A stretch of 64,000 nucleotides of DNA, taken from Eledone cirrhosa (lineage: Eukaryota). The notes under the pieces were generated by a model. It saw nothing but the letters and a program-made list of their open reading frames with translations. It was not told the origin of the DNA and did not search any database. The position numbers and the translations under genes were made by a program. The first letter of the stretch is position 1. Every line of letters begins with the position of its first letter. Shown here piece by piece: positions 1 to 64,000 of the stretch. The stretch lies in the NCBI GenBank assembly GCA_964016885.1, contig OZ024742.1, positions 56,606,001 through 56,670,000 on the forward strand, given 5' to 3'.

Positions 1-397
1 CTTTCCCAAAATTAGAAATCATTATCTTCGAAAACAAATATAGTTTTAAAAAAACTTAAACTCACTCCAACATATAGTAATGGCTTCCATTAAAAAAGAG
101 ACTGCCTCAAATCACTCTATTTTCTATGTATGAAATAAATAACCCTGAGCTAAGCAGCTTCGCTTCTGATTGGCCTACTTCCCAAATACTTTGCTGATTT
201 CATGAAAACATTGGACTGTAAACTAATGATTAACAGGAAACCACGTAATCGACCACTTCTTCAAAACCATAGCAAATATCATGCCGAAATAAAACATTCA
301 AAAGATATTAAAACTTTACTTATGTCCGACATCATATTTGATAAAGAAATCTAGTTTGTCTGGTTGGATTTGTGCAAACAAATGACAATATTTACAG

Positions 398-419
398 CAC
401 GTTGAGGTATTTGCAGACA
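398..419 (+). CDS. Putative 22-nt internal coding micro-exon (HVEVFAD+1 nt) of an unidentified host gene
   Basis: tttacag| acceptor and |gtgagt donor; splices in frame to 722-773 and 910-937. Confidence 0.5.
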
Positions 420-721
420 GTGAGTGAAAGGAAGAATTTAAAATATATCAATAAATATGTGAAATATATCTCTAGGATGGAAAATACTCTCTGGGATAAA
501 AGAGATACTTTACACATAAAAGAAATTGCAACCAGCTTAAAAGTAAACATATCTTAAACTAGATATGACATGAATTGTTTCAAATACTTGGACCTGATGT
601 TGTCTGTTATTAACATAAATCATTTCTATGGTATAACTGACATTTTATTTCATTTTATTACAGTAAGTTATATTTATTTATTTATTTACTTTTTTTGCTT
701 TCCCTTGTATGTTCCTTTTAG

Positions 722-773
722 GACAATTCCTTGAGGATCTCAATCTTTTCCCTAAATCTCGATACCTGCTAAG
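722..773 (+). CDS. Putative 52-nt coding exon (RQFLEDLNLFPKSRYLL)
   Basis: Long polypyrimidine tract ending ttttag|, donor ag|gtattt; phases match both neighbours. Confidence 0.6.
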
Positions 774-909
774 GTATTTATATGTATTTACTGGTTCAGT
801 TCATTGTTTGCGTATCATTATTTGTCCATATTAGGTATTCTCCAAACTAATCAATATCTAGTAATAATATATAACATAGTAGTTATATTAAAATGTTTTT
901 TTTTTCTAG

Positions 910-937
910 ACCATATACCATACCAGCTGTCAGTTAA
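910..937 (+). CDS. Putative terminal coding exon (RPYTIPAVS*)
   Basis: poly-T ctag| acceptor; phase-2 continuation from 773 reads to TAA at 935-937. Confidence 0.55.
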
Positions 938-1123
938 ATAGCATTCTTCTAGAGTAATGCTGGCAATGCAGTGATATGACAGGATAATGCATAAGATTAA
1001 GAAGACATAAATCTTACAATGCTACAACAGTTGCAGTTATATATTTAGAGTGTTGTTCTAACATAAAATACTACATTCCAATAAGGTATACAACAAATCA
1101 TTTTGTTACTCTGTTATACATAC

Positions 1124-1159
<36 letters not shown>

Positions 1160-1902
1160 ATATGTATGTATATGTTAGTGTGTGCGTTTGTTTATATGTG
1201 TATATGTGAACAATATGAATACATGTTTATTCAACGATTACATCTAGATATCAAGTATTGCTAACAATTTTAAAGGATTTTTAATTTTAAATAAATTTAA
1301 TTTCTCCATGGGTAAACTATTCTGTCCAGAAATTTGTTTAATTATTTCAACCACTTGCAATATAATATTCATACGTAAATTAGAAATTACAAACAGATGG
1401 AAATTTATGGAAATTTGGTTAGAATTTAACCATGTTAATTCCAAACCGACCCTGCTTTTGCGATGCAAAACTGTTTCTTTTAAGGTATTTATATTTATCT
1501 AAGATTTTCCCATCCTAATTTTATGTAATAACCCTTTTTTAAAGTTATTAATGTCATGTTAATAATCTTAAAGAGAAAATTTGATACACTACGAAAGCCA
1601 CCCCCCAAAAAAAAATTCTGGATTATTTTCGTTAAATGTATAATAACGAAAGTTTTAAAGTAGGAGTAGAGAGGTATGTGCCTGGACAGAGTGAAGGAAT
1701 TACCACTCTGTTGATAATTAATCAATAATAGAAGACTAATAACACAATAGATACAAACTCAATGTCACTTTACATATAACAATAAATCTAAATACTCAAT
1801 ATTTCACTGAATGCAACGTTATTAATTGTTTTCATTATCGTCATCGATGTTGTCGTTGTTACTGTATTTAATACTAATTTCTTTATTTGATGATAATAAT
1901 AA

Positions 1903-2197
1903 TAATAATTGTTTCTACTTTAGGCATAAGGCCAGCAATTTGAAGGGAGGGAAAAGTTTATTAAATCAACCCTAGTACTTATTGATGCTTTATTTTATCG
2001 ACTCCTTAAGGATGAAAGGCAAAGCTAACCTCGGCGGGATTTGAACTTTACGTTCTCAGTTAAAATCCCGCGGAGGTTAGTTTTGCCTTTCATACTTACA
2101 GGGTAGATAAATTAAAATACCAGTAAGCACTGGGGTCGATTTAATCGACTTTCCCCTTCCCTTTAAATTACTTCCCTTGTGCCTAAAATAGAAACAA
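1903..2197. mobile_element. Two 5'-truncated SINE family 1 bodies fused head-to-head (palindrome)
   Basis: 1903-2048 is the reverse complement, and 2050-2197 a forward copy, of the SINE at 46272-46470; junction lies at the B-box region. Confidence 0.85.
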
Positions 2198-2199
2198 TA

Positions 2200-3003
2200 A
2201 TAATAATAATGGTTTCTTTATTAGTCACACAGGGCTTATACTAATAGGGCAATAAGGACGGTATAGTGTGGGTTTTTTTTGTTTCAGGGAAAGGTCTGTA
2301 AAGAAGACTAAAAAATAAACATTTAAAAATAAATTCGCCAAAGGTGGGATTATCCGCCAAGGGTCACTCATGGAGAAAGCCCACAAACATCCCCTGTAAC
2401 CTTGACCACTCGGGAAAATGCTCTCTCTTGGATGTTCTCTTCTAATTTACAGGCGCATACTCAGATCAAACCCATTCACTCAGGCAAAACTCGCCACTCT
2501 CAACCACCTTTCAACAAACTGGTTGGAAGGGAACATTTCTCTCTCTACCTGATTTTCCTCTTCAGGTAAAAGCTGAAATATTAAATCAGAGCTTTGCCAA
2601 AGGGGAAAGTAATGGTCTTCAACCCTTTCAAATGCGTCGACCTCACGACTTCTTTGGCTCTGGTCACGAGGCAGATAAAAACTGCCTGATCTTCCAAGCT
2701 AGGAAGGCGATGGGGCTTCTGTAAAGTTTATCTCGAACTGACAATGGTCCTCGGTAGCACTGAAAAGCCAGGGATTACTGGAAATTATCCATGGGCCTGG
2801 ACCGATAATCTTCCGGAATAGAGTGACTAATTGACTTTGGTCGACGCCCAGAGTTTCCTCATGAACGTCATCGCTCTTACCCGCCACTACCCTTCTGTAG
2901 AACGCCAAGGCGAATTTTTCCCCAGTCGTACTAACCCATTGGCACAGGGATGTGAGGATTTGATGACATTCCAGTTTCCAAGCGTAGTCTTGGCTTGACC
3001 CAT
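2200..3003 (-). mobile_element. 5'-truncated, decayed L1/Tx1-clade LINE 3' end with (ATT)n tail
   Basis: Minus-strand translations PLSVRDKLYR and AVFICLVTRAKEVV...YFSFYLKRKIR...FVERW resemble the L1/Tx1 ORF2 C-terminus; aataaa followed by (att)n. Confidence 0.65.
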
Positions 3004-3004
3004 A

Positions 3005-3212
3005 TAATAATCACAGTTTCTGATGTAGGCACAAGGCTAGCAATTTGAAGGGAAGGGAAATATCAATTAAATCGACCCCAGTGCCTTACTCGTACTTTAT
3101 TTTATCGACCCCGTAAGGATGAAAGGCAAGGCTAACCTTGATGGGATTTGAACTTAGAACGTAAAGGGACATAACTATATGCTGCAAAGCATTTTGACCG
3201 AGGTACTAACGC
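3005..3212 (-). mobile_element. SINE family 1 (tRNA-derived)
   Basis: Reverse complement of gttcaaatccc B box, ctttcatccttacggggtcgataaaataaagtac core and ccttgtgcc tail. Confidence 0.85.
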
Positions 3213-4967
3213 TTATATGTTTATATGTATGCTATTATGTATGCATAATATGTCGACTCACATTCTTCTTAATACATCTACATACTTAGGTTGCATTTCC
3301 CATTGACAGATACGTCTGATCTTTGAATTTTATTTAAATAATTGTGTTGATCATACAGTAACGCAATGAGAAAAAGAGTAGTGCAGACATATGTATATGT
3401 TCACTTATAGATATGTACGTAACTTTGTATGTATACATGTATATAGTCGTCGTTTTCTCTGTATGTGTCTTTATCTGAGTGTGTAGTTATCATGTGGTTT
3501 CTTTGCTTTTTTTTCGATGTTTTCTGTGCAGCCACATCAAGAATTTATTGATATTAAGTACGTCAACAGAAGGAAGGTGTACCAGAATTTTGTTTAAAAG
3601 AAACCAATAAAATAAGTATTTCCTCACCCCTACCTTCTCTCCCAACTCCATCTCCGTTTCACCATTTCTATTCACCTTAGCATCTCTTGAAAGAAACCCT
3701 CCCGACTTGTTTCAATAAGTTTCCTGAAAACTATCGACGTGGAAGTTAGCAGGATAGCTATTGAAATTAAAAGACGCCTCACATAAAGCGATTTTCATGT
3801 TTATTCGTCACCCGATATTTCTATCTATACACACACAGGGACTGTTTACAATGATCATTTCATTTAATTTATAATTAGTTTTCCGGAGTCTGGTGTGTTC
3901 TTATAACTATTGCGATAACTATCGATCGGATGACATAGATTTCCAAATTGCCAATAAATCTTCTAAAGGTTTTTCGATTATTTAATCGATTTATGGATAA
4001 AGAGTAATTAAAATTATTTGAGTTGTTTCCAACGAGGTTAATTATTTGCCTATTCGTGTTAGTTACCAATTATTGTGATTATTCAACATCTAATCTCCAC
4101 GTAAAATAGAAATCAATATATCTCAGAACAAATTCGCTTCCCTTTAATCCTAATCAAGAAATTAGAGCGAAGATTCTCTCTTCGAGGCTGGATATCTATC
4201 ATCTGAATGATAATTCTGTTGAAGCATGGCTTTATGAGTTAATGCTCATGGCTTCCAGAGAAATTCTAAATAGCTTATCAAAGTATTTCCACTTGAAAGA
4301 GCATTGGATGGCAATATCTGTGAAGCACAGGCTGAAATGTCATACAGTGTTTATTTACGTCTGAATCTATATATCCCGTTTATGTTCTGAATGTAAACAT
4401 ATCATTAGGTACGACATTGTCTGTCAATTCTCTTGAGTGAATAAGGTAAATACCCTTTATCTTATAGGCATAATGTTATTTTAATCTTACTCATTTCCTA
4501 TAAATAAATGTATGACCCTATGTCAAAGATAGAACTCAAATTCTATTTCTTCTTAGTATTTAAAAATGGTTAATACATTTAGTTTTATAATTTATTTTGT
4601 CAGTGGAGTTTCGCTGTATCTCAGGCCAATATCATTAATTTTATTAGTTATTTTGGTTTGATCCTATCATAAATATAACTGTTTAGAAATATGTATTATT
4701 GAGGAGGTGATTATACTGAATTCTAATGATTTCCCCATGCCTGGGCAAAGACAAGTTTCTTACATCACTATTCTTTGAACTGATGCTTTCACTTCGCAGC
4801 AACTTCGTAATTTCACTGAGGTGTATTACATAGGTGTAGGTATAATCACGTTGTTAAGAAGTTCGCTTTGTAACCACATGGTCCTGCGTACGATCCTGCT
4901 TTCAGGCATGTTTAGTAACCGTCTTCTGTTGTACGCACATGTCTACTAACGTCTCGTAACTGAAATT

Positions 4968-5108
<141 letters not shown>

Positions 5109-5254
5109 GTGTGTATGTGGGAGAGAGTTTTGTGTACGTGTGCATGTGTATAAATGTATATGACTACGTATACCAATATAATTCAACCTTCTGACGCAAT
5201 TGTGCTTGAATGACTGGATTCTTTGTTACATGTCAGATTAGAGTATCCAACTCT

Positions 5255-5498
5255 GACGCCCATATAAAAAGATCGAACTAAGGACTTGTCCAAAACCATC
5301 CTACAGGGCATAGTCGAGGGAGGGCGTAGAAGGGGGAGACAAAGGAAATCCTAGTCTGACAACATCAAAAACTGAACTGATCGCAATACCGAGGGCCATC
5401 TACGCATGAGGGAGAATAGATACCAATAGTGACGACTGACTACATGTCTTGAATTGCACCCCAATGGCTGACTGCACCAGTTGTTAGAAGATGATGAG
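5255..5498 (+). mobile_element. RTE/BovB-type LINE 3' fragment (decayed)
   Basis: Translates DLSKTILQGIVEGGRRRGRQRKS*SDNIKN*T, resembling the RTE-BovB C-terminal EGxRRRGRQRxxWxDxI motif. Confidence 0.75.
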
Positions 5499-5749
5499 GA
5501 TGCCAATGTAAAATAGTCCACCGCGTTATCTTAGCAATTCTGACAAAATATGTTTTATATGGTAAATACTGACTCAAATAGATATTGAATCGAATTAATA
5601 CAATTGAAGATGATGTCTCAGATTTGTGAAAGTCGGATAACCGAAGGCAGTAATAATTAAATGATAAAGTAAAGCTTAAACAAAATATCACAAATATTTT
5701 GTCTTAGTAAAGTGTAATGATGTATGCAGTGGGGTGTTGAAGTTTACTT

Positions 5750-5862
5750 GTATGTATGTATGCATGTATGAATGTATGTATGTATGTATGTATGTATGTA
5801 TGTATGTATGTATGTATGTATGTATGTATGTATGTATGTATGTATGTATGTATGTATGTATG
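5750..5862. repeat. (TATG)n microsatellite
   Basis: Directly visible. Confidence 0.97.
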
Positions 5863-6041
5863 GGCCATAAGACCTGATGGAGTCGTAGAGGCACCGAACG
5901 GATATAAGCTTGTATTGGACATTTAAACCCTGGTGGGGTTCATCCCCTCTCTAGATTTGAACACATATTTCTTCCAGATAAGGAGAGAGCGAGTGGTGGG
6001 TGTGAGTGATAGAGAAGAAGTGAATAAAAGATATTCTGGAA

Positions 6042-6201
6042 CAATCGGCCCCAGTACTGGACTGCTACTATATTTAACGATCTCAAAGTCTGAAAAGCAA
6101 AGTTGACCTCGGCAGGTTTTGAACTCATAGCGCAGAGAAACTGAACGAATAACGCAAAGCATTCTATCCGTCGTTCAAACGACTGCCAATTCACCACCCC
6201 C
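6042..6201 (-). mobile_element. SINE family 1, diverged copy
   Basis: aaagcaaagttgacctcggc...tttgaactc and actgccaattcacc match the SINE core and head in reverse. Confidence 0.75.
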
Positions 6202-6557
6202 TTACTTGTATACAAATGGTGAAAACTTTAAATTCTATCTTCTGATATAAACATTGAAAATCAATAACTATTGAAAAAAGGTTGTGATTAGTATCTGATT
6301 AGTAAAGAGGAAAGAATTAGCTCTACATATTGCACTGCATGTGAGATTAATACCTACTATTTAATTGATACAATAAATAGTATTATACAGATCTTATCTA
6401 CTCGTGTTGAACTAGCGTTCATTTCTTATTTTTTTCTGAAAAACGCTGTCACCTACTGACGCTGAAGATATCACATGCTACCATATAATATCACACCTGT
6501 TCACTTATATCTCTGCAACTCTTCCACTTCTCCCCCACACACTCGAACACAAACATG

Positions 6558-6882
<325 letters not shown>

Positions 6883-7097
6883 TATTCTGAAACTAACAAA
6901 GTCAATCTGTAAACGCAGAAGTGGATATTTCGAAAAACGTTGCAACCGGAGGAAGAGAGGAAGACGATACTTTGGTTTGTGGAAACTTTCCCTTCACAAA
7001 ACATACAGGTAATATATAATGTTATAAACATAACATATACTTAGCTACCACATCAAGACGTAAAATATCCACGTAAAAATATATATGTGTGTGCACG

Positions 7098-7168
<71 letters not shown>

Positions 7169-7174
7169 GTATAT

Positions 7175-7831
7175 ATAAAATTTGGTCGTTTTGGAAGCCT
7201 CAACAATGTAGATCCGGTGGTGAAGAGAGAGATGTAAGAGAATGTAGAATGAGATGTATAGTGTGTAGAGGAACATAGAAAAGAGGGTAAAAATAAAAAT
7301 AACACGAGAGATTGCGATAATTGGGAGAGATTTAATTGTCCCTATATTTCGGATTTCGCATCCATCAACTCAGGGTCGGAGAAGAACGGTACGTGGCCTC
7401 TGTTGTCCGCCGTCTGTGTGTAACTGAGATATTCTGTAGAGCGCGCGTGCGAGCGGAGTAGGTGCGGTCAAGCAAAGGTCGAGGCAGTTCCTCTTTATTG
7501 TGGGAGTGGGATGGTGCTAGCTGTCAATCCATTATACTACCTATATTCAGTCTTTGTTACTGGTAGTGTTGGTAATCTGCCTGGTCGCTTGTTGGTCGGT
7601 GGTTGGTGGTGGCGTTATAGACATAATAACAATCGTTCGAATGCCACTGTGTGTGTGTGTGTGTGCGTGTGCTGTTGTCTCGTTTGTTTATACTAGCCAC
7701 CTCGTCTTGCTTTTCTCGGATCGGTTATTTATTTGTGGTCCTAGGCGTTTGATCCAAAGTGCTTCCTTGATTCGTAACATGCCGATGTTGAGTTCTGTCG
7801 CTAGCACTGTTACAATGGGCCTTCCATCTTG
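7175..7831 (-). mobile_element. 5'-truncated Penelope-like element (GIY-YIG C-terminus plus 3' UTR) between TA tracts
   Basis: Contains the coding remnant 7688-7828; both ends bounded by (TA)n. Confidence 0.7.
7688..7828 (-). pseudogene. C-terminal end of a PLE GIY-YIG endonuclease (DGRPIVTVLATELNIGMLRIKEALWIKRLGPQINNRSEKSKTRWLV*)
   Basis: Manual translation; xKEAxxIxxxxPxxN is the conserved last helix (Glu...Asn) of PLE GIY-YIG domains. Confidence 0.75.
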
Positions 7832-7854
7832 TGTATATACATATATATATATAT

Positions 7855-8056
7855 AGTTTTAATATAGATGAGATTCTACAGGACTAGAACTGTTTCATTC
7901 TTGAGAAATCATCAGGAATCTCTGATGATTCCTGATAATTTCTCAAGATGAAACAGTTCTATTTCTGTAGAAATTCATCTATATTAAAACTTTTATACTC
8001 TGCTATGTATTGAGTAACTTACTGTGGTTACCTCCGATTCAACCCAGAATAACTTA

Positions 8057-8060
<4 letters not shown>
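7855..8060 (+). mobile_element. PLE-type fold-back element, family A, in (TA)n
   Basis: Inverted arms 7855-7920 / 7927-7991 plus ~68-nt tail; homologous to 17738-17890, 17983-18145, 35090-35277. Confidence 0.8.
7870..7922 (-). ncRNA. Type I hammerhead ribozyme (family A)
   Basis: GAGAUUC-CUGAUGA-U-UUC-UCAA-GAA-U-GAAA-CAG-uucuaguc-CUG-UA/GAAUCUC: 7-bp stem I, intact core, GUA site. Confidence 0.85.
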
Positions 8061-8090
<30 letters not shown>

Positions 8091-8125
8091 GATAAATCTA
8101 CCAAGAGTTTACGGTAGTGTCCAAT

Positions 8126-8210
<85 letters not shown>

Positions 8211-8379
8211 TGTGTGTATGTGCGTGCGTAAGTGTGTCGTGATGTATGTGTGTGTTTGGGAGTGCGTGCCTTTGCTCAATTTGACTTGAAATGGCAAAAC
8301 ACTATGAATATTTCCCTTACTCGGTTATTTTCTTATATACGTGTGTGCACGTGTCTCTGTGTGTCTGTGTGTTTGTGTG

Positions 8380-8410
<31 letters not shown>

Positions 8411-8769
8411 CATAATCTATAAAGCTCAGTGTATGGACATTCTCTTTTGTTATAGAAATCTACGATATAGAATTTCTTCAATTGAAATTTACAATTCAGT
8501 ATTCGAAATAGCTTCGATTGCGTCTTGGCACATATAATTTTTTCAATTTCACCCACAATTACGCAAAAAATAGATAAAACTCAATATTTTACGATTGATC
8601 TCTCATTTAAACTGCTAAACCTTTCCATTACCATTCAAAATCTATACAACTTCATACTTTCTGCTACTTTCTCTTTCCAAGCTTGATGGTGATACTGTCC
8701 GTTTTACTCTCTCATATCATCTGCTACCTCTATCTACAACCCACACATTTTGCTACTTTCTCTTTTATA

Positions 8770-8996
8770 CTTCAAACTTACTGATTTATTTCCAAACGCA
8801 TACAAACACACACTCACTTCAAATGATAAAAAAAACATTTAAAGCAATTAAACAACGTGCGTGATTTATAACCACACTAACTTTTAGTTGCTTCAAACTT
8901 AATGATTTATTTACAAACACATACAAACACACACTCACATAAATTGATAAAAAAAAATGTAAAGCAATTAAACAACGTGCGGGATTTATAACCACA
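8770..8996. repeat. Tandem duplication, ~121-bp period, 2 copies
   Basis: cttcaaactta.tgatttattt...gcaattaaacaacgtgcg.gatttataaccaca occurs at 8770 and 8891. Confidence 0.9.
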
Positions 8997-9230
8997 AAAA
9001 AAGTAGAAACAATTATTACATTTCATACGAAACGACAATTATTCAAAAGCAACAGATACATTTATTCAACAACAAGAGATACATCTTTTTTAAAACCTGT
9101 CAACGAACATAGATTCTTACAGACTTTGAGTCGAATCGGTTTGAAATTGTGCAAATGTATAAACATGGAACATGTGCACACACACAACAACAACAACAAT
9201 CTGCCTGTTATAGATAATGATAAACAATAA

Positions 9231-9599
9231 TATCCTCTATGAGGTCACTAAACCTGCTAGAAACAGCAGCTAACTCTCCCCCTTATCACACCACTCCCTA
9301 CTGTCTTAAATTTAGAAAACACATATCCTCTATGAGGTTACTAAACCTGCTAGAAACAGCAGCTAACTCTCCCCCATATCATACCCCTCCCTACTGTCTT
9401 AAATTTAGAAAACATATCTTCTATGAGGTCACTAAACCTGGTAGAAACAGCAGCTAACTCTCCCCCATTCACACCACTCCCTACTGTCTTAAATTTAGAA
9501 AACACATATCCTCTATGAGGTCAATAAACCTGCTAGAAACAACAGCTAACTCTCCCTCATATCACAACCCTCCCTACTGTCTTAAATTTAGAAAACACA
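9231..9599. repeat. Minisatellite, 4 x 91-93 bp
   Basis: Unit tatcctctatgaggtcactaaacctgctagaaacagcagctaactctccc...tactgtcttaaatttagaaaacaca starts at 9231, 9324, 9415, 9507. Confidence 0.95.
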
Positions 9600-10429
9600 C
9601 AGACAACCATGCAGAACAACTCCATCGCAGCTCTGTTGTTCGGCTGGCATCGTCTACGCGCGTGTTGCGCAAGTTCTGTGAAACAATAAATTTCAACACT
9701 TTTTTGCACAGAGATAATATCCATAGGCGAAACTACAATTGTCACTGCTGGCACAGTTCCTGCTTCCAGGTCTGCAATTCATTCACCCAGTGCCTGGCAG
9801 ACAAAAAAGTGGTGCCATAAAATGGGTGGTGCAACCTAACTTTGGTAACTATTTCAGCGCATCAATGCTAATACTTAATTTTTGCTGGACCACCAATCGC
9901 TCTGTATAATCACCTCCTGATTATTACTGGAATTACTACAGAAGCAGGGAGTGCGTGGCTCTGATGATCGCCAAACATCATGAAACAGACTGCTAGCTTC
10001 TCTCCCTTCTTTCGCCGAAAAGAAATAAGTGACATAGTCACTACTTTAAAACCGATAGCGTATGGTCTTCAAAATGTTTTTAATTAAACATACGGTATAT
10101 TGCCAAATATACTATACATATATAATATATATATTTGTGACCGTATAGTTATATAATTGATTAAATATACTGCTTTTACTTTTAGGTCTCAATTTCACAT
10201 AGCAGGTTAGAAAGTGTTCTATGTAAGTTAATTGTGAAAGTAGGCCCTGCCATCCCAGTCTCTTGTGCATTGCTTCTTTCAGATATTATACACACTGTCC
10301 CTAGAATACGTAATTGTCTGTGAACGTCCCAATCCACTTGACACTAAGAACAATACACATTCAGGTAACTGTCCATTGGAAACAATAGTTAAGGACAAAG
10401 AATTCTGTCAGGCACGGACTACAATATGT

Positions 10430-11162
10430 CGGCGTTGTTGTTGTTGTTACTGCTGTTGTTGATATCATTGTTGTTGAGGTTGTTGTTCTTGTTTTCGTTG
10501 TTACGTCGTCGTCGTCGTTCTTAACGTTGTTGAGGTTGTTGTTGTTCTCGCTGTCGTTTACTTATGTCTTATACATTGCCGTTTTCCTCATAGTTGCTGT
10601 TGCAGTTGTTTTTGTTGCTGCAGTTGCAGTCATTGTCGTTGCTAATGTTGTTAGTGCTAGTGGTGGTGGTGCTGGTGGTGCTGGTGATGGTTGTGCTGGC
10701 GGTGGTGGTGGATGTCGTGGTGGTGGTGGTGGTGGTTGTCGTGGTGGTGGTGGTGGTGGTGATGGTGGTGGAGGTGGTGGTGGTGGAGGTGGTTTTGGTG
10801 CAGGTGGTGGTTGTTGGGATGGTGGTCGTCGTCGTCGTGATGGTGGTGGTGGTGGTGGTGGAGGTGGTTTTGGTGCAGGCGGTGGTTGTTGGGATGGTGG
10901 TGGTGGTCGTCGTCGTGATGGTGGTGGTGGTGGTGGTTTTGGTGCAGGTGGTGGTTGTTGGGATGGTGGTGGTCGTCGTTGTCGTGATGGTGGTGGTGGT
11001 GGTAGTGGTGGTGGTTTTGGTGCAGGCGGTGGTTGTTGGGATGGGGGTGGTCGTCGTCGTCGTGATGGTGGTGATGGTGGTGGTTTGGGTGCAGGTGGTG
11101 GTTGTTGGGATGGTGGTGGTCGTCGTTGTCGTGATGGTGGTGGTGGTGGTGGTAGTGGTGGT
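10430..11162. repeat. (GTT)/(GGT) trinucleotide-based minisatellite with a higher-order ~70-bp unit
   Basis: Five copies of ggttttggtgcaggyggtggttgttgggatggtggtggtcgtcgt..gatggt from ~10790 to 11160. Confidence 0.92.
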
Positions 11163-11331
11163 CTTTTAGTATCAATAACCGAATTAATCGCTCACTACAT
11201 TTCAAAATGCTAACATATATAGAATGAATTACTAGGAAAATACTGCGATAAAATGTAAAAGGAAAGGGGAGGATACAAGACAAAACTCTTTTGAGTGCAT
11301 ATATATATGCTCATAAAGGTTTATATGTGTG

Positions 11332-11377
<46 letters not shown>

Positions 11378-11452
11378 CATTTATACACACACACAAACAT
11401 AATATATATATATATATATACCTCCATCCCAACAACCACCACCTGCACCATA

Positions 11453-11507
<55 letters not shown>

Positions 11508-11804
11508 AACAGAGTGAGAAACAGAGAAAGAGAGAGAGGAAAAAACAGAAAGATAGAGAAATAGAGAGAGAGATAGGGTGTGTGATATGGGTGTGTGTTT
11601 ATTATTCAAAAGATGCTTACAACATAATCGTTTTGGATATAGACTAATTTTTAGATGCAAGCTTTTGCATGTACTTGTGAATGTAACGTTATATTCATAC
11701 ATATGCATATATATAGACGTATGTATATGTATATATATAGTTGTATGTGTATGTGTGTGTGTGTGATTGTGCGTTTTTGTGTGCGCGTCTGTATGGGTGT
11801 TTGT

Positions 11805-11858
<54 letters not shown>

Positions 11859-11903
11859 CATACGTAACGATATATTATCACTACATTATTGATAACCTGA
11901 AAT

Positions 11904-11999
<96 letters not shown>

Positions 12000-13137
12000 A
12001 AGAGAAAAGAATATAGAGAAAGAGAGAAGGGCGGAACTGTTACATATATACCTAGTTTAAACCCCAAAGCAGAATGTAGCTTTAGATGAATTCAAATGAA
12101 GGATGCAGTTTACTTTTTTGTATATATGTGGTCATCTTTCATTATCAAATATATGTATACAGATCTTACACAAAGAATATAGCTGACAATTCATTCTAGA
12201 CACGTTCTTTGGAATATCTATACTTTCATATCAGTATACAAAACTATAAGCGTGACTCGATTTGTTTTCGTTTTCTATATCTTTGACAGGGATGTATTAG
12301 AAAGACATTATATTCAGAGACAAGCTTCCAACAACGATTTTATTCTATCGGAAATCTTTTATCAAAATTATATTTCCAGTTCATTTGTAATTGGTAACTG
12401 ATTGAATAAACCGTGTTCTACATTAGTAGGACGGAATTTGCCAGATTCTGGAAGTCGTGAGTTTTCAATTGTACTAGCATGGTACGCAGATGTATATGCG
12501 CATATACCCACACACACGCACACACGCATGTATATATAGTGAGAGAGAGAGGAAGAATGAGAGAAAGTGAGAGCCTCATAAAACGCGATATGCGTACAAG
12601 AACACTTTCATACGCATATCATAAATTATAATATTGGCACAAATAGACTATAACACACATGAACTCACAAATACACACACACATACAGACACACAGACAT
12701 ACATATATATATATGCATGTAAGTGCACGTGTGCATTGTGTGTATACAAGCAAGCCCTTGTACTTTTAATGCACACCAGTGCTTTTAATACGCAAGTAAT
12801 TATACATACATACATGTATGTATATATATATATGTATATATATATATGTGTGTGTGCGTGTGTGTGTTTGAGATTGCATGTAAGTTTGAGCACGTCACTG
12901 AAGTTGTGGAAGATTTATATTATATCAAATGCATATAAATTAAACATATCAACGTAAGTAATCTTACATTGTGTGAAAGTGTATATATATATACACCTTA
13001 TAGTCACCCGTTTTACGTGTATTGTGTTGAAGCGAATAACTTTGTGTATACTCTGGGAATGTATCTTACATTGCCCACGGAGTGCGCTGAGATACAACCG
13101 GTACTGGAATTGATAAATATGGTGGGTCCGTCAACCC

Positions 13138-13226
<89 letters not shown>

Positions 13227-13267
13227 CGAAACATAAGTCAATTGCATGAACTCATAATCCTTTATTT

Positions 13268-13323
13268 ACTGCTATATATATTTCGATGATAGCCATTGAA
13301 TGGCTATGACCTCATCAGGCAGT
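13268..13323 (-). ncRNA. Minimal type I hammerhead ribozyme (family D, left arm)
   Basis: ACUGC-CUGAUGA-ggucAUAGCCAUucaAUGGCUAUcauc-GAAA-UAUAUA-UA/GCAGU. Confidence 0.85.
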
Positions 13324-13449
13324 TAGTCAGTTCTTAGATATGCCAGCCAGCTCTGTATTTTTGGTGTTGATGGTTTCAGAGCCTTGGGACATGGACTCTG
13401 AAACCATCAACACCAAAAACACAGAGCTGGCATATCTAAGAACTGACTA

Positions 13450-13505
13450 ACTGCCTGATGAGGTCATAGCCATTCAATGGCTATCATTGAAATATATATA
13501 GCAGT
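13450..13505 (+). ncRNA. Minimal type I hammerhead ribozyme (family D, right arm)
   Basis: actgc ctgatga ggtcatagccattcaatggctatcatt gaaa tatata ta gcagt; minimal stem III with palindromic loop. Confidence 0.85.
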
Positions 13506-13632
13506 AAATAAAGGATTATGAGTTCATGCAATTGATTTATGTTTCGTCACTATTATAACTCCGGAACTTATATCTTCGTTGAGTACTCCCTATCTGCATA
13601 CTGAAGTACTGGATTTTACCAACCCTTTCTTG

Positions 13633-13720
<88 letters not shown>

Positions 13721-13935
13721 TATATTTATACATATATATATGTGTGCGTGTCTGCGTGTGTCTATGGGTGGTGTGTGTGCGTGTATGGGTGTATGTGTGT
13801 GTTTGTGTGTGTGTGTCTGTGTGTGTCTGTGTGTCTGTGTGTGTGTGTTGTAAATACATTTATTTGGTGTGTATTTACCTTGAGAAAAATATAAAATATG
13901 TGTCCTATGTTTAAGTTAATGGAAGTCAATATCTA

Positions 13936-15187
13936 CAGTGTGGCTCAAAAACACAAGCCCCAATTTCATTTTTGCTTACATAATTCACTTCTTGACAAAA
14001 ACTAATGAAACCCCGACATATCGAAACTTTCCTATATTTTGTTGTTCCTGTCTAGAGTTACAGTAACTATTCCAAGTGACCCCCGTTTGAATTCATTCAT
14101 TCTTTGCGGCGGATGGTGAAGTTTAGCATAACGTCTTTGAGAGTAGACCTCGAAATAGCTCTGATCTCCTCTTGGATGTGGTGGTCTTGGATTTGTTGTC
14201 ATATAACTTATCCTATAGATTGCCCCAAAGAAAGAAATCTATGGGGCTTAAATCAGGGCTGTATGAGTCCCATTCAATATTAGTCTTCCAACAGCTCACA
14301 CGATATCCGAAGTTATTTTTCAGCCATTCCTGCGACTCATTGAAGGCGTCAGGGCTTGCTCCGCCTTGTTGGAACCAGTATTGACCCATTAGTGATGGAT
14401 ACATGGCATGTAGTGTTTGTAGAAGTGACACCATTTTCTTCGACGAAAAATGGGGCAATAAGCACTCTCTCCAAATTGGCTTCCCAGAAAGTATAGTTAG
14501 GCCGAGTGGAGAGGTTTCACAGCTACTTCAGTGGCTTCCTCTGATTCCCGGAACACATTCTTCTTAGAGTTGATCTACCCCTCTAAGTGGACTTCATTAG
14601 AGGTCCACAGCAGATTCAAAACATTTGAGTTGCATTCCACCTTCTGCAGCATTTCCCCAGCCATTGCCATTCTCTTGGTCTTTTCAGCTACAGTAAGCTT
14701 CTTTTAATCTGTATTCTGTAGGGATACTTCTCTGGATCCTTTTTGACAACCCTTCTACAAGTTTCTGTGGAGGTGGAGAGGCCCATGGATTTCTTCTTCT
14801 GTGCAGCGGCGATTGTTTTGGGGTTCTATTCAACAAACACTCGGACCATGTCAATAACGTCTTGTGTATGCTTTCAGGGTCATCCAGAGGAAATTATACG
14901 GTCATCAAACATTGTGTAACGGTTTTTCACTGTTACATATATTTCAAACTTCTTCGCCCAGTTTTATATATTGGATTTGAAGGGAGGTTTGTCCGTCCGA
15001 AAAAAATGGATGAAATTGCTCCGGGACATGTTTTGTACGAGCCATACTTATAATAGTTTGTCATACAGAAAGTCTGGTGCTGGAGGTCCCGTTGTCTGTC
15101 ATGTCCTGAAGTATATGGTGGATCGGTTCAAAAATGAATATACAGTGATACAAAACATGCACGGGGCCAATTTCTTTAGTCACTCTG
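13936..15187 (-). mobile_element. Decayed Tc1/mariner-superfamily DNA transposon, DD41D (rosa/Visitor-like)
   Basis: WFQQGGASP...WDSYSPDLSPIDFFLWGNL with 41 residues between 2nd and 3rd catalytic positions; LWTSNEVH remnant of the first-D motif; TA-cagtgtgg...gcccc and ggggcc...cactctg degenerate TIRs. Confidence 0.8.
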
Positions 15188-17289
15188 TTTGAAAAGCAGT
15201 GTCAATGTGGCTTGAAGAGTAAAAGTTACATAGTTGGAAATAATGAAGAAAACAAGAATATTTCTGTATAAATAGCTGAATATTGAAATGGGTGAAACCA
15301 GAAATAGAAGTGTGTATATATTAAAACGTAATACGAAATACAATTTTATTTTGAACGTAAAATGATATTTTTTTAGAGTAAGCGATTCTCATATTATGAG
15401 ATTAATATGGGATTTGTAAACTACGATAATTCTTATTTATTTAACCAGTTGCTTAAGAATGTATAATAAACATGTTGGATATAGGCTTGGCAGTCTTGGG
15501 TTTTCTAAGCAGTTGGAATTATGCCATAACTGTGAAATACCAAAAGAATATCGTAGGTATAAAGACGCGATAGTAAATGTATCAGAGAATGGCAAGCGAT
15601 ATTACTACTGTATATCCACACAGACATGGAGATTAAAGCTAGTCCGCCAGTTATCGGTATCAATGAGCAATAGAAATGGGAATGTCTTTTAATTGAAGAC
15701 ATTTTTATAGCACAAACCTAATAATATTTTTCTAAAACGAAATTGAGATGTCATCAACAAATAAACATAATCAAAATAGTGAAACTAAAAACAAAAACTA
15801 TCGCTATATTAGCAAGTGCATTGACGGAATCATTAAAACTACGAAGACAAATACATAAACAAAAGCCCGGATTTTACATATATTTAACATTTCCAAACAA
15901 AATGTATTAATATTCTTAATACAGAGTCGATGGATTGGCAAAGTCGTTAGAACATTTGATATGTGTTCCTGACCCAACGATGCACACTTTGTCTTTCTTC
16001 CTTTCGAAGTCGATAAAGAAAGTTACAGTCCAGTGATGATGCAGTGCTCTCTTCTTCAGCTGTCCTATTCTGGGTGTGATGCCGGATCAAAGGAGTGAGA
16101 GTTGAGAGGGTATTGTGGTTGTTCCTGAATGCATAGGCGCCTAAACGCCCTTCGCAAAAACATGAAAAATACTACCAACTCTTACTTGATTTCAAGTGAC
16201 GGCTAAAGGTAGTTATTCTTAATCAACTTGAAAAGGCAAAACCGTTTATGCTGCTCACTAACTTTTCAACTCATAACAAAGTTTGCTATGTAATATTGTT
16301 GGCTATGACGGTGAAAATTGTTCGAAATTGATTTTACTCGCAACATATCTTACAAGAAATTGGTTTAAAATCGATCAGCTAAAGTTTAACCATAAAGCTA
16401 TAGCTAAAACGGACATAATGGTGGTGAGCAGGTATAATGACATGTCTTTTATGGTCAATAATTTCAGAATAAAATAAAATAAAACATCTGTGGACTGGAT
16501 GCTTATATGCTGTCTGAATGGGCTAAAACAGTCAGTTGTCATCACCACTAGATACAGTAAAACAATTATACTCTGCTCCTACAATATATTTGAATATGTA
16601 TCTTGTATGGAGGAGCATTTCCTGAAGCAACAACCTTACATTATGTCAGGAAAAAATGCCTCAAATCATCTCAAATTCTATAGAGCAATAAAACCATCCA
16701 TTTTTAAGGGTTCTTAATTACGTTCAAAGCTTCTCGCATCATTTTATATATAAGAAACTTCTATTATGTTGGTAATATAACGAAGTCATCATCATCATTT
16801 AATATCCGATTTCCCATGCTGGTTTGGACGTGTTGTCAGAAGCCAAGTCAATACTTATTTGGAGCATCTAACGTCTCTGATGAGCTGGGGCCATGCATCT
16901 CACTTATATGCATTGCACCATTTTACAGAGAGTACTAGAAGTATTTTATGACCCAACTGAAGAGTCCTCGCGAACCTTTGTTTTGCATGTTTTCTACGCA
17001 AACAATTAAAATGTTTAGTAAATCATTCCAACTGTTTTATTAATTTATTAAAACACAATGTACTTCATTAGAAATATAATTATAAAGTGTTATCATATGT
17101 CGGTTGACCTTTCCAATGTGAAAGCAAGCTGTGGAGTTAGAATATGTGTTTTTATTGGTGAACACCAGACTTCAAACAACTATCCGCCAACGAAATATAC
17201 GTGGTGACACAATGGCGTACCAAGATTGTTCTATATACGCCTATCACTTAATTTTCAACAGCTACATCTAAACTTTCTCAATGAATCAA

Positions 17290-17530
17290 ATAAGCCATCA
17301 CCTGTCTTAGAAAATGGCAATGTGAACGTATCCTGGGATTTTACAGACAGACAAAAAAGCTGGCATTACATAATGAGTCTGACATCATTCTCTATAACGA
17401 ACATGCTGTTGGCCTACTAATTATCGACATAGTAAGAACAAATGGCTATGATGCTGCGTAAAAGCTGACTGACAAGCTAAGAAGTTACACTGACCTAGTT
17501 ATTACATTAAATTAATTATGGAAGCAAAGG
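17290..17530 (+). mobile_element. Old R4/Dong-type LINE restriction-like endonuclease fragment
   Basis: SPVLENGNVNVSWDF...DIILYNEHAVGLLIIDIV...DKLRSYTDL aligns by eye with PPILEKDHISILWNF...PDIILKD..LLIDM...EKLSKYKDL of ORF 47484-48323. Confidence 0.65.
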
Positions 17531-17737
17531 AATAGCATCTGTAGCCTTGAATGTTTCCATGTTTTTCGTTAATTATTTCAATGTGTTATTGTTTTGGTTT
17601 TGATTCTGTTTTATTTATTTATTTATTTATTTTTTTAGCCTTCAGCATTTACGTCAAACATAAACAACTTCGTTAACCTTGAACACTTCAATATTGCTTT
17701 CCATGTTACACATAATTCTGGTTTCAAGAACCGGAAA

Positions 17738-17886
17738 CTCTGGGTTAACCACAGTAACCAAGGTACTCAATACAAGTGTATACAACAAATTTAATAAAGA
17801 AATGGCTTCGACAGGAAAGCTTTCCTTGTGATTTCCTTTGAATGAAACAGATCTAGTTCCGTAGAAGTTATTTCTATATTAACTTA

Positions 17887-17890
<4 letters not shown>
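17738..17890 (-). mobile_element. Family A fold-back element, degenerate
   Basis: taaccacagtaa..gtactcaatac tail and gaatgaaacag.tctagt..cgtagaag arm; abuts (TA)n. Confidence 0.65.
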
Positions 17891-17953
<63 letters not shown>

Positions 17954-17982
17954 TTATACATATATATATATACATATATATA

Positions 17983-18145
17983 TAAGTTTATCCCGGGTTC
18001 AATCGGGGATAACCACAGTAAGTAACGTACTCAATACATAGCAGAGTATAAATATTTAATATAGAAATGGCTTCTACAGGACTAGAACTGTTTCATTCGG
18101 GAGAAATCATCAAGAAGATGATGGAAAGTCATGTAGAAGCCATTT
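17983..18145 (-). mobile_element. Family A fold-back element in (TA)n, hammerhead at 18071-18117 (-)
   Basis: Minus strand CUUC-UUGAUGA-UUUC-UCCC-GAAU-GAAA-CAG-uucuaguc-CUG-UA/GAAG. Confidence 0.8.
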
Positions 18146-19299
18146 ATATATATATATGCGAGAGACTTTCTACACAGTTAAATTATTCTTACTAAATCAT
18201 GTGGAATATAAATATATAAACCGTCATGGTAGAAACCTATCCGAATAACGAGGTAGAATTGTAGTAGAATATTTAAGCGAATGGTACAATATATATTATT
18301 GGAAATAAATATTTCTCGGAAATAGAGATTAATAAACTTAAAACTATATATGCAAATCTATGCAAGGATTGATGGGCTGACTGTGGGAGGCTTAGATATT
18401 GCGCCTCACGTGATAAGATTATAAGAAGCAGATAAATCAATAATAAGATCTCCCACTTGACTCATTATGTTTCATACTGTTTTAAATTTCATGTAAACAC
18501 TTGGGTAAATTTCTCAGAACAGTAGAAACAGTGGGAAGCTTCAAGACATAATGAGTCGCATTAACTGAAATATATTCGAACAAAATGAACATTTTTTGCA
18601 ACATCAAACAAATACCTAAACCCATTCTTCTGTCTATTATAAATGTTTAGCTCAGAACCAAGTTAATAAGATGCAAAGTTAAGTTAGCAAACCCTGAAAG
18701 ATACGTGAAATGGAAATAAATGTTGTATAAATAGAATACAAATATGCAGGTATTTGGCTCAATTACAAACACCAGTATACACTTTTGAATGAATGCACCC
18801 AAGACAAATATATATTACATGGATGTTAAAACTCAGAAGCAACAATACTGGAAAACGAATCAACGACAAAGTGTATAGACAGGTGTATTCCTAACGTAAT
18901 TCTACAACAGACTCAGTGCAACAAATTGTGTGTCAAATCTGGAGCTTTGAATTACAGCTCCGACTTACTTCTGTGCAGTTTCACTCTACCCACGTTTTTT
19001 ACAAGGCTTGGAAAAATTCGAGACAATGACAAACACAGGTGCCCAAAATGTCACACATAGGGATCGAACCTGGGACTTCCTAATAGCGAATATCTTAACC
19101 CCGCTAGGCCATGGTCCATTACACTAGAAACTAGAAAAACAACTTCATTTAAAATTATACAGATGGTAAATATCTAGTATATAAAGAGTAACTGATAATT
19201 CCATGTACATTATGTATCTAATCTGAATATGTGCAATGATGCAACAACACAGTCAAACAACTTCACAGGTAAATATTGAAGCACGAAATGTATGAGATA

Positions 19300-19520
19300 G
19301 ATAAATACTATCAACATAAGCCTGAGTAAGAAAAGATGGAGTGACAATACTGTAGCACATTAAACTGTATATTGACATGGAAATCATGGCCGACATACTT
19401 GAAATTGTCACGAAAGAAAATAATATCAATAATTGATGGCAGGTTTAGCGTTAAGAAACATATCAATCAAACGTAAAGAAAACACAATACAAAGATTTAG
19501 AGATTAAAGTGACAAGAATA
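19300..19520 (+). mobile_element. Very old R4/Dong-type LINE endonuclease fragment
   Basis: KTQYKDLEIKVTRI resembles KLSKYKDLEIEIGKM of ORF 47484-48323. Confidence 0.45.
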
Positions 19521-20079
19521 GAAACAGCATAGATCGTATGAGTCATGTAAAAATTAATGCGCTAACCAACGAGAAAGTTATGGAGCAGAACAACCATCAA
19601 ATGCAGGACTACAAATAATTATACTTCTGGGGAAGCAGCCCTATTTTCAGGAAGATTATATTCATACATGACAAAATATCAAAATATCCTTACTAGAATA
19701 CTTTCGAGCATTCCCAATGTTTTACTCTCCATGCATAAAATGTAGTAAAGTAAAATCTTATTGCCTTCTATATCATTATCATACCAATATTCCGTCATAC
19801 ACTGACCTATTTTATCCTATATCATAGTAGGAATGGTACACTGATGTGGAGTACTGAACTCTGTTTACACCAGAGTTCATTAATTGGTGTTGGCGACTGC
19901 GAAACTAATCACCAATTAATTCACATATATATATATGTGTGCATGTGTGTTTGTGTATGTGTTTAGGTGTGTGTATATGTGTAGTCAAATATACTTACAT
20001 ATAAGTGCTCTTGCCTTATAGAGCTTTCTCTCTCTTTCTCATTCCCCTTCTTTCCCTTTCACCTATAACCATATCATTA

Positions 20080-20262
20080 TGAATTGGCAGTATCGGCAGA
20101 AGGTGGACGCCATGCTTTGACGCATATAGTTACGGCCCTTGCTATTCTGAGTTCAAATCTCGCCGAGGTTAACTTTGCCTTTCATCCTTACGGGGTCGAT
20201 AAAATAAAGTACCAGTAATGTACTGGGTAATTGCTGGCCTTGTGCCAATAGTAGAAACAACT
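20080..20262 (+). mobile_element. SINE family 1
   Basis: ttggcagtatcgg A-box-like, gagttcaaatc B box, core and tail. Confidence 0.88.
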
Positions 20263-20520
20263 ATAAACACATACTAGATACAAGCGGCAGTAATGGGGAT
20301 TATAACAAAGAAATAAACGTTTTAATAAGCTTTAAATCCATTTGAAAGTATGCTAGTTAATTGTGAGCTGTTACAACGCAGGATTTACTGGTTGTTTATG
20401 TACCCAGTTGGTGCAACTATTTTACAATCAAATCTTTCAAGAAGATTGTAAAATAGTTGCACCAACTTGTAATTTAAAATAGTAAAATAGTTCCACGCAG
20501 CAATTATACCGATTATACAA

Positions 20521-20664
20521 TGGTTAAGGGTGAAAGCAGCGATTCTTTGCTTAAACTTTAATCTGTTATTTTAATAAATATTTGCTCTACGGTTCTTATA
20601 TATCTGATATATATTTATCCTTATCGAGCCCTCTTTGGATTTTAGTCTTCAAATTTATTATTAT

Positions 20665-20668
<4 letters not shown>
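20521..20668 (+). mobile_element. Family B PLE-type terminal fragment ending in (TA)n
   Basis: Reverse complement of 6734-6880. Confidence 0.75.
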
Positions 20669-20710
<42 letters not shown>

Positions 20711-22904
20711 GTTTGTGTGTTTGTGTGTGTATGGGTAACTGTGTTTGAGTGTCTGTGCTTACGTTTGTGTCTGTGTCTCTGTTTATTTATATCTCCTAAC
20801 ATAGAGGTTTAACAGAAGATGGTAAGTAGCAGACTTGCAAATATAAATATTTGTGTCGTACTATCATGGCCGAAGTCTGAAGCCAATCAAGGAATAGAGA
20901 ATATCACCTCTTCCAATTTGGATAATGGAACAATGGAAGTGTAAAATTGTCAAAGAATATATTTAGCCGTTTTGTTACCATATATGCTGTATGAATATAT
21001 TGACTTTGTATTTTAATTGTCAAAAAAATCAAAATTATTAGAGATTTAGTGAAATAATATAAAATTTTACAATTTAAGACAAATATTGAACTACTAGAAT
21101 CTTATAATATCTCTTACGTAATAACGAGATTTCAGTCAAATGTTTAAATATATATGTGAACGCTTTAATATAGGTGGTTAGGGGTGAATTGATGTTTAAC
21201 TTTTAACGACCTGTACCTCATGAAACCGTATTATCAAGATATTCTTGCATTACATTAAACATTAAATGGCTTACATTATACCACTGCTCATCTTCTCAGT
21301 TATCTGTCTACAAGTAAAGCTACTATAAACATTTGAATTAACAAACTTATATCAAACTTTCTTAATTTGAATGTTTCAAGCATCAACATTATACTATGGT
21401 AAATAGTCTAATAAGTTGGCCACATAAAGCCTGGAGACAGAAAACTTTGTACAGTGCCACTCATATTGCAGGTGTCTCCAAAGTTTATATGCCCTAGTTA
21501 TTAAATCACTTTCAATGGTTAAACAACGTTGATGCTTCGAACTTTCAAATTCAAAAACTTCCTATCGTTCAATCGTTCTAAAAATAGATTGTTTACTTCT
21601 GCTTATGTATTTTCTGCCAAATCATTGCAGAGTGTTAATAGATAAAGGATTAATCCAGGGTGTGTCAAACATTTGCATTGTTTCAGCATACATTGTGCGG
21701 CATCTATGATCAGAGGATTCAACTTTCTATGTCTGCAAGAATAGAATATGTACAAGTATAGGTAGACATTGTTCATTACTATTAAAAATGGATCCATTGT
21801 TAAATTTACTTCTCTATGAACATATAAAACGATTTCACTTTGTAAAGACATTTAGAATAAGTGATTGCAACATTAACTGCACCAACATAAATTCTTCAGT
21901 TTCTAATGGCTTATTTTTTTAAGAGACTTTCTCTATATTTTACCATTTAGATAGAAACTAAATATAATTCATGAAAGACAACAAATAGATGTAAAACATC
22001 ATCTCTTTTATACGTTTATCTGTAACAAGTTTTCGGTATATGGGTGCATGAGAGAGATAAAGAGAGAAGGCGTTAGAGAGATGGAGAGTGTGAGGGACGA
22101 CAGTGTGGCAGAGAGAAAGATGGGGGAGAACGGGTAAGACGTATAGAGATAAGAGGGAGATAGAGATAGCGACAGAAGGAAAGATAGAGAGAGAGAGAAA
22201 CACATGTACTTAATATTGAAGGGAAATATGTTGCCTTTGTTCTTTTGTTTCGTATTTTGCTTCATTTGTGTGTTTCTCCTTTTGGGGGCGGCGGAGTAGG
22301 TATTATTTTTTATTTTTTATCCTCATATACTTTGGAAGTAAGGAAATCAATGAAAAATCAGGAAAGATGCTGTTCTGAAGTAAATCAGAAAGAATATTTA
22401 GGTTTTCAATGCAATAATTCAAAAACTAACAAAAAAAAAAAAAATTGAAAAGCTCCACATAAATAAAATATACAAGATGTAAATACTTTATATTCAATGT
22501 TCTTAAGTCGATATATTACGTATTTTGTCAGAAACATTTTTAAATTTGAAATGTGACTATCTTTTCTTTATACATTATTTACAAAACACAAAAGAAAGAA
22601 ATTCGACACACAGAGATATTACATTAAGCTTGTGGCAGCTTTAATTCCCATTCATAAAATATATTTGATGTTATGTTCGCCTGTCTGGTTAAAAAGAAAT
22701 AAACAAACATCTGATTTCATTATAAATATATCAGTTAATACTGTAAGTTCAAATCTCATGAAACTATTAAAAAGTATGTTAACGTAGAAATAATTACGAT
22801 AACTGTAGATAATTCTTTGTATAAATAGGTGTTTGAATGTTATCTTAAATGATGAACGATATATTTCATATATATATATATGTGTGTGTGTGGATGTGTG
22901 TGTT

Positions 22905-22936
<32 letters not shown>

Positions 22937-22937
<1 letters not shown>

Positions 22938-23120
22938 GAGGTTTGTCTTACTCCAAGAGTAGAGGGGAACTTTTATCAGAATAAACTAATTTAGTACTCA
23001 CAAACAAATACACACACACATGCACACACACACACAAACATACACATAAGCACATCTATACTCACACACAAGTTAGTAGGTCTTTCTTCACAAGAATGAA
23101 TTATCATCAACTCTTTCGTT
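22937..23120 (-). mobile_element. Possible old PLE-type 3' end (tail motif plus degenerate hammerhead)
   Basis: Minus strand gagt-tgatga..ttca-ttcttg-tgaa-gaaa-gacctac-ta-actt, then tgagtact ~50 nt before (TA)n. Confidence 0.35.
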
Positions 23121-23713
23121 CGTTAAATTCAAAGAATTTGAAAGAGGTGAACTAACCCGAACGTGAGACAAGCGAGACAATAAGACAAACTTTTACGTGA
23201 TAATTCGATTTCTTAGACTTGGTATCCAATTCCTCTTATAACACATCCTTATAACCAAAAATTGAACTCATTTCAATGTTGCTGATTCGCCTCTTCTAAA
23301 ACTGTATATTGGTTCATAAGAGGAGCAGAGCAATGCTTATAGGGTGTTTAATAAACTACAATAAAAAAATAGGTACCAGTTACACTAAAACCGAATACTT
23401 GACATGAATGCTATAGCTCTCGTTAAATGCCCCCAAGTTTACAGAAGTTTAGCGAAGCCGAATGATGGATAAAATCAATTATCCAAACTTGGAACCTTAT
23501 CTCTGTCTAACAAATTTCAATAACATATTAGCAGACTTGGATGACTAAGTTGCCGTTTGTTGAAATCGAACATAAAAACACGTAATAACGTATTTTAACC
23601 ACACAACCATACCTGCACAACGTGCCTCAGAGCGTAACCGCTTTTCTCTCTCCTTCTTTCATTCTATTTCAATATATATACAAAACAAAAATATATATAT
23701 GCGTGTGTGTATG

Positions 23714-23783
<70 letters not shown>

Positions 23784-24479
23784 AATGCATTTGAATGGCA
23801 CATACAGACACCTGCAGTACCAGTCTCTTTGTCTCTCTCACACTCTCATACTCTCTCATAATATCTATTCCATTATATTCTCATTCCTACATATACAAAG
23901 CTACATATACATGAGAACATGTAATTACGTTACATTTACTGCTGTCTGTTTACGATGAAATAAATATAAACTATGATTTATTTCTGCTTGTTTAGTTTCA
24001 TCTACACATGTTATGTTAATTTTCAAAATATTAAAGATTCTCTTCTTTATCAATGATGCTTATAATATGTATTTATTTTGTCCGGTCCTTCAGCTTATAA
24101 ATAACTTGTTAGAGATGCTGGTGTGAAATAAATCTTAATGCATTTACATTACTGAAATAATCAGATTCACATCAAGTAGCTGTAAATCTTTCAATGAAGA
24201 GTATTCAAAGACTTTCGTGAAAATGATTTACGGATATCGACATTATTTTTACTATATTATACTATTCAACAGATATTTGTGGGTCGTGTATCGTGTGAGT
24301 ACAGTCGTAGCATACAACATATCTGAGGCATTTAAACTTGGTGGAGCCCGTCCCTCTTCAAGGCTAAAGAAAAACCGCCGTCCCGATCCAGAGAATGAGA
24401 GAGAGAGAGAGTTAGTTAGAGGAAAATCGACACAATTATTGGACGAGTACTTTATTTATTCACCTCGGAAGGATAAATG

Positions 24480-24782
24480 CATTGCGGTATTTGTTCAGGC
24501 TCTCTATCTCCCACTGAGATTAACTTTACTTTTCATTCTTACCGGTTCGATAAAATAAAATAGCAGTTAATTACTAGGGTCGATTTAATTGACTCCCCAC
24601 GCCGCCTTTCACTCCAATTACGACTTCATGCATTCTGCGTTCAAATCCTGTTGAGGTTCACTTTACCATTCCTCCTTTGTAACTCGATGAAATAAAATAC
24701 TAGTCAAATACTGGGGTTGATTTTAACCAACTTTCCCTTCGTTTAGATTGCTGGCCTTGTGCCTAAATTAGAAAACATTATT
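24480..24782 (+). mobile_element. Two diverged SINE family 1 bodies in tandem
   Basis: Two copies of the ttaacttt..ctttcat...cgataaaataaaata.cagt..actggggtcgattt core; tail ttgctggccttgtgcctaaattagaaa. Confidence 0.7.
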
Positions 24783-25826
24783 GTTATTAGAAAACATTAT
24801 TGTTATTAGTACATTATTGTTATTAGCACCGTTGCATGAACGAATGATGTTTGTTTTTTTAAATATTATTTTTATTCCGTTGTGCAACATTCCTTAACGT
24901 CCGACAGAGTTTTCTGTAAATATTTTTCGTGCTAGGCGTATAGGTGGAAATTATTAGTAGGGTGAGCTAACTTCCGCATTCTAACGACACCTTTCTATCA
25001 CATCTGTTATATATACAAACACGTATATCACATGTGCTATATATTCACACCTTTCTGCCACATCTGTTATGCATACACACACCTTTCTGTCACATCTCAT
25101 GTGTTACCCGTTTGGACGTACACACTTTTCTCGTGTATTTACTTGGTTTTTTTCTTTAGACAAGTAATATTATATATTTACTGTATTCAATGATAAACCA
25201 GAATTTGTATTGTTGATCTGAGGTGGTATTTATTAACATTTGTGAGAATTCTCTCAGCATAATCCCTTCCATAGAATCCGGTTATTGCAACAATTATAAC
25301 GAGGAAGAGCTATTTTAGCCATTCAAAATCACAAAAAAAATGTTTCAATTCACTACATTTATCATTCATTACCATCTATCAAATTTTATTATGCAAACGA
25401 GTAAAACAGGTTATTTACGTTTATTTTATTATATTAATATTTACGTAAATGTAAATTAACTGTATAGGATTTATTTGAGAAAGCCTTCATTCCTTTCTGT
25501 TTATTCGTTTGTTATTTTTTTTCGTATACTTTTTCTTGATACATGATTTTTTTTTAAATGGATTAATCAGGTGTGGCACTGTGCACTTAAACTTTGCAGG
25601 TTTATTCTGAGGTTCAACTTAAATATTAAGTTATATGTCAACAGTCTGCCGAAAAAGATGGTGAAAGAAGTTAAAAATACTAAATCTTTGAGGAGAAGGA
25701 AATGGTTACTGTAGGGTGTTGAATGTGTAGAAGTGAAGACATGGAGGTATTACGTGGAATTGGGTGAAGGCCGAATGCTGCTAGCTGACTCAAAGTAACA
25801 GTAAAACATTATATTTGTACTAGCAA

Positions 25827-26042
25827 AGGGCGGTGTATTGGCAGTATCACTAAAGCGTTGCATAATATGTTTTATGACATATAGTAACATCCTTTTACTT
25901 TCTGAATTCAAATCCCGGCGAGATTACCTTTTGTCTTTCATCCTTATGGGATCTATAAGATAAAGTACCAGTAACGCACTGGTACTTTATCTTATTTAAT
26001 CCCCGCTAATTGTTGGCATCGTGCCTAAATCAGGGACCATTA
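25827..26042 (+). mobile_element. SINE family 1
   Basis: agggcggtgtattggcagtatc head, gaattcaaatccc B box, tail. Confidence 0.8.
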
Positions 26043-26209
26043 TATTTGTACTAGTTATTTTAAATGTAAATCTATCAAATTATCAATTGGCTCATGAAAA
26101 TTGTCCTTCCGCGAAATTAGACACCATAAGTGTTGTTACATTTGTTACAATACTCTTATACTAACTTTTACGATATATTTTAAAGTAAGAATCATTATTT
26201 ATTAATTTA

Positions 26210-26365
26210 GTAGACGGAGAATTGCCAGAGTTGTTAAAACGTCGGATTGAATGTTATGTGATATTCGTTTCGGTTATATGAATACAAATCCCGCCACTGT
26301 CAACTTTGCTTTTGATTCATTCGAAGTCAATAAAAAAGTACCAATCGAGTACTGGGGTCGATTCA
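26210..26365 (+). mobile_element. SINE family 1, diverged
   Basis: aaatcccgcc..gtcaactttgct...gtactggggtcgatt. Confidence 0.65.
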
Positions 26366-27066
26366 TCCTCTATAACTCGTTTTTACTCCCATTTCCTCAC
26401 TCTCTATCCTTCTCTAGAAGAAACCAGGTTTTGAAATGCCCTCGAAACGTCGCATGTCAATACGGCGCCCCTATCATTCCCTCGGGAGTTATGGGATCAC
26501 TTCCTACCTTACATCTACCTATCAATTATAACGTTATATTTTCAGCCATTACATATGTTTCCTTCTAAATTCAAACGTTAACATTCAAAATGTATCAAAC
26601 TTCAAGTATCAGAGAACACAAATATATGATTTTTAAATATTTACACTCTAATGAAGACATTCAAAATACGACTGAACTCACATCCCTCAAAATAAATACA
26701 ATATTTAGCTTAGTATATTTTCTTAATAACTTAAATACAGTTAATCGCAATGTTACGGGGTTAATTAATGTGAAATAAAGAAGCTTAAAACTTTCTGCCA
26801 ATAGCTAAAGTCAAACAAAATCCTTAACAACTCATGTACAACCCTCATTTATTCGAAGGTCGTACAATACGAGTCAGAAATGTACTTTTCTCATAAATTG
26901 GGAGTATGTACCTTATATACATATATATGTGAATATATAGACAACACAATACCTTCTGTATAAATGTCTGCATGTTATAATCTCATAGGCAGATTAAAAT
27001 TCTACACAAACACCCACACGAATCTATATGCATATATATATGTGTACCTATATCTATATGTGAGTG

Positions 27067-27097
<31 letters not shown>

Positions 27098-27129
27098 GGG
27101 GGGAGAGAAAGAGAGTGAGAGAAAATACA

Positions 27130-27163
<34 letters not shown>

Positions 27164-27165
27164 TA

Positions 27166-27374
27166 TAGGAGTTGTGGTAAGGAACCAGATGGGCCATAAC
27201 GCGCCAGAGTACTCAGTACTTAAGGTAGTAGAGTGGGTAATAGGAATATGTATGACCCCCGACGGCAGAGCTCAAGTCGTTTAGACGGGTATTTCTAGAC
27301 AAAATTACTGGTTAATTTAGTCCAGAAATAGCCGTCGAAACGGCTTGAGCTCTGCCGTCGGAGTCATACATTTT

Positions 27375-27378
<4 letters not shown>
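27166..27378 (-). mobile_element. PLE-type fold-back element, family C, in (TA)n
   Basis: Homologous to 31182-31386; arms carry GAAACGGC-uugagcuc-GCCGUC (hammerhead stem III and GUC site). Confidence 0.75.
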
Positions 27379-27432
<54 letters not shown>

Positions 27433-27542
27433 GAAAGAATGACGAATAACACGGATAAACATATAAGTACACTTAGAGAGAGGGGGGAAATGTGTAGCTG
27501 GATAGGTAGATGTTAGATAGATAGATTCGTAGATATATATAT

Positions 27543-27592
<50 letters not shown>

Positions 27593-28483
27593 TGTTAGAT
27601 TCCCAGACATTTCTGTAAATAGAAACCCTTGTTAATCTGCATTCATCTGTCACTACTGTTATATAGATATTCACGTTGTTCATATCTAATATAAAAAGCA
27701 TCAACACTTTAATTAGAAATGCTTATGTGGTGAAAATTCATAGATTTTCCTGCATTCTTTTCATAATAAACCCTTAATCACTATTCAATAGACTGATTCT
27801 TTTTCATCCTTCTATGGTCAATAATGGGGTTGATTTAATTCTATTCACTCCATTAAATATGTTATTACCTTCCACCATTATTAGAAACCTTACTTTTTTT
27901 ATATCAAATATCCATTGTTTCTTGCACGTTAAACTCAGTTCCAAAAATAATGAATCACAAAATCCTGATATAGTAGAAATAAAATTGGAGAATCTAATAT
28001 TGAATTCTGTCGAGGATTTAGGTTGAGGAAAACTTACAAGTAAACTTCATAATCTTGTTGGAAAAGATTCATATACTTTAACAAGTTTGCACTGGTGTTA
28101 CTGTTACTACTACTAGAAATAGAAATCTTCGGTGGCATTACGAATAGCATTAGATTTAAAAGAAAAGTTGTACGAAGAATGTGGACAGAAGAATCAGTAT
28201 CTAGAAATAGGTATTCATAACTATGACGTTTTCAACGTCATTCACTGACGAATAAACAAAGAGACACGCCTGAATATACATCCATTTATTCACTAGATGT
28301 ATATTCAGGCAAGCACTTCATATACACTAGATGTATGTTCAGGCAGCTCTTCATATACACTCACAAATTCCCGTCTTATAATAATAATAGAGTTTCAGAA
28401 AATACCATTTACGCATGTATAGCCTACACACCCGCCTACATAAGCATATGTGCACACATATACGTGTATGTTTACATAGAGGC

Positions 28484-28590
<107 letters not shown>

Positions 28591-28633
28591 ATTGTATATA
28601 AATACACACATACATACATCTATATGTATATGC

Positions 28634-28727
<94 letters not shown>

Positions 28728-29499
28728 TCATACATAGTTTGTGAATTTGTGCTGGTGCATACATAACATATTTTGATTAGTGGTGTACATTAATTCTTTG
28801 CTTTTGTATGAAGTTGAATAGATCAATGGTTGACTAAATATCGTTAACAAATACATTGTCAGTTAAACAAACTAAATCTAGTGTTTACATTTCTTTATTC
28901 CCCTCTCTTTCAAACCATCTCTATTTCTCGCTATCCCATTCTCTCTCCCTTTCTTTCTCACTCTCCTATTCTCTCTCTGCCCCCTCCCCCTCTCTCACTC
29001 GCTTGCATTTTTGTTGTTTTATTTTTATTTCTCTTTATCTACGAAAGCCTGGATAAGCGTGGTACTTATAGCCATGTTTACCAGGACGTGTCAATGAATA
29101 ATATTTCACTTGGCTTTATTTATATGTCTTTATACTGCAGCGAGAAAACCTAAAATAGCAATAACAAGATTTTCCACAACACACTATCCACATTCAATCT
29201 ATCTTTCATCTGAGTATTAAAAAAAATATCTGCTATAATGGAAAGAGAAAAAACTAACTTCAGAATGATCCTTTAATCTCTAAGAAGTAATATTCTAGAC
29301 GTTGGGAATTATTCAACTGCTAGATGTATTTTTGTGGCTTTCTCAAGAGTGAACATTACAGGCGGTAAATACTACATCCGCTTGCATATATATCTCATTG
29401 CATACTTCATATAGAAATATATTCATTATACGTCAATAATGAATCTTATGCTTGCTGCAGCCGACTGTGTGTATTTCCAGGCTAACGACCGAAGTCCAA

Positions 29500-29600
29500 T
29501 ATTTGAATGCACAATGATAAGATCGTAGGTTCGATTCTTAGAGTGGGTGACACGTTGTGTTCTCGAGCAAAACACTTTATTTCACACTGCTTCTTCTGCC
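29500..29600 (+). mobile_element. SINE family 2 fragment
   Basis: ggttcgattc B box then gttgtgttctcgagcaaaacactttatttcac as at 39100-39140. Confidence 0.65.
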
Positions 29601-29744
29601 AGTAGTTGCAACCAGTATATCGTATCAGCAATGGGAAGAAAGGTCAATGGAGATATTGTTGCATTAGTCCGATCAGATAATCGGGCCCTTTCATGAGTAC
29701 TGTAGAAAATTCTAGCCATCCATGGGTCCAACTGGTGGGAGGGA

Positions 29745-29900
29745 GGGGCGAATACTCAATCCTAATGTTGGTTGATGCTTTATTTTATTTATCAATCTCG
29801 AAAGATTGAAAAACTGAATCAAACTCGGCAACATTTGAACTGGAAGCGCAGCACCAAGCCGCAAAATTCTGTAAAGCATTCTATGAGACGTTTTAATTCA
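29745..29900 (-). mobile_element. SINE family 1, strongly diverged
   Basis: tgctttattttatt...ctcggcaacatttgaact...aaagcattctat. Confidence 0.5.
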
Positions 29901-30723
29901 CTTCTGACATATTCATCAAATGTAGAGTTAAAACATACTTATTACTTGACGAATGTAAAGTTACATATTCCTGGCGTTATAGAGAGATAGGAAAATAACG
30001 TCCACTAATGTTCCCAACCAATGAAATGATAGAATGCTGCTGAGTTTTAATCTCTTGTCAACAAATTATTTCATGTATTTTTACCGTTTATTTACAGAGC
30101 GGTGGTTAGTAACAATAAATCTTTCTTTCCAGGACTGGCGGGAGGAAGCAAGGAAATAATTCTTGCCAGCATTTTGATGAACCTATCCAAGGGGAGGGTT
30201 GTAGTTGTAAACAAGGCAACTGTTTAAATCTATCCTCCAAAACGATAACGCGGTCGACGCTGTTCTAATTCCACTTCCGTTAATCCATTGCTTTGGGCAG
30301 GTAATTTATTTTAGCAACCACGAAAGGGGGAAAAGTAAATTTCACCAACATTTTAACTCAGAAAACAGAGAACCAAAATTTATTCTGAATGGTGTTTTGT
30401 CTTATCCTATAAAGTATCTGCTAATTCTACGCCTATCGCCAATTCGCTCTATACATGTAGTGTTATGATAATGTAAAAAGAATTATCATGAAAAAGAACA
30501 TTTAGATTTAACAATAATCGTTGTTTTGTTTTTGTTTTTGTTTTTGCTTTGTTTTGTTTGTCAGTTTTTCGCGCTGAAACGTTTTTTTAATATCCCATCT
30601 TACATGTTACGGGCTATTAATCTCGTCTTGGGAATGTGTTGTATAACAGTTTGATCGGTTCGATCGACGATCTTTTGCAGGTGCCAGATTGATTATGAGA
30701 AGTAAGTGTGTCTACACGTCGTG

Positions 30724-30848
<125 letters not shown>

Positions 30849-31101
30849 TGCGTGTGTGTTTGTGTGTGTAAGTTTGTGCCAGTTTGTTTGTCTGCCTATG
30901 AGTATTTGCGAATGTCGAATGTGAGTCATGTCAGAAACCTTCTGCGATGTCAGTCGCTCAAGTAGAAATATTAGCCAGGTTACAACGAAACCACAGTATA
31001 TCGTCTTAAATCAAAAAGAAAAACCATTAAAAAAATTATGCAATGGACAGGTATACAATGCCTTTTATGACTAATCTCTCTCATTCTCCTTCTCTCTCTC
31101 G

Positions 31102-31142
<41 letters not shown>

Positions 31143-31143
31143 A

Positions 31144-31181
<38 letters not shown>

Positions 31182-31183
<2 letters not shown>

Positions 31184-31382
31184 CGAAGGAAATGTGGTAA
31201 GGAACCAGGTGGACCATAACGCACCAAAGTACTCAATACTTAGGGTAGTATAGCGGGTAATAGGAACGAGTAGGACCCCGACGGCTGAGCTCAAGCCGTT
31301 TCGACGGCTAATTCTGGACTAAATTTAGTCCAGAATCAGCCGTCGAAACGGCTTGAGCTCAGCCGTCGGGGTCCTACTCGTT

Positions 31383-31386
<4 letters not shown>
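31182..31386 (-). mobile_element. Family C fold-back element in (TA)n
   Basis: Near-perfect ~63-bp arms 31260-31323 / 31324-31387 plus ~78-nt tail containing aagtactcaatac. Confidence 0.85.
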
Positions 31387-31416
<30 letters not shown>

Positions 31417-32078
31417 TATATGAATGCATATAGGATATGTTTATATATAATAATCATACAAGAGTCTAACTATGAATATTTTAAGATATCACAGCTATCT
31501 CTGTCTACACGTTCTGGCTGGGTTTGACCTACATAACAACGATGCCGTTTCTGTCACAAAATCTCTATGCCTTATTTTTACATAAAATATCAAATATTTG
31601 ACACACACATTATACAACCAGAATACCATCAAATTATGTGGAACTCTGATTGATGTATAAAAATATGAAAAACATTTATCGATATGGTAGTATGTGACAC
31701 GTCATAATAACAATAAGTGTTTTTGCTCACATGTATCAGATATTTGGACCACTTCGCTGCCCTCCCCAGAGACGGTGATTGATGTAAGTAAAGAATACTT
31801 ATGTACTGGCAACTATGCATAGTCGGACATATGCACTCTCTTTTAATTCTTAAGAGCTCAGGTATATTTATATATCCACAATTTGAGCGTTTGTTTTATT
31901 TTTCAATTGTTTTCACTTAGATACACTGCATATCACAGAAACTTTGTATGACTATGGTTTATGTTTGTTGGCTTGACGCTTGTATTAAGGATATTCTGAC
32001 ATTTGTGATTTAGATATTGACAAATCTTTTCAGAATTTGATCACAGTTACATCAGTCAAAGATTATACATATATATAT

Positions 32079-32232
32079 AGAAGTGGTTACACAACAGTTA
32101 GTTCACCATGTGAACTAACTGTTAGTTCACCATGGTGAACTAACTGTTGTGTAACCACTTCTACCTAACTCGTCCCATGGACTGAGTGCTCTACCACTAC
32201 GGAGATTACCTTCCAGTGTTCTACCACTGTAA
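32079..32232 (+). mobile_element. Family E fold-back element in (TA)n, truncated
   Basis: Inverted homologue of 56428-56630; tail contains tgagtgctc. Confidence 0.8.
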
Positions 32233-32478
32233 ATATATATATATATATATATATACATTTTTAGTGAATGAATTTGTTCAGTAAGAGTGAACTGTCACAT
32301 GTTATCGTTTGTCCTGTGTATATAAATATATATATATATATATAAATAGATATATATATATATACATGTGTATGTGTGTATATGTGTGTGTGTGTGCGTG
32401 TGTGTGTGTGTTCGTGTGTTGGGGGGGGTTGTGTGTGTGTATGTGTGCACGCATACATACATAGAAGCAACTGTTTCC

Positions 32479-32509
<31 letters not shown>

Positions 32510-32995
32510 AAATGGTCTATGAGAACTGCTTTCGGTATGTAAGACGTCGAATTTTGATCATCTTCAAAAACGTTTGACGACTAAGAAAAAGTCTCTGAAG
32601 TTTTGTTCCAATGTAAGAAATGATATTTTAACCAACGTAAATTCACATTCTTTTATTTTCATTTTCAGGCATTCATTTCTATTTTATGTTTTATTGACAG
32701 TCGTTTTCTTCTCTGTCATATTTAAAATGGAAGCTGAAATTACGACAGCCACGTCAAAAAGACCAAAAAGAAACATAGAAGCATTTTTCAGAGAAATTTC
32801 ATAAAGATCTACGTTTGGAGTAATAGCTGGGAAATAAAGTTTAATATATTGGCTGCGATATAATACTATAGAAAGCTGGGGAAGGTGATATAAACCAAAT
32901 AGAAAATATAGAACTAAAGTAAGAACACAACAGAAAAGGAATTCTTGAAGATTTATAACAATATACGTATAAAAATATTTTTTAACTATAATTCA

Positions 32996-33716
32996 AGGAG
33001 GAGGAGGGGGAGAAGAAGAAGAAGAAGAAGAAGAAGAAGAAGAAGAAGAAGAAGAAGAAGAAGAAGAAGAAGAAGAAGAAGAATCGAGCATAAGCTAAAA
33101 AAAAAGAACAAATAGTAAATATAATGATTATGATGATGATGATGATGATGATTATGATGGAGGATTATGATGATGATGATGATTATGATGATGATGATGA
33201 AGACGTTGATGATGATGAAGATGTTGATGATGATGATGACGAAGTAGAACACCAACAACGTTAAGGGAGACGCTGGGATTAAAGAGCAGAAGAGCAGCAA
33301 TAGATACATAACAATAGGAGCATCAGAATCAGTGTTCATCACTACTACCACCACAACCACCACCACAAACACCACTACCGCCTTCATTGCTTACATCACT
33401 ACAACAAACACCATCTCCCCCCATCACCAGAAATGCTGTCGCTACAACTATCACCGCCGCCGCCACCACCACATCAACTACCACCACCAACACCAGCGCC
33501 ACCGCTACAACTTCCATCCCTCAAAAAAAACACCGCTACCTCCACAACTACCTCTAACAACACTTACAACAACAACAACAACAATAACAACAACTAACAA
33601 AAAAGAACCAAAACAACAAAAACAAAAGAAAAACTGCAACAACAACAGCAACAACAATATCAATAACAACAACAACGATAATATCAACAGTGACAACAAT
33701 AACAATATCAACAAAA
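32996..33716. repeat. Patchwork of (GGA),(AAG),(GAT),(CAC),(AAC) trinucleotide repeats
   Basis: Directly visible. Confidence 0.9.
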
Positions 33717-34289
33717 CCTAAATGATAAAGAAATTCCGATGTCCATTCCTGAACAAATACACTGATTTAAAGATGTAGTGTTTTTGTTGCTTTATCTTTC
33801 TTTGTTTGTTTCTTGCCTAAGTTGGTGGCATTATCTCTATATGAGAGTAGTTCACATCAAAAAGGTATTTTCATGAATATTACACAAAAGAAGACTTTTT
33901 TTAATCATACAGTAGAGTGCGATATAATATACGACATTGATGCATTCTTAATGGCTACACATTCTAGAAGTGCCGTTTACTGACATTTTACGAGAGAAAA
34001 AAACAATGCGGCCTCCTCATCTTAAGTTCAAAGAATTACTGAAAAGTTTATACTGTCAGAAGGCTGATGAATCAATTTTGAAATCTTGGCTTTTCCGTGA
34101 AAGGAAAACGAAAGGAAATAAAATAAATAGAATGTTGCATTAGGAAGTAAGGATGAAGTGGGTAGAAAATAAAAGATATTTGATATTTCAGCGTATATAC
34201 AAGGGTGCATGTATGTAAATATATATATATTTATATATTTGGAAATGCGTGTGTATGTATGTGTGTGTATGTATATATGTCTATATATC

Positions 34290-34362
<73 letters not shown>

Positions 34363-34368
<6 letters not shown>

Positions 34369-34560
34369 TAAAATAACAGATTAAAGTTTAAGCAAAGAAT
34401 CGCTGCTTTCACCCTTAACGGTTGAAAGCACCGATTCTTTGCTTAAACTTTAATCTGTTATTTTAATAAATATTTGCTCTACGGTTCTTATATATTTGAT
34501 ATATATTTATCCATATCGAGCCCTCTTTGGATTTTAGTCTTCAAAATAATTATTATTACT
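34363..34560 (+). mobile_element. Family B fold-back element in (TA)n
   Basis: Arms 34363-34411 / 34422-34470 plus ~88-nt tail. Confidence 0.8.
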
Positions 34561-34565
34561 ATATA

Positions 34566-34610
<45 letters not shown>

Positions 34611-34612
<2 letters not shown>

Positions 34613-34875
34613 CGAAGGAAATGTGGTAAGGAACCAGGTGGACCATAACGCACCAAAGTACTCAATACTTAGGGTAGTAGAGTGGGTAATAGGAACGAGT
34701 AGGACCCCGGCGGCTGAGCTCAAGCCGTTTCGACGGCTAATTCTGGACTCAACAATTTGTCCGCGTCTCTGCAGACAAATCCTCAAAAGTTAAACAAAAT
34801 AAACTAACAACTAAGAGACCAGAATTAGCCGTCGAAACGGCTTGAGCTCAGCCGTCGGGGTCCTACTCGTTCCTA
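34611..34875 (-). mobile_element. Family C fold-back element with a 66-bp captured spacer
   Basis: Same tail and arms as 31182-31386; spacer 34749-34814 is the reverse complement of 37253-37318. Confidence 0.85.
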
Positions 34876-34894
34876 TATATATATATATTTATAT

Positions 34895-35068
34895 ATATTT
34901 ATTAAAATAACAGATTAAAGTTTAAGCAAAGAATCGCTGCTTTCCTTGCTTAAACTTTAATCTGTTATTTTAATAAATATTTGCTCTACGGTTCTTATAT
35001 ATTTGATATATATTTATCCTTAACGAGCCCTCTTTGGATTTTAGTCTTCAAATTTATTATTATTACTA
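34895..35068 (+). mobile_element. Family B fold-back element in (TA)n
   Basis: Same left-arm start and tail as 34363-34560, different fold point. Confidence 0.8.
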
Positions 35069-35089
35069 TATATATATATATAAATATAT

Positions 35090-35277
35090 AGGTACGTTAT
35101 TCCGGGTTGAATCGGAGGTAACCACAGTAAGTAAGGTATACATAGCAGAGTATAAAAGTTTTAATATAGATGAGATTCTACAGGACTAGAACTGTTTCAT
35201 TCTTTAGAAATCATCATCTGATGATTTCTAAAGAATGAAACATTTATAGTCCTGTAGAATCTCATCTATATTAAAAT
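35090..35277 (-). mobile_element. Family A fold-back element in (TA)n
   Basis: Arms fold at 35216-35218; ctgatga-tttc-taaa-gaat-gaaa core at 35218-35240 lacks the 5' strand of stem I. Confidence 0.8.
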
Positions 35278-36742
35278 ACATAAATATATATATATATGTA
35301 TATATATATAAAAATATAATATATATATATACACGCACACACAGGAGTGTGTGCGTATGTGTATCCTTATGTAAACAATATAGAGTCCTTTTGTGAGGTC
35401 ATATGAATCGCCTATTATTTTCTATGTATGCATTTGTATCGGCATCTCTGCATGTTTGCATATGTGGAGAACAAATAATCTTACATAGATCCCGGTTAAA
35501 TCCAGGTTCCATAGGAAACTCTAACTTTACAAAGAAATACGAGGGCAATTTAACACTTTCCACTTCAATAATAGAAATCTTCCTTAGTTATATCATCATT
35601 ATATAAAAACTATATAACGACTAAAAGGTCGTCTTCTTCTTCTTCTTCTTCTTCTTCTTCTTCTTCTTCTTCTTCTTCTTCTTCTTCTTCTTCTTCTTCT
35701 GCATCGTCGTCTTCGTCGTCCTCGCCGTCTTCGCCCACTCAATTCTGGGAGGGCCGTAGAGGCAGTGTCCGCAGACCGAAAAATAGGTATGTAATTAAAT
35801 TTTTCTGCGTTGATTGTCGATTAGCAGCAAACCTTGGGATATCGCCAAAAGAAAGTAATGTTAGTAATTTCCATCTCAGCTGCAACTAAAAGAAACCAAA
35901 TTATGTTTGTTAAAACATTAGGCTTATCTATAAACACTCTCACGACGCCAAAAATATAGAAAACCTCCTCCACCCTCCACTAAAATGTACCCAATAAAAG
36001 AAGACTAAAACCTACACGGTGAATCACATATCTTCGCAATGACCAAGTAGTCGACGAACAAGAATCTCAAAGAAAAGACCACGTATAGACTATTGAGGTC
36101 AGAAGCTTCGATTATGTAGAGCGTGCAAGAGATAGGTGACTGGTGAAAAACAAGGTTATGAAATATTATGCCAAGTCCATAAAAAGAATATGATTACTTT
36201 TAAACCCACACCAACACCATTGATGTTCACTCATATTTTCTGTACAATGATGAGGAATACGTGAAGATGACAGATGGCCAGGATTGTGTGATACCCTGAT
36301 GTAAGCCAAATTAAGTTAGGGTGTTATACGCCGAATTTTGTAGCAGTTATTCCTAGTCGGTTGGGAAAATATCAAGTGGGTTTTCTTGTTATCTCCTTAA
36401 ATTATGTGTGAGCTATAAATTTAATTAATCATTTAATTCATGATATAATGTTTAATTTAACGGCTAAATGTTCGATGCAAATTACTAACAAGATATGTAT
36501 AATAAACATTTGCTATATGTATATGGAGAGATTTCGGAATATAATAACATTTCAACTTATAGTGTGTCGGGTACCTTAATAATCTGTCTGTATGGCTGAA
36601 TTTCGAGATATATTTTGTATATCACCTATCGAGAATCAGATTGAAATAAAGGAATGTTGTACCATGCTACGGAATATTATTCTCAGAATCAGAAATATGA
36701 AACATGAAAAGAAAATCTGATACGTATATATATATATATACA

Positions 36743-36786
<44 letters not shown>

Positions 36787-36796
36787 GTATGTATGC

Positions 36797-36863
<67 letters not shown>

Positions 36864-36873
36864 GTATGTATGC

Positions 36874-36913
<40 letters not shown>

Positions 36914-38803
36914 CGAATATCCGGCCCACGTCTCACAGTAAAAGCCTTAGAGATATAACCAATTATCCTATGCAGATTCACAAGAAATTTAATAAACGTC
37001 TACTATTTCTTGTTTACTTCCTCATCCGAGAAATGCTACCGTTTCTCATAGAGGTTTTGTGTACGTTTAACGAACACTCTAGCTGTATTACTGCTGAAAC
37101 TTTTCCTCAATATATATATAAACACAATTATACACTTACGTATGCCTACGAACACTCATGCATAGATATGTATGTGTATATTTGTGAATCAATATAAGTG
37201 CTTGAAGAGTAGTAATGTATACAGTTTTTATACATATCAAATTTCTATGACATTAGTGGTTAGTTTATTTTGTTTAACATTTGAGGATTTGTCTGCAGAG
37301 ACGCGGACAAATTGTTGAAGCCAGCAGCTAAAAGGAAAGTTGAAAGAACAAGCTTGAAAGAGTTCTGATATCAGATCAATGTTAAGATTGTGTTATTTCA
37401 TCCTAATTATTTTACATTGAAATCAACTTGAAACGGAATTTTAGGGCTACTCTATCAACGGATCAGGCATTAAATGTTTACAACTGTAGCTCATGTGTTT
37501 ACATCTGAATGTTATATTTTCCATAGTAAACAGATATTAAAATGCATGTAAAGAATTTAATGTTTGATATTTTGGTAACAAAATAATTTATATTTTAAGT
37601 TCTAGATAGTATTTGAATAAAGAAAAAATAGTTTTAGATTAATAACGGGATCATAACATTATTTAATGGGCACGTGCTTACAGAGTATCATGTACGGTTA
37701 TTTATCTGGAAAATATTAAACATGTTTTTTTTCGTTTTTTTTTTTTGTTTGGTTTTTTTGTTTGGTTTTTTACTTTTCATATTTTTGGAAGAACACATAA
37801 TTCAGTCAAGATATATTTGTGAAAATATCGAGTCATTTATTTATAAATAGACTAGAAAAATATAAAGGCTGCGCCTTTTAGAAAGAGCAAGCAGATATCT
37901 CCCAAATCTTCCCCAAATCTCTTACTCCTGGCTCACAAAAAAGAAAACCATTCGGTATGCTTGGGTAAAAATACGATGCTGATTTTCGGCCCGTTCAATC
38001 AGGCTTATATAGTAATAAAACATATGACTAATATATGACTAAATAGGTCCAACAATAAAACGCAATTGATATGACGTGGAGTAGGGTGTGCATCTCCCTT
38101 ACCATCCTCTGGGGAAACGCCTTCTCCATCCTGTCCGCCGGGGTTGTGTGGAGGCCAGCACGTGGAACCCCATTTGCTCACCATACGGATTAATAGGCAA
38201 AGTTATAAACTATTGTAAATAAATGTTTGATTAAAACAAGCTAATATATGACTAAACAGCTCCAACGTTAAAACGCGATTGATATATAATAAATTTGTAC
38301 TGTCAAATTAACCGGAATAGATTGGCGTTTATGAGAGGGCCGTAGATACATGTTATCTAACAAATTAACCTATAGTGTTAGGTTAATGTACATATATCTT
38401 GGTGAGAATTACCTATCGTGTTCTAAATGGCTGCTCATAATTTAAAAATAATCTGAGATACACAGAAAAAATCTCTAGGGACAGCTTTAACTACAGGTGG
38501 TTGATAGAACATGAAGAGACAATTATGATATTTTCCTATTCCAGTTCTATATCAATCTGATACCCGTCCTGTCTAGAATACAGTAATAGAGACAATGTTT
38601 CAATGGCCGCGAAAACAGGGCAGCCATAGAAGTTACTTAACTACTCTGCTTGGATTATAAAATTGTAAAAAATAAAATAGATGCGTAGATAGATCTAGAT
38701 GAACATATATGAATAAAAAAAATATATAAATAGGTGCTTATTTATATATATTTTATTATCGTATTGTATGACTTAAACCAGTTCCTCGGCATTCCTATAA
38801 ATA

Positions 38804-38873
<70 letters not shown>

Positions 38874-38928
38874 TGAATATATATATATATATATATATAT
38901 AGATATCTTTCTTTATTTATCTATCTAT

Positions 38929-38959
<31 letters not shown>

Positions 38960-39026
38960 CGCATGTATATATGCATATATATATATATACGCATATATAT
39001 ATATATACATATATATATGTATATAT

Positions 39027-39372
39027 GGAGGCACATGGCTTAGTGGTTAGAGCATTGGTCTTGCAATCAAAAGGTTGTGAGTTCAATTCTCAGACCGGGT
39101 GATGTGTTGTTTCTTTGAGCAAGACACTTTATTTCACATTGCTCCAGTTTACTCAGCTGTAGAAATGAGATGAGAGGGGCTGCGGTCCCTATCATTCAAC
39201 TGCAAAGTGGTCGTGGAGGTGCCACGGCAAAAAAGCACCCAGCACTCTCTGTAAATGAGGTTGGTGTTAGGAAGGGCATACAGCTGTAGAAATCAAGCCG
39301 GAATCAATTCGCGTCACACTCTTGCAAGCAGGAAAAAGCGAACGTAAAATGAAATGATGACGATGATGATGA
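39027..39372 (+). mobile_element. SINE family 2 (tRNA-derived head, (GAT)n tail)
   Basis: tggcttagtggttaga A box, gagttcaattc B box, ttgagcaagacactttatttcacattgctccagt central domain, ggttggtgttaggaagggcat 3' domain, atgatgatgat tail. Confidence 0.85.
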
Positions 39373-39386
39373 TACATATATATGTA

Positions 39387-39417
<31 letters not shown>

Positions 39418-39431
39418 GTATATATAAATAC

Positions 39432-39624
39432 ATAGGAACCAGTAAGACCCTGACGGCTGAGCTCAAGCCGTTTCGACGGCTAATTCTGGACTAAATTAGC
39501 CGTCGAAACGGCTTGAACTCAGCCGTCGGGGACTTACTGGTTCCTATTACCCACTCTACTACACTATGTATTGAGTACTTTGGTGCGTTATGGTCCACCT
39601 GGTTCCTTACCACATTTCCTTCGT

Positions 39625-39626
<2 letters not shown>
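39432..39626 (+). mobile_element. Family C fold-back element in (TA)n
   Basis: Opposite-orientation copy of 31182-31386. Confidence 0.85.
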
Positions 39627-39681
<55 letters not shown>

Positions 39682-40006
39682 ATGTGTGTTTGCGTGTTTG
39701 TCAGTGTATATATGTGTATGTCCGTGTATAACACACTAAAGTCAAAATTTTATTGTATATTCAGAATTTTTCAATGTCCATTCCACTTGGCACAAAGACG
39801 TTTTTATATTTCTGATTTAATTTATTTCAATTATTTATTGTGCACTGTTGTGACGTTCCGATATGTTTTTTAAAGTTTCACTCTAGTATATAGTCAACCT
39901 TTACGTCTATCTATGCATCCATTTAGTTATTTAACTATATAACTATCTGCTTGTCTATCTATATACCTTTTTATCTAGCTATTTATCTCCCTAGCTATCT
40001 CCCCCC

Positions 40007-40040
<34 letters not shown>

Positions 40041-40055
40041 GCACAACACACACAA

Positions 40056-40097
<42 letters not shown>

Positions 40098-40106
40098 AGA
40101 GAGAGA

Positions 40107-40150
<44 letters not shown>

Positions 40151-40240
40151 TACATATATATATATATATGGAGAGAGAGGGGGGTTTATAGTATTTTGCG
40201 CATGAGCAAACAATTGTTTATATCAAATATATATATATAA

Positions 40241-40319
<79 letters not shown>

Positions 40320-40437
40320 ACACCTATCTAGTTATCTGCCTACCAATCTAAATATCCAACTACCACCTTATCTATACATCTATCGACATACTAATCTATC
40401 AATATATCTCTATTTATTTATTTTATGTACATACGTG

Positions 40438-40597
<160 letters not shown>

Positions 40598-40612
40598 CAT
40601 ATATATATATAC

Positions 40613-40721
<109 letters not shown>

Positions 40722-41110
40722 TATACATGTGTGTGTGTACAGTTAGAAAACGTGAAAACATAAAGAAATATATTACTATATATTGACAAGAAAAAAGATA
40801 GTCTATAAAAATCATAATTGATAAATCGTGATTCTCCTACGGGGATAATATGTGTCTCAGTTGTGAGAATAGTTTTAGTATTTAAGAGATCAATGTAAAG
40901 AAATCATAAACGGAATTCATTTATTTCAATAATGTAAATTCAAGCTTATGGATAATCTATCGTTTGTTTGTACTAAAGAAAGTAAAATATATGACAATAT
41001 CAATATATAAACAAAGGTATCTATTTAGTATTTGTTCTGACTATAAGAATTTTTTTTTATTTCTAGCACTATTATTGCGCCTTATGAACATCTGTGAAGA
41101 CCTCTCAAAC

Positions 41111-41227
41111 CAGAAGTTCTCAAAGTGGGAGCTACCACGCCCCCCCCCCCCCGAAGGGCGTTGACGGGGTCCAAGAAGGTGGTGAGGGTAGAGATGATAT
41201 AATAGTATATTAGATATCAAATGATAC

Positions 41228-41286
<59 letters not shown>

Positions 41287-41461
41287 AAATGAAAAATATT
41301 TAATATTTATTTATACATAGTATATATTATATCGATTTTATTTATCATGTATTATTTATAATATGCGTGTAGACAGGTCTCTCTGGAAATAGAGATGGGG
41401 GCTCTGAGGGTATTACGTGGCCATGAAGAGGGCGATGGACCCAAAGGTTTGCGAACCTCTG
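41111..41461. mobile_element. hAT (Charlie-like) MITE interrupted by (TA)n
   Basis: TIRs cagaagttctcaaa / tttgcgaacctctg with GC-rich subtermini; 8-bp TSD only partly preserved. Confidence 0.65.
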
Positions 41462-42240
41462 TCTTAGTCTATCGAAACTCATATATCCGCCCTGTTATAT
41501 ACTGTTATATACCCGCCCACATCTGGAATGCTTTATAGAAACATAAACAATAAACAGACCCCAATACTTGACTAGTACTATATTTTATGGATCGCAGAAA
41601 TGCCAAAGGAAAAGTTGTCATCGGGTGAATTTGAACTCAAATTGTGCAAGACTAACTTAATTTGTCAAGGCAATTTATCCAAACCTTCAAAGATTCTATG
41701 ACTTTACTAACAAAACCTTCCCTTAACACAGGCTGTGCAAAGACGCCCAAACTTTTGAATGTAATTACGATAACTTGGGTCTGATTATACATTATATTGG
41801 ATACATGTCTTATTTTATCTTATTCTGTAGTGAACCCATGTCTTGTGAGTAGAAATATATAGAGAAATTATGTACCATTGTGTAGATCTATCGAAACGAT
41901 TCTTTTATTGAAAGGATCAGCCTTTTGAATTTACACTAAAGGCATGTGGCTTTGTAGAATACTTAATTGATGTTACTTTAGCGACAATATGATTTAGCTG
42001 TCTCAAACACAAGAAGGTGTTCAAACAATTAAGTATTCATTGAAACAGGGACGGAGAATCAAGCATCGTACAACATACTATCACAACCACCACTACTAGT
42101 ACTACTACTACTACTGCACTTTTATGGCTGACATTATGTGTATAGTTACACGTACACACTTACACACACTCACACACACACACATATATATATATATATA
42201 ATTATATATTGTGTGTGTGTGTTTGTGTCTGTATGTGTGT

Positions 42241-42370
42241 TCTTGTCTGATGTTTCTGTGAGAAGCAGGCGAAACTCCAGAGTAATAAGACTCACTATTT
42301 AGCCTTAATAAAATGAATATTTAAACTCTTCTTCGGTATTGAGTACTCTTTTCTTTCGACCGTCAACTAT
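42241..42370 (+). mobile_element. PLE-type 3' end with degenerate hammerhead (42241-42290) and tail motif
   Basis: tcttgt-ctgatgt-ttctg.tgagaag.caggc-gaaa-ctc.ca.gag-ta/ataaga; gtattgagtactc ~20 nt before a TA-rich tract. Confidence 0.65.
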
Positions 42371-42460
42371 ATACGGATATATATATATGGGGTGGGGTAC
42401 ATACATATGTTTCTATGTATACATGTATTTGTATGATATATGTATATATGTATTATGTAT

Positions 42461-43068
42461 GTCAGGTCACCAGTTTGTGCTACTGGTAACATGTATCCCA
42501 GTACAACCTGTCTCGTGATCGGGTCGTTGGCGACTAAACTGGCAACCCCACCAAGGTTTCTTGATGAGGAGGGTGACTTTGGACATCCTGCAGGACTAGA
42601 AACAAAAGCTGTCAAAGGGCTAAGGAGCTCTTAAGAGTCAATGGCCATCCAAAATCACCGGGAGAGATGACACCTTAGCCTTTGTCAAGGCAGAATTCTA
42701 GGAGAAGGAAAACTCTGATATAACACCTGCAACTCTGATGGTATCCAATGATGTTGACATGTTCTTCTTTTTGGTAAATATCATCTTGGTTAAGAGAGTG
42801 GGACTGGCTTTGTGCAGTGCCTTTGCTCACTATAAAAGCTTCACGGCACAGGCATTACTTTATATCTGGAGATCTCTCTGCACTTGTCGTCACATGGTAC
42901 CATGGGCCCAGCACTATGTGTCAATAATTGTCACAAGTGTAGTGTTTGTACCAGAGTTTTCAAGTCGCTGGCTGGACTAAAATGTCACACTCGTTCAGCG
43001 CATCGGTAGGGGTTCTCCTACATGGATATAAAGTAGTGGCCGTACTCGAAAACAAGTTGGCAGCCACC
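42461..43068 (+). mobile_element. Non-autonomous internally deleted RTE-type LINE derivative
   Basis: ctaggagaaggaaaactctga RTE-like 5' block; 3' part encodes HKCSVCTRVFKSLAGLKCHTRSAHR* (C2H2 finger as at RTE C-termini); flanking direct repeat atgtattatg at 42448 and 43069. Confidence 0.65.
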
Positions 43069-43454
43069 ATGTATTATGCACGGTCTCGAATATTCAATGT
43101 TATATAAAATTGCTCTTGACTGTCAGACTATTTTCGATATAGCTATTTGTTCTTATATCTAATATAATTGATAGTTTTACAGAGAATTAGTGATAAATAC
43201 ATAGGAAATATAATGGCATTTCGTAGTTACTATTTCATAAAATATGCTATTGAGAATTTAGAATTGTAACTTATACTCTGACAAATACGTTGCCCTATTT
43301 TATGGATTTATATATTGTATTTATTTTTTAACCCATGGTTGGAAAATATCCATGAGCTCGGATGGTCTCGCTTGGGATCCAGCCGGATCAGCGGGAAACT
43401 GACAAGATTCGCTGGAAGGAATGATTGAGGTCTCCTCCCCCACAACCCTCTCGA

Positions 43455-43627
43455 GAATAATAATAATAATAATTGTTTCTACTTTTGGCACAAGGCCAGC
43501 AATTACCCAGTGCATTACTGGTACTTTATTTTATCGACCCCGTAAGGATGAAAGGCAAAGTCAACCTCGGCGTGATTTGAACTCAGATCGTAAAGGGACG
43601 TAACTATGCTGGAAAGCATGGCATCCG

Positions 43628-43628
<1 letters not shown>
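43455..43628 (-). mobile_element. SINE family 1, young copy, 5'-truncated
   Basis: Close reverse complement of 46305-46470. Confidence 0.9.
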
Positions 43629-43663
<35 letters not shown>

Positions 43664-43791
43664 TGCTTGCTTGGAACAGCAAGAACCCTCCGATACTTCC
43701 TGAATATCTGAGGCTGCAGGTAGTGGCTTGATATTCAATCCAACGGACTTTCCAGTTAACCAACATCAATGACTGAGATTCAAGGAATAAC

Positions 43792-43875
<84 letters not shown>

Positions 43876-43896
43876 AAGAAGAAGAAGAAGAAGAAG

Positions 43897-43927
<31 letters not shown>

Positions 43928-43944
43928 CTTGTTTTCTATATTTA

Positions 43945-44602
43945 GTTTACGTTCTGTGTTCAAATCCCGCCGAGGTTAACTTTGCCATTCATCCTTACGG
44001 GGTCTATAAAATATAGTACCAGTAAAGCACTGGGGTCGATTTAATTTCCCTCCCCTCAAATTGTCGGCCTTGTGCCAAAATCAGAAACCATTATTATTAG
44101 TATTATTAAGATGGTGGTTGGCAGTGTCGGTAGAGCGTTGGATAAAATGCTTTGCGTTATTTAGTTATGACATTCAACGTTCTGGGGTGAAATTCCACCG
44201 CGGTCAACTTTGCCTTTCCTCCTTTCGGGGTTGATAAAATATAGTACCGGTCATGTACCGGGGTCGATGTAATTGACTGTCCTCTCCGCTCAAATTGTTA
44301 GCCTTGTGTCTAAGTTGGACATTATTATCAGTAGACAACGGTGGATTGGCAGTATCGGTAGAGAGTCGGAGGCCATGCTTTGAAGCATAGAGTTACGTCC
44401 CTTTATGATCTGAGTTCAAATCCCGCCAAGGTTAACTTTGTCTTTCATCCTTGCGGGGTCGATAAAATAAAGTACCAGTAATTACTGGCCTTGTGTCAAA
44501 AGTATCAGTAGACAACGATTATTATCAGTAGACAACACGATTTGTTGCTTATAGTTACGGCCCGAAATTGCTGGCCTTGTGCCTAAATCAGAAACCATTA
44601 TC
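43945..44602 (+). mobile_element. Head-to-tail array of four SINE family 1 copies or fragments
   Basis: Copies at ~43945-44100, 44108-44325, 44335-44505, 44540-44602. Confidence 0.88.
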
Positions 44603-45189
44603 TTTATTTGATTTACTAATGTGTATTGGTTAATATTACTTGTGTTTCTAAGTGTGTATTTTCATAACGGATTTATATTATTTTCAGTAAACTGTCGTCG
44701 GTATAGCATTGTATTAACATGTTTATATCTATTTTGTTGTTGCTGTTGCTGTTGCTGTTGTTGTTATTGTATTCCTAAGACAGCCTTGCTCGAACAGAGC
44801 ATTTCAATTCCTCTATCAAATGAATTCCCTACACATTGAATGACAGTGTATTCCACAGACACTTTTACATTCAACGCTAAATAAGTCTGACAGCGTGTGT
44901 CAAATCTCATGCTTTGAATCACTTGACAGGCCTCCGCTTTCCCGACTTAACTCGCAATACTATATTAAAATAAAACTTTCCCAAATCCCACGCAGTAAAA
45001 ATCTTAACCTTGGCATCTAGTAAAATACCCATAGATCCTTTCTCCATAGCAGCTGCTGCCTACTTTTTCCCGTCTCTCAGGCTATTTCATCCGATTATCT
45101 GAATCTATTATTAATAAGAATCGAATATTGCCACAGTTATTTTCCCACATTTCAAATTTCTTATCACTAAGGCGCTTCGATTATTCATA

Positions 45190-45221
<32 letters not shown>

Positions 45222-46112
45222 AATATATATAGTGTGTGTCTGTAGCATCGTCTACACAACAAAAGAAATCAATATATTTTGACTGATATAGGGACATAGT
45301 TTTAAAAATAATAACCTTTTGACTTGTATTGTTTGATTAAATAAAACGTCAACTGATCAAATCATGGTTGTCAACTCTAAATTGCCATTAAGGAGGCTCA
45401 ATAAGACCAACGCATGCGCAGAGTGTGCTTGTTTATGTAAAGAGGACATTTTCACTTACAATATGAATTACTTTTGACAATCTAATCTTGAATGTTACCC
45501 TAATCTCTGTGCATCATTAACATTTACCGCACAATTCTATGGTTTGTATTCAGTACTTATTATCTATATTTATATTAATGACTTTAGTCCACGTATGTTA
45601 TCTTCCTTAGCACAGTTCACATTTGTCATTATACAAAATATATTCACCAAAACCTAATAATTAGTTTTCTATATAAAAAAAAATTGATTAAAACAGGCTT
45701 AATACACTATACTATGCTGATGACACCTAAACGACCAGATTTTCCTTTAAACATGTAATTTAAATTTGAGAGATTACTTCTTATTTTATGAAAATTATCT
45801 ACACTTTTCGGTGCTAGCCGCTAACAATTAGCACTAGATATTTTTTGTTGGTTTTTTCTTTCCTTTTTGGTTTCATTCTCCAGCTATGAAAGAAATTCAA
45901 ATTAATAGAGAAAGGTTTGCGTAAGTTCATTAAGTACAACTCCACTTAACTGATTTATATATATATGTGTGTGTGTGTGTGTGTAGGCTTGTGTTGGTGT
46001 GTGCGTGGGTGTTTGCGTGTACGTTTGTGTATGTATGCGTATGTATACGTGCATTACAATACAAAATGTATGTAAATGGGTGAGTTTAATTTTGAAGAGA
46101 TTTATTCACTTA

Positions 46113-46176
<64 letters not shown>

Positions 46177-46271
46177 TACATGCATGTACATGTGTATATA
46201 TATATAAAGTTTAAGCAAAGAATCGCTTTGGATTTTAGTCTTCAAATTTATTATTATTACTATATATATAT

Positions 46272-46470
46272 AAGGGCGGTGGATTGGCAGTATCGGTAGA
46301 GAGTCGGACGCCATGCTTTCCAGCATAGTTACGTCCCTTTACGATCTGAGTTCAAATCCCGCCGAGGTTGACTTTGCCTTTCATCCTTACAGGGTCGATA
46401 AAATGAAGTACCAGTAATACACTGGGTAATTGCTGGCCTTGTGCCTAAAGTAGAAACAATTATTATTACT
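46272..46470 (+). mobile_element. SINE family 1, full-length reference copy
   Basis: agggcggtggattggcagtatcgg (A box-like), gagttcaaatcc (B box), tail gtagaaacaattattatt. Confidence 0.92.
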
Positions 46471-46625
46471 ATATATATGTACATGTATATATATATATAT
46501 ATATATATACATGTACATATACATATATATATAGTAATAATAATAAATTTGAAGACTAAAATCCAAAGCGATTCTTTGCTTAAAATTTAATCTGTTATGT
46601 ATATATATATATATGTGTGTGTATG

Positions 46626-46711
<86 letters not shown>

Positions 46712-47111
46712 CGTAAATATATATCTATATTTACACGTATATTTATATAAATATATGTACAAGTGCATATATGTACATATATGTACATATATGTATATGT
46801 GCATGTATGTATTCACTGTAATTTTCAATGGTATATAAAGTTTCTCTCTCTCTCTCTCTCTCTCATGGTCTCACTCTCCCCCTCTCTCTCATACTCTCTC
46901 CCTCTATCTCTCTCTCTCAATCTACTCTGTATTCATATTTAATATAATTGGTTGAGTTGCAGAGGATTAGCTATAAACAAATAGGAAATGTAATGCCATT
47001 TAGTTATTATTTATTTCATAAGATATGCTATTGATAGTTTAGAAAACTAACACACACTGCGACAAATCTGCTCCACATTATACATTCATTATTATTATAT
47101 TATTATATTAT

Positions 47112-47312
47112 AGGGCAGTGGATTGGCAGTGGATTGGCAGTATTGGTAGAGGGTCGGACGCTATCTTTCGAGCATAGTTACGTCCCTTTACGGTCTGAGT
47201 TCAAATCCTGCCGAGGTTAACTTTCATCCTTACGAGGTCGATAAAATAAAGTGCCAGTAATTGCTGGCCTTGTGCCAAAAGTAGAAACAATTATTATTAT
47301 ATTATTATTATT
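47112..47312 (+). mobile_element. SINE family 1 with (ATT)n tail abutting the R4/Dong LINE 3' end
   Basis: Same head, B box and tail as 46272-46470. Confidence 0.9.
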
Positions 47313-47344
47313 ATCCTCATCATTATTATTATTATTACTATTAT

Positions 47345-50300
47345 GCATTTATCTTGCTTTATGTTCATACGAGTTATCACCAAGTCACAACCAGTGACCT
47401 CAAGAGACAACAAGGTCTGCCATGTTCAAGAAAGAACATACATACTCACACATGCATCTTTAGTGTTTAGACTTGTGATGTAGTTATATTGACAGAATCT
47501 TCCTTAGTATATGGAGAGTTCCCATTAGTACTATCTTTTGTATTTCTCCTATACGCGGGTTTCCTGGGATTTGCGATAAGTAATCATTAGACCCCTTAAG
47601 TATCATTCCTAGAGCGCCTACAACCACTGGTATTGTTTTAGTTCTCAATTTCCACATTTTTCCAATTTCTATCTCCAGGTCCTTATACTTGCTCAATTTT
47701 TCAAATGTTATTATAGATACATTCTTGTCTATTGGAACGGACATATCAATTAGCAGGCATACCCTCTTTTTAAAGTCCTTCAATATTATATCAGGTCTAT
47801 TTGCATCTATTTTTCGGTCTGTTTGGATGCTAAAGTTCCACAAGATTGAGATGTGATCTTTTTCAAGTATGGGAGGTGGCTGATGCTCCCACCAATTCTT
47901 TTGATGGGGCAGGTCAAAATGCTTACACATTATCCAATGTATGTATTGTGCAGCTCTGTCATGCCTGTTTAGGTATTCAGTTGGAGCTATAGGACTGCAC
48001 ATTGAAATGATATGGTCAATGGTCTCTGGTTGTTTTTTACATACACGGCATAATGGGCTGCATCCATTTTTTATTATGTTGGCTTGGTAATTTTTTGTTG
48101 GCAGACACTGATCTTGTGCTGATATAATCAGTCCTTCAGTCTCCGATTTCAGTCCAGAGGATGCCAACCACTGATGGGTTAAAGTTTTGTCAACATCAGG
48201 ATTGTTAGCTCGTTCTGGGTATTTTCCATACAGAGGCTTTTCTTGCCATTTCTTAGCCAGTTTCTGTAGCAGTTCTTTCTTTGCAGTTACTTTTACCTGC
48301 TTTGCTTTTTCTGTTTTTTCCATTTCAGCAGTAAATGGGACTTCTGAAATGTGTAGTCCATTACTGTATCTTTGTGCATCTTTTGTGCATCTTTTGTAAT
48401 CTTTTGATGCTTTCGTCTTTCAAAACGAGTTTGATCATCCAATCATGTGATTCCCTTAGATATGTAGATAATCCAATTGTTGCAGTTTTCAACGCAATGT
48501 CTAACTGGATTAACCCACGTCCTCCTTCTTTCCTAGGGAGATATATTCTATCTGTATCTGCCTTAGGGTGATGCATTCTGTGCATGGTTAAGAATTTTCT
48601 AATTTTTGTATCGAGCCTACGGATCTCTGTGCTTGACCAGTTGTTGACATTGTAACTGTAGGTTACTACTGGTATGGCAAGCGTATTTATGGCATCGATC
48701 CTATTCCTTGCATTCAATTCCGTTCTTAAGATTGCTCTTACTCTGCCGTAACATTCCTTCCTTATCCTTTCCCTCATTGTCGAGTGCTTGATTCCGTCTC
48801 CTTCACAAACACCTAGATATTTGTAAGTTTCCTCTTGATCAAGTTCTCTTATCACATTCCCTCGATCAAGATTAATGTCTGAACTTTTCAGCAACTTTCC
48901 TCTGGTGAACGTTACTTTGGCGCATTTATCTAGTCCAAACTCCATTTTAATGTCATCACTGAACTGCTCCACAGTGGATAATAGCCCTTGCAATTGTTTA
49001 TCATTTTTTGCAAATAGTTTCAGGTCATCCATGTAGAACAAGTGATTAATGGTTTTGTCATAGACTTTATATCCATGTTTTGTTTCATTGAGCATTTTAC
49101 TTAATGGTATAAGTGCGATGCAGAATAAAAGCGGTGATAAAGAGTCACCCTGAAAAATTCCACAATGAATATTAACTTCTCCAGCTTCCAGTGATTTTTT
49201 TCACTATTCAAAAGGAGTGTCGTTTTCCATGTCTTCATACTGAATGACAAAAACCTCCTGACAACGGGGGTTATTTTGAAAATCGCTAAACATTTTTCAA
49301 TCCAACTGTGTGGCAAACTATCGAATGCCTTTTATAATCTATCCAAGCAATTGATACATTTTTGTGTCTATTATGACAATCTTCCAGTATCATTTTGTTA
49401 ACCAAAAGCTGATCCTTACACCCATATGAGCCTCGTTTACACCCTTTCTGCTCAAGAGGAAATAGGTCATTTGTTATCAGGTGGTCATATGTATACTCAG
49501 TTAGGACTGATGTTAAAATTTTATACATTGTGGTCAAGCAAGTTATCGGTCTGTAATTTTTGGGATTGTTTGTCTCATCATTCTTCGGAAGCAGGAATGT
49601 AATGCCGTTCACTAGCCATGATGGTATCTTTTCCGGCTCCTTAACTATTTCATTGTAAAGTTGGGCTAACAGCTCATGAGACTCTGTGAAGGCATTTATC
49701 CAAAAATTGTGTATTTTGTCTTTTCCTGGGGATTTCCATTTGCTGGTTTTTCTTAGAGCCAAACGCAACTGTTCAACTGTTATATTTTCCCATATTTGTT
49801 CCTCAAGGTGAGCTGTATCTTTCATTTGTCTGTCTATCCATGGGGCATGTATATTATGAACTTTTTCTTCGGCCCAGATCTTTTCCCAGAATTCTTGCAC
49901 TTCCTCCTTGGGTGGTATTGATTTAGCAGTTATTGTTGACTTACCAATTTTTCTGGAGAAGTTTCTTTGGTTGGTTTTGAACATATTATTGTCCTTATAG
50001 AATCTAGATCGTTTTTCAAAGCGCCTTATACGAGCAGCTTTGGCCGACACTTTTTGCTTGATTATTTCTATCAGCATGCCTATGTCACTTGTTGGTTTTA
50101 TACTGTACTTTCTTTTCAATTTTCTAAGTTTAGTTTGTTTAACATGTTCACCTACTTTATATTTTTTTTAAATTTCTATGTCAGATCGGAGAAGGTTTAT
50201 TTGGCGATTGATTTTCTCTTGCCAAGTAGATTTCTTGTGGGAATTCCTTTGTTTTTTCATCTTCACTCCACATAAGTGAGTGGTGACTTTAGCCGATGCA

Positions 50301-51330
50301 TAATAGAGATGATTTAAATCAGTAATGTTTAGTTTCTTTGTGATGATAATGTTTTTGATAATTATGTTAGTCTTGTGTATTATCTTTTGGTTCTGTTTGG
50401 AGTTCTGGATCTAAGGGAGGGTGTCTCGTTCCCCCATGTCAGATTCTTTCATTTTCATCCATTCGATCATAATTTCATCCTTCAAGTTGGCAAGTTCATT
50501 CTCATTCATTTCTTTATCATTTACGATCTCATTGTTTTCATTTGGAGTTTCATCTTGAGCATGCACTCCCTCCACTTTTTCGATCCTTTCTTTAATTTGT
50601 TCTGATGTCAGTGATTCCGCCCCAACCCTGGGATTCGAAGTGTTACAATTTTCCTCGTTTTCACTGACACATGTTTCATTTTCCCTTCGCTGACTTTGTG
50701 CTAATAGCTTGATCTGATCAATTTCTGTATCAGTTAGTAACTTTTTTTTTTACAATATTTCTTTGTATATTGGCTAGTTTGTTACTGTCAATATAGCCTC
50801 TGTTTTCTGGATGTTTCTTTTTCCAGTTGATATATGTCTGTTCTGTATTCGATGTATTTGGTGGGTAGTACATGGCAGTGTAAAAAGCCTCAAGGACTTC
50901 TTTATTATCTTCCCTTGACCATTTTTCTCTCTTTTTCTTTGGATTTCTTGGTGGTGAGCATGGAGGGCCAACAGTAGGAGTATTCCGGTTATGGGAGGTC
51001 TCCAGCTCCGAAGTGATGGGAAGGTTTGAACCATTAGCTGATTTTTCGACCCCAGTCTGGTTCCTCTCTGAGGGACGCGGCCCTTTTTTACCCGGGTGAC
51101 GGCCGATCCGGTGTGAGATTTTATCATTAGACATTTACTTTATTTTGTCGCGTTTTATCCTTATCCGCCAAGGGGTAATCATTTCGTGTTACCACTTCTA
51201 GAACGAGTGTCAACCAAGACTAGAGGGGTCGTTCTCCCCTAGAGACACGGCTATTCCCCGCCGGCCGCCATCCCGGTATTTCTTGGTCACGGGGTTTTCT
51301 TTTTTGTTGTTTTTTTAAATTGTTATTATC
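47345..51330 (-). mobile_element. Near full-length R4/Dong-clade non-LTR retrotransposon, inactivated by frameshifts
   Basis: KSPGKD, NYRPITCL, EQKG, WIDYK, QGDSLSPLLF, FYMDDLKLF RT motifs; CRVC..ETIDHIISMC zinc knuckle, RHD, NRPDI..LIDMSVP..EKLSKY restriction-like endonuclease; (TAA)n at 3' end. Confidence 0.92.
47484..51134 (-). pseudogene. Disrupted single ORF: reverse transcriptase plus restriction-like endonuclease
   Basis: Collinear ORF pieces 50730-51134, 49286-50119, 49101-49316, 48361-49095, 47484-48323. Confidence 0.9.
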
Positions 51331-52256
51331 ATGAGTGGTTCCTTAATGTGAGCATTGCGTGGCTTAAGAATGAAATTATTAATAATTGTCTCCACATCAG
51401 GCACAAGGCCAGCAATTACCCAGCGCATTAAATAATATTATATACTTTTTGCTGAAGTTGCCTGTTATTATTGTTGGCTATGTCGGTGGTGATGCTGGGG
51501 CTTTTTATATTGTTGGTGGGGAAGGGGGAGCCAGCAGTGCCATAGTTGTTGACTTTTGGCCGGTGGCCGGGTCACCAAGTCAATCTATTTATATATTTTG
51601 CTAGCCTCTCCCTTGTCTAGTGATACCGCCACCTTCCCCATTCTTAAGTTAACAGAAGGTAATAGGGATAGTGGTGGTAGCAATGAAGGAGTGGTGGCGG
51701 CGGTGATGGGATAGTGGTAGCAATGATGGATGGAGTGGTGGCGACGGTGGCGTTGTCGTTACTGAGTTTTGTAGTTTTGTTTGATCTGTAGTATCTATGC
51801 GTTTGTGGCGCGTATGTTTAATATATGTGTTGACATATTTTTCTTAATATTGGAATTAAACATTTTGTTAAAACTTGAGACAATAATAATAGTAATTATT
51901 ATTATGATGCTGGGGTTGGTGGTGGTGGTGGTGAAATTGCCGTTATCTAGCTGTTATATTTAGTGTACACAGCGGGGTGATGGGGTAGGTGGTGTATCTA
52001 GTTTCTGGTGTTGGTGAAATTGCTGTTATTTGGCTGTTCTATATAGTGTAGACAGAGGGGGTTTTCTTCCATTTATAACCATTTTCTTTTTTGAATATAA
52101 AATATATAATACAAAATTGGATATTTGAGCGATATAACAATATATTATGGATCCGAATTTTTATGAGACTTGATTCGGTGATTTATGCATCATTTGTACT
52201 AAGAATTGTTATTTCACAATTGATTTAAATATGTTAAAAATTATTATTATTATTGC

Positions 52257-52312
<56 letters not shown>

Positions 52313-52384
52313 TGTTAATGTTAATATTTTCTTTTTAGAATCTTTATATATTTTATATGCGTAGACATAGGTGTACATATTGAT

Positions 52385-52635
52385 GTGGAGACGCTAATGT
52401 GGAGACGCTAATGTAATGTGTATATGTTAATGTGTAGACATTAATGTGTAGACGTTAATGTGTAGACGCTAACGTGTAGACCTTAATGCGTAAATGGTAA
52501 TGCGTGAACGTCATTGTGTAGATGTTAATGTGTAGACATTGGTGTGTAGATGTTAATGTGTAGATGCTAATATGCAGACATTAATGTTAACTTGTAGACG
52601 TTAAGGTATAGACATTAATGTTAATGTGTAGATGC
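52385..52635. repeat. Degenerate 14-bp minisatellite (taatgtgtagacgt)
   Basis: Directly visible, ~17 units. Confidence 0.88.
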
Positions 52636-52741
52636 CAGACAGGTCAATGTTAGATGCTATAATTCTCTCCTAGTAATATTCTATTACATCCTACTACACA
52701 CGGTTCTACTTAATTGCTTATTAAAGATTATTTGCCTGCGT

Positions 52742-53040
52742 GAGACTTGAAACACCCATTGACTCCAGAATAAAACACTGATAAAATGTCCATGTGATTA
52801 CATCTGTTGTTGGTTCTCCTGGCTCAAGATGTATGTTGTAAGACTCGAAACACTCACTGACTGCAGTATACAGCAATTATGAGGTGTCTTATAGTTGGAT
52901 CACATGGTTGAGGCTGTATGCTGTAAGATCTGAAAGATGTAATGATTCCAGGATACAACTCTGATGATGTGCCCATGTATTTACATATGTAGTTGAGTCA
53001 CCCGATTGAGGGTGTATGTTGTAAGACCTGAAACACCCAG
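52742..53040 (+). repeat. Diverged 85-98 bp tandem repeat (3+ units) containing hammerhead core words
   Basis: agac..gaaacac.c block recurs with GAAA at 52749, 52847, 52932, 53030. Confidence 0.8.
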
Positions 53041-53129
53041 ATATTTCCAATGATTTACGTCTGTGCATGTGCATTCAATGTATTTTTTCAAACACATATA
53101 ATAAGCTGCAATGAATGCACGGGTCTTTG

Positions 53130-53430
53130 TGAGTGAGTCAGGTACTCGCTTCGAAATTGTAAGATCGTAAATTCAATTCCTTGTGGCGTGTTGTGTCCTT
53201 GAACAAAACACTTTATTTCATGCTGCTCCAGTCCATTCGGTTGGCAAAAATGAGTTAAACCTGTAATTTGAAAATCCAGCCTTGCCAAATTCAGTGTCAC
53301 TAGGAATCTCCCTGCTCACTACATTAAAGATACACGTGTCTGTGGAATGCTCGGTCACTTGCACGTTAATTTCCCGAGTAGGCTGTTACGTTGATCGTAT
53401 GAACTAGAACACTCGTCGTTGTAACCGAGT
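53130..53430 (+). mobile_element. SINE family 2-related copy
   Basis: ttcaattcc...gttgtgtccttgaacaaaacactttatttcatgctgctccagtccattcgg. Confidence 0.7.
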
Positions 53431-56349
53431 GGCAGTTATAATGAATTGTGATTTACTTGAACATTCTAAACTGAACTCTTGAATATTATTTTGGCTGAAT
53501 TTTTGTGTATTTTTGCTCTTTATATTGTATGTATTAATACGTTTTGCCTACTATAAAGACATGACTAGAAATCAATTTTGCCGCACATAACATATTATAT
53601 TTTGGCATGCATACACCTCATTTTTATCTAACGAATATGAATATCTATGTACTGTTCCATAATAAATACCATGCCAACCGCCGCGTCTACTTCGCATGTT
53701 CAGACTAAACTCATCTCAAACTACATTTTCTCATTAACCAATATTTATTTATTTTTTAAAACGGTAGGATGTAATTTGAGTGATATTTGGCTGCTATGTT
53801 TAGCTATTCGCGCGACCTTGAAACGAATCTCTCATTACATCGCATATCATGCTTATTGATTAATGTGACAACATTTACGTTTATAGACAATGTATATGTT
53901 CTATTTGTTATTAAAATAACTGGTGGTGTTTTTTCTAATACATTCAAGTATACTTTACAATTCTCAAATACTGTTATATGATTGCAGTCATTGATATAGA
54001 GATTAGTTTATATTTCCATTATTTTCCTTTATATGGGAGACTGCTTGTATGAATTCAAGGTGAGTTAGGTAGCGGTTACTGCGCAAAAATAGTTATATCT
54101 TATATGAATTCAAGATGACTTAGCAGTTATATTGTAACAAGTTATATCTTCCTTGAAAGGGCATAAAAGCTATTAATAGATAGACTGTTTCAAAGAGGTT
54201 ATTATATACGTGACATTTTATTGGTCTTAGAATATTCAAAGGGGGAACATAGGTTGTAGTTTAAAGTTGTAAATACTGTTTTTTTTATTTAAAATTCTGT
54301 CTCGAAATAATTTGAAAAAAAAACAGTAATTTATTTCAGAAATTTGTAGGAAAAATTATTATTATTTTGTTAAAATTATAGGCTGTGTGTCTTCCCTTTG
54401 ATCTCGAATGTTGTTTAGTTTTGATCTTAGTGAGTGAGTGACTTGGGTTGTTTAGCATGATATGGTTTGCGTGAGTATTTCTCTGTGTTCCTCTACTTAT
54501 TTTCGGACAGAAAATTATTTCTTCATGTGTGCTTAAAAATAAAATATTTCCAGTCATGTTTTTTCTTTCTTTTTTTGTTCTTCTTTCTTTGTCTGACATC
54601 AAAATACATTTCTAATGTGATGTTTTGAATTGGATTAAAACTCTAAAAGACACAATAGTCAGTGGATGTCTGCTTTTCAGTGATTGCTTTCATATTTGTT
54701 AATGAAATGTTTGAAGAAAATAATCCTAATCTTAGTTGTTTACAGTCGGTGAAATTATTGAGACTGTAAATTGTACATGTTGCAGACAATTTTTGTTCTT
54801 AATAATCAACACCAATTTTCTTTATATGATCGATATACTTTAGTTGATGTATTTTCCTTTGTTTTGTTTTGTTTCTTGTTGTTTTCTTTTTAACAATTAT
54901 AATATATAATCTGCGTTGTTTCGTTCCAATCCTTTGTTTGAATTGAAACTCCTACCAGACAGAAATGTAACCGTGGAACATTTTCCTTGGACCAATGACA
55001 ACTGATTATACATTATTGAGTAGCTCTTCGAATTTCATTTGTCCCTACCTTCCTCATCAATCATCAAATATATACACACACACGCACACACATATATATA
55101 TATATACGCGCACACAAACATGTATATATGAATATACAAATATACTCATATACATACATATGTGATTCATCCATTATATGCATCTGTTACCCTCTGCAAA
55201 TATAAGTTCTTTTTTTATATACATTGTTTTTCTATTCGACCTTCACAAAATCACTTGGAAGTCTCTTTACAGGGTTATTTGGCTGCGAGAAATCCGCTTT
55301 GAATCGCACCTTACATTCTTAAAAGAATGTAGATTTGATCATATAACTCTACATATATTATGTTCTATTAAAATATTGTAATTTCAGAGCTAGATTGCCT
55401 TTCATCATAGGTTTGGTTGATCTTGACTAGCCTGTGGCTAAACTACGATAACAACAACGGCAACCACAACACCAATACTCCAATTAAATAATCGTAATTA
55501 TTAATAAAGTCCAAAATATCTATTAAGTTTTATACACCGAAGAAAGAGATATATATCTTTAATGTATAGAGCCAAAATACAATTGCATATATTGGTAACA
55601 AAAGAAAGAAAGTTCAAGACGTATTCATGTGTTTAATTGAAATCATTTCGTTCTATCGACCTTATCTATATCTAGGAAGCCAGTGGTCTAAACGAGAATT
55701 ACATCTCATGCCAATTCCATCAAAAGATTTGCGTCATTTAATTGATTAGTTTTAATTAATATTGTTGCAATGACATGTATTCACTTCGGTCTATTCAACA
55801 ACATATTTACAAGAATCTCTAGTCCAAATGTGGCTTTAATTGGGAATGTTTCTGATATCATCCAGTTAAATTAGTTCACGGGGACTATTAAATTCTGCCG
55901 CAGCTGAAAACCATTTTCTTTTAAAGATTGCTTCTGTTCAGGTTATAACTCATTAGAAAGGTTTCTCTGGTCAGATGATCTCAGTCGTAATAAAATATTT
56001 TATAACTATTATGAATTTTAGATCAAATCCCTGACAGAATTCTTTGTGAACAGACATGAAATAATTAACTAACATTTCAAAGGTCGTAACCAATAGCAAT
56101 CAGTACGAATGAATGATAATCTAATTCAATTAAAATAGTTATACATTGTTTCGTTTTTAATTCTAATTCTCCTGTATATTAGGTTCGAAATTCATTTATT
56201 TACCATTTTTTTTCAATTTACAGGGAAATACACATTTTCTGGTATGATCACTTGCCTACATATTAGATATGTGTATATTTATATACATTTTCGTGCAGCT
56301 TCCGTTACCCTCTCTCTATGTATACAAATAAAACTTTATAAATAAATAA

Positions 56350-56427
<78 letters not shown>

Positions 56428-56430
<3 letters not shown>

Positions 56431-56625
56431 TAGAGCACAGGAAGGTAATATCCGTAGTGGTAGAGCACTCAGTCCATGGGACGAGTTAGGTAGAAGTGGT
56501 TACACAACAGTTAGTTCACCTTAGCGGATCCTCAGCTCGTAATCTGTAAGGAAGATTACGAGCTGAGGATCCGCTAAGGTGAAACAATTGTTCTCGGTAT
56601 GGTGAACTAACTGTTGTGTAACCAC

Positions 56626-56630
<5 letters not shown>
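56428..56630 (-). mobile_element. Family E fold-back element in (TA)n
   Basis: Arms from 56492 to 56630, ~63-nt tail 56428-56491; homologous to 32079-32232. Confidence 0.85.
56559..56596 (+). ncRNA. Minimal type I hammerhead ribozyme (family E)
   Basis: cgag-ctgagga-t-cc.gctaa.gg-t-gaaa-c.aatt.g-tt/ctcg; palindromic CAAUUG stem-loop III. Confidence 0.8.
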
Positions 56631-56671
<41 letters not shown>

Positions 56672-56675
<4 letters not shown>

Positions 56676-56798
56676 ATGGAGGCGGTAAAAACCAGTTAGA
56701 CCATTACACACCAGAGTACTCAATACTTGGGGTAGAGTGGGTAATATGAAAAATTCAGGACCCCGACGGCTGACCTCCTCCCGTTGGGATCCTGAATT
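56672..56798 (-). mobile_element. Family C-related tail with short fold-back
   Basis: accagagtactcaatacttggggtagagtgggtaata...ggaccccgacggctga; hairpin 56751-56798. Confidence 0.7.
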
Positions 56799-57009
56799 GA
56801 TCATGCCATCTTGTTATGCATAGGCAGATCTTGCTTAATACAGCCTAGACAGAAGCGTAATGCTTGTTTATAGCAGACATTTGACCTATCCAGGACTCCT
56901 TTCGTGAAATGCCAATCTTTGTAATATTACAGTCACGTAACCACCTTACTTTATTTTATATGTCTTATTCCATCTTATCTTTATAAATATTTTCATTATC
57001 TCATCTATA

Positions 57010-57131
57010 GTTCTGAAGAGCTGCTCCATAACATTACTTAAGTTACTTATCTTCCTCTGTACCAGATCAAAAATGATCTAATAATCAATTGATCCAGAAA
57101 CATTATATGTAGTAGCGAAACAATTGTAAAC
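57010..57131 (+). ncRNA. Hammerhead ribozyme candidate with ~85-nt insertion in loop II (family H)
   Basis: gtt-ctgaaga-gctgct...agtagc-gaaa-c.aatt.g-ta/aac. Confidence 0.65.
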
Positions 57132-57251
57132 GCACATTATTATTCCTTACATTAAACTACAATTACACTCTTTATTTCTTACATTAAACTATAACTATGC
57201 TTTAACTAACATCTTCCATGTGAATTTTGTGGTCTTGCTTTGTTTAACTAA

Positions 57252-57330
<79 letters not shown>

Positions 57331-57372
57331 GATATTAAACAAATGGAAACTATATTTATAAAACCATATTTA

Positions 57373-57434
57373 TTTCGTTATATATATTTCTGGGATATCA
57401 TATTAAAAATATGGTATGCCTTCCTCAGACAAAA
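57373..57434 (-). ncRNA. Minimal type I hammerhead ribozyme in the inverted pLTR of the Penelope-like element
   Basis: UUUUGU-CUGAGGA-(aggcauacCAUAUuuuuaAUAUGauauccca)-GAAA-UAUAUA-UA/ACGAAA. Confidence 0.75.
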
Positions 57435-57792
57435 TACAATATATAAGCTGTTTTATAAATAATTTTGACATACCTTAGAATAATGCAACTTCCATTTAAA
57501 AAGTTGATTTGGTAGTGAAACTGTTAGGACAGTTATATAGAAAGAAAGACGAAGAAAAACGAAGATGAAAAGAAGAAGATGAAGAGATGTATGTAAATAA
57601 AAAAGAAGAAGAAGATGAAGAGATGTATGTAAAGAAAAACAACAGAGCGAGATAGAGAGAAGGAGATATGGGAGAGAGAAATACATTGAGGAAGTGAAAA
57701 AATAGTAGGCAGCTTGGGGACAGATGATCATCGTATATGTGAGAGGTTAAGGAGGGAAGGGATACAGTTAAAATAGCCGACACATAAATCAT

Positions 57793-58712
57793 GTGAACTC
57801 TGTTCAAAAACGTATCTCTAGAATCTCTTCCAATAAAAATATTTTTGACGAAAAAGCCCAGTATTATAATGAAGCGTTAGCTAGAGCAGGATATAGTGAT
57901 AAAATTATGTACATCGATAATAGACAAACTAACCAAAATAACAACAATTTTAATTACAGTAACAACTTTAACAACTATAATAGAAAGCACTACAATAATT
58001 CCAAAAACCAGAAAAGAAATAGAACTAGAAATATAATATGGTTTGCCCCCCCCCCCCCTTCTCACTAAACATTAAAACCCACATCGCTAAACTATTTTTT
58101 AATGCTCTTGACAAACGCTTCCCTAGAACACATAAGTATCACTCAATTTTCAATAGACATACTATAAAATTAACGTACTCGTCCACCAAAAATTTAGCAC
58201 AAAATATTAATAGAATAAATAATAGGAATCTAAAACCTAGCCAAAATACCGAAAATTGCCTAAACAATATTCAAGTAAACAACTGTAACTGTAGAGATAG
58301 ATCTAAATGTCCGCTAAATAACAATTGCTTAGTTAAAAATATAATATACAACTGTAATGTTAAAACTGACTTAAATTCTTTTAATTATGTTGGTTCCACC
58401 TCGACAGAATTTAAACTTCGCTATAATAATCACAAAAATTCTTTCACGGATCCAAATAAAAAATCTTCAACATCACTATCAGGCTTACTCTGGCAACTTA
58501 AACATGATAAAGTTGGATATTCGATGGTTTGGAATATAGTCTCAAAAGGGATTCCTTTTAATTCCTCTTCTGAGACATGTGACCTCTGCGCGGAGGAGAT
58601 ATTCTTTATACTAAAATCTAAAAATTCCCTAAATTTACGAACCAATTTATTCAGCTGCTGCAGACATAGATTGAACTCAACTTTTAAATATAAATATAAA
58701 TTTAAAATGTAG
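57793..58712 (+). pseudogene. Penelope-like RT C-terminus plus GIY-YIG endonuclease, one frameshift in a poly-C run near 58050
   Basis: KRISRISS..F...YNEAL...GY; RNIIWFxPPFS; IFNRxTIKLTYS; CNCR..CPL..C; IIY...YVGST..FKxRY..H; CDLCxEE; LN; CRH. Confidence 0.9.
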
Positions 58713-58903
58713 TATAAAATGTAGTATATTTACTTAAGATATTTAACTATATATAACGAAATGTATAACGAAATAAATATGGTTTTATAAATAGAGTTTC
58801 CATTTGTTTAATATCGTAAACCTACTCCAAAAACTTTTGAGTGCTTTTATATCAGTTATAAAATATTTACTCGTTGTAACCCAACAATTTTAAATAAAAC
58901 TTT

Positions 58904-58960
<57 letters not shown>

Positions 58961-59045
58961 TAAGGGTGTGCGTTTCTAAATACACATATATATTTATATC
59001 CATTTAAATCTGTATATGTGTATGACAGTGTGTCTGCATGTGTGA

Positions 59046-59094
<49 letters not shown>

Positions 59095-59257
59095 TGAGGA
59101 TTATTGAAATATCAATATATAATAATCTCGTGAAAAATGGGATATGAACGTGTTGCAGTGTTTATTATCATATCGTTATTATATCATTATTACATCATTA
59201 TTTCATGGTTATTGTATGGTTATTTTACCATTATTATGTGAGGTATTATGACAAGGA

Positions 59258-59580
59258 AATAATTGTTTCTACTTTTGGCACAAGGCCAGCAATTTGAAGG
59301 GAAAGGGAAAGTTGATGAAATCAACCCCAGTGCATTATTTTATCGACCCCGCAAAGATGAAAAGCAAAGCGAACTTCGGTGGGATTTGAACTCATAATGT
59401 AAAGGTCGATGACTATATGCGTCATCCGACGCTCTACTGATACTGCCAATCCACCGCCCTCGTGACAATGAAATAATGATTTCTACATTAGGCCATTAAT
59501 TTGAGGAGAGGGGAAAGTTGATTAAATCGACCCCAGTACGTAACTGGTACTTTATGTTATCGACCCCGTAAGGATGAAAG
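59258..59580 (-). mobile_element. SINE family 1: one full copy (59258-59460) and one partial copy (59475-59580)
   Basis: Reverse complement of head (actgccaatccaccgccct), B box and tail. Confidence 0.85.
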
Positions 59581-60339
59581 TGTGACAATGAAATAATAAG
59601 AAACAATAAAACAGAATTTGAAATTTGAAACACCGTAAAATTATAAAACGTTGTTCTGCGTTTTGTATATAATTTTAGAGCTATACAGAGTTATGTCTCA
59701 TCTCGTGAAAGAGATTCTTTCAAAAGAGGAATATGAAATAGTAGAGGAATTACAAAGTGTATATTTACACATTATTACAAAATATTATATAATCTCACGC
59801 TACGATACAGAGTTTCAGCCAAAACTATACGAAGGAGGTTTCAACTATATTCACTAAATACAAAATTAATATTGAATCTTGTTATTACAGAGAATACGTT
59901 AAGTCAATAAACTGAGGAACTATCAGCAAAGTAATTATCGAATCGATTCATTGCATCAGTTCTTCGATATATCCCTATAAAAGATAATTAACTATCAAAT
60001 TATCCATTTCACCTCGATGCAAATAATTATTCTGTGAAGATTCAGTTTGCCGCTCAATGAAAACAGAACAAAGACTGTCACACAATAGAACCTTTGTTAC
60101 CATTGTGTGTTTTCTTTCATTCTTTTACTAATTCCACTCAATGGATAGCAGTCACACTACGGCTTCAAGTGATTTTAGTCAATTATATCGACCACACAGC
60201 ACTGTCTGCAACTTATCCAATGCTTCCCATAGGATACCAAATATACAGTGGACAGTGGCAAAAAGAACATTAGGGCAGGAATGTTCGAATATAACGATTT
60301 ACACTTAGTGGGATATATATATATACATACATGTATATA

Positions 60340-60402
<63 letters not shown>

Positions 60403-60454
60403 GGGGGGCATCTGTGTCTCTGCCTGTATCTGTGTGTACATATGTTTGTGTAGA

Positions 60455-60479
<25 letters not shown>

Positions 60480-60485
<6 letters not shown>

Positions 60486-61047
60486 GTAATCTGAGTTTTT
60501 CGAATATTAATAATAACATTCGATTCCTTTGCAATTATGCAAACAAGCCTCAATTTTATAGCCATGTAAGTAGAATGAACCCTTCATTCTTGCTCTTGTG
60601 TTGGCATGTGAATAGAACTGCAGACACTAATGTTTCTGGGTTAGGGTTCATTAGTACAGCTCACTGCTCACCTGCCAAACTGTCAGAGCTAGTGAAAATA
60701 TATGCTTTTTCAAAAATACACAGAAAATATATGTATTTTCAAAAATACACAGTGACTGATCGCTCTGATTTGCATATTAACAGACTGGCTGATCAGTCAG
60801 ATCTGCATACTAGCTCTGACAGTTTGGCAGGTGAACAGTGAACTGGGTGATACCCAGAAACATTAGTGTCTGCAGTTCTGTTCACATGCCAACACAAGAA
60901 CAAGAATGAAGGGTTCATTCTACTGACATGGCTATAAAATTGAGGCTTGTTTGCATAATTGCAAATGAATCGAATGTTATTATTAATATTCGAAAAACTC
61001 AGATTACATTTATTGTATTCCGCCATGTAGAGCGAAAACTTTCTTTT
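60480..61047 (+). mobile_element. Fold-back element, family F, in (TA)n, with degenerate hammerheads
   Basis: ~210-bp arms 60480-60692 / 60809-61013, ~34-nt tail; minus 60615-60662 GAGCUGUA-CUAAUGA-..-GAAA-CA.uuag.UG-UC/UGCAGUUC. Confidence 0.8.
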
Positions 61048-61462
61048 ATATATATATCTATATATTTATATATATATATATATTGGGAGAGATAAAGCGA
61101 GAGATAGATAGATCACACAACAATATAGTTTGCCGCCAGAAAAGTATGAGAATCACATGGTTTTCCCTTGCGGAGATACATTGTTTGAAAAAAAAGTCTA
61201 GCATTTGACTGGTAGTTTCATATACCGCATAGCGAATGATTCTAACTGTGGACTGGTAGCTGAGATACATGGTATGACGAATGTTTTAGCAGTGGACAGA
61301 TGACTAATGTTTAACTAATCATGTGGGATTCTCCAGCTACCAATGTGATAAATATTCTACATAAATTTCACTTCTCTTACGTAACCTAGTTCATTATCCC
61401 AACGTCTGAATCAACGGAAATCTATAGCAATTGAAGAGGTTGTTTTAGTGTGATTTTTACAT

Positions 61463-61595
<133 letters not shown>

Positions 61596-61685
61596 ATTCT
61601 TTCTCGGTTGGGAATCCTAGTTTTACAAGATATACGTACACATATATAGACATATATGTATATAGACATGCATGTGTATGTGTGA

Positions 61686-61749
<64 letters not shown>

Positions 61750-62225
61750 GTGTGTGTGTGTGTGTACACACACAAACACACACATACAGTGTGCCTGTTT
61801 AAAGAGTTCAGATACCGCCAGAATAGCGGATGCGGATACTGCCGTCAGTGAAAGTACGCCAGTGACAACTGGAACAAGGAAACGTTTAAAACAGTAAATA
61901 GGTTGTCAGGCAGCTGATAACGGGTTCATCTTACCATAATGGCTGCTCATAAAACACCAAACGACCCTGTTTGGCAATTTGAAAAATGTCGAGTGTCTCA
62001 GTCAATTTATTTGAAATGATGAAATCTTAACATAAATTTAGCAGTATGATGAGTCGATAAAATTACTAACAAGCAGTAAGATATAAAGACTGTGTTATAT
62101 TGGTCTTCAGTGATGTGCTCAATCTATAGTTTAGGGTCTTACTCTAACTAACCCCATTCCATTTTCACGAATAAATGAAAATCATTGTTGTTGTTTAGCC
62201 ATACAGATACACACACACATATATA

Positions 62226-62419
<194 letters not shown>

Positions 62420-62459
62420 TGCATATATATGCATATATATATATATATATATATATATA

Positions 62460-63669
62460 GCGGCGATGAATTAGTTTTGCGAGGTTTTTTATATGAAATC
62501 GTGTGTCGAAAGAAATATTGTTATACTTGGGGAGGGTCATATTTGTGTAATATTGCCAGAATTAATAACAGAACACACTCACTGTTTGGTTGGTTTTCGC
62601 TTCTCGCTGTCTTTTATATCGGTAATCTAACTTACTCGGTCCTCAATGTTGCCATTGACTGACCGACGGTCAAAAATAATACAGATACAATATAGACACA
62701 AACACATATATATAGTTTATCATAAATCTTTCGTTGCACATCTGCAACATCGTCAGTGGTGTTATATTTTCCTTCTGTTGTATTGTATGTCTACGCCATT
62801 TTTATTCAGTCTGTCTATATATTTATTTATTTGCTTGTTTGTTTATTTTATTTTGTTTTCTTTGCGCATGCGTTTGCGGGTGTGTATAGTGTTATGTTTG
62901 CTGTGTGATGGGTGACTAGTGTGTGTTTATGTGCTTGTTGTTATTGTGCTTGTGTATGTATTTATTTATTTATTTATCTTATTTTATTTACTTATTTATA
63001 CTTCTCTTAGGTCAGTGTTGTTTGTTTGGGTGTTGTTGTTATTCCATTCATTCTTTCTGTTTAGCTTTGGTCTTCTAATTTCTATTTCACTGGCCTCTCT
63101 GGATATTATTCTAATTTCTATGTTGTCTATGTTACCGAAATGTTGTTGTCTAGCATGTTCGTATAGTACTGACCCGTTTTTTCGTCCTTTTAGTTCCCCC
63201 CAGTGTTGGTCTATCCTGTTGGTCTATACATACACAAGCACAATAACAACAAGCACATAAACACACACTAGTCACCCATCACACAGCAAACATAACACTA
63301 TACACACACGCAAACGCATGCGCAAAGAAAACAAAATAAAATAAACAAACAAGCAAATAAATAAATAAATATATAGACAGACTGAATAAAAATGGCGTAG
63401 ACATACAACACAACAGGAGGAAAATATAACACCACTTACGATGTTGCAGATGTGCAACGAAAGATTTATGATAAACTATATATATGTATTTGTGTCTATA
63501 TTGTATCTGTATTATTTTTTGACCGTCGGTCAGTCAATGGCAACATTGAGGACCGAGTAAGTTAGATTACCGATATAAAAGACAGCGAGAAGCGAAAACC
63601 AACCAAACAGTGAGTGTGTTCTGTTATTAATTCTGGCAATATTACACAAATATGACCCTCCCCAAGTAT

Positions 63670-63677
<8 letters not shown>
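62460..63677 (-). mobile_element. 5'-truncated Penelope-like element with ~450-bp inverted pLTRs (family G), in (TA)n
   Basis: Arms 62515-62961 / 63226-63677; spacer encodes a GIY-YIG C-terminus; ~55-nt tail 62460-62514; CUGACGA-u-GUUGCA.gaug.UGCAAC-GAAA core on minus strand at ~62727-62756. Confidence 0.88.
62996..63223 (-). pseudogene. C-terminal half of a PLE GIY-YIG endonuclease (TNRIDQHWGELKGRKNGSVLYEHARQQHFG...IRIISREASEIEIRRPKLNRKNEW...*)
   Basis: Manual translation, 76 codons open; RxxxH, SxLxxHxxxxH, EAxxI, PxLN motifs. Confidence 0.8.
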
Positions 63678-63729
<52 letters not shown>

Positions 63730-63804
63730 ATATATATATGTATATGCATATTTATGCATGCATATATATATATGTATATATATGCATGCATATATATATA
63801 TATG

Positions 63805-63904
<100 letters not shown>

Positions 63905-64000
63905 AGACGAAGAGAGACAATATCACGTACATTCTGGCGAGCATTTCAAAAGCAAAACCAAAATAACATTACACCTAAATACCTGTCTGATGACAAAACA

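Follow-up and report, generated by a model that had tools for sequence, protein, structure and literature searches.

A 66-nt spacer between the two arms of a fold-back repeat in the genome of Eledone cirrhosa is an inverted copy of unique DNA located 2.4 kb away. Both lie in the window, a stretch of 64,000 nucleotides that was analysed as a whole, and the repeat itself (family C) belongs to a Penelope-like element. Local capture of this type recurs at C junctions across the genome. The spacer was probably made during insertion of a Hydra-type Penelope-like element, when synthesis was primed on chromosomal DNA close by.

Alignment reproduced the identity first noted in a sequence-only reading of the window: the spacer matches the reverse complement of its donor at 64/66 positions (Table 1), and both mismatches are transversions. 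The gap between the end of the spacer and the start of the donor is ~2.44 kb. A search of the 3.0-Gb genome with the 66-mer returned two candidates, both of them matches, namely the spacer itself and the donor (E 7.6e-23), a result that supports local capture. The 66-mer is neither multi-copy nor part of the family C consensus, as the other C copies of the window lack it. The 301 bases around the donor likewise match only themselves and the spacer in a genome search that skips very common words, and the public contig and reads over the donor show zero differences. Evidence for the focal junction comes from the assembly, because none of the listed read or contig pieces spans it; the three RAD runs barely cover unique DNA. 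At the left junction, one base is common to element and donor within an imperfect match of 5 of 7 positions. At the right junction, four bases match neither side, or a single base, should the arm contain a T>A substitution. The window contains three other fold-back C copies, at ~27.1, 31.1 and 39.4 kb, whose arms are joined with at most a few bases. The original remark that other C copies have no such spacer is thus correct for the window but not for the genome, where foreign fillers occupy other junctions.

Table 1. Features of the focal fold-back copy, its neighbours, its donor and the parent element (window positions unless a locus is given)
Feature	Position	Strand	Remark or basis
Family B fold-back insertion, neighbour within the (TA)n nest	34361..34559	+	sequence comparison
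Family C 'tail', 78 nt past the inner initiation site, reaching the (TA)n target	34612..34689	-	copy alignment; matches tandem unit between pLTR and ORF start
Long arm, portion common to the short arm; putative hammerhead, 3' half; halts at the common truncation point of the family	34690..34748	-	sequence comparison
Captured spacer, 66 nt, inverted copy of the donor	34749..34814	+	first base common to element (1-nt microhomology)
4 nt assignable to neither side (or 1 nt, with one arm substitution)	34815..34818	.	sequence comparison
Short inverted arm; its end at the inner initiation site adjoins (TA)n	34819..34875	+	sequence comparison; predicted hammerhead-type fold of the full unit
Second family B fold-back copy, different junction	34895..35069	+	sequence comparison
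Family A (third family) fold-back copy, minimal hammerhead-like core CTGATGA...GAAAC	35090..35276	+	read from sequence
Donor, single-copy DNA, edges without element sequence	37253..37318	+	genome search
Intact tandem Penelope-like units	L152:1456-3609 and 4987-7140 (G000:C1:437.2 Mb)		717-aa ORF, Hydra-clade motifs

The short arm of the focal copy contains the putative hammerhead GAAA (34834-34837) and the GUC site (34854-34856), without the 5' core. A single (TA)n tract (34340-35300) hosts four nested fold-back insertions of three families, and an interrupted TA motif flanking the C copy on both sides may be a target duplication. Elsewhere in the window, a fourth fold-back family (D) displays nested double snap-back junctions at 56396-56630 and 32064-32258. 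A frameshifted non-LTR retrotransposon (Pfam RVT_1) occupies 47400-50400 on the minus strand and ends in (TAA)n; it presumably has a C-terminal cysteine-histidine and restriction-like nuclease region. An inverted repeat of 690 bp with 91% identity (62270-62961 / 63226-63903) and a 93-nt tandem repeat (9230-9599) are also present.

By its sequence, family C is recognizable as the end (pLTR), with a putative hammerhead, of a tandem, ~3.5-kb EN+ Penelope-like element with Hydra-clade motifs. The earlier attribution of the host element to this class is borne out by the tandem units, the ORF motifs and the pLTR. Thirty close C copies all end in TA repeats; their outer end is identical in 28 and within 2 nt in the remaining two, and most possess a short inverted arm beginning at a second fixed site ~80 nt inside. 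C copies are therefore seen as two head-to-head arms inside (TA)n, with ends at two distinct fixed sites of the RNA. One C copy is joined to an inverted reverse transcriptase (RT) fragment which, used as a query, retrieved intact tandem units spaced by 3,531 nt. There, three C motifs follow one another with a period of 3531 nt, each ORF having its start codon 228 nt after the motif; one tandem stretch comprises two ORFs of 717 aa. The element family looks recently active, because many of the 135 scored matches to the element fragment sit within open frames over 700 aa.

Motifs read from the ORF indicate that the 717-aa protein combines an RT (YRDD) with a C-terminal GIY-YIG endonuclease (VIY...YIG); it has a CxCX5C linker and DKT, CxxC and CxH motifs, and no CCHH. 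Its ESM Atlas neighbours at 0.96-0.99 belong to the HTH_animal, GIY-YIG or RVT_1 families, and searches against Pfam (with the L018 fragment and the full ORF) and PDB sequences gave no matches. The clade label Naiad was considered and dropped: Naiad elements have an N-terminal endonuclease and no hammerhead, and the endonuclease is C-terminal here. For the pLTR at L152:1172-1275, the lowest-energy fold is predicted to adopt a three-helix hammerhead topology with an unpaired core (z -0.55); Rfam searches returned no hammerhead match. The hammerhead-like core reads UUGAGAA and is accompanied by a long stem II; we take this core to have U3-A8 in place of C3-G8 (hammerhead numbering). C copies reach ~45 nt upstream of the GUC site, and the template RNA was therefore likely uncleaved. 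As far as the Hydra clade is described in the portions of the source available to us (PMC8557442), it shares with this element the C-terminal GIY-YIG domain, the DKT, CxCX5C, CxxC and CxH motifs, the lack of CCHH, (TA)n targets, an inverted truncated copy and a tail. It differs in unit length (generally under 3 kb versus 3.53 kb here), in having RWK for RWR, in its core (CUGANGA versus UUGAGAA) and in its tail (30-40 nt versus ~80 nt).

Exact-anchor patterns retrieved 7,605 C junctions with spacers up to 37 nt, 267 with 38-65 nt, 164 with 66-136 nt and 324 with 137-276 nt, many of the last being nested copies; other anchors retrieved 218 C junctions. For each of the three longer classes 100 rows were viewed, together with 50 places of the other-anchor set (80 letters each). 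From these first 80 letters 55 odd-looking junctions were chosen by eye, 10 kb around each was taken, and the focal junction brought the set to 56. Twenty-four were excluded before the count, 18 as element-derived, nested or iterated and six as simple repeat only, copies of the adjacent (TA)n possibly being among the latter. A donor was accepted as local if its match reached 60 bits, 88% identity and 55% coverage and beat the best match in other regions, which L121 does only narrowly. Near-identical donors within 5 kb were found for 23 of the 32 foreign fillers, compared with 9 of 200 random segments judged by much the same rule, an enrichment of ~16-fold (p 2e-17) that persists when the two discovery cases are left out (21/30, p 5e-16). 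The survey of spacers in other copies that the sequence-only reading had called for thus yielded 22 further captures with a local donor, and its proposal of local sequence capture by Penelope-like elements now describes a recurrent event. Scaling the 4, 13 and 5 captures per 100 rows to the class counts gives ~48 of 8,360 junctions, or ~0.6%; this rate is a lower bound, since the survey misses captures that are short, very long, adjacent or hidden. Nine of the 32 fillers have no convincing donor within 5 kb, and 15-kb flanks searched for eight of them and for L131 provided none. In family B, eight junctions picked from 100 of 440 rows included two clear local captures; of the other six, three had element or simple fillers, and the rest were an ambiguous SINE, a weak match and a piece of the family's own tail.

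An enrichment of this size is hard to reconcile with chance local duplication, with copying in the reverse direction or with chimeric assembly, even in a repeat-rich genome where the nine random segments pass. Identity between copy and donor in 7 of the 23 captures and the absence of the focal junction from the listed reads would be compatible with such artefacts; the focal copy, on the other hand, differs from its donor at two sites and has a few extra bases, and donors run on into unrelated sequence or into the remainder of a SINE. L183 and L132 show that copying went from donor to copy: the filler of each begins partway through a SINE that extends further at the donor. Taken together, we regard these explanations as very improbable.

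Local captures match their donors over 34-232 nt (median 73). The donors are found at distances of 193-4,617 nt (median 1,050), skewed toward the site in comparison with a uniform distribution (KS p 0.002). Donors occur on both sides and in both orientations (left-inverted 8, left-direct 6, right-direct 5, right-inverted 4; n=23), L120 having two identical candidate donors. Capture junctions exhibit 0-4 nt of microhomology, a few extra bases, or oligo-A/oligo-T runs. Second filler pieces near the donor were seen in 2 of 24 cases, one of them a slippage repeat. Among the nine fillers without a convincing donor, five are unplaced, and L129 and L173 are repeats with ambiguous local copies. The L173 filler consists of two pieces from opposite strands of one repeat neighbourhood (donor L173:7882-8088), with a 3-nt overlap at the join; its local donor is not closer than another copy (93.5% vs 95%). 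The L138 filler comes from a 65-76-nt satellite found on other contigs (L197, G000:C14:23.85 Mb) and nowhere within 15 kb. The ninth (L178:4910-5100, G000:C3:148.49 Mb) is 191 nt of 18S rRNA, ~95% identical to dispersed rDNA copies; no local source was found for it, and it likely records a jump onto ribosomal RNA in trans.

In six junctions of the excluded element-derived class (L131, L135, L139, L175, L185 and L186) the filler is a non-adjacent part of the element, either a piece of the ORF or the region from the tail to the ORF start, which resembles the 'twin priming and switching' of L1. Most junctions, however they are closed (snap-back, A/T runs or repeated short units), contain little filler. 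In L077, L079, L080, L083 and others, both arms often halt at the same U-rich point and bear either oligo-A/oligo-T runs or a 10-14-nt unit repeated several times head to tail, an arrangement resembling repeated synthesis on a short template. By eye, A/T runs are present at 15 of the 50 other-anchor places. L031 has, at its 5' junction, an inverted copy of the directly adjoining DNA across the (TA)n target, a short-range form known from L1.

The date of capture can be estimated from divergence. Pooled over all captures, donor and copy differ at 41/1795 positions (2.3%) and the two arms at 26/965 in a gapped alignment (2.7%; p 0.52). When only non-CpG positions are considered, the values are 35/1,735 and 18/807 (p 0.77); conversion within the palindrome could reduce the arm-arm figure. 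Individual loci show no correlation between donor-copy and arm-arm ages (Spearman 0.09), a comparison in which each locus has few differences and indels disturb the tail measure. Furthermore, 22/22 captures retrieved without the common stop point as anchor have a long arm that extends to this point: none is trimmed past it, as against 36 of 100 listed short junctions counted by eye (p 2e-4). Because the two divergences are nearly equal and the long arm is never trimmed, capture likely took place at integration, as the sequence-only reading had supposed.

These data also bear on a later origin, in which a palindromic copy would have broken at its tip long after insertion and received a templated patch unrelated to integration. 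Perfect palindromes are fragile, and a patch at an A-run/T-run palindrome tip would look identical to the captures described here. A late patch should nevertheless sample trimmed arms too, which is not the case, and the equal pooled divergences speak against a delay. Ordinary breaks do acquire templated insertions, and those described as MMB-TI and yeast fold-backs are similar in being short copies of nearby sequence, joined with 0-5 nt of microhomology and end joining (PMC8421209, PMC11724301). As reported in the available parts of these sources, they are mostly inverted, lie within ~100 bp (the MMB-TI screen was of inverted copies within 100 bp) and involve no retroelement cDNA ends, whereas 11 of the 23 captures here are direct and all come from at least 193 nt away. 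A late scar is consequently improbable.

For capture during insertion we propose the following course. The endonuclease would cut both strands of the (TA)n target, and both 3' ends would be extended on the element RNA from two fixed sites ~80 nt apart, a step that we infer from the two fixed arm ends. Since these ends fit two initiation sites, each copy likely consists of two cDNAs of one polarity, which cannot pair and would therefore have to be end-joined. Both cDNAs tend to halt at the same U-rich point of hammerhead stem II, often gaining oligo-A or short repeats; the halt and the additions are directly seen in the junctions. After such twin priming, in ~0.6% of events, one 3' end would prime with 0-4 nt of microhomology on DNA within ~5 kb, made accessible by resection or by D-loop invasion; this end would copy 35-230 nt, be released and then be joined to the other cDNA end. 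The polymerase is likely either a host end-joining enzyme, for which we take a Pol theta-type enzyme to be the candidate, or the element's own RT. The earlier account, in which a nascent strand switched to neighbouring DNA or its transcript and then returned, is not supported in this respect: head-to-head arms ending at two different fixed RNA sites fit two cDNAs bridged by the capture, not one strand leaving and returning.

Several of these steps have a counterpart in the purified Penelope protein PAc, which in vitro cuts and extends both target strands and whose two initiation sites define the tail (PMC11167929). AT-rich targets and an uncleaved RNA template are further points of resemblance. 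The joining of the cDNAs was left there to 'additional steps yet to be validated' (PMC11167929), whereas the junctions described here record it.

As an alternative to copying DNA, the element's RT might have jumped from its own RNA onto the nascent transcript of the locus, the product then being joined to the other cDNA. Donor side and orientation cannot separate the two templates, because both give all four classes, and a transcript stalled at the break would likewise produce the decay with distance. Microhomology, judged by eye, is not clearly richer at the priming junction predicted by a resected-strand model. RNA is the most plausible origin of the 18S filler, for which no local source was found, and of the six own-element fillers. 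C junctions may therefore make use of RNA templates; jumps onto RNA are likely possible, and the element's RT stays in play. If RNA were the usual template, abundant RNAs should dominate, yet 23/32 fillers have a local donor, with arbitrary repeats and microsatellites among these donors. The L173 filler moreover draws on both strands, and the 41 differences in 23 captures (A>G+T>C 12, G>A+C>T 9) show no clustered A>G editing, a weak test, as editing is not to be expected in every unique intronic RNA. A DNA template is weakly favoured by the prevalence of arbitrary local donors, by the missing editing marks and by the one two-strand filler, and the nascent transcript appears an unlikely source.

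For the enzyme we put forward a more specific idea, tentatively and with less confidence than the capture itself. The telomerase-related RT of the element may stall at the fixed ribozyme point and itself jump to a nearby strand, bridging its two cDNAs, the targets of the jump being element RNA, rRNA or chromosomal DNA at kilobase distance from the cut. If this is true, the junctions, in their thousands, would be a fossil readout of the Penelope joining step and of the extent to which DNA opens around a germline break, as well as a steady source of local micro-duplications.

The closest known parallel is L1, for which the following figures come from the available parts of the sources. Templated genomic segments were reported in 22 of 3,598 truncated somatic insertions (0.6%), typically under 250 bp and with donors usually within 15 bp of the site (10.1101/2024.08.27.596794), and an experimental model yielded three templated insertions (PMC11702581). 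In both L1 and family C, non-element DNA under 250 bp is copied in during integration, at rates of the same order; pairing of the cDNA with nearby DNA has been proposed, and twin priming with switches onto the element's own RNA is a further parallel. Donors are typically within ~15 bp for L1 and at 193-4617 nt (median 1050), on both sides and in both orientations, for family C, a comparison limited by the masking of the nearest 80-250 nt in our survey, so that adjacent donors were not counted. Moreover, the L1 cases are somatic, whereas the captures here are in germline Penelope-like copies and sit at a head-to-head junction. Since templated insertions are described for L1, the route is not special to Penelope-like elements.

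Within the Penelope-like elements, those of Adineta vaga (PMC3846280) also have inverted pLTRs, palindromic junctions and a tail, and template jumps have been proposed for them. They differ in that their spacers measure 0.9-1.5 kb and lie between ORF and 3' pLTR, or whole genes lie between pLTRs. For host-DNA capture their authors favour read-through RNA and self-priming, and the available part of that article gives no local donor, rate or date (PMC3846280). The accessible part of a retrozyme preprint (10.64898/2026.07.22.740005) makes no mention of junction capture. In a literature search of main texts, with most subscription papers outside its coverage, we found no report of fillers copied from local templates at the inversion junctions of Penelope elements.

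The kind of event is therefore known from L1 and from break repair, and the captured pieces are short and non-coding; what is notable is the range of the donors, the class of element and the chance to read the joining step. A repair scar familiar from human LINE-1 is likely extended here to another element class and to kilobase range. What began as a single curiosity is now a group of events whose frequency, donor distances and time of origin can be measured, and in which local DNA, the element's own RNA and rRNA all seem to have served as templates. Family C alone offers ~8,400 exactly anchored junctions for studying how a Penelope-like element joins its two cDNA ends, the step before which in vitro work stops; at least 48 of these junctions are estimated to have a mappable donor. 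The captures also suggest how Penelope-like elements acquire host sequence.

Follow-up and report, generated by a model that had tools for sequence, protein, structure and literature searches.

Non-circular arrangements of the hammerhead ribozyme have been published and validated as types SGC, CSG and GCS (Eckert et al., 2023; PMC10085705); here, as throughout, C denotes the core strand, S the cleavage-site strand and G the GAAA strand. The validated type-SGC ribozyme carries one extra U between A9 and G10.1 and possesses a linking helix, and insertions beside the CUGAnGA motif of known hammerheads do not exceed 1-2 nt (PMC10085705), which is also the range of the core insertions listed in PMC3088659. 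Examples of types SGC and CSG stem from metatranscriptomes, metagenomes and one bacterium, with none from the genomes of other known organisms (PMC10085705).

Among retroelements, Penelope-like elements carry minimal type I hammerheads and the non-LTR retrozymes of metazoans carry type I as well, the RNAs of retrozymes being cut to monomers and circularised (PMC6155905, PMC7229834). In R2 retrotransposons, an HDV-like ribozyme frees the element RNA from a longer transcript (PMC7650587, PMC6155905). The R2 group includes the Hero clade (PMC3636483), which among molluscs is found mostly in cephalopods (PMC10294476), and for which no ribozyme was found reported in the literature searched.

Here we describe a repeat within a stretch of 64,000 nucleotides of Eledone cirrhosa DNA, referred to as the window. 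The repeat derives from the 3' UTR of an R2-group non-LTR retrotransposon, a piece of which has been duplicated. With a probability of roughly three in four, the locus represents a decayed tail duplication from a family whose intact tails carry a predicted self-cleaving hammerhead with its core opened between A9 and G10.1.

The repeat in the window

The repeat contains four GAAA blocks (starting at 52749, 52847, 52932 and 53030), three S blocks and three core words. An earlier sequence-only reading had described a tandem repeat of about 98 nt; the GAAA blocks and a recurrence beyond chance bear out the repeat, but their spacing of 98, 85 and 98 nt gives no single period. The features are as follows:

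52740-53040, forward strand: decayed orphan tandem fragment of a subfamily-A retrotransposon 3' UTR (BLAST and family search)
52744-52791, forward strand: partial unit 0, with stem II 3' strand, GAAA (52749-52752), stem III 5' strand, stem I 5' strand, core (52778-52784) and stem IV 3' strand
52812-52889, forward strand: unit 1, with stem II 5' strand (52812-52816), S block with UA (52832-52833), GAAA (52847-52850) and core (52876-52882)
52897-52974, forward strand: unit 2, with stem II 5' strand (52897-52901), UA (52917-52918) and GAAA (52932-52935)
52995-53038, forward strand: unit 3, with stem II 5' strand (52995-52999, its first base the equivalent of G10.1), stem III 3' strand (53010-53014), U16.1/A17 (53015-53016), stem I 3' strand (53017-53021), stem II 3' strand (53025-53029), GAAA (53030-53033) and stem III 5' strand (53034-53038); in an intact copy the predicted cut would fall at 53016/53017

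The cores of unit 0, in which G8 has become A, and of unit 1, in which both C3 and G5 are altered, are predicted to be dead. Unit 2 retains an intact CUGAUGA (52961-52967), but its position 2.1 is a U facing U at 1.1, and its stem III 5' strand after the GAAA is broken; unit 3 breaks off ahead of its own core. The window's own units fail the hammerhead core rules and the pairing of core-adjacent positions, and none passes an intact-unit scan in either reading frame, in agreement with the earlier description of every unit as degenerate. The units are accordingly predicted to be inactive and the window copy to be a fossil. An Rfam scan of window positions 50000-56000 yielded no hammerhead match.

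When a natural copy was compared with the window by BLAST, matches were confined to 52740-52791, 52809-52891, 52894-52974 and 52992-53040, and the window showed neither an ORF remnant nor a stem IV 5' strand, a hairpin V or a 3' tail. What had been taken for a free-standing repeat of about 98 nt is instead a dead fragment of a retrotransposon 3' UTR; nor does it amount to a complete ribozyme, as the predicted working form needs helices IV and V, which are absent from the window copy. The words named in the sequence-only reading are all in place, including UA at 53015-53016 and TACAGCA/TGCTGTA at 52869-52875/52919-52925, and the cut it predicted after the equivalent of 53016 fits U16.1/A17. In the unit it judged best (52954-53038), the 1.1-2.1 pair is U against U, and the stem II formed with the upstream strand described below contains a mismatch; the unit folds no better than its shuffles (z -0.34). 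The supposed compensatory change in TACAGCA/TGCTGTA, although its letters are present, is weak as evidence because the U-to-C change lacks a partner in 15-17 of 44 distinct family units, as counted with a pattern that caught no unit with the partner change.

Further repeats lie in the window: directly upstream, at 52380-52640, a degenerate tandem repeat of about 12 nt with weak matches to microRNA models; at 9230-9599, four copies of a 93-nt tandem repeat; and at 10660-11162, a GTG-rich array with a period of 147 nt.

The host retrotransposon

The animal's own genome (3.0 Gb) contains at least 151 matches to the window repeat, in arrays of up to 66 units. Flanks are common across loci, with the end of an ORF upstream and a tail of about 40 nt downstream, and many copies consist of a single unit in the order S-G-C. 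Longer ORF remnants with an RT domain occur in a younger subfamily, B, in which the architecture of the ORF was read, subfamily A being represented by a C-terminal remnant only. Specifically, subfamily B has a single ORF encoding RT, then a CCHC motif, then a nuclease with a PD..E motif, and RVT_1 scored above the Pfam cutoff in two of the seven ORF pieces scanned. An ORF of this composition, single and coding for RT, a CCHC motif and a PD..E nuclease, is likewise characteristic of the Hero clade (HEROFr, HEROTn, HERODr).

The last 190 aa of subfamily B are 86-87% identical to several fish proteins, 59% identical to Takifugu BAC82598.1 and 62% identical to Tetraodon AAN12398.1, the latter clustering with BAC82599.1. 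These three accessions are presumably HERO elements. The species of HEROFr and HEROTn match the two pufferfish, as listed in PMC2790886. Unlike HERO, in which no such motif was reported upstream of RT (PMC2790886), subfamily B has an N-terminal Cys/His motif. In a midpoint-rooted tree of the C-terminal domain, built without outgroups, subfamily B groups with the two pufferfish proteins. The host element likely belongs to the Hero clade.

Three subfamilies of the animal's own genome differ in the sequence of stem I and share the same core. Subfamily B (L105:5596-6165; L091, L094, L097, L099, L101, L102) is far nearer to fish elements than to the older subfamily of its own genome. By sequence, it is a candidate for horizontal transfer. 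The viral contigs searched contained no relative. Subfamily C (L111, L115-L118, L125, L127, L130, L134, L137) keeps the core with different stems I, II and IV, and the core is likewise kept in subfamily D of the same genome (L112, L128, L131).

A hammerhead core in related tails

A protein-driven scan, blind to the RNA motif, returned 80 metagenome loci at 39-87% protein identity, of which the 62 with a tail of at least 200 nt and a match reaching the ORF end were kept and 18 were dropped. A strict descriptor (CUGANGA, GAAA, UH, stem I of 4 bp and stem III of 3 bp) was found in the order S-G-C in 43 of these 62 tails, the remaining 19 failing it. The five other block orders gave 0, 0, 0, 0 and 1 hits, the type I (CGS) order being found in 0/62 tails, and S-G-C was found in 0/62 antisense sequences, 0/62 ORF ends and 0/1240 dinucleotide shuffles. 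The motif-bearing loci are located on all main branches of the C-terminal tree (without outgroups).

With a relaxed descriptor, allowing one mismatch per core word and leaving positions 16.1 and 17 unconstrained, 46 of the 62 tails score and 16 fail. Within these 46, U4, G5, A6, G8, A9, A13, A14 and A15.1 are invariant, C3 is kept in 45 and G12 in 43. Position 16.1 is U in 45/46; at H17, 18 tails have U, 15 have A and 13 have C, G being absent; and N7 is free (27 U, 11 C, 6 A, 2 G). At the level of sequence, the patterns at U16.1, H17 and N7 obey hammerhead rules, and family-wide the core agrees with the hammerhead core criteria given in PMC3088659. An Rfam search of 15 related loci produced no hammerhead match.

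Helices and a proposed opened core

Pairing was assessed by comparing each tail's own strands with foreign ones in 22 clusters at 75% identity, using 5000 permutations; stems I and III are imposed by the descriptor, and the upstream stem II, helix IV and P4 are free of it. Own and foreign pairing amount to 6.14 and 1.16 for stem I and 4.64 and 1.98 for stem III (each 0/5000 permutations). A stem II formed with an upstream strand, which starts about 19-20 nt before U16.1, gives 4.91 and 3.02 (0/5000); helix IV, between the strand after A9 and a strand near the stop codon, 8.77 and 5.01 (0/5000); and P4, the helix linking stems I and II, 6.77 and 4.46 bp (0/5000).

The covariation of homologues, which the sequence-only reading had proposed as a check, is present in its stems I and III and absent from its stem II. 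That stem, pairing the strand directly after CUGAUGA with AGAYY as in the canonical hammerhead, scores 1.82 against a foreign value of 1.74 (1949/5000 permutations), and its 58.9% pairing on a MAFFT alignment is matched by a slid control. No stem II 5' strand lies 0-2 nt after A9, where hammerheads are expected to have it. The direct joining of stem I to stem II, part of the same reading, is borne out by a linker of 0-7 nt in the family tails.

With the upstream strand, position 10.1 is G in 21/22 clusters, facing C11.1 in 17 and U in 4, such that the 10.1-11.1 pair is G-C in 17/22 and G-U in 4/22; the 1.1-2.1 pair, imposed by the descriptor, is Watson-Crick in 22/22. The MAFFT alignment, comprising 18 tails hand-picked for similar length (17 of the 43 hits and one own-genome copy), shows pairing of 98.8% for stem I, 100% for stem III, 92.1% for the upstream stem II and 89.7% for P4, with 23 double changes in the upstream stem II (0/500 shuffles). 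Helices IV and V are only 55.5% and 48.7% paired on this alignment because of register shifts. Under a strict test requiring IV of at least 5 bp and V of at least 4 bp, flush with each other and with the core, 12/22 clusters pass and 10/22 fail, 13 reaching p <=0.01. Five intact tails were folded: all five formed IV and V, at z values from -2.2 to -4.8, and three formed P4 together with III.

Read 5' to 3', the proposed fold would begin with the stem IV 5' strand, hairpin V, G10.1 with the stem II 5' strand, and the P4 5' strand; continue with the stem III 3' strand, the NUH cut site, the stem I 3' strand and a short linker; then the stem II 3' strand ending in C11.1, GAAA, the stem III 5' strand and the P4 3' strand; and end with the stem I 5' strand, CUGANGA and the stem IV 3' strand. 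Intact natural tails that extend over this whole span, from stem IV to stem IV, include L220:448-570, L196:2064-2181 and L172:2068-2186. Helix IV would stack on V, and stem II on the A9-G12 pair, to give a perfect four-way junction with the strands A9-to-IV, IV-to-V, V-to-G10.1 and C11.1-to-G12; located between A9 and G10.1, this junction would carry the ribozyme ends. The known hammerhead metal site, with its G10.1 base and A9 phosphate, would be retained. The helices, the host element and the conservation of the core come out of sequence comparison; the four-way junction with IV on V we infer as a model. Probably, to judge from the sequence, the RNA would cleave after H17, 88 nt before the 3' end of the element.

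Comparison with known ribozymes

Types SGC (HRIMA-1 and a variant) and CSG share with the retrotransposon tails a cyclic block order, the core, a short connection between stems I and II, and a helix that ties these two stems together at their distal ends, here P4; the link from P4 to stem III resembles that in the published CSG alignment, and the link from stem III to P4 that of SGC. In contrast to both types, block C of the tail motif is split, with the stem II 5' strand upstream, so that the uninterrupted block C is lacking and two helices replace their 0-1 nt between A9 and G10.1. By its sequence, the tail motif would work like SGC and CSG and is not a member of either as defined. Given that known insertions beside CUGAnGA reach 1-2 nt only, the split core is without tested precedent; moreover, the patterns used by Eckert et al. 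need CUGAUGA(U)G contiguous with stem II and therefore could not find it. The sources differ as well, SGC and CSG being environmental or from one bacterium and the split-core motif residing in animal retrotransposon tails.

A hammerhead within a tandemly arranged retroelement, here a predicted one, is a feature shared with Penelope-like elements and retrozymes (PMC6155905, PMC7229834). Retrozymes, however, carry a circular-permutation type I motif in non-coding repeats of 170-400 nt (PMC7229834), and the present array units, at 53-108 nt and with another topology, differ from metazoan retrozymes on both counts. Unlike the type I motifs of Penelope-like elements and retrozymes, the tail motif is doubly pseudoknotted, has a split core and is hosted by an element with RT and a restriction-like endonuclease. 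The HDV-like ribozyme of R2 is 5'-terminal and marks where full-length insertions end. The tail motif differs in ribozyme class and in position, its predicted site being 88 nt inside the 3' end and not marking copy ends. Neither a split core nor a hammerhead in Hero was found in the literature searched, and the novelty is provisional because subscription papers and curated repeat libraries lay outside that search.

Head-to-tail copies and a possible role

The elements lie head to tail, with a unit of 3.6 kb at the locus L220, and the tail-to-5' junction is identical in 4/4 own-genome tandems. In 9/43 metagenome loci a further ORF starts no more than about 400 nt on, a count to be read in the knowledge that collapsed assemblies would look alike. 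The predicted cut lies 88 nt before the tail-to-5' junction. Upstream partial copies measure 115, 132, 597 and 899 nt as against the 88 expected, none of the four stopping at the cut; all were copied through the site, which excludes simple 5' trimming. The same four lead us to reject the idea that full-length copies begin at the cut site. Two further copies have their starts 6 and 12 nt from the junction, and another four at a distance of 198-276 nt; across genomic copies, 5' ends are not enriched at the predicted cut.

Among 26 loci, a breakpoint at the predicted cut occurs only in L229, where, at 1430-1460, internal RT sequence joins the tail at that point via a 4-nt microhomology. This single join, if the RNA cleaves, is as expected for a copied cleaved 3' fragment. 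Elsewhere, a few copies, too few to count, have extra 3' bases matching the junction; at L282:2148-3014 the 5' part (unit positions 12-180) is inverted relative to the 3' part, which resembles twin priming; and downstream of the tandem, at L220:5874-8196, lies an inverted repeat of 2.3 kb whose self-complementarity is 93%. At L220:596-800 and in L160, L164, L172, L183, L188, L193 and L196, the 5' region contains short boxes that recur. This region is conserved across distant lineages, starts 50-90 nt past the core, and is possibly an internal promoter.

We prefer, tentatively and at somewhat short of even odds, a role in which read-through RNA is cut and re-joined. The ribozyme would cut the read-through RNA of head-to-tail elements once per unit; the cut ends, still held by helices IV, II, P4 and III, would be re-joined, and re-joining would enable tail-primed reverse transcription to read through the site and to enter a second round. 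After one round, collision or strand displacement would follow.

A possible alternative, against which the odds lean more clearly, is that the active ribozyme serves as a switch in the 3' UTR, removing the priming tail from RNAs that the element's protein does not protect, or ending read-through, such that only uncut linear RNA is copied and tandems arise by end-to-end template jumps. Copies beginning 6, 12 and about 200 nt (three) from the junction fit such linear RNAs, with 5' ends unrelated to the cut, and the L220 tandem, whose two tails differ by a 2-nt deletion common to L228 and L229, would come from two different templates. The identity of the junction in all four tandems speaks against this reading, however; stops near the junction would, we infer, equally fit collision after one round on a circle; and a purely self-limiting device is harder to square with conservation across the clade. 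The broadest proposal is rather unlikely: that throughout a whole animal non-LTR clade the four-way-junction hammerhead makes unit-length circles, target-primed for more than one round, which would explain the arrays. The difference between the two L220 tails argues against one monomer circle for that insertion, and a single circle as the source of this tandem is disfavoured.

Improbable, in our estimation, is the reading of the tail as a folded structure without catalytic activity, one that the element's reverse transcriptase recognises and that only looks like a hammerhead. It draws on the strand after CUGANGA, which is held in helix IV, so that what follows A9 does not pair in stem II, and on the integrated copies, all of which are uncut and without a truncation hotspot at the cut. 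Yet stem II is supplied by the upstream strand, which sets G10.1 opposite C11.1; binding gives no reason for an H17 that avoids G beside a free N7; and G8 is invariant and G12 nearly so while the stems turn over.

Arrays and decay

The strand order in the window was read as C-S-G. That the strands are those of a non-circular, pseudoknotted hammerhead stands, but C-S-G is rejected as the native form, the single-copy tails reading S-G-C; the appearance of C-S-G arises because the duplicated stretch runs from the 5' strand of stem II as far as the 3' strand of stem IV. Two junction types, of 85-87 and 97-101 nt, recur at many loci and therefore likely spread with source elements, followed by local expansion. 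No intact unit was found among the fetched array units, and the only intact units in the fetched own-genome loci are seven distinct subfamily-B tails, in the order S-G-C.

Decay was counted in 50 distinct subfamily-A first units from 82 loci, in which the letters of the core have decayed roughly as fast as those next to them and C11.1-G12 decays in the CpG pattern seen at another CpG; the source copy therefore likely had an intact core. Of these 50, 11 have an AC insertion that disrupts stem III. Many loci and arrays (L031-L033, L035-L037, L039, L045, L048, L049) share a 2-nt insertion beside U16.1 with this effect on stem III, so that tails predicted to be dead, for want of an intact core, did spread widely.

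That the 85-100 nt arrays are themselves active, retrozyme-like C-S-G elements giving small linear or circular RNAs is very improbable: long homogeneous arrays of 41 and 66 units do exist, and at the unit junction a core does precede the stem II, S and G blocks of the following unit, but the fetched own-genome loci hold no intact C-S-G unit, numerous arrays are still flanked by element sequence at either end, numerous ones have the insertion in stem III, the length of the unit varies between loci (53-108 nt), and the core is not spared from decay.

Significance

By its sequence, the family motif is likely a new hammerhead topology in a widespread retrotransposon clade, one that standard descriptors and Rfam miss. 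If it cleaves, the working view that none of the three hammerhead blocks tolerates an interruption would be overturned, and the ends of a ribozyme, or a payload, could hang from position 10 via a four-way junction. Cleavage would likewise bring non-circular permutations into animal genomes on a large scale, and would equip an R2-group element with a hammerhead at the 3' side, an HDV-like ribozyme being the case known so far.
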